Shown here: piece by piece, positions 1 to 26,326 of the stretch | How positions within the stretch are numbered: the first letter of the stretch is position 1 | Layout of the letters: every line of letters begins with the position of its first letter | Origin: a virus | Lineage: Duplodnaviria > Heunggongvirae > Uroviricota > Caudoviricetes | Direction: 5' to 3' (one strand) | DNA length: 26,326 nt | IMG/VR virus record: IMGVR_UViG_3300027007_000013 | Position numbers and translations under genes: made by a program | The notes under the pieces: model-generated | Told to the model about the DNA's origin: nothing | Database searches by the model: none | Seen by the model: the letters and a program-made list of their open reading frames with translations, nothing else

Positions 1-89
1 TGGTGTGACGCCGGTCGTTAGTGTTCCGGGCGACATTAACGCTCTTATAGATAATCTTTTATGACTCCTGAGTGTATGTAGCTGGTGTG

Positions 90-710
90 ATGCAAGAGAC
101 GAACCCGTCCGATCGGATGGTGAGACTGTACTTCGGTAAACCCGGAGAAAACCGACCTACAAAGGCTGAAGTGGGCGATTTCATCGTCTCCGACATGGGT
201 CTCGTCAGGGGCGACGAGAAGCCACAGTGGAGCGAAGGGATTTGCGAGCTCATACAATATGGTATGGGTGCATGGGATACTAAACTTTCTGATACGTGGG
301 AGCACGAGGAGCAGATTGACCAGCTCGAAGCAAAGGTTCGCGCCGCCCAGAACAGAGTCGATGACCTGGAGGCCGAGCTCGAACTGGAGAAGCTCTCCGA
401 CACGGACACGGACGTCGTCGCCGAGGTCCACCGGACTGAAGCGCGTATCCTCGAAATCCTCTGTCGAGACGATAACATCGGCGCGAAATCACCCAACTTC
501 GTTCCTATCGACGAGATCGCGACTGAGATCGACGTGAGCCGACAGGCTGTCTCCAACATCGTCGAAGCCATGGAGAAGCCTGAGCTCGGGGGGCACGTCG
601 AGGTCGACCGTCACGGCGGTCGTGTGAAAACGACCGACCCTGGTGCGTTCGTTGCCTACTGTGAAGCCGTGAGGATGGCGCCCGAGAAGATCAAAGAGGC
701 CAATCGATGA
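90..710 (+). CDS. Coiled-coil plus C-terminal winged-HTH DNA-binding protein (206 aa), possible recombinase accessory or regulator
   Basis: Heptad-like segment EQIDQLEAKVRAAQNRVDDLEAELEL; HTH-like IDEIATEIDVSRQAVSNIVEAM followed by a wing. ATG at 90 preferred over GTG at 72 because TTTTAT lies about 30 nt upstream. Stop overlaps the recombinase start (ATGA, 707-710). Confidence 0.7.
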   Translation: MQETNPSDRMVRLYFGKPGENRPTKAEVGDFIVSDMGLVRGDEKPQWSEGICELIQYGMGAWDTKLSDTWEHEEQIDQLEAKVRAAQNRVDDLEAELELEKLSDTDTDVVAEVHRTEARILEILCRDDNIGAKSPNFVPIDEIATEIDVSRQAVSNIVEAMEKPELGGHVEVDRHGGRVKTTDPGAFVAYCEAVRMAPEKIKEANR

Positions 711-1813
711 GCGGCATCCCGGGTGATGACGACGAGCTCAAAGACATGCTTCAGGACATCCGAGACGAGATACGCGATCTCCGTCAGGAGAACGAACGAC
801 TCCGTGACGACTCTGATGACGACGACAGACCCGATGCACCCCCGAACGACGATATCGTCGACCAGTTCATCGACGAGAAACATCTGGCCGAATCGACCGA
901 AAGGCCGTACAGATCAGCCCTTCGATGCTTCCGACGGCACACTGGAGACGTTCCCTTCCTGGATGTCGACGAGGACATTGTGAGCGAGTTCGCTGATACC
1001 TACGGCGGCGCTGACGGACCCGATGCCTCGACCATCGTATCGTACCTTCGGCGCTTGAAACGGCTCTACGACTGGATGCAGACCAAACCATGGGGACCAC
1101 TGAACAACCCGGTGACGACGCCACTCGACGAGTACAAAAACAGACACAAGGGCGTCCTCAGACGAAGTGGTCAAAACCCCGGGACCGTCGTGAAACCAGA
1201 GGAATATCGACTGTTATTCAAACCAAACAACGAAGCGCGGAGTCGAGCCATCCTGCTCCTCCCCGCGAAGACTGGGCTCAGACGGAAAGAGCTGGCCTGG
1301 CTCAAACTCGAGGATGTCGATCTCGACGAGCTGAAAGTCTACAACAGATCGCCCAAGGGCGTGGGCGAGCAGCGCATCAGTCGTGACCGAGCCGACCCGA
1401 AGTTCATCGACGAAGAAACGGCCGACGTCATCAGGCGCTGGATAGACCAACGAGAACACGTCATGGACGGTCTCGGCGACGGCATCGATGACGGAGGGTG
1501 GCTCTTTCCAAGTCGTGATGGATCGAGAGTCGATCCCATGTCCGTCTCGCGATGGTGGTGGAAAGCACGTGAGCGAGCAGAGCGGGTCGTTGAGAGTAGC
1601 GATCCACAAGTTGCCGAAAAACTCGGTGACCTCTCACCCCACGACGCCAGGCGCTGCTTCACCTCGTGGTTGAACTGGAACGATTGTCCACGGGACCTGA
1701 TCGCGGCACTGCGTGGTGATGCGGACGCCGATATGGTAGCTCTGTACACGACATACGGCGAAGATCACCTGCGAGAGGAGTATCTACGGGCAATCCCCAC
1801 CTTCAACCTCTGA
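707..1813 (+). CDS. Tyrosine recombinase/integrase (XerC/D-like, haloarchaeal type)
   Basis: TGLRRKEL (Arg I), RSPKG (Lys), HDAR (HxxR), LRGD in place of LGH, and Tyr nine residues later (MVALY). N-terminal core-binding-like domain (LAESTERPYRSALRCF). Confidence 0.93.
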   Translation: MSGIPGDDDELKDMLQDIRDEIRDLRQENERLRDDSDDDDRPDAPPNDDIVDQFIDEKHLAESTERPYRSALRCFRRHTGDVPFLDVDEDIVSEFADTYGGADGPDASTIVSYLRRLKRLYDWMQTKPWGPLNNPVTTPLDEYKNRHKGVLRRSGQNPGTVVKPEEYRLLFKPNNEARSRAILLLPAKTGLRRKELAWLKLEDVDLDELKVYNRSPKGVGEQRISRDRADPKFIDEETADVIRRWIDQREHVMDGLGDGIDDGGWLFPSRDGSRVDPMSVSRWWWKARERAERVVESSDPQVAEKLGDLSPHDARRCFTSWLNWNDCPRDLIAALRGDADADMVALYTTYGEDHLREEYLRAIPTFNL

Positions 1814-1862
1814 TCGATAGACAGCGCGGTATAAACCGTATGTTGCTATATGGATATTGTCG

Positions 1863-2024
1863 CTAATGCGCAGGAAGTGGGTCCGGCGTCTCACTGTCTT
1901 CGAGCTCGTATGTCCGCAGGAGATCGTTGCATGACGGACACGTTAATTTGAGGCCGGTCCAGTCGCCATCGGTCCACTCAGCCTCGTATCGATCGAACGT
2001 TGCACCGCAGGTGTTACAGTTCAT
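1863..2024 (-). CDS. Zn-finger microprotein (53 aa, CxxC...CPxC), absent from the ORF track
   Basis: Translates MNCNTCGATFDRYEAEWTDGDWTGLKLTCPSCNDLLRTYELEDSETPDPLPAH; acidic composition; preceded on the minus strand by a GAAGGTTTAAG promoter-like element (about 2057-2067). Confidence 0.75.
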   Translation of the reverse strand: MNCNTCGATFDRYEAEWTDGDWTGLKLTCPSCNDLLRTYELEDSETPDPLPAH

Positions 2025-2140
2025 GGCCGTTCCCGCGAACCTGCTCTACGGAGCGCCTTAAACCTTCACCGCACTACCACCAGAAACGTACCGCTTTCAC
2101 GCACCGCCTTCGCTCGACATCCTCTCTCAAATCGGGCGTG

Positions 2141-2172
2141 TGTACGTACATACGCGCCCATATGTACGTACA
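2141..2172. repeat. Perfect 12-bp inverted repeat with 8-bp asymmetric spacer (lox/dif-like recombinase site candidate)
   Basis: TGTACGTACATA-CGCGCCCA-TATGTACGTACA, 328 bp downstream of the recombinase stop. Confidence 0.6.
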
Positions 2173-2199
2173 GGCATTGTGAGTGCAACCCACTCGCAC

Positions 2200-2212
2200 G
2201 ATAGATTTAAGA
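2200..2212 (+). promoter_or_regulatory. Probable TATA promoter of the tRNA operon
   Basis: ATAGATTTAAGAT; TTTAA at 2206-2210 predicts a start near 2237-2244, just before a folded leader and the first tRNA. Confidence 0.5.
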
Positions 2213-2339
2213 TCATCCAACGTATTCGTTTTGATACGTCAATGTCACTGACTGCGGGCACCCCCGGCTATCCGCACCTGACGCGTACCTGGCATGATAA
2301 TATGCCAGAACACGCCCAACAGTGATCACTCTTAGTTGA

Positions 2340-2413
2340 GCCGGGAGGGCCCGCCTGGTGCGGGCACGTGGCTGTTACCCACGAGGCGCTTGGTTCGAGT
2401 CCAAGTCCCGGCG
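2340..2413 (+). tRNA. tRNA-Asn(GTT), non-canonical D-arm
   Basis: Acceptor GCCGGGA/TCCCGGC, anticodon stem CGTGG/CCACG, GTT at 2374-2376, T-loop TTCGAGT, discriminator G. G8 and a 5-bp D-stem GCCCG/CGGGC. Confidence 0.85.
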
Positions 2414-2494
2414 CCTTCGAGTATCAGAAAAACGAAACAACTAATATAGCATCACGTCAAAGGTAGAATACCCAAAATGGTAAGAAACATGATA

Positions 2495-2569
2495 GGGCTT
2501 GTAGCTCAGTCAGGCGAGAGCAGTCGACTCCATATCGACCGGTCGGGGGTTCGAATCCCTTCGAGTCCA
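2495..2569 (+). tRNA. tRNA-Trp(CCA), intronless
   Basis: Canonical cloverleaf: GGGCTTG/CGAGTCC, GTCGA-CTCCATA-TCGAC, anticodon 2530-2532, TTCGAAT. Confidence 0.92.
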
Positions 2570-2664
2570 CTGGGACCACATCGCGGCAAATCGCACGGTC
2601 CCGCTAACGATGAGGGTCGCCTGGGGAGGTGACACGTCGTTCGGGGGCCCCCACGATCCCTCAA

Positions 2665-2738
2665 TGGCACATAGTTCAGTCTGGAAGAACGTCCGGCTCA
2701 CATCCGGGCGGTCCCCGGTTCGAATCCGGGTGTGCCAA
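2665..2738 (+). tRNA. tRNA-Val(CAC)
   Basis: TGGCACA/TGTGCCA (U1-A72), anticodon CAC 2699-2701, CCCGG-TTCGAAT-CCGGG. Confidence 0.9.
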
Positions 2739-2871
2739 TCCCCGAAGACCCGGGCCTATCCGGTGACGGGGTCTGCGGCCCTGCTCGAGAGTCGCTAATG
2801 CTTGCGGGCGAACGCGGCCCGTGGGAAAGGCACAAGAGCCAATCGAGAAGGGGGAGCGATCCCCCATCCGA

Positions 2872-2943
2872 GTGCCCGTAGCTCAGTGGTAGAGTCCCTC
2901 CTTTGCAAGGAGGTCGCCCGGGGTTCGAATCCCTGCGGGTACA
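2872..2943 (+). tRNA. tRNA-Ala(TGC)
   Basis: GTGCCCG/CGGGTAC with the G3:U70 alanine identity pair; anticodon TGC 2904-2906. Confidence 0.95.
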
Positions 2944-3029
2944 CTGCGACACGGTGATCGACCCCTGCGCTCCGGCGTACAGATCGACACATCGACAGCG
3001 CCCACGGTGGGAAGTACGTGACACGTCCA

Positions 3030-3075
3030 GTCCTAACTAATCTGTCGGAGCAGACCGTCGGAGATTAGTTAGGAC
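3030..3075. repeat. 14-bp perfect AT-rich inverted repeat in a tRNA spacer
   Basis: GTCCTAACTAATCT (3030-3043) and AGATTAGTTAGGAC (3062-3075), 18-nt loop. Confidence 0.85.
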
Positions 3076-3080
3076 ACGGT

Positions 3081-3155
3081 GGGTCGGTAGCTTAGCCTGC
3101 GCAAAGCGTTCGGCTTTTAACCGAATGACCGGGGGTTCGAATCCCTCCCGACCCG
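3081..3155 (+). tRNA. tRNA-Lys(TTT)
   Basis: GGGTCGG/CCGACCC, TTCGG-CTTTTAA-CCGAA, anticodon 3116-3118. D-loop AGCCTGCGCA lacks the usual GG. Confidence 0.92.
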
Positions 3156-3305
3156 TGGGGCGGTTTGTCTCTGGCCGCTGAGCTCGGTAGTCCCGAACCA
3201 CAAAAGAATCCCAGAGGACGTTGAGTGGACGATCACTCGCGAGTACGCGGGGAGGACGCTTCCCGCAATCAACCCTCATAGTCGGGTATCCCCCGACTTG
3301 CCTAT

Positions 3306-3378
3306 GGCTTCGTAGCTCAGTCGGTAGAGCCCTCGATTTGTAATCGAGAGGCCGGGAGTTCGATCCTCTCCGAAGCCT
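3306..3378 (+). tRNA. tRNA-Thr(TGT)
   Basis: GGCTTCG/CGAAGCC, anticodon TGT 3339-3341, U73. Confidence 0.95.
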
Positions 3379-3385
3379 TCTGACT

Positions 3386-3458
3386 CCGTTCGAGCTCACG
3401 TGGGAGTGAGATACGACTGTAGATCGTACCGCTCCAGGTTCGAATCCTGGCGAACGGA
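3386..3458 (+). tRNA. tRNA-Tyr(GTA), non-canonical D-arm
   Basis: C1-G72 and A73 (archaeal Tyr identity), anticodon GTA 3419-3421, short variable loop. A8 and a 5-bp D-stem CTCAC/GTGAG. Confidence 0.85.
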
Positions 3459-3510
3459 CTCGGGGACCGCGGCTCGGTTGATCCATCATCTCGACCGAGC
3501 AACTCCCCGG

Positions 3511-3643
3511 AGTCGATGCTGATCTCTGAGCGGCATCCGAAGACATGATCGACGGAGTCCCGTTTAGTGTCAGGCGCCGTGGGTAACTGATTAGTAGCAG
3601 CCTACCCTGGCGCCGGGCTTTTCACGCGGCTTCAGCATCGACT
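3511..3643 (+). ncRNA. Candidate structured RNA (multi-branch, 12-bp closing helix) inside the tRNA array
   Basis: AGTCGATGCTGA/TCAGCATCGACT encloses arm 1 (GACAT/GTGTC plus GACGG/CCGTT) and arm 2 (GGCGCC/GGCGCC plus GGGTA/TACCC plus CTG/CAG). Confidence 0.5.
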
Positions 3644-3650
3644 TTCAGCT

Positions 3651-3726
3651 GCTCCAGGAGTCTCCGCTGGCGAGAGATGCCTGACTTTCAATCAGGTGGC
3701 CGTCGGTTCGATTCCGACCTGGAGCA
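3651..3726 (+). tRNA. tRNA-Glu(TTC), non-canonical D-arm
   Basis: GCTCCAG/CTGGAGC, CCTGA/TCAGG, anticodon TTC 3687-3689. G8 and a 5-bp D-stem GTCTC/GAGAT with loop CGCTGGCGA. Confidence 0.82.
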
Positions 3727-3807
3727 CTCGCGCCCATGCCCTGTGGCGCACGAGATCGAAGTAATGGGGTAGCATCGTACGATGACCGGGTGTGCACCCA
3801 CCCTTAC

Positions 3808-3878
3808 GCGTCAGTGATCCAACGGCAAGACAGGAGCCTTCCAAGCTTCAGATCTCGGTTCGATTCCGAGCTGGCGCA
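3808..3878 (+). tRNA. tRNA-Gly(TCC)
   Basis: GCGTCAG/CTGGCGC, A73, anticodon TCC 3840-3842; weak D-stem. Confidence 0.88.
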
Positions 3879-4072
3879 CTGGGGCTGACATCCCAGTACC
3901 ACTGTCCGGCCTATACTCGTGAGCGGCCGAGAAATACCACGAGGGGGTACACCGACCCGACGTAAGAACTGGTAGACGACGATCGCGAGCGGCCTCGAAC
4001 CGATCACCGGGTGCGTTGCCAGCGCACTTCGCAGGTGGCGGGCCACACCTATAGGTCGCGATCTTCGCACGC

Positions 4073-4149
4073 AGTCTCCGGCGCTGCACTGGCGAGCGGC
4101 GACCAGCCTTTGGAGCTGGCGGAGATGGGTTCGATTCCCTCGGAGACTA
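4073..4149 (+). tRNA. tRNA-Gln(TTG), non-canonical D-arm and bulged T-stem
   Basis: A1-U72 acceptor AGTCTCC/GGAGACT (archaeal Gln type), CCAGC/GCTGG, anticodon TTG 4110-4112. 5-bp D-stem GCTGC/GCGGC; T-stem GA(T)GGG/CCCTC with one bulged base. Confidence 0.72.
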
Positions 4150-4198
4150 TCAGGGGCGTTCAACACCGGTAGTAGCCGGTCCCGTTGCGCCCCGCTGT

Positions 4199-4270
4199 GC
4201 CGATGTGGTGTAGTGGCTAACATCGGACCCTGTCACGGTCCGGTCTCGGGTTCGAATCCCGACGTCGGCG
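4199..4270 (+). tRNA. tRNA-Asp(GTC)
   Basis: GCCGATG/CGTCGGC, G73, anticodon GTC 4232-4234. Confidence 0.95.
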
Positions 4271-4335
4271 TGGGGTTGAGTTGCCCCAACTGTAGGCATG
4301 CCGGGCGTTGGCCGGCCCGATATCCACGGCCACGC

Positions 4336-4406
4336 GCTCCTGTGGTGTAACGGAAACATTGTGCCCTCTCGAGGCGCAGCTCGGGGTTCGATTCCTCGCA
4401 GGAGCA
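4336..4406 (+). tRNA. tRNA-Glu(CTC)
   Basis: GCTCCTG/CAGGAGC, anticodon CTC 4368-4370, canonical U8/A14. Confidence 0.93.
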
Positions 4407-4407
4407 T

Positions 4408-4483
4408 AGTCCCGCGGCGTCTGCTGGCGAGACGTGCCGGCCTCTGGAGCCGGAGATCGAGGGTTCGATTCCCTCCGGGACAA
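4408..4483 (+). tRNA. tRNA-Gln(CTG), non-canonical D-arm, A1/A72 mismatch
   Basis: (A)GTCCCG/CGGGAC(A), CCGGC/GCCGG, anticodon CTG 4444-4446. C8 and a 5-bp D-stem GCGTC/GACGT with loop TGCTGGCGA. Begins 1 nt after tRNA-Glu(CTC). Confidence 0.78.
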
Positions 4484-4504
4484 GTTCCCGTACGTTGGGT
4501 ACGG

Positions 4505-4645
4505 GTGTGGGAGACGATCGAGATCGCGACCCGCAAGCAGATCATCGCCCTGGCCGTGGTACTCATCATGGTTGGTGGCGTCATGTTCGGAGGTATAGGT
4601 CTGGATGAACAGAGTGGTTTGGATGAGCCCGCATCGCGCCCATGA
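4505..4645 (+). CDS. Single-pass membrane microprotein (46 aa) within the tRNA array
   Basis: GTG start; MWETIEIATRKQIIALAVVLIMVGGVMFGGIGLDEQSGLDEPASRP has RK followed by a ~20-aa hydrophobic helix and an acidic tail; fills the only unstructured spacer of the array. Confidence 0.6.
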   Translation: MWETIEIATRKQIIALAVVLIMVGGVMFGGIGLDEQSGLDEPASRP

Positions 4646-4677
4646 AATAGTTTGAAAGGGCTCACCGACAGCTACGT

Positions 4678-4751
4678 GGCCGGACTGGTCTAACTGGTTA
4701 AGATTCAGCACTGTGACTGCTGAGAACCGCGTTCGAGTCGCGGGCCCGGTC
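4678..4751 (+). tRNA. tRNA-His(GTG)
   Basis: Genome-encoded G-1 opposite C73; CAGCA/TGCTG; anticodon GTG 4713-4715; one acceptor mismatch (A6/C67). Confidence 0.88.
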
Positions 4752-4808
4752 CTCCGTCAGGTAAATCCACGAACTACATAAAAGTTCGAGGATTTGGCTT
4801 GACACAGA

Positions 4809-4883
4809 TGGGCGATAGCGTAGCTTGGTTATCGCGCGTGCCTTGGGTGCACGAGATCGCAGGTTCAAATCCTGCTCGCCTAA
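4809..4883 (+). tRNA. tRNA-Pro(TGG)
   Basis: TGGGCGA/TCGCCTA, CGTGC/GCACG, anticodon TGG 4844-4846, GCAGG-TTCAAAT-CCTGC. Confidence 0.9.
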
Positions 4884-4958
4884 TGGACTGTGGCACGGGT
4901 CATACGTCCTTCCCGTAGGACACGTATCCTACGGACCATACGGAACAGACACCTCCCC

Positions 4959-5387
4959 ATGTCCACGACAAAGGAGCGACCAGACAACGGTGGGCTGGTC
5001 TCAGTCGGTCAGTCAGAATCGCGCACGAAACACGTAGACGCCGCGCTTGTCGAATCATTTGCGGCGGTCACTGGAGATGAGAATCCGCTCCACCTCGACG
5101 ACGATCACGCCGCCGAGACGATGTTCGGCGAGCGGATCGCCCACGGGATGATCACGGCCGGACTGGTCAGCGCCGCGCTGACGGACCTGGTCGACCCCGA
5201 GGTGGCGACGGTCGTCTACCTCTCACAGACCCTCGAGTTCCAGAAGCCAGTCTACGTCGACGACGAGCTCACTGCGACGGTCGAGATCGTCGAAGATCTC
5301 GGTGGGAGTCGCTATCGACTCCGTACGTATGCAGAGACAGACGTGTCCGTTGTCGATGGTGAGGCGGTGATCTTACTCTCGACATAA
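4959..5387 (+). CDS. MaoC-like (R)-specific enoyl-CoA hydratase (PhaJ type, hot-dog fold), 142 aa
   Basis: Signature FAAVTGDENPLHLDDDHAAETMFGERIAHGM (catalytic Asp/His) and YLSQTLEFQKPVYVDDELT. ATG at 4959 chosen because the longer ORF starts only 6 nt after tRNA-Pro and runs through a hairpin. Confidence 0.92.
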   Translation: MSTTKERPDNGGLVSVGQSESRTKHVDAALVESFAAVTGDENPLHLDDDHAAETMFGERIAHGMITAGLVSAALTDLVDPEVATVVYLSQTLEFQKPVYVDDELTATVEIVEDLGGSRYRLRTYAETDVSVVDGEAVILLST

Positions 5388-5398
5388 CGAACGGACGC

Positions 5399-5474
5399 GC
5401 CCCTGTAGCTCAGCCAGGACAGAGCAGCGGCCTTCGAAGCCGCGTGATCGGGAGTTCAAATCTCTCCAGGGGCT
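5399..5474 (+). tRNA. tRNA-Arg(TCG)
   Basis: GCCCCTG/CAGGGGC, GCGGC/GCCGC, anticodon TCG 5434-5436, A20 in D-loop. Confidence 0.95.
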
Positions 5475-5518
5475 TATACTACCAGAAATATGATATACGG
5501 GCCACGCGTACACCGTGT

Positions 5519-5704
5519 ATGACCATTTGCCCCCAGTGTGGGAGCGCAATGATACGAAAGACAGGCCGGGTCGGCCTCGACGCCCGTCGACGCCACTACT
5601 ACCAGTGTGTGACGTGCGGGAAGATCCACGTTCCCCCGTACGAGAACGATGAGGACGCCAAAGACCCGATCAGCACGAGTGGACTGAAACGGAAGTTCCT
5701 CTGA
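5519..5704 (+). CDS. CPxCG-type Zn-finger microprotein (61 aa)
   Basis: MTICPQCGS...YYQCVTCGK; ATG about 30 nt after an AT-rich promoter-like tract. Confidence 0.75.
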   Translation: MTICPQCGSAMIRKTGRVGLDARRRHYYQCVTCGKIHVPPYENDEDAKDPISTSGLKRKFL

Positions 5705-5734
5705 CCTGACATCACCTACCACCAGCAACGATTC

Positions 5735-6001
5735 ATGGCACAAGACACCCGACCAACCGGTATCGAGATCGACAACGAACAGCAGACGATCGGCGGTCTT
5801 CCCCGGACAGAGGATGTCCCCGTAGCGACAGCTGACGTCTATGAGGGTGAGAAAGCGATCGTGCTGTCGGCCGACCAAGCGGCGCGGTACATGGAGATGT
5901 ACGACGACGTTACTGGTGGTATTGGCGGCCTCGGCATGACTGAGGAGGAGTTTGTGGACTGGTGGCTCGAAATGCTGGCAACGATGGTCGTGTGGCCATG
6001 A
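5735..6001 (+). CDS. Hypothetical protein (88 aa)
   Basis: Acidic ORF; stop overlaps the next ATG (ATGA). Confidence 0.7.
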   Translation: MAQDTRPTGIEIDNEQQTIGGLPRTEDVPVATADVYEGEKAIVLSADQAARYMEMYDDVTGGIGGLGMTEEEFVDWWLEMLATMVVWP

Positions 6002-6165
6002 AGCCGCGCCCGGTCGGACAGCAACTCCCGCAAGAACAGACGGTGACGACGGCGTACGAGTGCGACTCGTGTGGAGAAATCATTCGGATGCTATCCATCG
6101 ACGGCGATGATCCCATCGACACATGCCTCGAATGTGGGTCGTTCCTGATCCACATCGTCGCTTGA
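5998..6165 (+). CDS. Zn-finger microprotein (55 aa, CxxC...CxxC)
   Basis: MKPRP...YECDSCG...DTCLECGS; ATGA-coupled to the upstream gene; followed by a TTTTT tract at 6190-6194. Confidence 0.72.
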   Translation: MKPRPVGQQLPQEQTVTTAYECDSCGEIIRMLSIDGDDPIDTCLECGSFLIHIVA

Positions 6166-6262
6166 CGGCTTACCATTGGTTACCACTCGTTTTTCACGAC
6201 CTATTAATTTATTATCGTATCAAACATATTAAGTATTATAGGTCTTTGGCCTATGAACCGAA

Positions 6263-7189
6263 ATGAAAGAGAAGCACCCATGGAGAGACAAATCTCTCCT
6301 CGAAGAACTGTACTGGAACGAGCTCATGTCGATGAGACAGATAGCTCGAAGATTCGACGTCCAGAAGATAACGATCTCGGAGTGGATGCATCGGAACGAC
6401 ATCGATGTGCGTAGCCGAAGTGAGGCAACCACAGCGCGGATGATTCGTGACCGGGATGATCCCATGAACGACCCTGTCATCCTCGAGCGGCTCTATCACG
6501 AGCATGAGCTGAGCGCCCCTGACATGGTCAAATACCTCCCGGTGGAGTCTGACCAGGCCGTGTACGATGCCATGAGACGGAATGGCGTCGGTCTGCGGGG
6601 GTACACCTCCGCCGCCAAGCTGTCATGGGACACGAAGCGTAGCAAGGAGAAAACCGATACTGGCGTCCAGGAAGCTGTGACCGACGGCGGCGTCGAGGTC
6701 GAAAAGACAGAAAAGAACCCTGTCGAAATCTGTGTCCCCAATATCCCCGGTATGGTCAGGGATGTCGCTGAGGAGATGTCGGAGTCTGAAACCAGCGTGA
6801 CGATCAAAGTCGAAGCATACGATCCGGACGTAATCGCTGAGACACGCGATGAGCAGGAAGATGTGACGACTGTTGAATATGGCGACAACACGTATCGTAT
6901 TGGCACCGGTGCATCGGTCAACGAACGGAAAGCGTCGTCTGACCTTCCCTGCATCATGCCCGGTTCAAAAACAGCAGTGGTCGCCACAGAGATCTACCAG
7001 AGGGGGCCGATGCAGGTGAGAGATATAGCGCAACGGACAGAGATCACAGCCGGACACGTCTCCGCAATCCTGTGTGCACTCAGGGACCGTGGGTTAATGG
7101 AATCGAAGACCGGGTCGTCGACGAACGGGAGGACGAATGTCTCGGAACTCACTGTAGCTGGAGAAGACGCCGTCGAAGCCTTTGTGTAG
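6263..7189 (+). CDS. Multi-HTH DNA-binding protein (two N-terminal HTH repeats plus a C-terminal winged HTH)
   Basis: Repeats WRDKSLLEELYWNELMSMRQIARRFDV and MNDPVILERLYHEHELSAPDMVKYL; C-terminal IYQRGPMQVRDIAQRTEITAGHVSAILCALRDRGLM. Confidence 0.75.
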   Translation: MKEKHPWRDKSLLEELYWNELMSMRQIARRFDVQKITISEWMHRNDIDVRSRSEATTARMIRDRDDPMNDPVILERLYHEHELSAPDMVKYLPVESDQAVYDAMRRNGVGLRGYTSAAKLSWDTKRSKEKTDTGVQEAVTDGGVEVEKTEKNPVEICVPNIPGMVRDVAEEMSESETSVTIKVEAYDPDVIAETRDEQEDVTTVEYGDNTYRIGTGASVNERKASSDLPCIMPGSKTAVVATEIYQRGPMQVRDIAQRTEITAGHVSAILCALRDRGLMESKTGSSTNGRTNVSELTVAGEDAVEAFV

Positions 7190-7246
7190 AACGCAGTGAC
7201 GTGGTAGAAAGAAACACTTAATATTCTATCACGTCAAGATTATTAT

Positions 7247-8794
7247 ATGGACTTGACGGAGTTCGGTGAGTACCTCGAACAGCTCCAGATAGGAGAGAAA
7301 CCAAAAGACAGCGTCGTATTGAGCGCGCTCGACGACATCGAGCCGACATCCAAGCACTTCGAGTGTGCTATTGCACTTCTGACACGAAAGCCGTACGACG
7401 ACATCGGCGTCGGCAAGCAAACCGTCCGAAAGATAGCGGTCCAGTGCTTCGACGTCTCGATGGACGGGCTTCGCGACCTGGAACGGGAGTATGGTGACCT
7501 ACCAAGTGCGATCGGGCACGCAGACATCGCCACAGACACGCTGTTCTCGAAGCGCGAGATCACGCTGGGTGAGCTCCGCGACGACCTGGACTACCTACGA
7601 CACCACACCGGTCCCGACCAGAAGCGCCGCATCAAAGAGATGCTCGGCTACGAGTCGCCCAAGTGGGTCGCTCATGCGATGCTCGGAAAGAAAGGTGCGA
7701 GTCTCGGTATCGGTGAGAAATCGGTCGTCAAGGTCCTGTGCCAGCACTACGGCGTCGACGATCACCGCCGCGCGTTGGCTCTCAATCCGAGAGTGACACA
7801 ACTCTGTCGGACGATCGTCGACGATAGCGAGTATAACAACGTCATCATGCACCCCTACTGTGGACGGCCGTTCCTCCCGATGCTGGCGAAGTCGAAGCAG
7901 ATCCCGGAAAAGCCACAGGCTGAGTGGATGATCCAGCCCAAGTACGATGGGGCCCGCATCCTCGTCCACTACAACACGGCTGATGACGGCATCCTTCGGG
8001 CGTTCAGCCGAAACGCAAACGATGTGACCAAGAGTCTTCCCGAGCTGCGCGAGCTCGAGGACGTGATCACCGCTGAGGGACAGTACATCTTCGACGGTGA
8101 GGCGATCCCGTACAAAGACGGTGAGCGCCAGCCGTTCCAGCAGGTGATGACGCGATTCGGGCGCGAAGAAGACGTCGACGAGCAAGAGATCGACATCGAG
8201 TTCAAGTTCTTCGACCTGGTCTACGCGAAAAACCAGTGGCCCGCCTACGACGGGGATGTGTCCGAGATGACGACTGGTGAACGATACTTCCTGCTATACT
8301 GGTTGTTCGGGTCGAACCACACTGACTGGATCGCACCATCGTACACGCCCATGCTCGCGGAGGACCTCGTCGGTCACTACCAGGAGTTCTTACGAGAGGG
8401 ATTAGAGGGCGCGGTCGTCAAGCAGGTTGATGCCCCCTACGAGTTCAACCGACGATCGCCCAGCTGGCGAAAGTTGATCCCGGAGAAAGAGAACGTCGAT
8501 CTCAAGGTCGTTGCTGTCCACGAGGGTGAGAACAGTAACGCGGGCAAGGTCGGTGGGATGGAACTGGAGACGGAGGACGGGCACCGTGTCGGACACGTTG
8601 GTGGTGGTATGGAAGGGCACGATGGGTTCGACTGGGATGAGAGAGACGAGCTGATAGACGCGATCGTCGAGGTGTCCTGGCGCGAACTCCAGGAGAATGA
8701 CGATGGGACATGTGCCCTACGGTTTCCGAGCCTGGAAGGGGTGCGCATCGACAAGACAGAGGCCGACACACTCGATAGGCTCAAAGCTCTGTAA
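7247..8794 (+). CDS. lig: ATP-dependent DNA ligase
   Basis: Motif I QPKYDGAR, III FDGEAI, IIIa FKFFDL, IV EGAVVK, V WRKL, VI LRFP...RIDK; truncated N-terminal DNA-binding domain; promoter GAAACACTTAATA about 30 nt upstream. Confidence 0.95.
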   Translation: MDLTEFGEYLEQLQIGEKPKDSVVLSALDDIEPTSKHFECAIALLTRKPYDDIGVGKQTVRKIAVQCFDVSMDGLRDLEREYGDLPSAIGHADIATDTLFSKREITLGELRDDLDYLRHHTGPDQKRRIKEMLGYESPKWVAHAMLGKKGASLGIGEKSVVKVLCQHYGVDDHRRALALNPRVTQLCRTIVDDSEYNNVIMHPYCGRPFLPMLAKSKQIPEKPQAEWMIQPKYDGARILVHYNTADDGILRAFSRNANDVTKSLPELRELEDVITAEGQYIFDGEAIPYKDGERQPFQQVMTRFGREEDVDEQEIDIEFKFFDLVYAKNQWPAYDGDVSEMTTGERYFLLYWLFGSNHTDWIAPSYTPMLAEDLVGHYQEFLREGLEGAVVKQVDAPYEFNRRSPSWRKLIPEKENVDLKVVAVHEGENSNAGKVGGMELETEDGHRVGHVGGGMEGHDGFDWDERDELIDAIVEVSWRELQENDDGTCALRFPSLEGVRIDKTEADTLDRLKAL

Positions 8795-8813
8795 ACCTGT
8801 CGTGTCGGCTTAC

Positions 8814-8826
8814 GAAAATATTTAAC
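8814..8826 (+). promoter_or_regulatory. BRE/TATA promoter with no protein gene at its predicted start
   Basis: GAAAATATTTAAC; a start about 30 nt downstream falls at about 8850, the first base of a long helix. Confidence 0.55.
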
Positions 8827-8849
8827 TCCTGAGACTTCGTAGGTCGAGT

Positions 8850-8966
8850 GTCGCTGACGGGTGCCGTGACGCTCTGGCCGCCGGGTGGTCGCCGGCGGAC
8901 GGGTCCCCGACTCTCTACCCACGGATTCCAACGTCACCACGTAAGACCGGTTTCAGCGACCCTTTT
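8850..8966 (+). ncRNA. Candidate stand-alone structured ncRNA (~115 nt), family unknown
   Basis: Ends pair (GTCGCTGA/TCAGCGAC); inner helices CGG/CCG, GTG/CAC, GTGACG/CGTCAC, CCGCCGG/CCGGCGG, GGGT/ACCC; TATA upstream, TTTT immediately downstream; no credible + strand ORF. Confidence 0.6.
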
Positions 8967-8971
8967 ACACC

Positions 8972-8986
8972 GAAAACTGGTATGTA
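8972..8986 (+). promoter_or_regulatory. Repeated viral promoter motif GAAAACTGGTATRTA, copy 1
   Basis: GAAAACTGGTATGTA, 39 nt before the ATG at 9011. Confidence 0.75.
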
Positions 8987-9010
8987 CGTGACACACCGAA
9001 CCTCAGCATA

Positions 9011-9358
9011 ATGCCCAAGAGTACCACCTTCCGCGTTTTTGGAGGGTTGATAGCTGACTCCCGCGCGTACGTCGACATGAACGTCGGTGGGATCGACAAC
9101 GAAGGGAACATCTACTTGGAGGAAGCGTCTGGCTCGCCGTCTGATTCCCACTCATTCACGCCAGATGAGTTTCGTGAACGGGCAAGAGATGGGCTGATAC
9201 TCGACCGGAACTCGATGCCCAAGACCGACCGATCGATGTGGAAAGCGGTCGACAAACTGGGCGAGGAGAGAGTAAGCGTGGAGCCTGGTAGTGATGTTGA
9301 CCGCCAGTTAGAAACGGCGATAAAGTCGGTGTTTCGGGCGGCGGCTGTCGACTCATAA
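9011..9358 (+). CDS. Hypothetical protein (115 aa)
   Basis: ORF starts at the fixed distance from the repeated promoter motif. Confidence 0.75.
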   Translation: MPKSTTFRVFGGLIADSRAYVDMNVGGIDNEGNIYLEEASGSPSDSHSFTPDEFRERARDGLILDRNSMPKTDRSMWKAVDKLGEERVSVEPGSDVDRQLETAIKSVFRAAAVDS

Positions 9359-9365
9359 ACCCTCG

Positions 9366-9380
9366 GAAAACTGGTATATA
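9366..9380 (+). promoter_or_regulatory. Repeated viral promoter motif, copy 2
   Basis: GAAAACTGGTATATA, 39 nt before the ATG at 9405. Confidence 0.78.
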
Positions 9381-9404
9381 GAGACTCACGACTTGGTTCG
9401 GCTA

Positions 9405-9617
9405 ATGGGATTCCGGCAAGTTCTCACCGAGCACGGAGAAGTCATTGTCGAGCTGGAAAACGGCCGAGTGGCCGAGCTCCACCTCGACGCAGAGTTCTCG
9501 ACAGACGGTGCGACAGACCGCACACTGGTCACGTTCACAGACGCTGATGGCGAGACGCACACGTTCTACGCCGACACCGTCGTCAACTACTGGCGACACC
9601 CGAGCGGGTGGCTCTGA
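9405..9617 (+). CDS. Small all-beta protein (70 aa), possible Sm/LSm-like fold
   Basis: Short helix then EVIVELENGRVAEL (Sm1-like VxVELxNG) and GETHTFYADTVVNYW (Sm2-like spacing); lacks the canonical RG. Confidence 0.5.
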   Translation: MGFRQVLTEHGEVIVELENGRVAELHLDAEFSTDGATDRTLVTFTDADGETHTFYADTVVNYWRHPSGWL

Positions 9618-10033
9618 TGGCGCCGTTCTCCTGGATGGTGTGGTCGTTTCCGAACCGATACGTCGAGGAATCATACCGATGGCGAACGTTCGACCTGCAT
9701 GACTGGAGTCGTAACGAGTACGAGTGGAAGGCCGATCCACCAGGACTTTGGAACGACCGGGTCCAGCGCCCGAGCGATACCGTTCGAAAGGGTACTGGAG
9801 ACTGTGATGACTACGCTCTGGTCGCCGCGTCGTGCTCTGTCTCGAAAGGGCGGCGCGGTGTTGGCCTGGCTGTCATGGGTCACTACAACTGGGGAGTCCC
9901 CGTACCGACACACATGATCGCATACGATCGGCACGAGACGTACTCGTCAGGCCGCATCCGACACGAATCCCCGGATGAGTTCGTCGAGCGAGATCGCCGA
10001 TACGACTGGGTCTGGACACGGCGAGTCCGGTAG
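9617..10033 (+). CDS. Transglutaminase-like cysteine peptidase (138 aa)
   Basis: GDCDDYA nucleophile motif, THM (His) and AYD (Asp) give a Cys-His-Asp triad; TGATG-coupled to the upstream gene. Confidence 0.8.
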   Translation: MAPFSWMVWSFPNRYVEESYRWRTFDLHDWSRNEYEWKADPPGLWNDRVQRPSDTVRKGTGDCDDYALVAASCSVSKGRRGVGLAVMGHYNWGVPVPTHMIAYDRHETYSSGRIRHESPDEFVERDRRYDWVWTRRVR

Positions 10034-10040
10034 ACAATCA

Positions 10041-10055
10041 GAAAACTGGTATATA
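10041..10055 (+). promoter_or_regulatory. Repeated viral promoter motif, copy 3
   Basis: GAAAACTGGTATATA, 39 nt before the ATG at 10080. Confidence 0.78.
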
Positions 10056-10079
10056 CAGCACACCGACTATCTGAGCTTG

Positions 10080-10196
10080 ATGGCGGTGCCCCCCTCCGCA
10101 GGCGACGCCCCCGTCTCGTTTCTGACCACCGGTACCAACGGCACCTCGAACGTAGATCGGTGGTTCCAGCGGCTCATCGACCCGGGTGGCTACTGA
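10080..10196 (+). CDS. 38-aa peptide with its own promoter
   Basis: MAVPPSAGDAPVSFLTTGTNGTSNVDRWFQRLIDPGGY; ATG lies exactly at the motif-defined distance. Confidence 0.6.
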   Translation: MAVPPSAGDAPVSFLTTGTNGTSNVDRWFQRLIDPGGY

Positions 10197-10373
10197 TTCA
10201 AGCGAAAAGACGCGAGACATGTCGCCAGTCGCCGACCGGTAAGCACCCTCGTTTTGAAGTACAGAATTTTGATATGAGTGGTAACCAGTAACATTTATTA
10301 TAGTTCTTTGCCTACTCTTAATCACTACTCTCCGGGCTACTGGCGTGGAACGGAGGGTGTATCGTGACATCGC

Positions 10374-10655
10374 ATGAAAAGCAAGAACCAACTGCAAAGA
10401 ATGTTAGCGAATCGTAGATGTGCAGGATTCGAAGGCGTGTCTGTCGACCAGGACAAGCGCCGGCATATCGAGTACGCCCTCTTGCGTACGATATTAGAAC
10501 TTGACGAGGGACAGGACGTGTGTCGCGAGTGCGCTGCAATCTCCGATTCCGACGCTGAGTGGGATGATCCCGGCCTGTGTCCCCGTTGCTCGACCGGCGT
10601 GCAACTCCGCATCAATGCTCACGCTGCTGGTGGTATGGCGGCGGATGGTGACTGA
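10374..10655 (+). CDS. Hypothetical protein with C-terminal Zn finger (CxxC...CPxC)
   Basis: VCRECA...LCPRCS; stop overlaps the next ATG. Confidence 0.65.
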   Translation: MKSKNQLQRMLANRRCAGFEGVSVDQDKRRHIEYALLRTILELDEGQDVCRECAAISDSDAEWDDPGLCPRCSTGVQLRINAHAAGGMAADGD

Positions 10656-11044
10656 TGTCCACCCCTAAGCACTGTCCATACTGCTTCGGGAACGTCGAAC
10701 GAACCCGATACTGGTACCGAGACGCGCACGACATCGAGCCAGCGTCTATCACCCCACCGGAGTGTCACGCCGACCTCCCCGGGATGGCCCCCATCGAGTG
10801 TGAGATGGACGAGATGGTCATGGTCATGCCATGTGGACACTCGTTCGAGGCCGGTCGCTGGTTCGACTACGCAGAGGCGTGCCAGCTCTACACGTTCACC
10901 CTCGACGAGTTGTCGCAGGTGATCAGTACCGGCGCGGCCAGTGTTCTCTCAGAGGACCTCGACGCGCACGACATCACGGTCAGGATGTCTGCTGAGGAGT
11001 GCTGTGAGACGATGGAGCGGACGGCACCGAGTGGGGTATTCTAA
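10655..11044 (+). CDS. Cys-rich hypothetical protein (CPYC...PCGH)
   Basis: HCPYCFG and MPCGHSF Zn-binding-like motifs; acidic. Confidence 0.7.
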   Translation: MSTPKHCPYCFGNVERTRYWYRDAHDIEPASITPPECHADLPGMAPIECEMDEMVMVMPCGHSFEAGRWFDYAEACQLYTFTLDELSQVISTGAASVLSEDLDAHDITVRMSAEECCETMERTAPSGVF

Positions 11045-11045
11045 C

Positions 11046-11387
11046 GTGCCCGAGATCCCGCCGGCCAGCGAGCTCGAGTGGGTCGACGTGAGCAACCACG
11101 CTGGAGAACGCTGGCACCAGTACGTGAGGACCTCGCCCGGATACGGCCCGATCATCGCGTGGAATCTCGCGAAGGAGCTCACTGGCGACCACGGGCTGTA
11201 CTGCGACGAAGCCCGATACGACGAGACCACGGATGCGGTCATCCTTGTCGAACGTGACGAAGACATGGGGGATGATGTTCCGCGTGTGATGGTGACGGTC
11301 ATGCGAGGCCGCCACGCGAAAACGAAGACGCAGAACGCGATCGTTCGCGTCATCGGCCACAAGCCGAGGCTCCCCGCGACAGCATGA
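11046..11387 (+). CDS. Hypothetical protein (113 aa), weak resemblance to small RNase (BECR/RelE-like) folds
   Basis: GTG 1 nt after the upstream stop; VSNHAGERW motif and C-terminal beta-strands ending VMVTVM. The fold call is a guess. Confidence 0.55.
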   Translation: MPEIPPASELEWVDVSNHAGERWHQYVRTSPGYGPIIAWNLAKELTGDHGLYCDEARYDETTDAVILVERDEDMGDDVPRVMVTVMRGRHAKTKTQNAIVRVIGHKPRLPATA

Positions 11388-11473
11388 TGGGCGAGGAATG
11401 GCTGTCGACGAGTCTTCCGGGACGTGACCCCCACCCCCTTGGGTCTGAACATGGCTCTCCGAGGACAGCATGA
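11384..11473 (+). CDS. Possible 29-aa peptide in an ATGA-coupled chain
   Basis: ATGA overlaps at both ends (11384-11387 and 11470-11473); no motif. Confidence 0.3.
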   Translation: MMGEEWLSTSLPGRDPHPLGSEHGSPRTA

Positions 11474-11604
11474 ACGACGGAGTGGAACAGGCATGGCGAC
11501 TCTACCGTGACAGGAACGTTGTCGTCGGAAAATACCGAGCCGAGATCGCGGAGCGACGGCGGCTGATGATGGAATGGCGGAAAGAAGGAGAACCCCTGAG
11601 ATGA
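11470..11604 (+). CDS. 44-aa basic helical microprotein coupled to polB
   Basis: MNDGVEQAWRLYRDRNVVVGKYRAEIAERRRLMMEWRKEGEPLR; its TGA overlaps the polB ATG (11601). Confidence 0.55.
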   Translation: MNDGVEQAWRLYRDRNVVVGKYRAEIAERRRLMMEWRKEGEPLR

Positions 11605-14156
11605 AACCCCTCCTGATAACACAGATAGACTACACGAACGAGGAGGTCCGTGGTGGTGAGCAGGTGCCGGTCATGCACATTTTCGGTCGGGACGCGGAGA
11701 ACGCAGTCCACCGGGCCGATGTCTACGACCACCGGCCGTACTTCTACGTCCCTGTCGAGGAGACGCACAAACCAGACTTCGGGTCCGAGGAGATTGTCTC
11801 CGTCGAGCCCGGTTACACATCGATCAGGGGGCGTGACCTTGCTCGCGTGTACACGCACACGCCCAGCGAAGTCGGAAAGATCAGAGACGACTATGAGCAC
11901 TACGAGGCCGATGTTCTGTTCCCCAACCGGCTGATGATCGACTACGAGATCAAAGCCGGGGTCATGGTCCCCGACGAGGGGACCCACCACACGTTCGACT
12001 CGCCGGAGGAGCTCGAACCATGTGACCCACCTACGTCGGCATCGATTCGAGTACACCACGTGGACATCGAGGTTGAGGACCGACACGGCTTCCCCGAGGA
12101 CGGCATCGAGCCCATCGTTTGTTTCACCACTTTCGACTCGTACGACGAATGGTATATCGTATGGTGGTGTAAGGAACACGCCGACCAGGAGCTCGACCCT
12201 GATCGAAAAGCGGAACTGCTCGCTGACGAGGATGCTGGCGATGTCGAGCTCCGAACTTTCGAAGACGAAGCGAAGATGCTCGACGAGTACCTCTCATACA
12301 TCGAGGAGACCGATCCAGATCTGTTCACGGCATGGAACATCGGCTTCGACATGCCGTACATCTGTGACCGCCTTGAACGGCTGAACGAGAAGTGCATCTG
12401 GAACCTCGACATCGAACGTCTCTCCCGACTCGACGAGGTGTGGAGCGGTCGCGACTACCCGAATCTGAAGGGGCGAGTCGTCTTCGACCTGCTCCAGGCG
12501 TACAAGTTCACGCACTTCAGCGAGGAGGAGTCGTACCGGCTCGAAGCCATCGGTCAGAAAGTGGTCGGCTTCGGCAAGGAGACATACGTCGGCAAGATCG
12601 GCGACCTGTGGGAAGAAGACCCCGACCGACTCCTCGAATACTCGCTGAAAGACGTCGTCCTCACTGTCGAGATCGATAAAGAGACAGAGACGATCGACTT
12701 TATCGACTCACTCCGCCAGTTCGTCGGTTCGCGCATCGAGGACTCGACGGTCGCGAACGAGATCTGCGACATGTACGTCCTGCACAAGACGCACGGGCGA
12801 TTCGTCCTCCCGTCGAAAGGTGCAGGAAGCGATGGGGACTACGAGGGGGCGGCCGTGTTCCCACCGATCTCGGGTGTCGAGGAGAACGTGGTTGTCACTG
12901 ACCTGAAATCTTTGTACCCGATGTGCATGGTGACGATGAACCTGTCGCCGGAGACATCGGTCGATCCCGACGAATACGACGGCGACACCTACGTCGCGCC
13001 CAACGGGTTGCACTTCCGCAAAGAGCCGGATGGAATCATCCGAGAGATCGTCGACGAGCTCCTGTCACGACGAGAGGACCTGAAAGCAGAGCGTAACACG
13101 CACGACCCCGATTCTGATTCGTACAAGCGTCTCGACCGCCAGCAGGTAAGTGTCAAGGTCGTGATGAACTCGTTATACGGAGTGTTAGCTTGGGATAAAT
13201 TCAGGCTGTATGACAAAGATATGGGAGCCGCTGTAACGGCCACAGGACGCGGAGTAATCAAGTTTACCGAGGACGTGGTGAACGAACTTGATTATGAAGT
13301 GACATATGGCGACACGGATTCCGTCATGATAAGTCTCGGACATGAAGTGTCCAAAGAGGAGGCTATCGACATCGGATTCGAGATTGCCGAAACGATCAAC
13401 GACCGCTACGACGAGTATGCGGCCACGCTCAACGCCGACGACCACCGCTTCCAGATGGAGTTCGAGAAACTCTACAAGCGATACTTCCAGGCCGGTAAGA
13501 AGAAACGATACGCTGGCCACATCGTGTGGAAAGAGGGCAAAGACGTCGACGACATCGACATCACGGGCTTCGAGTACAAGCGGTCCGACACCCCGCGTTT
13601 CGTGAAGGAGACGCAGAAGACCGTCCTCGACAAGATCGTCCGAGGTGCGGATACGGACGAGATCCGAACGTACGTGAAAGGTCGCATTGACGAGGTAAAA
13701 GCCGAAGAAGTACCACTCGACGAGATCGGGATTCCTGGTGGCATCGGGAAGAAACTCACTTCGTACAACCCACCAGGCGTCCACGTTCGGGGTGCGATCT
13801 ACGCAAACCTCCTACTCGGCAAGAACTTCGGCAAAGGGTCGAAGCCCAAGCGTGTCTACCTCGAGCGTGTCCTCGAACGGTTCTACCACAAGATCGAGCG
13901 CCGTCGCAAATGGGAGCTCGAACGATCCGACTGGTACCGCCAGTTCCGACAGGAGGTCGCGAGTGATGATGACACCGAAGGGGCGATCTGCATCGAGTAC
14001 CCCGAGGACCTCCCGGAGGAGTTCATCGTCGACTGGGACCGCCAGCTCGACAAGACGCTCCGAGGGCCCATCGAGCGTGTGACAGAACCGCTCGGCCTCT
14101 CCTGGGATGAGATCGAGACAGGACACGAGCAGACTGGATTGGGGGCCTGGTCATGA
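11601..14156 (+). CDS. polB: Family B DNA polymerase, haloarchaeal PolB1-like, intein-free (851 aa)
   Basis: Exo I DIEVE, Exo II AWNIGFDMPY, Exo III LEYSLKD; Pol A DLKSLYP, B KVVMNSLYG, C YGDTDS; KKKRYAG and GFEYKRSD; RPYFY in the N-terminal domain. Confidence 0.97.
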   Translation: MKPLLITQIDYTNEEVRGGEQVPVMHIFGRDAENAVHRADVYDHRPYFYVPVEETHKPDFGSEEIVSVEPGYTSIRGRDLARVYTHTPSEVGKIRDDYEHYEADVLFPNRLMIDYEIKAGVMVPDEGTHHTFDSPEELEPCDPPTSASIRVHHVDIEVEDRHGFPEDGIEPIVCFTTFDSYDEWYIVWWCKEHADQELDPDRKAELLADEDAGDVELRTFEDEAKMLDEYLSYIEETDPDLFTAWNIGFDMPYICDRLERLNEKCIWNLDIERLSRLDEVWSGRDYPNLKGRVVFDLLQAYKFTHFSEEESYRLEAIGQKVVGFGKETYVGKIGDLWEEDPDRLLEYSLKDVVLTVEIDKETETIDFIDSLRQFVGSRIEDSTVANEICDMYVLHKTHGRFVLPSKGAGSDGDYEGAAVFPPISGVEENVVVTDLKSLYPMCMVTMNLSPETSVDPDEYDGDTYVAPNGLHFRKEPDGIIREIVDELLSRREDLKAERNTHDPDSDSYKRLDRQQVSVKVVMNSLYGVLAWDKFRLYDKDMGAAVTATGRGVIKFTEDVVNELDYEVTYGDTDSVMISLGHEVSKEEAIDIGFEIAETINDRYDEYAATLNADDHRFQMEFEKLYKRYFQAGKKKRYAGHIVWKEGKDVDDIDITGFEYKRSDTPRFVKETQKTVLDKIVRGADTDEIRTYVKGRIDEVKAEEVPLDEIGIPGGIGKKLTSYNPPGVHVRGAIYANLLLGKNFGKGSKPKRVYLERVLERFYHKIERRRKWELERSDWYRQFRQEVASDDDTEGAICIEYPEDLPEEFIVDWDRQLDKTLRGPIERVTEPLGLSWDEIETGHEQTGLGAWS

Positions 14157-14248
14157 CGTCCCAGCAGCAGCGAGTTATGTTACTCGAGTTCGCCATGCTC
14201 GCAGTCGTCCTGTCTGCACTCCTCGCGCTGAATGGAGGATGTACATGA
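14153..14248 (+). CDS. 31-aa hydrophobic (single TM) microprotein
   Basis: MTSQQQRVMLLEFAMLAVVLSALLALNGGCT; ATGA overlap with the polB stop and with the next start, which is preceded by GGAGG. Confidence 0.55.
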   Translation: MTSQQQRVMLLEFAMLAVVLSALLALNGGCT

Positions 14249-14673
14249 AGAACGTCCTCGCCCGCCTCACGTGCGGAGTGCTCGGGTTCCACCTGTGGGA
14301 CGTCGACGAGGAAGACCCTGGTTACGTGATGACGAGATGTAGGAGCTGTGGGGCAACCAAAGTCGTCGAGTTCTCAGACGAGACAGAACGACTCCGGGCG
14401 CAGATCGCCGAATACGAAGCACAGCAACGGTGGAACCCCGTGACGAATCACACCTACGTCTTCAAAGAAACGGAAACCGGACAGATCACCGGCATCAGCG
14501 CGAGTAGATACCGCGATGCTGTTCAGTGCCTACTCGACCGGAAGCCAGTCGGATTCCAGTACGAGTTCGTCGGTGCGCTCAACGACTTACTCGACGGGGA
14601 CGAGCTCGAGGGGCGAGTTAACTGGACGTGGAGCGTCGAGAACGGCTCCGTGGAGGTGCGTTTGGATGAGTGA
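14245..14673 (+). CDS. Hypothetical protein (142 aa) with N-terminal C...H...CxxC Zn motif (DUF1660-like)
   Basis: LTCGVLGFHLW...TRCRSCG; SD-like GGAGG before the ATG at 14245. Confidence 0.7.
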   Translation: MKNVLARLTCGVLGFHLWDVDEEDPGYVMTRCRSCGATKVVEFSDETERLRAQIAEYEAQQRWNPVTNHTYVFKETETGQITGISASRYRDAVQCLLDRKPVGFQYEFVGALNDLLDGDELEGRVNWTWSVENGSVEVRLDE

Positions 14674-14896
14674 AGTCGAACGAATGTGTGTCGGCTGCAC
14701 CACCTCACTACCACCAGCAGCGGTCTACCACGCCGCCCAGTGGGACGAACCAGACGATGGGCACGAGGAACTACTGTTCGTGTGCGAGGACTGCGACGGG
14801 GACCGGTGGCACGACATCGGTGAGCCGGTTATGCTGGCACCGGCCATCGTGGTGACTGACCCTGACTACGTCCCGCGACACTTCGAACTACCATGA
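14666..14896 (+). CDS. Zn-finger microprotein (76 aa)
   Basis: MCVGC...VCEDC; SD GGAGGTG at 14652-14658. Confidence 0.72.
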   Translation: MSEVERMCVGCTTSLPPAAVYHAAQWDEPDDGHEELLFVCEDCDGDRWHDIGEPVMLAPAIVVTDPDYVPRHFELP

Positions 14897-15057
14897 GACA
14901 ACGGAAGACGTGCGAGAGCTGTGGCACCGAGCTGGAACTGACGATACTCGAAGGAGTGTACGAACCGCTTCAGGCGGCCGTTGCGTGTGAGTGTGCCGAG
15001 GTACCAGTGGGTGGAATATACCTATGGAGACCATCAGATTGGCCCGACGGGTGGTAG
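14893..15057 (+). CDS. Zn-finger microprotein (54 aa), absent from the ORF track
   Basis: MRQRKTCESCGTELEL...VACECAEV...WPDGW; ATGA-coupled; followed by TTTTT. Confidence 0.7.
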   Translation: MRQRKTCESCGTELELTILEGVYEPLQAAVACECAEVPVGGIYLWRPSDWPDGW

Positions 15058-15078
15058 CTGATACCCGATAGGTACTGA

Positions 15079-15083
15079 TTTTT
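15079..15083 (+). terminator. Oligo-T archaeal terminator candidate ending the polB operon
   Basis: TTTTT 21 nt after the last stop, before the next promoter. Confidence 0.4.
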
Positions 15084-15149
15084 CGAGTTGTTGCGTCGGT
15101 AGATAGACGCCTCTATACACCGTTTTATTACTGTATTCTGATACTATGG

Positions 15150-15164
15150 GAAAACTGGTATATT
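15150..15164 (+). promoter_or_regulatory. Repeated viral promoter motif, copy 4
   Basis: GAAAACTGGTATATT, 42 nt before the ATG at 15192, which opens the fibre module. Confidence 0.72.
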
Positions 15165-15191
15165 AGGCACACTGCGTGTATCAAGATACTG

Positions 15192-15653
15192 ATGACAAGC
15201 GTCTACAATAACTTCAAGGAGCTCCTGTTCAACGGGGGCGTCGACCTTGACACCGACACCATCAGGGCTGCACTCGTCAGTGACACGCCGGCCTACACGC
15301 CGGACATCGACCTCGAAGTGAACGTCGACGACGTTCTCGACGGCGGTACGACAGCGAGTGAGCTCAACGCGACGAACTACGCTCGGAAGACCCTCTCGAT
15401 CACCGTCAGCCAGGACGACACCGACGACGAGGGTGTCGCTGACGCGACAGACCTGACCTGGTCCTCGCTCGGTGGCGCGACGAACGATACGATCGATGGC
15501 GTCCTGATCTACAAGGAAGTCGGTGCTGACGACACGACGCCCGGTGACGACCCGGTCATCGCCTACATCACGTCATCGGACTTCCCGCTCACGACCAACG
15601 GCGGGGACGTGACGGTCTCCTGGGCCGCCGAAGGCGTCCTCAACGTCGGATAG
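15192..15653 (+). CDS. Putative virion structural (filament/fibre-associated) protein, 153 aa
   Basis: YNNFKELLFNGGVDLDTDTIRAAL...GVLIYK...IAYI...TTNGGDVTVSW resembles a widespread small phage beta-sandwich family (recalled, not searched); duplicated in the next gene. Confidence 0.7.
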   Translation: MTSVYNNFKELLFNGGVDLDTDTIRAALVSDTPAYTPDIDLEVNVDDVLDGGTTASELNATNYARKTLSITVSQDDTDDEGVADATDLTWSSLGGATNDTIDGVLIYKEVGADDTTPGDDPVIAYITSSDFPLTTNGGDVTVSWAAEGVLNVG

Positions 15654-15695
15654 GACGCACTCGACCCCTGATGTTGTGTTTCGATTGCGAGATAG

Positions 15696-17291
15696 ATGGC
15701 TACATACTACATTAACGCCGGCGGCGACAACGCAAATGACGGTCTGAGCTCTGCGAACGCGTTTGCGAACTTCGACCCGGTAGCATACGGTAACAAAGCC
15801 GCTCTGACACAGGGCGATACGGTGATCGTTGAGGACACGGGTGGAGACATCACACACTCGTCCCAGGTTAGCTTTTGGGGAATGAGTGGGTCGTCTGGGA
15901 GCCCAATCACTATCGAGGCTGCTGATGGACACAGTCCCGTTATCGACTTTACAAACGCGACGGCGAAGGCGTTCTACATGGAAGCAACGTCGTATTTCGT
16001 CATCGATGGGCTGGAGGTGAAAAATGCTGGCAACTACGGCTTCCAGGTCTACAACGCGAACAATAACACGTTCAAGAATTGCTACACCCACCATCACGGG
16101 TACGACGCAACATGGGGCTCTGGTATCGCCTTTGAGGGCGGTGGCTCTGGCCACCTCGTGCAGAACTGTAAATCCGCCTACGGACAGGCGGAAGGGAACG
16201 CAGACGGGTTTGCACTCGACGGTGGTGCATCTGCAACGTTCGAGAACTGTGATGCGTGGCACAATGCTGACGACGGGTTCGATGCGTGGGATGGTGGCGT
16301 GTCCACGTTCACTGACTGTCGAGCGTGGCACAACGGACACGATGAGAACGGGACGGTCACTGGTAACGGTAATGGGTTCAAACTCGGCGGCGACACGGCC
16401 ACTGGGGACGGTGGGCACACACTTGAGCGATGTATCGCGTTCAAAAACTCCGGTGACTCGGGTCGCGGGTTCGACGATAACAACGCCGACAACGCGATCA
16501 CGTTCCACAACTGCACGGCCTGGGACAACGATGTTGGATGGCGCGTGAATGTCCAGGGAGTCGCTCATGTTCTCCGAAACTGCATCGAGTATCAGAACAC
16601 GACAGCATACGACAGTATGGCGAACGCCGACGACCAGTACAACACCTGGAACCTATCGATCAATGATCCCGACTGGGCTGACGTCTCGCTGACCAACGAC
16701 TCGAAAGAAGGGCCGGCGAACGAGTCGACGTTCATGACGCTCAACTCGACGAGTTCGTGTATCGATGCCGGTACTGACGTGGGACTTTCGTACAACGGGA
16801 GTGATCCCGACCTCGGTGCGATCGAATACACCGCGACGGTGACCCAGGAAGACTCACTGTATAATAACTTCAAAGAGTTGTTGTTCAACGGCGGTGTCGA
16901 CTTGGATACGGATACGATCAGGGTGGCGTTGATCTCTGACTCACCGGCGTACGGCCCTGACGTTGACACCGAAGTGCACGTGTCGGATGTGCTCGATGGG
17001 GGAACGACAGCGAGTGAGGTCAGCGGGACTGGATACAGTCGACAGACCATCTCGCTGACCGCCACACAGGATAACGCGAACGACGTGGCCTATGTCGACA
17101 CGGGAGACCTCACGTATTCTGGGATCGACGCTGGGACGATAGATGGCGTCCTGATCTACAAGGATGGCCCCACCGACGACACGGACTCGCCCCTGATCGC
17201 CTACCTCACGTCCGACCAGTTCCCACTGACCACGAACGGTGGTGACGTGACGATCCAGTGGGGGTCGTCTGGTGTCCTGGAGCTCTCGTAA
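15696..17291 (+). CDS. PL9-like pectate-lyase beta-helix fused to a C-terminal copy of the 153-aa structural domain
   Basis: NADGF, ADDGFD and NGFKLGG match the Ca-binding Asp residues and catalytic Lys of PL9 (PelL type); PDLGAIEY ends the helix; residues ~386-531 align with the upstream protein (first 21 aa identical). Confidence 0.85.
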   Translation: MATYYINAGGDNANDGLSSANAFANFDPVAYGNKAALTQGDTVIVEDTGGDITHSSQVSFWGMSGSSGSPITIEAADGHSPVIDFTNATAKAFYMEATSYFVIDGLEVKNAGNYGFQVYNANNNTFKNCYTHHHGYDATWGSGIAFEGGGSGHLVQNCKSAYGQAEGNADGFALDGGASATFENCDAWHNADDGFDAWDGGVSTFTDCRAWHNGHDENGTVTGNGNGFKLGGDTATGDGGHTLERCIAFKNSGDSGRGFDDNNADNAITFHNCTAWDNDVGWRVNVQGVAHVLRNCIEYQNTTAYDSMANADDQYNTWNLSINDPDWADVSLTNDSKEGPANESTFMTLNSTSSCIDAGTDVGLSYNGSDPDLGAIEYTATVTQEDSLYNNFKELLFNGGVDLDTDTIRVALISDSPAYGPDVDTEVHVSDVLDGGTTASEVSGTGYSRQTISLTATQDNANDVAYVDTGDLTYSGIDAGTIDGVLIYKDGPTDDTDSPLIAYLTSDQFPLTTNGGDVTIQWGSSGVLELS

Positions 17292-17620
17292 TGGCTGTCT
17301 CCGGGTACTTCGTGTTGCCACAGGTCGGGAATGGGACCTTCGACGACAAGTTCCGGCCGAAGTACATGGACGACCCACGCGTCCTCAAGTATTACGCCGG
17401 TGAGGGGATCGAGCGAGCGGGCAACACCTGGATTCCGACCCGTGTGTACGTCGCTGACGACGATGCGGCGGCACTCGACACTCTCGAGTCGCAGTCCGAC
17501 GCCTACCGCATCTACCCTGGCGACGTCGAGACTGCGTTGAACGGCCTCGGGGTGTTCCCCCAGGCGCTTACCGCTCGGGAATGGGCGCTCCTGTTCAGCA
17601 AGTTCCTGATGAACGACTAA
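17291..17620 (+). CDS. Hypothetical protein (109 aa) in the fibre module
   Basis: TAATG coupling to the upstream gene; GNGTFDDKFRPKY. Confidence 0.75.
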   Translation: MAVSGYFVLPQVGNGTFDDKFRPKYMDDPRVLKYYAGEGIERAGNTWIPTRVYVADDDAAALDTLESQSDAYRIYPGDVETALNGLGVFPQALTAREWALLFSKFLMND

Positions 17621-17638
17621 CCAGGCTGGAGGAGAGCT

Positions 17639-20600
17639 ATGCCCACGACTGACCTGTACCCCGACTCCGAGCTCGCTACCACCAACCTCTCTGGGTCAGT
17701 CTCGAATCTCCAAAACGACGATACAGCGTCGTGGTACACGGCCAACGATGCCACGTCAGATACGGCCCTGCGCGTCGGCTTCGATAATCCGCCATCGGCG
17801 CTGACCGGAACGCAGACAATCGACGTCTACGTTCGGCGAACGAATAACTCGAACAAGGAGCCGACGGTCACTGTCGAGCTCTACGAGAACGGCTCGCTCG
17901 TTAGCACACTCGCATCGAACGTCGCCGTCACGTCGACAACTGGCCAGACCCTTTCGTACACGTTCGCTGACACCGCCGTCTCGAACGCCGATAACGTCGA
18001 GATCCGTGTGGCCGGGTCGTCGTCGGGCGGGAACCCGAATCAACGGAACACTGTCGAGGTCGGCTACGAGACATGGACGGCCTCGATCGAGCTTGTCGGA
18101 GGGGTTGCCGACGTTGGAACGCTCTCTGTCACGGCAAATGAACCGACCGCGTCCGGTGGCATCCAGTACGGTTGGAAAACAATCGAGTCGTTCGAGGATC
18201 AGTCACTCTCAGAATACGATATCGGAGATACAAGCGCGTTCGGGATCGCTTCAACCCAGAGTATCGACGGGAGCTACTCCCTCGAGGGGACAGGTGGCTC
18301 CTCAACGTGGGAAGGTATTGCGTCCACCACAGGATTAGATGAGTACATTCCGTATGAGTCGGAATTTCGTGCCCGAGTCAGAGTTTCGAGCGCAAACGAC
18401 AGGCTTCTCTTACGATTTGCAACCCCCGACGCTGACAACGTCATCCTCGCTGGTGCGACTGGAACGGGCATAGAGATATCCCGGTCGCTTGCTGGCTCAT
18501 GGTCACAAGTGAGCAGTGCGTCGATGACGTTTCCAACTGATGAGTGGCTCATATACCACCTCACGTGGGGACTGGCTGGCGCTAACGTTGTCGAGCTCAC
18601 GGTCTATGATTCAACGGAAACTGAACTGGCAAGTACGAGCGCAACCCTCGAAAGTGACTTTCAGGCGTGGGACGGGTTCGGGTACCAGTACACCTACCAG
18701 TACAGTGGGACTGGTCCTGGCTACTTCGACAACGTTGAGCTCTGGGGACAGCTCGCGTCGTCGCAGACCGCAACGGCCGACGTCGCCTCGGTCACGACCA
18801 GCGCACCTTCGCCGACAGCGTCCACCACAACGACGGGCGACACTGCGACCGCCGATCTCGGCGGAATAACCGTTAGCGCCCCGTCCCCCACGGCAACGAA
18901 TGTCATCTCGGCGCCTGTTTCGACGCTCTCGGCAACGATTGCCGGACAAGACCCGACAGTCGACGGTGGGGCGACGACGGCGACGATGGATGCGGCGTCT
19001 ATCAGCGTCACTGGACAGGACCCGTCGATCCCAAGTGTCGCGACAACGGTGACAGCAGACCTCGGGTCGGTCACGGTCGCTGGACAGGATAGCACAGTTA
19101 CCCCCGGCGACGTATCGGTGGCGACGACCGAAGGGACGCTCACGTCGACGGCTCAGGACGTAACCGCCACTCCTGGTACCGTATCGGCCGGCGCTGACGT
19201 CGGGCAAACGACAGTCACTGCAATCGACACGAGTGCGAGTGCCGGAGCGACAACATCCTCGATGGAGACTGGTACGCTCTCACTCTCACTACCACCAGTA
19301 ACGAGTGGGAGCACTCGTGCAGTCAGTGCAGACGTGGGGGTCGTCTCGGTCACGGGACAGGCGGCGACCGTACAGGCCGGCGCTCACACGCTCACGATGG
19401 ACGCTGGGACGGCCACGGCCTCTGGCATTGACCCGAGCGTCGCGCCCGGTGAGTTCACGGCTACTGTCGACGTGGCCTCGGTCACCAGCGTCGCACACGA
19501 TGTCACGGCGACTGCTGGAGCGACGAGCGCCACAGCCGTTGCTGGTGGTATCGCTCTCTCTGGCGTTGAGCCATCTGCTTCGAGCGGGGTGGTGGCACAG
19601 ACATCGACCGTTGGTGGGGCGGTTACTGCACCCGACCCATCGGTAGCGACCGGAGGTGTAACAGCACAGGCCGCCGTCGGTGAAGTGACTGTTACTGGCC
19701 AGGACCCGGTCGCGACGCCCGGGAGTGTTTCCCCAACGGCTGACGTGGCACCCCTCGATGTCAGCGCACAGTCGCTGGGTGCGACACCGGGTACTGTCAC
19801 GGCCAGCAGTGTCGTCGGCGACCTCGCGCTCAGTAGCGCCGACCCGAGCAGCACGCCCGGCGACGTTTCACCGACAGCTGACGTTGCGACTACCACGCTT
19901 GTTGCCCTCGACTCGACGGTTACTACCGGTGGGTCGACAGCAACTGTTGACACTGGCGTCCTGACCGTAAGTGAGGAGGAAGTGTCCGTCGCCGGTGGTG
20001 CAACGGTTGCGACGACAGATACAGGCACTCTCAGTGTTACCGGCCCGAGTCCGTCGACGGCTCTTGGGACTGTATCCATCGGGGCTGACCTCGCGGACAT
20101 TGCGACCACCGGGCACGATGTGGCGGCCACACCTGGGACAGCAACAATTGCGGGAGATACTGGCGAGTTAACGGTCGACGTCCCCGGATTCGTCACTGGG
20201 AAATCGATACTCGTCGAGGCGGATACGGCGTCGATTACCGTCACTGGGGAGGATGTGACGACAACGTCTGGCGGCGTCGGGGCGACGGCGGGACACGCGA
20301 CGGTGAGCGTCGAGGCGATCGACCCCACGGCCGCTCCGACAGGGAGTGCTCCCGTTGCCGCGGACGTCGGCGAGATCTCGACGACAGCGAGCGATGTCAC
20401 TGCGACGGGGGGCTCGACCTCAGCGACGGTTGACGTTGCAAGCGTTTCGGCGACAGCGCCGGATGCGTCGATTGATGCTGGCGGCGTTGTGACGGCGACG
20501 GCTACTACCGGTGTCGTTACGGTCGCTGGCATCTCGGCCGGGGCGGTGCCTGGGGAGGCCACAGTCACCACTGATAGTGGAATCGTCACCTCGACTGCGG

Positions 20601-23578
20601 CCGATCCATCGATCACACTGGGTGAAGTTGTCGCGAGTGCGAGCGAAGGGGTCGTCTCTGTCGCTGGCCTCGACGCTACGACGTCGGTCGGTGAATCAGT
20701 TGCCACGGCCGATACAGCCACGCTCGCACTCTCGGCAATCGATGTCGCTGGGTCGAGCGGCGTGGTCATTGCGACATCGACCCTTGGCGGGACGGTTACC
20801 GCACTCGACCCCACCACTGACGGTACAGCAACGGCGACCATGGAGGCCGCTACCGTCTCCGTCTCGGCACCCTCGCCAACGACGGGGACGGCCTCGTCGA
20901 TATCGACGCAGACGATCACGTCGTCGGTTACAGCGAACGATGTGAGTGCGACCGGTGGGGCGACGACAGCAACCGCCGAGCAGGGGACTGTCACGACCAC
21001 GGCCCTCGAGCCGACGGTCGCGGTAGGCGACACCCCAACGGTTGTGTCTGTCGGCGCGATCACGCTCTCTGCGCCGTCTGTGACAGCGACGGCTGGCGGC
21101 GTGTCCGCTGCAACGGACGTCGGCGAGCTCTCGGTCACTGGAGCTGACGTTTCGACCGACGGTACCCGAACGATCACAGCAGACGTTGCCACGCAGACCG
21201 TGACAGCCCCCTCCCCGGCCGCAGTTCCCGGTGGAGCGTCGGTGTCGACGGATGTCGCGTCGGTCAACGTTTCCGCACAGAACACCACCACATCGACCGG
21301 GCCAACGACAGCAACTGGAACGGTTGCTGACCTCTCGGTGTCTGGTGTCGACCTCAGTGCCTCGTCTGGCGGATCGATCGTCTACACCAGTACCAAGACC
21401 GCAACCGTCACCGCCCAGGACCCCTCGGTGTCGGTCGGTGAGGCCACGGCGGTCGCTGACACGGGTGCGATTGCCGTCTCCATCCCGACGCCAGGGGTTG
21501 GAAGTGGCGTCATAGCCGCAACGGCCACTGTGGGTGGAACGGTCACCGCCCAGGACCCCACCACCGCAGTCGGCGCCACCTCTGCAACGATGGATGCTGG
21601 GACGATCTCTGTCTCGGCAATCGAGCCCGGCGCTGTCTCCGGTATCATCGCAGCCACGTCGACCGTCTCGGGGACGGTCACCGCCCAGGACCCAGCAGTC
21701 ACCGGGACGGGCTCGACTACCGCAAGTGCCGACGTTGGTTCGATCACAGTTGCTGGCCAGGACGCCGGTGCGTCACCTGGAGAGGCTACCGCGACGCAGA
21801 CTGTCGCGACCCTTTCCGCTTCTGCGCCGGGCCCCGCAGCGACCTCGTCCACTACGGTCACAGCTGACACTGGCGCAGTCGCGGTGGCCGCCACCGACCC
21901 ATCGATCGCCTTCTCGACTACAGTGGATGCGGACGAAGGTGTGCTCACGGTCGCGGCACTCGACGTCGTCACCCTTCGAGCCGACTCGACTCTACTCGAT
22001 GTCGGGACGATCACGGTTGCCGCCCCTGAGCCGACAGCATCGCCAGGCGGCGTCACTGGTGGTGGTGAGACAGCGACCGTCGCCGTGGCGGCCCCGGGCC
22101 CAACAGCGACTGGTGGCCCGACGTCTGCGACCGCAGCGACGGCAACTGTCACGACGGTTGCCCCAGATGCGACAGCCGTTGGTGGCCCGACGACGAGTAC
22201 AGCCGACACGGCGACGCTCGCGACCACTGTACCAGCCCCAGCCGCGACTGCGACGTACACAGTGGGTGCTGAGGTCGGGGCACTCGCGACGAGCGCCGTC
22301 GACCCGGTCGCGTTTGGAGATCGCATCACATCGGCCACGGTTGGTGAACTGTCCGCCAGCGCCGCCGATCCGACGGTCGCCGTCGTAACGACGGTCGCCG
22401 TCGACGAAGGAACGCTCTCGTCCACCGCACAGGACCCATCGGTTGCACCCGGCGGCGTCACTGGTGCTGTCGAAGTGGGCACGCTCACGACGGCTGCGCC
22501 AGACGCTGGTCTCGTCCTTGGGACGGTGTCGGTCACAACCGACCATGCTGCACTCGGTGTCAGCGGTCAGAATGCCGGGGCGGCACCGGGTGGTGTCTCA
22601 CCCCTCGCCGACCCGGGTACGCTCACGACCGTTGCGCCAGACGCCGCCCTGACCCCCGGTGTTACACCCGTCACTGTCGAGTCGGGGACACTCGCCACCA
22701 CGGCACTCGACCTGGATGCAGTTGGCGGACCGACGACCGGCACTGCTGAGACGGTCGAGCTCACCCTCACCAGCATCGATAACGATGTCCTGCTCGGAGA
22801 CACCCCGGTCGAGATGGACGTCGGCGGCCTGGCCGTCGCCAGCCCGGCGCCAGCAGCTCTCCCCGGAGTGGTGAGTAACGAGGCCGACGTTGGAACGCTT
22901 ACGACAGCAGCCGTCGAGCCAGGTGTTTCGGCTACGTACACCTCGATAGCCGATACTGGCGACCTCGCGGTCGGGAGTGTCGACCCTGGTGTACTTGCCA
23001 CCAACACGGTCGGTATGGGCCACGCGGAACTGATGGCCACGGCGCCTGCGGCCGGAATCGATCCGGGCGTAACGCTCGTCGATGTGAGTGAGTCCAGTAT
23101 CGACGTCACCGGACCGGAACCGGCGGCCCTCCCTGGTGGCGTCGACCTGGCGATGACGGACGGGACGCTCGCAACGACCGTTTCAGAGCCAGGCGTTCAC
23201 GCAATCGCCACCCTCGGCGCAGACGTGGGGTCGCTTCAGACGACCACCCCGAGTCCCGAGTGTATCGGCGGCCCGACGAGCGCCACAGCCGCGGCGGCCA
23301 GCGTCTCGACGAGCGTCCCCGGTATCGGATACATGGCCTGGGACCAGTTCCCCGGCGCGACGGCGGCCAGCGTTACCGTCTCGACACCGATAATCGACAT
23401 TCCCCAGGTCGACATCGAGAAAGTCGGTCTCGACGGCGGGCACGCACAGAGTATCACGCTGGACGGACTGTTCGACCCAGATGACACGGCGCTCGACAGC
23501 GAAGATGCTCAGATCGTGTCCCTGGAAGGAACGTTCGACGCCACCCACATTACCCTTGAAGGGAGGTACGACCCATAA
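17639..23578 (+). CDS. Giant repeat fibre/filament protein (1979 aa): two N-terminal beta-sandwich domains, ~23-aa T/A/V/S/G/D repeats, short C-terminal domain
   Basis: SD GGAGGAG; residues ~1-150 and ~180-370 globular (second one lectin/LamG-like); residues ~375-1925 are quasi-repeats of consensus TATADVGSITVTAQDPSVTPG; C-terminal ITLxGxFD repeats. Confidence 0.85.
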   Translation: MPTTDLYPDSELATTNLSGSVSNLQNDDTASWYTANDATSDTALRVGFDNPPSALTGTQTIDVYVRRTNNSNKEPTVTVELYENGSLVSTLASNVAVTSTTGQTLSYTFADTAVSNADNVEIRVAGSSSGGNPNQRNTVEVGYETWTASIELVGGVADVGTLSVTANEPTASGGIQYGWKTIESFEDQSLSEYDIGDTSAFGIASTQSIDGSYSLEGTGGSSTWEGIASTTGLDEYIPYESEFRARVRVSSANDRLLLRFATPDADNVILAGATGTGIEISRSLAGSWSQVSSASMTFPTDEWLIYHLTWGLAGANVVELTVYDSTETELASTSATLESDFQAWDGFGYQYTYQYSGTGPGYFDNVELWGQLASSQTATADVASVTTSAPSPTASTTTTGDTATADLGGITVSAPSPTATNVISAPVSTLSATIAGQDPTVDGGATTATMDAASISVTGQDPSIPSVATTVTADLGSVTVAGQDSTVTPGDVSVATTEGTLTSTAQDVTATPGTVSAGADVGQTTVTAIDTSASAGATTSSMETGTLSLSLPPVTSGSTRAVSADVGVVSVTGQAATVQAGAHTLTMDAGTATASGIDPSVAPGEFTATVDVASVTSVAHDVTATAGATSATAVAGGIALSGVEPSASSGVVAQTSTVGGAVTAPDPSVATGGVTAQAAVGEVTVTGQDPVATPGSVSPTADVAPLDVSAQSLGATPGTVTASSVVGDLALSSADPSSTPGDVSPTADVATTTLVALDSTVTTGGSTATVDTGVLTVSEEEVSVAGGATVATTDTGTLSVTGPSPSTALGTVSIGADLADIATTGHDVAATPGTATIAGDTGELTVDVPGFVTGKSILVEADTASITVTGEDVTTTSGGVGATAGHATVSVEAIDPTAAPTGSAPVAADVGEISTTASDVTATGGSTSATVDVASVSATAPDASIDAGGVVTATATTGVVTVAGISAGAVPGEATVTTDSGIVTSTAADPSITLGEVVASASEGVVSVAGLDATTSVGESVATADTATLALSAIDVAGSSGVVIATSTLGGTVTALDPTTDGTATATMEAATVSVSAPSPTTGTASSISTQTITSSVTANDVSATGGATTATAEQGTVTTTALEPTVAVGDTPTVVSVGAITLSAPSVTATAGGVSAATDVGELSVTGADVSTDGTRTITADVATQTVTAPSPAAVPGGASVSTDVASVNVSAQNTTTSTGPTTATGTVADLSVSGVDLSASSGGSIVYTSTKTATVTAQDPSVSVGEATAVADTGAIAVSIPTPGVGSGVIAATATVGGTVTAQDPTTAVGATSATMDAGTISVSAIEPGAVSGIIAATSTVSGTVTAQDPAVTGTGSTTASADVGSITVAGQDAGASPGEATATQTVATLSASAPGPAATSSTTVTADTGAVAVAATDPSIAFSTTVDADEGVLTVAALDVVTLRADSTLLDVGTITVAAPEPTASPGGVTGGGETATVAVAAPGPTATGGPTSATAATATVTTVAPDATAVGGPTTSTADTATLATTVPAPAATATYTVGAEVGALATSAVDPVAFGDRITSATVGELSASAADPTVAVVTTVAVDEGTLSSTAQDPSVAPGGVTGAVEVGTLTTAAPDAGLVLGTVSVTTDHAALGVSGQNAGAAPGGVSPLADPGTLTTVAPDAALTPGVTPVTVESGTLATTALDLDAVGGPTTGTAETVELTLTSIDNDVLLGDTPVEMDVGGLAVASPAPAALPGVVSNEADVGTLTTAAVEPGVSATYTSIADTGDLAVGSVDPGVLATNTVGMGHAELMATAPAAGIDPGVTLVDVSESSIDVTGPEPAALPGGVDLAMTDGTLATTVSEPGVHAIATLGADVGSLQTTTPSPECIGGPTSATAAAASVSTSVPGIGYMAWDQFPGATAASVTVSTPIIDIPQVDIEKVGLDGGHAQSITLDGLFDPDDTALDSEDAQIVSLEGTFDATHITLEGRYDP
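18760..23400 (+). repeat. Degenerate intragenic tandem repeat (~69 nt, roughly 60-70 units)
   Basis: Recurring ADxG...V(T/S)...DP.. units by eye; exact 17-mer GTCACCGCCCAGGACCC at 21407, 21542 and 21677. Confidence 0.85.
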
Positions 23579-23913
23579 TGACAAAAGAAAACCAAGACTT
23601 CGAGTTGCACAACGGCGAGATCAAGATCCCCCAGTTCACCGTCGACAAACCCGACGGGTCGACGAAAGACCTCACCAACTACAAAGCCCGGTGGATCGCG
23701 ATCGACCCCGAAGACGACGAGATCGTGATCGACCTGCATACGGACACGGATAACGACATCACGATCCCCAACCCTGCTGGTGGTATCGTCGAGGTCAGGG
23801 TGGATCTGACTGGAAGCTCTGAGCTGTACAACTCCTACCGTCACGAGCTCTACGTGATCGACAGCTCCGGGGAGCCATCGGTTGTCTCTACGGGCGAAAT
23901 GTTCGTGAAATAA
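23578..23913 (+). CDS. BppU N-terminal-like Ig-fold virion attachment protein (111 aa)
   Basis: Pattern DGSTKDLTNY...ITIPNPAGGIVEV...YRHELYVIDSSG...VVSTGEMFV typical of BppU_N-like domains; TAATG-coupled to the fibre gene. Confidence 0.65.
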   Translation: MTKENQDFELHNGEIKIPQFTVDKPDGSTKDLTNYKARWIAIDPEDDEIVIDLHTDTDNDITIPNPAGGIVEVRVDLTGSSELYNSYRHELYVIDSSGEPSVVSTGEMFVK

Positions 23914-24024
23914 CATCACCCAGGCGCCACGAACAGAGACCTCCCAGACGCCCTCTCGCCCGCTATCGGGCTTTCACCACCCGCACTCACTACCACCAGA
24001 AACGTCTGTTTTCGGTAGGTATCA

Positions 24025-24036
24025 GAAATCTTAATA
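24025..24036 (+). promoter_or_regulatory. BRE/TATA promoter of the helicase operon
   Basis: GAAATCTTAATA; predicted start about 24060, giving a ~64-nt 5' UTR. Confidence 0.55.
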
Positions 24037-24124
24037 CTATCTACCGTCTATCAAAGATCACACATACGGGAACGGAGTGACGGCGAAAACGAACACCCGT
24101 GTGTGACTGAGTACATAGCTACTA

Positions 24125-25930
24125 ATGTCACAAGAACAGAAGCAGAGCCCCGAAGATCGCCTTCAGGTTACGAAGGTGATAGGAGGCCCGGGGACCGGAA
24201 AGACGACGGCCGTTGTTGGCAACCCAGAGCTCGAGATCGACGGGCTGTTCGTCCAGCACATGGACGAGTACAGACTGAGCGACCAGCTTCTGGTGACGTT
24301 CACCAAGGCTGGCGTGGAGGAGGCGGCGGACCGGCTGAAGGCGATGCTTGGTATCCCCAAGAAAGACCTGAAGCAGCAGATCCGCACGATCCACTCCCAC
24401 GCCTACCAGAAGATGGGTGTCGAGAACGGCCAGATGGTATCGTGGCGAAACAAGAAGAAGTGGTGCGAGAAGCACAACCTGGAGTTCGAGTACGACGACG
24501 GGTCGGACGACCTGATGGGCTCCGAGGGCGTCGCTGACGGGAACGCGTTCTTCCAGATCAACGACTGGCTGAACGCACACCGACTCCCACCAGAGGAGCA
24601 CGACCAGTGTCCGGCTGACTGGTCCGGTCGACAGAACCTGGAGATGTTGCTCCACGACTGGAACACGTTCAAAGAGGCGAACGACAAGCTCGAGTTCGAC
24701 GACATGATCGAGGGTGTCGTCGCCGAGTGTGTTTCCGTCCTTCGACAGGGCGAGTTTGGTGACCCAAGTATCGAGAACGATCGCGAGTACCTGGAAAGCT
24801 GTCGCTGGGATGAGAACCTCTCGCCCCAGGCCATCCGGAATCACCCGATGTTCATCGACGAACCGGTCATGTACGTCGACGAGTGCCAGGACCTGACCTA
24901 CCTACAGTGGGACTGGTACCTGTGCCAGAAGCTCGCGTGTGAGAAAGTGTTCCTTGGTGGAGACGACGACCAGGCGATTTACGGATGGGCTGGAGCCGAC
25001 CCCGAGCAACTACTCGGAGAAGAAGGTGACGTCGAGGTGCTGGAAAAGACCTACCGCATCCCTGAGCAGGTGTGGGCGGCCTGTCAGTCCTGTATCGAGC
25101 AGGTCGACGTGAGACAGGACAAAGACATCGAGCCCGTCGACGACGAGGGTGAGTTTATCGCCCTCTCGAACCCGTACCCGGCGGCTGTGTGCGACCACAT
25201 CGTCGAGAGTGACGACGTCCTCGTCCTGTTCAGGGCGAAGTTCCACATCGACGAGTTCCGCAACACCCTGCACGAGCAGGGCATCCCGTACGACAACATG
25301 TCCACGTATGATACGTGGAACGCGTCTACCACGAAACTCCGCGACTGTCTCGCGAAGGTGTGGAACGAGGAGACGCTGGACGCCGACGAAGTGAAGAAGA
25401 TTGTCGACGTGTCGGACGTCGACCTGATCGATGCCGACTCGCCGGGTCTGGTCAAGTACCTCGTCGACGAGCCCGAGTACGAGGCACAGGACGTGCTGGC
25501 GTTCTTCAAAACGCCAATGGACACGCCCACTCAATTCTGTCTCTGGTACCTCGACCGGAACAGTGAGAAGAAGGCTGACTCGGACCTGAACTGGTTTCAG
25601 GCCAAGGCCATCGAAGGCAACCTCCGACACAATCTGTTCGACCGGCGACCGGAGCAGGTTCGCATCGGGACCATCCACTCAGCGAAGGGCAAGGAAGCGG
25701 ACACCGTCATCCTCGGGACCGACTCGACCGGGACGATCATCCGCAACATGGAGTCGAGCTCGGCGGACGTTCCCGCCTACGCGATGTCGGGCGACGTCAT
25801 CTCAGACGAGGAGCGTCGCGTCCTCTACGTCGGGATGAGCCGGGCCAAGCGCAAGCTCGTCATGGCCGAGGGCCTCGTCACCCCGGAGACTACCCTGCGC
25901 ATCAACGCCCTGGTTGGTGGCCCGGAATGA
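24125..25930 (+). CDS. uvrD: UvrD/Rep-family (SF1A) DNA helicase
   Basis: I GGPGTGKTT, Ia VTFTKA, Ib RTIHS, II VDECQD, III GDDDQAIYGWAGA, IV KTYR, V TIHSAKGKEAD, VI EERRVLYVGMSRAK. Confidence 0.93.
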   Translation: MSQEQKQSPEDRLQVTKVIGGPGTGKTTAVVGNPELEIDGLFVQHMDEYRLSDQLLVTFTKAGVEEAADRLKAMLGIPKKDLKQQIRTIHSHAYQKMGVENGQMVSWRNKKKWCEKHNLEFEYDDGSDDLMGSEGVADGNAFFQINDWLNAHRLPPEEHDQCPADWSGRQNLEMLLHDWNTFKEANDKLEFDDMIEGVVAECVSVLRQGEFGDPSIENDREYLESCRWDENLSPQAIRNHPMFIDEPVMYVDECQDLTYLQWDWYLCQKLACEKVFLGGDDDQAIYGWAGADPEQLLGEEGDVEVLEKTYRIPEQVWAACQSCIEQVDVRQDKDIEPVDDEGEFIALSNPYPAAVCDHIVESDDVLVLFRAKFHIDEFRNTLHEQGIPYDNMSTYDTWNASTTKLRDCLAKVWNEETLDADEVKKIVDVSDVDLIDADSPGLVKYLVDEPEYEAQDVLAFFKTPMDTPTQFCLWYLDRNSEKKADSDLNWFQAKAIEGNLRHNLFDRRPEQVRIGTIHSAKGKEADTVILGTDSTGTIIRNMESSSADVPAYAMSGDVISDEERRVLYVGMSRAKRKLVMAEGLVTPETTLRINALVGGPE

Positions 25931-26226
25931 GCTGGACGGACGAGATACAGATTCGGGCGACGCTTCCCAACGGGGAAGTCTGGCAACTCAACTACGCCTG
26001 GGCCGCCCGGCTGCTGTCCGAGGCAAAGTACCCTGATGAAGGAGAGGAGCACTTCCAGGAGCGGAGATACTACCTGGAGAATCCGCAAGAGGCGGCACGG
26101 GATCTCCCGAGCATCGTCGCATGGGATGACATAGAGTCTGTCGCTGAGCGCATCGAAGGTGCGGACGAGACGAACTACCGGGAGCAATGGATGGGAGCCG
26201 GACTGGACGTGATCGGAGATGAGTGA
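25927..26226 (+). CDS. Hypothetical protein (99 aa)
   Basis: ATGA-coupled to the helicase; acidic. Confidence 0.7.
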   Translation: MSWTDEIQIRATLPNGEVWQLNYAWAARLLSEAKYPDEGEEHFQERRYYLENPQEAARDLPSIVAWDDIESVAERIEGADETNYREQWMGAGLDVIGDE

Positions 26227-26326
26227 GCGGTTGAAGGAGGTCGCGTTCGACGCACTGCGCGAGATGTACGAGGAGGCGGAACCGCCGCTGGACTTCGACC
26301 ACGCGGTGGAACATAGTGAGGAGTAT
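26219..26326 (+). CDS. Hypothetical protein, truncated by the window end
   Basis: MSERLKEVAFDALREMYEEAEPPLDFDHAVEHSEEY...; overlaps the previous stop, open to the end of the window. Confidence 0.6.
   Translation, partial: MSERLKEVAFDALREMYEEAEPPLDFDHAVEHSEEY

Follow-up and report, generated by a model that had tools for sequence, protein, structure and literature searches.

Are five tRNAs that lack U8 and A14 working decoders, and is their unusual core peculiar to viruses? This question is raised by the tRNA gene cluster of a salt-lake archaeal virus of the Caudoviricetes (IMG/VR record IMGVR_UViG_3300027007_000013), of which we analysed a stretch of 26,326 nucleotides (hereafter the window). 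The U8-A14 pair is regarded as near-universal among cytoplasmic elongator tRNAs. ARAGORN identified 16 tRNAs on the plus strand of the window, spanning positions 2340–5474 (16 tRNAs per 3.1 kb) together with one MaoC-like ORF and directly downstream of an integrase gene (707–1813). This cluster houses all five unusual genes. An earlier note on this DNA had described them as devoid of U8 and A14 and endowed with a longer D-stem, which both the ARAGORN structures and direct reading of the sequence confirm, and sequence reading likewise shows U8 and A14 in the other 11, as the note had stated. The window’s own Thr(UGU) gene is canonical.

The D-stem of tRNA-Asn(GUU) (2340–2413; G8 G9, A26), as seen both by ARAGORN and by direct reading, pairs GCCCG (2349–2353) with CGGGC (2361–2365), its fifth pair being G14:C21, around the loop CCTGGTG; a sixth pair, C2354:G2360, is possible. 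tRNA-Tyr(GUA) (3386–3458; C1-G72, A73, A8 G9) pairs CTCAC (3395–3399) with GTGAG (3406–3410), ending in C14:G21, and has the loop GTGGGA. Both tRNA-Glu(UUC) (3651–3726; G8 A9), with GTCTC/GAGAT (3660–3664 with 3674–3678) and the loop CGCTGGCGA, and tRNA-Gln(CUG) (4408–4483; C8 G9, A73), with GCGTC/GACGT (4417–4421 with 4431–4435) and the loop TGCTGGCGA, combine C14:G21 with a G10·U25 wobble. The latter tRNA also carries an A1·A72 mismatch that does not appear in the earlier note. In tRNA-Gln(UUG) (4073–4149; A1-U72, G8 G9), the D-stem CGCTGC/GCGGCG (4082–4087 with 4096–4101; loop ACTGGCGA) has 6 bp. The five-pair D-stems proposed previously therefore hold for Asn, Tyr, Glu, and Gln(CUG) but not for Gln(UUG), whose reported GCTGC/GCGGC are only the inner five pairs; under that five-pair reading its linker would be 3 nt. 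The T-stem of Gln(UUG) has only three Watson-Crick pairs (GGG/CCC), a feature missed earlier, and this tRNA can alternatively be read as having a 9-bp acceptor stem and a 3-bp T-stem.

In the order Asn, Tyr, Glu, Gln(UUG), Gln(CUG), the five have G, A, G, G, and C as residue 8 and G, C, C, G, and C as residue 14, the latter in each case Watson-Crick paired to position 21 in a D-stem of 5–6 bp. None of the five has the U8/A14/A21 combination of canonical class-I tRNA (RF00005), and G15, the archaeosine site, is missing from four. All retain the D-loop GG, the GGTTCGANTCC T-arm, a 7-nt anticodon loop with T33 and purine 37, and a 5-nt variable loop, and Asn, Tyr, Glu(UUC), and Gln(CUG) have the canonical cloverleaf (7/5 stems, 5-bp T-stem, GTTCRANYC T-loop). 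The claims that identity elements (C1-G72/A73 in Tyr, A1-U72 in Gln(UUG)), anticodon arms, and T-loops are kept are thus borne out.

These tRNAs are exactly the five lowest Rfam tRNA scorers of the 16. Asn (46.4 bits), Glu(UUC) (38.7), and Gln(CUG) (32.5) exceed the gathering threshold of RF00005 (29 bits), and Tyr and Gln(UUG) yield no match to this model even at E = 10. The top Rfam match of Gln(UUG) is tRNA-Sec (RF01852, 24.5 bits; threshold 47). We rejected a tRNA-Sec identity given the GUU, GUA, UUC, UUG, and CUG anticodons, the 5-nt variable loops, and this best score, obtained by Gln(UUG) only. The minimum-energy folds of Asn and Tyr are cloverleaves with D-stems of 6 and 5 bp, respectively, in contrast with two canonical neighbour tRNAs, whose minimum-energy structures are not cloverleaves. 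That of Gln(UUG) combines acceptor, D, and T stems of 9, 6, and 3 bp, possibly an allo-tRNA-like 9/3 fold; its nearest relative, in L231, forms no clean 9-bp stem.

Homologues speak to whether these stems are maintained. Among the 28 distinct sequences of the Asn family, 98.8% of stem cells are paired and both partners have changed in 16 of 23 pairs, a covariation that none of 500 shuffles equalled; pair 14:21 is CG in 17, GC in 9, GU in one, and UG in one, and is never unpaired. The Glu/Gln family (64 distinct sequences) has 96.9% of stem cells paired and both-side changes in 20 of 22 pairs, with CG (60) or UA (2) at 14:21, the only two misfits being misaligned rows. Compensatory changes occur in every helix, T-loops are invariant, and anticodons are conserved. 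The earlier note had attributed the pairing of the stems to selection rather than decay and had named covariation of the fifth D-stem pair as the test; this pair does covary, alternating between C-G and G-C in Asn and between C-G and U-A in Glu/Gln. On this comparative sequence evidence, the long-D-stem design is under selection and the families are not decaying, and the covariation signal may partly reflect a few deep clades rather than many independent events. A Glu/Gln search pattern leaving positions 12, 13, 14, 21, 22, and 23 unconstrained retrieved 157 matches, with C-G (153) or T-A (4) at 14:21 and a Glu or Gln anticodon in 156. The acceptor stem follows the anticodon, with G1-C72 in Glu and A1 in Gln (sole exception, L264), and 47 of 53 distinct long-D-stem Gln sequences have A·A or A·G at 1:72 in place of A-U. 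Four further Tyr genes have A8-G9 (HGTV-1, L169, L219, and L266; 14:21 is C-G, C-G, U-A, and G·A, respectively). Compensatory change in homologues maintains the extra pair in Asn, Glu(UUC), and Tyr (five genes). For the window Gln genes, the single close relative found was the Gln(CUG) of L231, by its D-arm. In a sample of 511 distinct class-I tRNAs from haloarchaeal contexts, none picked by the search pattern, a non-U8 residue and a Watson-Crick 14:21 pair strongly co-occur (counts 58/23/8/422; odds ratio 133, p = 2e-48). The frequency of the long D-stem in the window exceeds chance: the parser applied here detects a similar structure in 21 of 546 distinct tRNAs (3.8%) from unrelated viral loci, versus 5 of 16 in the window.

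The design extends well beyond this virus. The long-D-stem D-arm of the Glu/Gln family occurs in at least 118 hypersaline metagenome contigs, and the family was found in 60 genome stretches with conserved gene order. The pattern matches 41 of 401 sampled Halobacteria genomes (~10%; none with a reversed control pattern), where the design sits, on both plasmids and chromosomes, inside a mobile tRNA array with the order Gln(UUG)-Asp-Pro-Ser…Tyr-Glu(CUC)-[Met or Lys-Asn]-Glu(UUC)-Arg-TROVE-Gly. In these arrays the long D-stem is confined to Glu(UUC), Gln(UUG), and Asn(GUU), Asp and Glu(CUC) being canonical. On mobile elements at large, the long-D-stem isoacceptors are Glu-UUC, Gln-UUG, Asn-GUU, and Tyr-GUA, and sometimes Lys-UUU. 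The TROVE/Ro60 gene adjoins Glu(UUC)-Arg in the cellular arrays and is present in HGTV-1 too; we detected no TROVE domain in the ten window ORFs scanned, and it is also missing from the sister contig and a complete 104-kb relative. We considered whether the window carries the mobile array of Morgado and Vicente itself, but they share no more than the Gln(UUG)-Asp(GUC) adjacency and gene order otherwise differs; the two have gene families in common, not the array.

The hosts also possess such a tRNA of their own. In one complete Halobacteria genome, the dispersed core tRNAs have U8 and A14 save the sole Thr(UGU), with G8 A9 and a 6-bp D-stem. Full-length homologues of this gene occur in 112 of 121 Halobacteria genomes, G8 A9 is present in all 32 distinct sequences inspected, 12:23 alternates between U-A and A-U, and 14:21 is G-C, with one case of A-U. 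L044 has a viral Thr(UGU) homologous to this host gene, and this copy, like the one in HGTV-1, retains the design. Since the same core occurs in the hosts’ Thr(UGU), in haloarchaeal plasmid and chromosome arrays, and in HGTV-1, it is not a viral invention, and the “distinct viral tRNA architecture” of the earlier note cannot be maintained. We found no description of the fold in the halovirus literature searched.

The sister virus L001 has kept an Asn orthologue whose D-arm is identical and whose anticodon and T stems differ by compensatory substitutions (a G-C to A-U compensation plus two-pair T-stem swaps), and it has lost the other four, which are therefore dispensable there: Tyr is gone save its first nucleotides, and of Glu(UUC) and both Gln genes a Glu/Gln chimera remains, retaining the 3′ end of Gln(CUG). 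Codon use in eight window genes reveals no special demand, with GAA making up 28% of the codons for Glu and CAA 11% of those for Gln.

We consider it probable that the five are working decoders belonging to a conserved long-D-stem subclass that is native to Halobacteria and spread by mobile elements. We define this subclass, with the host tRNA-Thr(UGU) as prototype, by a residue other than U (usually a purine) at position 8, a purine at position 9, Watson-Crick pairing of 14 with 21 that brings the D-stem to 5 bp or more, retention of G18-G19, a normal T-loop, and a variable loop of 5 nt; all five share these traits, C8 of Gln(CUG) being the one exception to purine 8. In these tRNAs, the U8-A14(-A21) contact would be replaced, the 14:21 pair stacking on the D-stem and lengthening it to 5–6 bp, which would place a tRNA-Sec-like D-arm on an ordinary class-I body (7/5 stems, G18-G19, normal T-loop, 5-nt variable loop). 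By analogy with tRNA-Sec (see Ishii et al. 2013), the added helical stability may substitute for the lost tertiary pair, and folding would then depend less on core contacts and modifications. The virus probably acquired the genes from a shared mobile pool in which anticodon and acceptor identity appear to move jointly with the tRNA body. Since an essential tRNA of this type is already at work in the host, its enzymes presumably transcribe, process, and charge the viral copies, which would decode their own codons; the genes are probably accessory, as the sister virus deleted four of them.

Of the functional guesses made for these tRNAs (evasion, decoy, amidotransferase handling), the isoacceptor set is compatible with several and singles out none. 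One is that they serve as replacements that escape host tRNA nucleases or a viral shut-off nuclease, or that are independent of modification. Anticodon nucleases of the gamma-toxin, PrrC, and colicin E5 types attack the isoacceptor classes found in long-D-stem form on mobile elements, and the lack of U8 and, in four of the five, of G15 would fit modification independence; nevertheless, known anticodon nucleases recognise the anticodon loop and are not known to read the D-arm, and we identified no candidate nuclease. The Ro60/TROVE gene of the arrays and HGTV-1, whose product has been described as a platform for RNA repair partnered by a tRNA-like RNA (Iyer et al. 2021), also speaks for a counter-defence role, but its absence from the window, the sister contig, and the 104-kb relative speaks against one. 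As an essential host tRNA has the same core, the host machinery already handles this design and the core alone cannot flag a tRNA as foreign, which weakens evasion by architecture alone. We regard this explanation as unlikely. That some or all of the five are pseudogenes merely keeping their stems seems to us slightly less likely still. The low or nil Rfam scores, the 3-bp T-stem of Gln(UUG), the pseudogene status given to such genes in published clusters and HGTV-1, the chimera left by the block deletion in the sister virus, and strays with mutated anticodons (Ala(TGC) in L166; a Glu body with a TTG anticodon in L264) would all agree with it. However, 97–99% pairing, double compensatory changes in the 28 plus 64 distinct sequences, invariant T-loops, and conserved anticodons exclude decay family-wide, limiting it possibly to single copies, above all Gln(UUG), which may be a decaying copy.

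Another possibility is that the D-arm and first pair change the handling of mobile Glu, Gln, and Asn tRNAs by non-discriminating GluRS/AspRS and GatDE/GatCAB, re-routing indirect aminoacylation. GatDE reads A1-U72 and rejects tRNA-Glu through its longer D-loop, and the features recognised by archaeal GatCAB are the D-loop, position 49, and a variable loop of 5 nt (Sheppard et al. 2008). Long-D-stem Gln and Glu have one D-loop and one variable loop in common, most such Gln have the A·A or A·G first pair mentioned above, and the arrays confine the design to Glu(UUC), Gln(UUG), and Asn(GUU) with Asp and Glu(CUC) canonical. Yet Tyr, Thr, Val, Lys, and Phe adopt it as well, the host example is a Thr, and we saw no element-encoded synthetase or amidotransferase, all of which makes re-routing improbable. 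A non-decoding role, as decoys or as a tRNA-like partner of Ro60/TROVE comparable to bacterial Y RNAs, is suggested by the position of this gene beside Glu(UUC)-Arg in cellular arrays and by its presence in HGTV-1. It appears highly improbable, considering that the anticodon arms are complete, that anticodons are linked to the matching acceptor identity, and that long-D-stem tRNAs also occur in elements devoid of TROVE; the YrlA model (RF02553) reaches just 19.3 bits at 4437–4530 (E = 1.2; threshold 69).

The reading as a decoding subclass gives a natural and abundant class of tRNAs without U8-A14, backed by covariation, serving several amino acids, and present in genetically tractable systems (Haloferax volcanii and the HGTV-1/Halogranum pair). 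The design explains why tRNA finders and surveys call pseudogenes, 1–3 per haloarchaeal cluster and 2–3 in HGTV-1, and annotation pipelines should no longer discard such genes. It also connects the tRNA clusters of viruses with a mobile array common to plasmids and chromosomes. Two core designs with one anticodon in one cell provide a ready comparison that makes testable the effects of the core on synthetases, amidotransferases, archaeosine insertion, decoding, and anti-viral tRNA cleavage. More speculatively, and we think it unlikely, haloarchaeal viruses and plasmids might carry a portable “translation insurance” set, in which a long D-stem has been built into the isoacceptors most exposed to tRNA-targeting weapons or to amidotransferase control (Glu-UUC, Gln-UUG, Asn-GUU, and in some cases Tyr and Lys), with a mismatched first pair in Gln as well. 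If so, host nucleases, core-modifying enzymes, or GatDE/GatCAB would treat these copies unlike the cell’s own, and the frequently co-travelling Ro60/TROVE gene would belong to the same module.

Some elements of this picture were known before, namely the mobile array (Morgado and Vicente 2019) and the G8/G14 of H. volcanii (Grosjean et al. 2008). Like the clusters of Morgado and Vicente (PMC6333295), which contain TROVE in 20 of 29 cases and, in halophiles, 1–3 “pseudogenes” each, reported without structural analysis, the window has densely packed tRNA genes, among them the same long-D-stem versions of Gln(UUG), Glu(UUC), and Asn(GUU); those clusters are mobile elements with shared isotype content, whereas the window lies in a virus and lacks TROVE. 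HGTV-1 (NC_021328), a cultivated Halogranum virus of a related lineage with a tRNA cluster, has an identical Glu(CUC) D-arm and bears the design partly on different isoacceptors, with A8 G9 in both Tyr and Thr(UGU), the latter having a 5-bp D-stem; its publication (PMC13532342) lists 2–3 pseudogenes, speaks of “unknown function”, and leaves the architecture undescribed. tRNA-Sec has a 6-bp D-stem and a short D-loop and has lost the 8-14 and 15-48 contacts (review PMC7609411). The window tRNAs resemble it in their long D-stem, Gln(UUG) even scoring best on its model, but have neither the UCA anticodon, nor the long variable arm, nor the 13-bp acceptor/T helix, and in contrast with its short loop Glu and Gln retain a 9-nt D-loop. 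The tRNA-Pyl of Desulfitobacterium hafniense is a natural, active tRNA with G8 and without the U8-A14 pair (review PMC7609411), although, unlike the window tRNAs, it has a single-nucleotide linker, a very small D-loop lacking G18-G19, an anticodon stem of 6 bp, and a variable loop of 3 nt. For the H. volcanii tDNA-Thr(TGT), in which G8/G14 was recorded, a G8-G14 Hoogsteen pair was proposed, with the 14:21 pairing unmentioned and the RNA never sequenced (Grosjean et al. 2008, PMC2584109). This host Thr(UGU) differs from the window five as another isoacceptor that is chromosomal and near-universal in Halobacteria, but it has in common with them the replacement of U8 by G8, the lack of A14, a Watson-Crick 14:21 pair in a D-stem of 5–6 bp, and a short GG-bearing D-loop on an otherwise normal class-I body.

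The cluster of 16 tRNA genes called by ARAGORN in the window (2340-5474) is broken by a MaoC-like dehydratase ORF of 165 aa (4890-5387, + strand; Pfam E = 7e-23) lying between tRNA-Pro(UGG) and tRNA-Arg(UCG). Both the ARAGORN structures and the raw sequence bear out the earlier note in that five of these tRNAs depart from the canonical core, all in the same way, whereas the other 11 keep U8 and A14. They are tRNA-Asn(GUU) (2340-2413; G8 G9, D-stem GCCCG/CGGGC, with an optional sixth C-G pair that leaves a 5-nt loop), tRNA-Tyr(GUA) (3386-3458; A8 G9, D-stem CTCAC/GTGAG), tRNA-Glu(UUC) (3651-3726; G8 A9, D-stem GTCTC/GAGAT), tRNA-Gln(UUG) (4073-4149; G8 G9, D-stem CGCTGC/GCGGCG), and tRNA-Gln(CUG) (4408-4483; C8 G9, D-stem GCGTC/GACGT). 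For Gln(UUG), the five pairs noted earlier exist, but only as the inner part of a 6-bp stem starting at C10. Position 14 is never A in the five tRNAs and forms a Watson-Crick pair with position 21, which lengthens the D-helix. The D-loop GG, the GGTTCGANTCC T-arm, a 7-nt anticodon loop (U33, purine 37), and a 5-nt variable loop are kept in all of them. Position 15 is not G in four of the five genes, so that archaeosine is impossible at this position there. With the Rfam tRNA model, the five lowest-ranked tRNAs of the window are exactly the long-D-stem genes: Asn, Glu, and Gln(CUG) score 46.4, 38.7, and 32.5 bits, respectively, and Tyr and Gln(UUG) give no tRNA hit. The best Rfam match of Gln(UUG) is a sub-threshold tRNA-Sec (24.5 bits), and tRNA-Sec, YrlA, and other Rfam families were rejected as the identity of the five since every score fell below threshold. 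The same parser picks out this design in 3.8% of 546 distinct tRNAs at unrelated viral loci; in the window the figure is 5 of 16. In the T-stem of Gln(UUG), GGG/CCC alone is paired; in the predicted minimum-energy fold of this tRNA, the acceptor stem has 9 bp and the T-stem 3 bp, an arrangement that we set aside because thermodynamic prediction is its sole basis. Among the canonical tRNAs, Gly(UCC) (3808-3878) has U8 and A14 and a D-stem with only about two Watson-Crick pairs, a weakness also seen in the Gly(UCC) of the cultivated Halogranum tailed virus HGTV-1 (NC_021328).

A search of deposited phages for close relatives of the window found none, the sole matches being 80% hits to tRNA-Arg. 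One IMG/VR contig, IMGVR_UViG_3300027007_000012 (L001), belongs to a sister virus with a DNA polymerase 92% identical to that of the window. Its tRNA-Asn has an identical D-arm, A-U in place of G-C at one anticodon-stem pair, and both-sided swaps at two T-stem pairs. HGTV-1 encodes a Glu(CUC) with G8 A9 and the D-arm of the window Glu(UUC), except for G-C instead of G.U at 10:25, as well as a Thr(UGU) with A8 G9 and a 5-bp D-stem and a Tyr with A8 G9. A scan pattern that fixed G8 A9 G10 U11, the loop core, A24 Y25, and the T-loop, leaving positions 12, 13, 14, 21, 22, and 23 free, matched at least 118 metagenomic contigs, whose names all point to brines, salterns, or soda lakes, and 60 stretches of cellular genomes, 59 of them from named haloarchaea. 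The exception (L287, PUKZ01000014.1), a 3-kb contig from a sediment sample binned as Bacteroidales, bears part of a haloarchaeal tRNA array including a long-D-stem Gln(UUG) and is probably misbinned. Among the 157 matches listed (88 Gln(UUG), 63 Glu(UUC), 5 Glu(CUC), and 1 Ala(UGC)), the 14:21 pair is C-G in 153 and T-A in 4, 12:23 is C-G, A-T, or T-A, and 13:22 is T.G, T-A, or C-G.

These homologues support the earlier proposal that the stems are under selection rather than decaying. In an alignment of 64 distinct Glu/Gln sequences, 96.9% of the stem cells are paired and 20 of the 22 pairs have both-sided changes; none of 500 shuffles matched any of these measures, and pairing fell to 41-50% when the partner was slid. 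Likewise, 98.8% of the cells are paired in 28 distinct Asn sequences. The fifth D-stem pair, on whose covariation the earlier note had made its reading depend, does covary in both sets, being CG in 60 and UA in 2 of the Glu/Gln sequences (the other two rows are misaligned), and CG in 17, GC in 9, GU in 1, and UG in 1 of the Asn sequences, where it is never unpaired. Every Asn sequence has C-G as its sixth pair. The five Tyr genes of this type have C-G (3), U-A (1), or G.A (1) at the fifth pair. The linkers (positions 8-9) are GA, AG, or GG in 159 of 178 cases, position 8 being almost always a purine. In Asn, A8 occurs with C14:G21 in 17 sequences and G8 with G14:C21 in 8, a pattern that may merely reflect two clades; a position 8 rule based on a single triple is ruled out, since Glu and Gln combine G8 with C14:G21. 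The Glu/Gln D-stem GUCU/GGAC is identical to that of E. coli tRNA-Glu; a bacterial origin was dropped because the acceptor stem GCUC is of the archaeal Glu type. The first acceptor pair of the long-D-stem Gln(UUG) family is a purine-purine mismatch, for example in a viral homologue (L044:7012-7087, - strand), and the window Gln(CUG) has A1.A72 (4408/4482). Two Glu/Gln members (L166:679-754, - strand, and L264:817-893, + strand) join a Glu-type body to the anticodons UGC (Ala) and UUG, respectively; they represent either gene decay or a switch of anticodon. Another long-D-stem variant, with U8 kept, U14, the D-loop TCTGGCGA, and a D-stem that may reach 6 bp around a 4-nt loop, is found in tRNA-Asp and tRNA-Met genes of three unrelated, probably bacterial, virus contigs (L060:6867-6943, - strand; L063:7233-7309, - strand; L139:3352-3428, + strand).

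As a host control, we used the dispersed tRNA genes that Rfam detected in one complete array-bearing genome, that of Salinibaculum litoreum. All have U8 and A14 except one, its only tRNA-Thr(UGU) (G8 A9, D-stem GCUUGG/CCAAGC, loop GUGGU). BLAST with this gene retrieved a match of 64 nt or more, at 80% identity or higher, in 112 of 121 sampled Halobacteria genomes, and the 32 distinct homologues inspected are all Thr(UGU) with G8 A9, with 14:21 as G-C (one A-U) and 12:23 alternating between U-A and A-U. The viral Thr(UGU) of L044 is plainly homologous to the host gene and shows a compensatory change at 12:23. For the Thr(TGT) gene of H. volcanii, Grosjean et al. (2008, PMC2584109) had recorded both G8 and G14 together with a low Cove score, and they guessed a G8-G14 Hoogsteen pair in its RNA, which was never sequenced. 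The long-D-stem core is thus native to the host class, whose machinery must already handle it. The window's own Thr(UGU) (3306-3378) is fully canonical (U8, A14; 68.6 bits), so that Thr is canonical in the virus and non-canonical in the host class, the opposite of Glu, Gln, and Asn.

Long-D-stem Gln(UUG), Glu(UUC), and Asn(GUU) also belong to a recurring array carried by haloarchaeal plasmids, small contigs, and chromosomes, in the order Gln(UUG), Asp, Pro, three Ser, two Leu, Tyr, Glu(CUC), Met or Lys-Asn(GUU), Glu(UUC), Arg(UCG), a 1.7-kb gene, and Gly(GCC). Strains with an array include Haloarcula argentinensis DSM 12282, Halorubrum ezzemoulense DSM 17463, and Halogranum rubrum. Morgado and Vicente (2019, PMC6333295) had described the array as a tRNA gene cluster of halophilic archaea linked to mobile elements; of their 29 clusters, 20 had a TROVE gene and almost all included tRNA "pseudogenes". 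A domain search identified TROVE and Ro60-vWA domains in the 1.7-kb gene, which in one array (L294:5255-6835, + strand) lies between Arg(UCG) and Gly(GCC), and HGTV-1 has a TROVE ORF of 511 aa (record positions 66660-67424, - strand; L394/L395). TROVE was absent from L001, L044, locus L136, and a complete 104-kb relative, which rules it out as an obligate partner. Of the 401 Halobacteria genomes sampled, 41 contain the scan pattern and none the reversed control pattern, indicating that the array tRNAs are accessory in Halobacteria.

The sister virus suggests that the long-D-stem genes are accessory. L001 lacks the DNA between the T-loops of Glu(UUC) and Gln(CUG) and retains a chimeric tRNA remnant (L001:3401-3490; matching window 3385-3391, 3652-3713, and 4471-4483) made of the first Tyr nucleotides, which are all that L001 has of Tyr, Glu(UUC) from position 2 to the T-loop (60 of 61 identical), and the Gln(CUG) 3' end. 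This looks like a recombination deletion between identical T-arm sequences that removed seven tRNA genes. Elsewhere, the window encodes an ATP-dependent DNA ligase, a family-B DNA polymerase, a beta-helix protein, a 1979-aa ORF, a UvrD-type helicase, and an integrase (707-1813). The integrase gene adjoins Asn, but the viral Asn is unlike the canonical host Asn, and we rejected the Asn gene as attP.

Why these isoacceptors are concerned can be explained in several ways. Codon use in eight window genes (GAA 28% of Glu, CAA 11% of Gln, AAT 16% of Asn, and TAT 16% of Tyr), set against a crude host reference, gives no pointer to a supply need, leaving codon supply unsupported as the driver. Three other patterns fit about equally well. 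These isoacceptors are the classes cut by known anticodon nucleases; Ro60/TROVE, described as an RNA-repair platform (Iyer et al. 2021), often travels with long-D-stem tRNAs, HGTV-1 included. Glu, Gln, and Asn are also the tRNAs that undergo indirect aminoacylation, where the D-loop and the 1:72 pair serve as amidotransferase signals (Sheppard et al. 2008). Long-D-stem Gln has the same D-loop and variable loop as Glu, and 47 of 53 distinct sequences have A.G (35) or A.A (12) at 1:72, in contrast with the archaeal A1-U72 read by GatDE. The host example, Thr, fits neither the nuclease nor the aminoacylation pattern; it fits, loosely, only the third one, an anticodon middle base A or U in nearly all of these tRNAs.

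The earlier note regarded the five tRNAs as a distinct viral architecture, which is wrong in scope, given that host Thr(UGU) and the haloarchaeal arrays have the same core. They are members of an unrecognised but widespread haloarchaeal tRNA subclass common to host, plasmids, and viruses, whose genes have until now mostly been annotated as pseudogenes. In a 2020 review of non-canonical tRNAs (PMC7609411), no entry is haloarchaeal or viral, and a 2026 paper on HGTV-1 (PMC13532342) describes viral tRNAs as "of unknown function" and lists three putative pseudogenes. The anticodon remains linked both to the body and to the acceptor type that matches it, and the elbow-forming GG and T-loop are intact; the five most likely act as ordinary decoders that host enzymes make and charge. 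The predicted minimum-energy fold is a cloverleaf for Asn and Tyr but not for two canonical neighbours, in line with stability replacing the tertiary pair. The extra helical stability of the long D-stem would stand in for the lost pair, as has reportedly been argued for the long D-stem of tRNA-Sec (cf. Ishii et al. 2013).

Follow-up and report, generated by a model that had tools for sequence, protein, structure and literature searches.

The 26,326-nt stretch of viral DNA studied here (the window; IMG/VR record IMGVR_UViG_3300027007_000013) derives from an uncultured tailed virus that infects haloarchaea. Its genes encode an integrase, an ATP-dependent DNA ligase (7247-8794), a family-B DNA polymerase and a helicase of the UvrD type, in addition to 16 arrayed tRNAs. 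The nearest cultivated viruses are distant: the polymerase shares about 33% identity with those of tailed viruses of Halorubrum, and the identity of the ligase with its HGTV-1 counterpart is about 30%. The identical ligase protein was found on five metagenome contigs, and the virus therefore recurs in nature. Between the stop codon of the ligase gene at 8794 and the next promoter lies an RNA gene (8850-8966, + strand), which is thereby located somewhere between the genes for the ligase and the family-B polymerase; the 16 tRNAs identified by ARAGORN (2340-5474) are 3.4 kb away from it. The features of the RNA gene and its surroundings are the following (all helices and loops refer to the fold described below, and L-numbers to related contigs):

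8812-8826, + strand: BRE/TATA-type archaeal promoter of the RNA, ACGAAAATATTTAAC, unique in the window
8850-8857, + strand: 5' strand of helix P1, GTCGCTGA, forming 8 bp with TCAGCGAC at 8953-8960
8858-8860, + strand: 5' strand of helix P1b, CGG, pairing with 8947-8949
8861-8865, + strand: 5' side of internal loop IL2, GTGCC (RUGCC in the family), with TGCC invariant in all full-length copies
8866-8871, + strand: 5' strand of helix P2, GTGACG, pairing with 8932-8937
8875-8877, + strand: 5' strand of helix P2b, TGG, pairing with 8928-8930, found independently by RNAalifold
8878-8884 / 8892-8898, + strand: hairpin P3, a 7-bp GC stem with loop L3, GTGGTCG, at 8885-8891
8887-8891 / 8908-8912, + strand: proposed loop-loop contact of about 5 bp, GGTCG of L3 with CGACT of L4
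8901-8904 / 8917-8920, + strand: hairpin P4, GGGT / ACCC, with a 12-nt loop L4 (8905-8916) that contains a conserved GACTCT
8921-8927, + strand: junction strand J4/2b, ACGGATT, conserved in all copies except for a C-to-T change in L054 and L067
8928-8930 and 8932-8937, + strand: 3' strands of P2b and P2
8938-8946, + strand: 3' side of IL2, CACGTAAGA, largely conserved (CWCGWAAGA, with A for G in L054)
8947-8960, + strand: 3' strand of P1b (8947-8949), a 3-nt bulge GTT and the 3' strand of P1 (8953-8960)
8963-8966, + strand: oligo-T run TTTT two bases after P1, a likely archaeal termination signal
8971-8983, + strand: promoter word of the next gene, CGAAAACTGGTAT, outside the RNA and 5 nt past the T-run, marking the downstream boundary
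8971-8983, 9365-9377, 10040-10052 and 15149-15161, + strand: copies of the promoter word GAAAACTGGTAT, each 25-28 nt before an ATG

The first-pass annotation of this locus, made from the letters alone, had proposed an undescribed, self-contained viral small RNA gene with a promoter whose predicted start falls on the first base of an 8-bp terminal helix and a TTTT terminator right after the 3' strand. All elements it listed are present in the sequence, and its core inference is supported, with transcript ends predicted from promoter and terminator consensus. The promoter is exactly 23 nt from G8850, where the terminal helix begins, and the TATA-like element of the ligase gene is likewise 23 nt from its leaderless ATG; given this equal spacing, the RNA is predicted to start at 8850. 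Promoters of the ACGAAAATATTTAAC type are kept in L001, L007, L064 and L054. In these relatives the BRE lies 37-38 nt from where P1 begins, and the intervening bases are unconserved, being freely different in the L007 clade. At the other end, the T-run stands two bases past the helix, and every lineage retains CTTTT at the aligned position; in L007, L064 and L054 it lies within the loop of an extra covarying hairpin, which is followed by a second T-run. The window has four copies of the promoter word that follows (CGAAAACTGGTAT / GAAAACTGGTAT), all of them on the + strand, versus 0.19 expected by chance; this word constitutes a promoter class distinct from the generic BRE/TATA elements of the ligase and RNA genes. 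As the RNA possesses its own promoter and T-run, with the next promoter located downstream, the next gene is independent of the RNA and the unit is closed on both sides. Furthermore, since the RNA and the ligase gene share a generic type of promoter, which differs from the viral word found before the following cassettes, the RNA is probably expressed together with the replication genes. In the proposed mechanism, transcription would start at the first base of P1 from this host-type BRE/TATA promoter and would end at the oligo-T run.

An 8-bp inverted repeat, GCCGACAC / GTGTCGGC (8762-8769 and 8802-8809), spans the ligase stop codon. Its arms are identical in L001, with about 7 differences in the 32-nt loop, and the repeat is absent from the L007 clade; it could form an RNA hairpin at the 3' end of the ligase mRNA or constitute a protein site upstream of the RNA promoter.

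Homologues were searched for using the ligase protein and conserved words of the element as anchors, which yielded five distinct full-length versions and one truncated copy, all from uncultured halovirus contigs:

Version 1: the window itself
Version 2: L001/L002/L004, one virus assembled twice, in contigs of 88.7 and 154.8 kb
Version 3: L007, also found as L068, L069 and L071
Version 4: L064, also found as L065 and L066
Version 5: L054, on a Lake Tyrrell scaffold
Partial copy: L067, 5'-truncated, diverged and AT-shifted

The full-length copies score 124-141 bits with the covariance model built for the family (R2). Wherever a contig extends upstream, the element is located just downstream of the same ligase, with a 61-aa ORF in between in the L007 clade, and the remaining copies are on short contigs with the same gene order that start after the ligase. 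In the comparison between the window and L001, its closest relative, the RNA is 94.9% identical, the ligase coding sequence is 74.1% identical (57.6% at third codon positions) and the alignment is lost right past the T-run; sequence constraint on the RNA is thus much stronger than on the neighbouring protein-coding gene.

Two of the contigs deserve separate description. The flanks of the L067 copy (positions 1-90) are near-identical to those of L054, and its RNA has shifted strongly towards AT, with numerous G-to-A and C-to-T changes, and reaches no more than 16.5 bits; the contig ends inside the RNA, and the copy may be a decaying one or a fast-evolving variant. L054 itself belongs to a scaffold of 1,252,619 bp with runs of N, in which the virus-like range (1,210,670-1,219,641) is about 40 kb from the end and holds the RNA together with a zinc-ribbon gene and a ligase shortened to 323 aa; this stretch may correspond to a provirus remnant or to a chimeric scaffold.

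The comparison with these relatives is decisive for the reality of the RNA. Fold energy alone is no better than chance: the window yields MFE z-scores of -0.16 and -0.57, within one standard deviation of dinucleotide shuffles, those of the homologues range from +0.15 to -1.18, and the single-sequence MFE structures disagree with each other. Conversely, the alignment contains eight pairs changed on both sides within the nested helices, or ten when the loop-loop helix is included, and 88% of the cells in the seven distinct rows are standard pairs. For the nested helices, sliding the structure by 1-3 columns gives 0-2 both-sided pairs and 30-48% pairing, and across all slid controls the count is 0-3; among 500 shuffles, at most one matched the observed count of both-sided pairs and none matched the observed covariation score. 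The cells include 18 G.U and only 2 A.C, therefore it is the + strand that is folded, and the strands of the promoter and the T-run agree. These compensatory changes come from five full-length sequences of related viruses and consequently trace to few independent events. Since related viruses keep its shape through paired mutations, we consider a functional RNA almost certain.

The possibility that the locus holds no RNA gene, and that a 47-aa protein ORF (8848-8991), a DNA-level site (origin, att or pac) or a chance intergenic fold accounts for it, was weighed against the same alignment. An open, GTG-started frame does coincide with the predicted transcript start, the fold energies are at chance level, as stated, and the integrase is located 7 kb upstream. 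However, the frame is destroyed by a 1-nt deletion in L001 and a 2-nt deletion in L007, L064 and L054, with a stop after 15 codons in L007, for which a small protein gene was rejected; besides, the frame would yield a strongly basic peptide, in contrast to the proteins of halophiles. The changes are compensatory within helices, and the excess of G.U over A.C is unexpected for a site in double-stranded DNA. As for an origin or att site of the host, this was rejected as well, given that the searched host genomes are without a matching sequence (the patterns found nothing in species genomes, and the matches in Halobacteria are unrelated). Altogether, the probability of the locus not being an RNA gene is close to negligible.

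The fold drawn by manual comparison agrees with that of an independent RNAalifold run, which recovered P1, P2, P2b, P3 and P4 unprompted, and it retains the terminal helix, the nested helices and the 7-bp GC hairpin with loop GTGGTCG that had been noticed by eye. Its architecture consists of a long irregular closing stem (P1, P1b, P2 and P2b) leading to a three-way junction, from which hairpins P3 and P4 emerge. P1 has two pairs altered on both sides (C-G to U-A and U-A to C-G) and three cells with G.U wobbles, whereas P1b is the weakest helix, with 73% of its cells paired and no covariation. P1b is followed by IL2, a conserved internal loop of 5 x 9 nt. In P2 all cells are paired, with one A-U to U-A swap and one U.G wobble, and P2b shows a G-C to A-U change in L054. 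The strands of the three-way junction measure 0, 2 (AC) and 7 nt (ACGGATT).

Hairpin P3 presents both-sided C-G to U-A and G-C to A-U changes in addition to G.U wobbles; its two innermost pairs are poorly kept, and GTGGTC of its loop is invariant across the full-length copies. Three G-C pairs of P4 were predicted by RNAalifold, and a fourth, masked by a gap in the alignment, varies between copies (U-A in the window and in L001, C-G in both L007 and L064, U.G in L054). In the proposed contact between the two loops (L3 GGUCR with L4 YGACU), 94% of the cells are paired, and the diverged L067 keeps four of the five pairs; pair 8891/8908 is G-C in the window, A-U in L007, L064 and L054, and A.C in L001. 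A contact between L3 and L4, either within one molecule or between molecules, is therefore probable as judged from the aligned sequences, with weaker support than the helices have.

The RNA was compared with known classes using the 4227 models of Rfam 15, which include 5S rRNA, SRP, RNase P, Y RNA, pRNA, riboswitches, ribozymes, and C/D and H/ACA sRNAs. At gathering thresholds, only tRNAs were matched in the window; with E-values allowed up to 10, the RNA of the window and three homologues produced only noise (E 0.4-7.6, far below gathering scores), consisting of STnc310 on the GC hairpin and other models on the flanks. In line with the earlier statement that this is not a tRNA, 5S or SRP RNA, the proposed Rfam search thus matched no family. 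An intron-containing or otherwise odd tRNA was rejected, as ARAGORN found nothing at 8850, whether without introns or with introns allowed and a lowered threshold. Host SRP RNAs reach 169-197 bits with the Archaea_SRP model, with which the element scores nothing. By inspection of the alignment, no C/D boxes (RUGAUGA, CUGA) are kept, the CUGA at 8854-8857 being GUCGACG in L007; no H/ACA box is kept, L001 having AAA in place of the ACA past the T-run; a 3-nt bulge with an adjoining GA/AG tandem, as in a K-turn, is absent; and no hammerhead or sarcin-ricin motif is kept. A tandem repeat like those of type III antitoxins was not found, the only direct repeats being imperfect and of 11-13 nt. The 3' end of the RNA resembles the repeats of haloarchaeal type I-B CRISPR systems; the repeat-like GTTTCAGCGACCC, however, forms the 3' side of P1 and changes in step with the opposite strand, therefore it is not a conserved repeat, and a CRISPR-repeat mimic was rejected. 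The RNA family is new, in that no curated RNA family includes it. We found no such RNA described in papers dealing with haloarchaeal viruses, and we know of no structured non-coding RNA described in archaeal viruses besides tRNAs and mini-CRISPR arrays. Considering all of the above, we hold it highly probable that the locus is a genuine gene for a structured RNA, and that this RNA represents a new family.

The family has a narrow distribution and an accessory character. Pattern searches in IMG/VR found the element only in the L002 contig, two exact patterns had no match in 185,579 species genomes, and the model retrieved only seven matches of about 22 bits from 151 Halobacteria genomes, which were mutually unrelated and resembled GC-rich coding sequence. 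The element was not found in the whole HGTV-1 record, in plasmids or in phages, and a search for short C-terminal ligase fragments, aimed at further homologues, came back empty. Loci L003, L005, L085 and a set of 41 others were discarded as chance matches, as was a 34-nt BLAST match inside a gene of L006. No second copy was detected in the window or in the 88-kb relative, for which a template of a diversity-generating retroelement (DGR) or an internal repeat was rejected.

Close relatives with the same gene order are devoid of the RNA, namely L008, L009 and a Halorarum halophilum plasmid whose ligase is 68% identical, hence the RNA is dispensable for this type of virus as a whole. The plasmid locus (L006; CP058532.1, 55149-64681) is on a 149-kb plasmid of a cultivated haloarchaeon, in the order ligase, zinc-ribbon gene, 130-aa gene, Halo_toxin-marked gene and polymerase B, and could be a tractable relative for experiments. 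The restriction of the RNA to one small clade, together with its absence from close relatives, suggests an accessory, host-facing role and not a core one, as is typical of anti-defence functions.

A separate observation concerns the tRNA array, where a tRNA-Tyr and a 133-nt structured spacer (3511-3643) within 3380-3652 of the window are missing from L002, the alignment jumping from 3380 to 3652; this spacer was considered as a member of the family and rejected, since it has no match with model R1.

The gene that follows the element differs between lineages, and the ligase is its only constant neighbour. In the window, a 115-aa ORF (9011-9358) follows as part of an extra cassette (8971-9363, promoter plus ORF), which is absent from the closest relative, L002/L004, where the RNA is directly followed by a homologue of the 9365 promoter and its 70-aa ORF. 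In L007, L064 and L054 a zinc-ribbon gene is located about 250 nt past the element, behind another promoter. Cassettes of L007 (2230-2320), L008 (6240-6320) and L009 (3590-3670) begin with AGTAACACTTATTACA ... GTGGAACGGAG ... ATG, and the window has one copy of GTGGAACGGAG, at 10345-10355.

The arrangement bears on whether the RNA could be a cis-acting leader, that is, a riboswitch-like aptamer with a terminator that gates read-through in response to a metabolite or protein. Its aptamer-like three-way junction, the side-by-side hairpins with pairing loops, the conserved junction and the T-run placed directly after them would all suit such a device, and so would the covarying hairpin and T-run that follow in L007, L064 and L054. 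Nevertheless, we consider it highly unlikely, as the next gene has its own promoter 5 nt past the T-run, the downstream gene is variously the 115-aa ORF, the 70-aa ORF or the distant zinc-ribbon gene, no anti-terminator pairing is evident, and no Rfam riboswitch model matched.

The first-pass annotation had also pointed to a possible Sm-like protein in the block headed by the RNA. This part of the proposal lost ground, because only the window and L001 have the 70-aa ORF in question after the RNA, the zinc-ribbon gene being found instead in L007, L064 and L054, and because it has no LSM Pfam match. Its AlphaFold model is all-beta and of low confidence (pLDDT 63.5), and Foldseek returned no match with E < 0.28; lacking a Pfam match, a significant fold match and a conserved position, the Sm-like partner was rejected. 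No TROVE/Ro or LSM genes were found in the related virus record G002 (88.7 kb, about 72% complete), with TROVE control genomes being positive, and the suggested Y-RNA-like role has no specific support, as neither a Y RNA model match nor a TROVE/Ro gene in that record was obtained. A link to a toxin was likewise rejected: precomputed Pfam tables place a Halo_toxin gene two genes downstream in some relatives, which hmmscan left unconfirmed for L064, and hmmscan found no such gene in the window.

With these findings, our preferred reading is that the element constitutes a stand-alone structured non-coding RNA gene of about 113-117 nt, representing a new family in a small halovirus clade and likely acting in trans by its shape, to which we assign a probability of roughly 0.5. 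Two features favour action in trans by shape. The invariant bases are located in the internal loop, in the junction strand and in two loops, with no single long open stretch, and such a distribution is the one seen in RNAs that offer a surface for a protein or ligand to bind. Moreover, the RNA has a transcription unit of its own, and the next gene has its own promoter and varies by lineage. On this reading, the RNA would act as a platform or decoy that binds a protein of the host or of the virus, and small-ligand binding would be less likely than protein binding. If the RNA gene is taken as real, the pattern of sequence conservation leads us to give a shape-based, protein-binding mode a chance slightly short of even.

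The decoy and anti-defence roles that had been suggested for the RNA are compatible with the data. In a more specific form, the RNA would be a viral counter-measure, an early, compact aptamer-like fold that sequesters a signalling nucleotide or a factor of host defence or translation, or that multimerises via its loops; we regard this as decidedly unlikely, and were it true, it would give archaeal viruses their first described structured effector RNA. Because the RNA is only 115 nt long, it can be easily synthesised, probed and used as bait, which makes its binding partner testable though the viruses are uncultured.

Alternatively, the RNA may be a base-pairing regulatory sRNA whose fold is a stabilising scaffold, with an exposed conserved stretch that pairs with an mRNA of the host or the virus, or with a tRNA or rRNA, and affects translation or stability. 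Stand-alone units from promoter to terminator are found in many archaeal and phage sRNAs, and several short invariant segments are predicted to be unpaired; the candidate seeds would be the 3' half of L4 (CUCU...), the junction ACGGAUU and the internal loop. However, no candidate target emerged: the RNAduplex scan of the window was uninformative, since its scores merely followed GC content, the complement of the conserved junction occurs in the window at chance frequency, and reverse-complement patterns had no match in the 185,579 species genomes. Furthermore, the loop-loop contact would largely bury the invariant bases, and the longest open conserved run is only about 7 nt. We therefore judge an sRNA of this kind unlikely, if still worth serious consideration beside the preferred trans-acting reading.

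Several known RNAs resemble the element in one respect or another. The species 1 and 2 RNAs of phage T4 (rnaC and rnaD) are structured, of about 120-140 nt, and are encoded within the tRNA cluster and cut from its transcript. By this description, they share with the halovirus RNA the condition of being a structured small RNA in a large virus that carries its own tRNA set; in contrast, the halovirus RNA is 3.4 kb from the tRNA array, beside the ligase, and has its own promoter. Kissing-loop aptamers of the purine-riboswitch type and the SRP Alu domain are alike in having two neighbouring hairpins on a closing helix, loop-loop pairs and a conserved junction. Unlike the former, the halovirus RNA is not the leader of one conserved gene, and where the Alu domain has a U-turn of 4-5 nt between its hairpins, the halovirus RNA has AC, within a junction of 0, 2 and 7 nt.

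The pRNA of phage phi29 (RF00044) measures about 117-120 nt and has a long bulged 5'/3' helix, a three-way junction and loops complementary over 4-5 nt. The halovirus RNA is of similar size, has a bulged 5'/3' helix and a three-way junction whose loops proved to be complementary, and is virus-encoded with its own promoter. This anatomy, together with the position between the ligase and family-B polymerase genes, would be in line with a multimerising machine RNA, in which loops pair between molecules to form a phi29-like ring, or with a replication RNA that primes or regulates DNA replication within the ligase-polymerase module. The probability of either appears very slight to us. There is no match to the pRNA model of Rfam, and relatives with the same replication genes do not have the RNA; its sequence is far more conserved than that of pRNAs among their hosts, with junction strands that are highly conserved, the 2-nt linker between P3 and P4 makes pairing within one molecule look feasible, and no AT-rich unwinding element is adjacent. 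To our knowledge, pRNA is restricted to phi29-like phages and goes with phi29-type motors, whereas the halovirus RNA has no known link to such a motor.

The preferred reading, an RNA that would act in trans by its shape, has its counterparts in the VA RNA I of adenovirus, the EBERs of EBV, the Y RNAs and the bacterial YrlA, which are abundant, stand-alone RNAs of about 100-170 nt with an oligo-U end, and which function through bound proteins and not through antisense pairing. The differences are clear: no sequence or model similarity to any of them was obtained (Rfam, E up to 10), and, unlike VA RNA I, the EBERs and the Y RNAs, the halovirus RNA belongs to an archaeal host with a single RNA polymerase and is preceded by a BRE/TATA promoter. 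Regarding the Y RNAs and YrlA in particular, the terminal stem of the halovirus RNA carries a 3-nt bulge, and no TROVE gene was found in G002. What the halovirus RNA does share with VA RNA I, the EBERs, the Y RNAs and YrlA is a general plan, consisting of a small stand-alone gene, a terminal stem formed by the paired 5' and 3' ends, a structured central domain with a junction, and a predicted oligo-U end.

Follow-up and report, generated by a model that had tools for sequence, protein, structure and literature searches.

Around the homing sites of mobile introns in yeast mitochondria, conserved genes carry mostly synonymous change within tens of bases of the site, and co-conversion and mutagenic repair are the candidate causes (Repar and Warnecke, 2017, PMC5378118). 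The locus described here is alike in both respects, but it concerns inteins in archaea and an archaeal virus, takes the form of a deep directional shift towards A/T rather than of SNP density, is stronger at empty pol-c sites and is apparently maintained over time. A second parallel is the WHO/FBA1 system of Torulaspora (Osborne, Monnin, Wolfe, bioRxiv 10.64898/2026.08.13.744650), in which a LAGLIDADG target in an essential gene likewise diversifies, rare amino acids stand beside catalytic residues and synonymous changes can confer resistance (33% of those changes did so). WHO elements are not inteins, however, and resistance was measured there whereas here we infer it from sequence; nor did we find a local dS/dN excess in the viral pair examined below. 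The haloarchaeal polB-a/b/c and MCM inteins share the insertion sites of our locus and have active homing endonucleases (HENs). In the portions of the literature on them that we searched (PMC3024317, PMC4071816, PMC10643990), short co-conversion and invasion-resistant mcm alleles (Pro after MCM-d) are described, resistance is non-synonymous, and we found no report of an A/T-shifted box at empty sites. A wider literature search, with most subscription journals outside its coverage, also found no report of such boxes at haloarchaeal intein sites. Naor et al. (PMC3024317) showed that targets on plasmids are cut by the H. volcanii PolB HEN, that homing requires long homology, and that flanking non-synonymous changes lower homing from ~90% to 27%. 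Barzel et al. (PMC3159444) reported that mutation of all wobble positions is tolerated, and that the H. volcanii PolB HEN homes efficiently into, and cuts, the human POLD1 target. Finally, homing nucleases can harm a competing viral genome that carries the empty allele, as with the PhiPA3 intron nuclease acting against PhiKZ and marker exclusion in SPO1/T4 (reviewed in PMC12908238); a similar conflict may operate here, with the difference that the putative nuclease would be supplied by the intein in the host polB or by a co-infecting virus.

The window (the whole stretch of DNA analysed, 26,326 nucleotides) encodes an integrase, 16 tRNA genes, a ligase, a family B DNA polymerase (polB) and UvrD. 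Its PolB is an exact match to protein P0121 and is 55-58% identical to host polB1 and 76-93% identical to relatives on mobile elements. A blastn search of the window against annotated phages gave no match, and tblastn found only haloviral polBs at 32-34%. We regard the window as probably a haloarchaeal tailed virus or provirus because a relative with the same gene order and a 93% identical PolB (L001/L002/G002) encodes a terminase, a portal protein and RNR. The TerL and RNR of that relative contain HEN-type inteins, which shows the lineage to be exposed to homing. The window PolB sits in a small mobile clade with L003 (a Halorarum halophilum plasmid), L004/L016 and L015/L017. The family is a mosaic, in that the window joins the L004/L015 lineage in the core tree (support 95/94) but L003 in the N-terminal tree (91/83). 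Genes resembling TGT/DpdA are encoded in the virus family. An alignment scan of viral contigs and a representative search recovered no further members. One clade member (L014:5001-7565; L004:10001-12565) adjoins housekeeping genes in AT-rich haloarchaeal assemblies and is perhaps a captured viral gene.

Coordinates of the polymerase gene, the AT-shifted stretches and the empty intein sites in the window (a slash marks the insertion point)
Feature	Position	Strand	Details
Intein-free family B DNA polymerase gene	11601..14156	+	851 aa from called start; ORF opens at 11574; Pfam PF00136 and PF03104
Empty pol-a site DLK/SLYP	12879..12938	+	Insertion point 12908/12909; no AT shift in the window (z=0.0)
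Empty pol-b site KVVMN/SLYG, ±10 codons	13140..13199	+	Insertion point 13169/13170
Patch shifted towards A/T at third codon positions (AT3), as first delimited	13146..13355	+	33/70 A/T-ending codons; z=5.1
Stretch between pol-b and pol-c	13200..13283	+	AT-shifted, z 2.4-4.4 in viral alleles; outside any plausible recognition site
Empty pol-c site YGD/TDS, ±10 codons	13284..13343	+	Insertion point 13313/13314; strongest part of the patch, z=4.7
Second, weaker AT-shifted stretch	13677..13739	+	12/21 A/T-ending codons; no mapped intein site; absent in the 93% relative

The first-pass annotation of this DNA had drawn attention to the patch by counting A/T-ending codons there and in a control stretch of the same gene (11 of 70 at 12420-12629), and both counts were reproduced in frame with the ORF at 11574-14156. 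The control stretch is low, however; the fair baseline is the whole gene, in which 216 of 860 codons (25%) end in A or T. When codons were shuffled within amino acids and the best window at any position in polB was scored, the scan-corrected p was 0.004 for 70 codons, 0.012 for 50 and 0.12 for 30, the window length having been picked post hoc. Taken alone, the patch is thus a real but modest anomaly. Its best-scoring segment covers ~170 bases (13179-13346, 29 of 53 codons A/T-ending). The codons listed earlier as rare are all present (TTA twice, ATA once, GTA three times, AGT twice), and TTA is confined to the patch within polB, but AGT supplies 14% of serine codons in this genome and is not rare. 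Elsewhere in the window the ligase has no AT3 patch (p=0.9), and UvrD shows a weak rise over its GDDDQAIYGW motif (24926-25045, p=0.03) that is not repeated in the relative. A scan of 38 long ORFs in the relative itself (G002) gave a single interior patch with p<0.002, the one in polB. Synonymous divergence is raised in the second AT-shifted stretch.

Intein sites were mapped by aligning 128 long, intein-bearing homologues, in which 116 insertions fall at pol-b (13170) and 73 at pol-c (13314). Both sites therefore lie within the patch and the window ORF is continuous through them, as the first-pass annotation had stated. A further site maps to ~12339 in the exonuclease domain, where the window has Ile at +1. 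At pol-b and pol-c the +1 residues are Ser and Thr, which belong to the Cys/Ser/Thr class, so that either site could host an intein. The fit between patch and sites is nonetheless looser than the 'exactly' first claimed for it: the shift runs on from one site to the other, pol-a is unshifted in the window, the second stretch lies off-site, and the ±5-codon cores are little shifted (2/9 A/T-ending codons at pol-b and 3/9 at pol-c; relatives reach 6/9 at pol-c). Compared with intein-flanking host sequence, the ±15 bp cores of the window match at 23.6 (pol-b) and 22.7 (pol-c) of 30 positions, against 24.7 and 22.9 for ordinary empty host alleles, and one intein-bearing host allele (L052) is identical to the window over 21 bases left of pol-b. 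Several amino acids beside the sites are unusual. At pol-b +6 the window has Ala in place of a Gly found in 209 of 210 host genes; at pol-b -3 it has Val, which occurs in hosts only beside an intein (7/86 occupied versus 0/124 empty alleles); and at pol-a -4 it has Thr in place of Leu, Thr being found in no host allele. The plasmid allele L003 lacks the Gly>Ala change, the Leu>Thr change and the patch. At pol-a, 7 of 8 codons in the 93% relative are A/T-ending. The same relative has a Leu>Ile change beside pol-b (NSIYG; L002 codon aligned to window 13173), a residue absent from the 210 host genes.

We found that the same footprint occurs in haloarchaeal chromosomes. The host set comprised 210 chromosomal polB genes, of which 100 bear inteins and 110 do not; the sampling was not random, in that the intein-free genes were the top-scoring matches and 37 genes fall in a single large cluster. 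With AT3 corrected for gene background and amino acid, and sites taken as ±10 codons, the observed-to-expected ratio was 2.08 at pol-b, 2.62 at pol-c and 1.39 between them, 1.44 at the exonuclease site and 1.05 at pol-a, against 0.64-1.10 at six equally conserved control motifs. At z>3 the signal was present at pol-b in 34% and at pol-c in 40% of the genes (controls 0-1%), and in 22 and 31 of 75 clusters, respectively (controls 0-2). Among 25 mcm genes, all but one free of inteins, AT3 is 2.3-2.7 times the expectation over residues 320-360, a segment with two intein sites that were placed from split matches. The polB controls and mcm establish that the shift is specific to homing sites and not a property of conserved motifs in general, pol-a being the weak case; the amino-acid-corrected controls likewise rule out a generic effect of conserved motifs or amino-acid composition. 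The host boxes run from about -9 to +9 codons (~55 bp) with fairly sharp edges, and AT3 climbs to 72-78% in the empty pol-c boxes of genes whose background is 3-7%. At pol-c, empty sites show a stronger shift than their occupied counterparts in 22 of 26 nearest pairs (10 of 13 clusters, p=0.027), whereas at pol-b the two do not differ (27 of 59 pairs; p=0.40 by cluster). The shift at empty sites rises with the intein frequency of neighbours (rho 0.39 for pol-b, 0.16 for pol-c).

In the virus the patch is old. The corresponding region has 35 of 70 A/T-ending codons in L002, 38 in L015 and 41 in L017, over backgrounds of 19-27%; in L003 it has only 6, and in L004, where AT3 is 45% throughout, a patch is not distinguishable. 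Shared A/T positions (odds ratio 19) indicate that the patch predates the split between the window and L002. The two alleles show 13 AT-GC discordant codons of 65 where 25.5 would be expected under decay (p=0.0008, from one viral pair and a crude two-state model), and the GC-GC clock is normal (4/16 in the patch versus 41/196). The viral patch has thus persisted without reverting to GC. Nor does dS rise locally: it is not raised at the intein sites between window and relative (10/36 versus 218/731), and against L004 it is 0.62 in the patch and 0.54 elsewhere. Recent import from the AT-rich L004 lineage can be rejected, since dS in the patch is not lower than in the rest of the gene and the A/T positions are not shared (odds ratio 1.2). 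No cellular donor was found in 401 halobacterial genomes, in which the best match is 75%. Among the listed matches there was no intein-bearing family member above 63%. Specific rare codons are nevertheless shared in excess between the virus and unrelated host tracts (0.77 versus 0.50 expected; background 0.58), and identical short peptide haplotypes recur in distant host clusters, both of which suggest movement by short tracts. By eye, the occupied TerL and RNR flanks of the relative show no AT shift.

Given its position and its recurrence, the patch is very probably tied to intein homing. Our tentative preference is to read it as a HEN footprint at the empty pol-b and pol-c sites, that is, as a resistant allele that may have been carried as a short recombination tract. 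The virus would replicate in hosts whose own polB often has pol-b or pol-c inteins, and the LAGLIDADG nucleases of these hosts could presumably cut its extra-chromosomal copy; here we infer both the host and the nuclease source. With only ~70-75% identity between the viral polB and host DNA, homing would repair a cut poorly, and the main effect of cutting would be harm to the virus. Less cleavable alleles would survive and move as short recombination tracts. Resistance would probably stem from a few amino-acid changes beside the sites together with the cumulative effect of many wobble changes, and a large share of the A/T-ending codons, particularly those between the sites, would have hitchhiked. 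The direction would follow from the GC3-rich state of the gene, in which most of the available synonymous changes lead to A/T. Four results favour selection on empty alleles: the pol-c contrast, the neighbour-frequency trend, the non-decay of the viral patch and the adjacent amino-acid changes. Counting against the resistant-allele reading are the match of the window cores to intein-flanking sequence, the identity of L052 to the window left of pol-b, the flat dS in the viral pair, the scarcely raised G-C flips among empty host alleles and the equal shift of occupied pol-b alleles, together with the length of the host boxes and of the viral patch, both of which exceed the 14-40 bp sites cited in PMC3024317. 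We also stop short of classing the patch as more than a putative resistant allele, because its changes are not concentrated in the recognition core.

The proposal from which this analysis began, silent-site escape from intein HENs, fared unevenly. Its link to homing sites was borne out (pol-b, pol-c and mcm are shifted, the controls are flat and empty pol-c exceeds occupied), while escape itself is opposed by cores no further from intein flanks than those of ordinary empty host alleles, flat dS, an unshifted pol-a, an equal shift at occupied pol-b and the published wobble tolerance, which extends to the H. volcanii PolB nuclease. In its pure form, with every wobble change selected in place for lower HEN binding, it would account for the position, the pol-c contrast and the retention of A/T codons, and synonymous resistance is documented for WHO6. 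It is, however, very improbable, since the window cores are barely recoded, many A/T-ending codons lie outside any recognition site, and LAGLIDADG intein HENs are reported to tolerate wobble changes (PMC3159444). A neutral homing by-product without any resistance is a stronger contender, although still rather unlikely. Flanks might have been co-converted with inteins between genera and viruses and kept after intein loss, or the large heterology between alleles with and without an intein might locally disable whatever maintains a high GC3, be it GC-biased conversion or selection aided by recombination, leaving codons to drift to ~50% A/T. Co-conversion from outside donors is one of the two causes considered by Repar and Warnecke (PMC5378118), and this account fits the equal shift of occupied and empty pol-b alleles and the specific rare codons that viral and unrelated host tracts share. 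Inteins are moreover AT-richer than exteins (0.23-0.37 versus 0.12-0.19), and the flank excess follows that of the intein weakly (rho 0.25 at pol-b). A two-state estimate from the window/relative counts leaves the GC>AT rate roughly as it was and slows AT>GC about four-fold, which loss of a GC-favouring force also predicts. Against it, a scar or shelter model predicts equality or the opposite of the pol-c contrast, the edges of the boxes are fairly sharp, an imported tract should decay towards GC as the viral tract does not, and the occupied TerL and RNR flanks are unshifted.

Mutagenic cut-and-repair, in which repeated cutting of empty sites lifts the local mutation rate with an A/T bias, has been proposed for yeast mitochondrial introns (PMC5378118). 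Close host pairs do show pS of 0.29-0.33 at the sites versus 0.18 in the background, a difference that is partly compositional, and the apparent GC>AT rate is higher, but in alleles chosen for being shifted, so that this estimate is biased. The sites lack the asymmetry (C>T on the left, G>A on the right) that deamination of resected single strands should leave, the viral pair has no raised divergence, and empty host alleles show scarcely more G-C flips there (0.16-0.20 versus 0.15-0.16), all of which makes this explanation highly improbable. Causes unrelated to inteins are improbable and as a whole largely disfavoured; they comprise chance, CRISPR escape, the avoidance of exchange with host polB by recombination, and an old core recombined in from a relative richer in AT. 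The family is mosaic, with conflicting core and N-terminal trees and an L004 that is AT-rich throughout, AT stretches also occur off-site (13677-13739 and the KKKRY region of the relative), and the single-gene p is modest. Opposed to these points are the patch dS to L004, the unshared A/T positions, the poor best match in halobacterial genomes and the standing of the patch as the sole strong interior one in the related virus. The host chromosomes carry the same pattern, for which reason the escape from CRISPR spacers and the avoidance of recombination with the host gene that had been raised earlier are dropped as general causes; no spacer-like match was seen among the 150 matches listed from the 401 genomes.

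Models of the homing cycle face the standing question of why empty alleles persist beside highly active inteins. The class-wide footprint offers a large natural stock of empty alleles, both shifted and unshifted, and assays suited to them exist in Haloferax. If shifted alleles resist cleavage, resistance has to be added to the intein life cycle, and a defensive role for host inteins becomes possible; otherwise the boxes are markers of short conversion tracts that crossed between genera, or of places where GC-favouring forces have been lost. A bolder idea, which we consider doubtful, is that host polB inteins serve as incidental antiviral nucleases against haloviruses with a host-type polymerase, and that viruses and hosts alike resist through empty sites written in non-preferred A/T codons. 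Were it true, the view that silent changes offer no escape from LAGLIDADG intein nucleases would be overturned, and codon-shift boxes would chart homing pressure, both past and present, across whole genomes.

Several further features of these genomes deserve mention. In L002, the conserved KKKRYAG motif (aligned to window 13491-13538) has been recoded, with 11 of 15 codons A/T-ending, where hosts are unshifted; over a stretch of 20 codons there, 14/19 synonymous differences separate L002 from the window, and the motif is possibly the target of another nuclease. In L017 (224-940) a free-standing HNH gene overlaps the polB start and is followed by ~38 AT-rich polB codons (26/38), which looks like a co-conversion tract. 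Neither the polB neighbours tested nor the annotation of called genes otherwise contained a free-standing homing nuclease. The polB of Salinibaculum rarum (L019, G001:C1:1768871-1772403) appears as two open frames (826 and 208 aa), with the break after motif C. Across the whole window (1-26326) CTAG is absent and GATC occurs 171 times, and a 1979-aa ORF at 17639-23578, with a GC content above the rest of the window and no Pfam or PHROG match, has a 1250-aa counterpart in the relative. Finally, the 16 tRNA genes form an array (2340-5474; nine genes in the relative) with many anticodons for A-ending codons, and it may make A/T-ending codons less costly to the viral genes.
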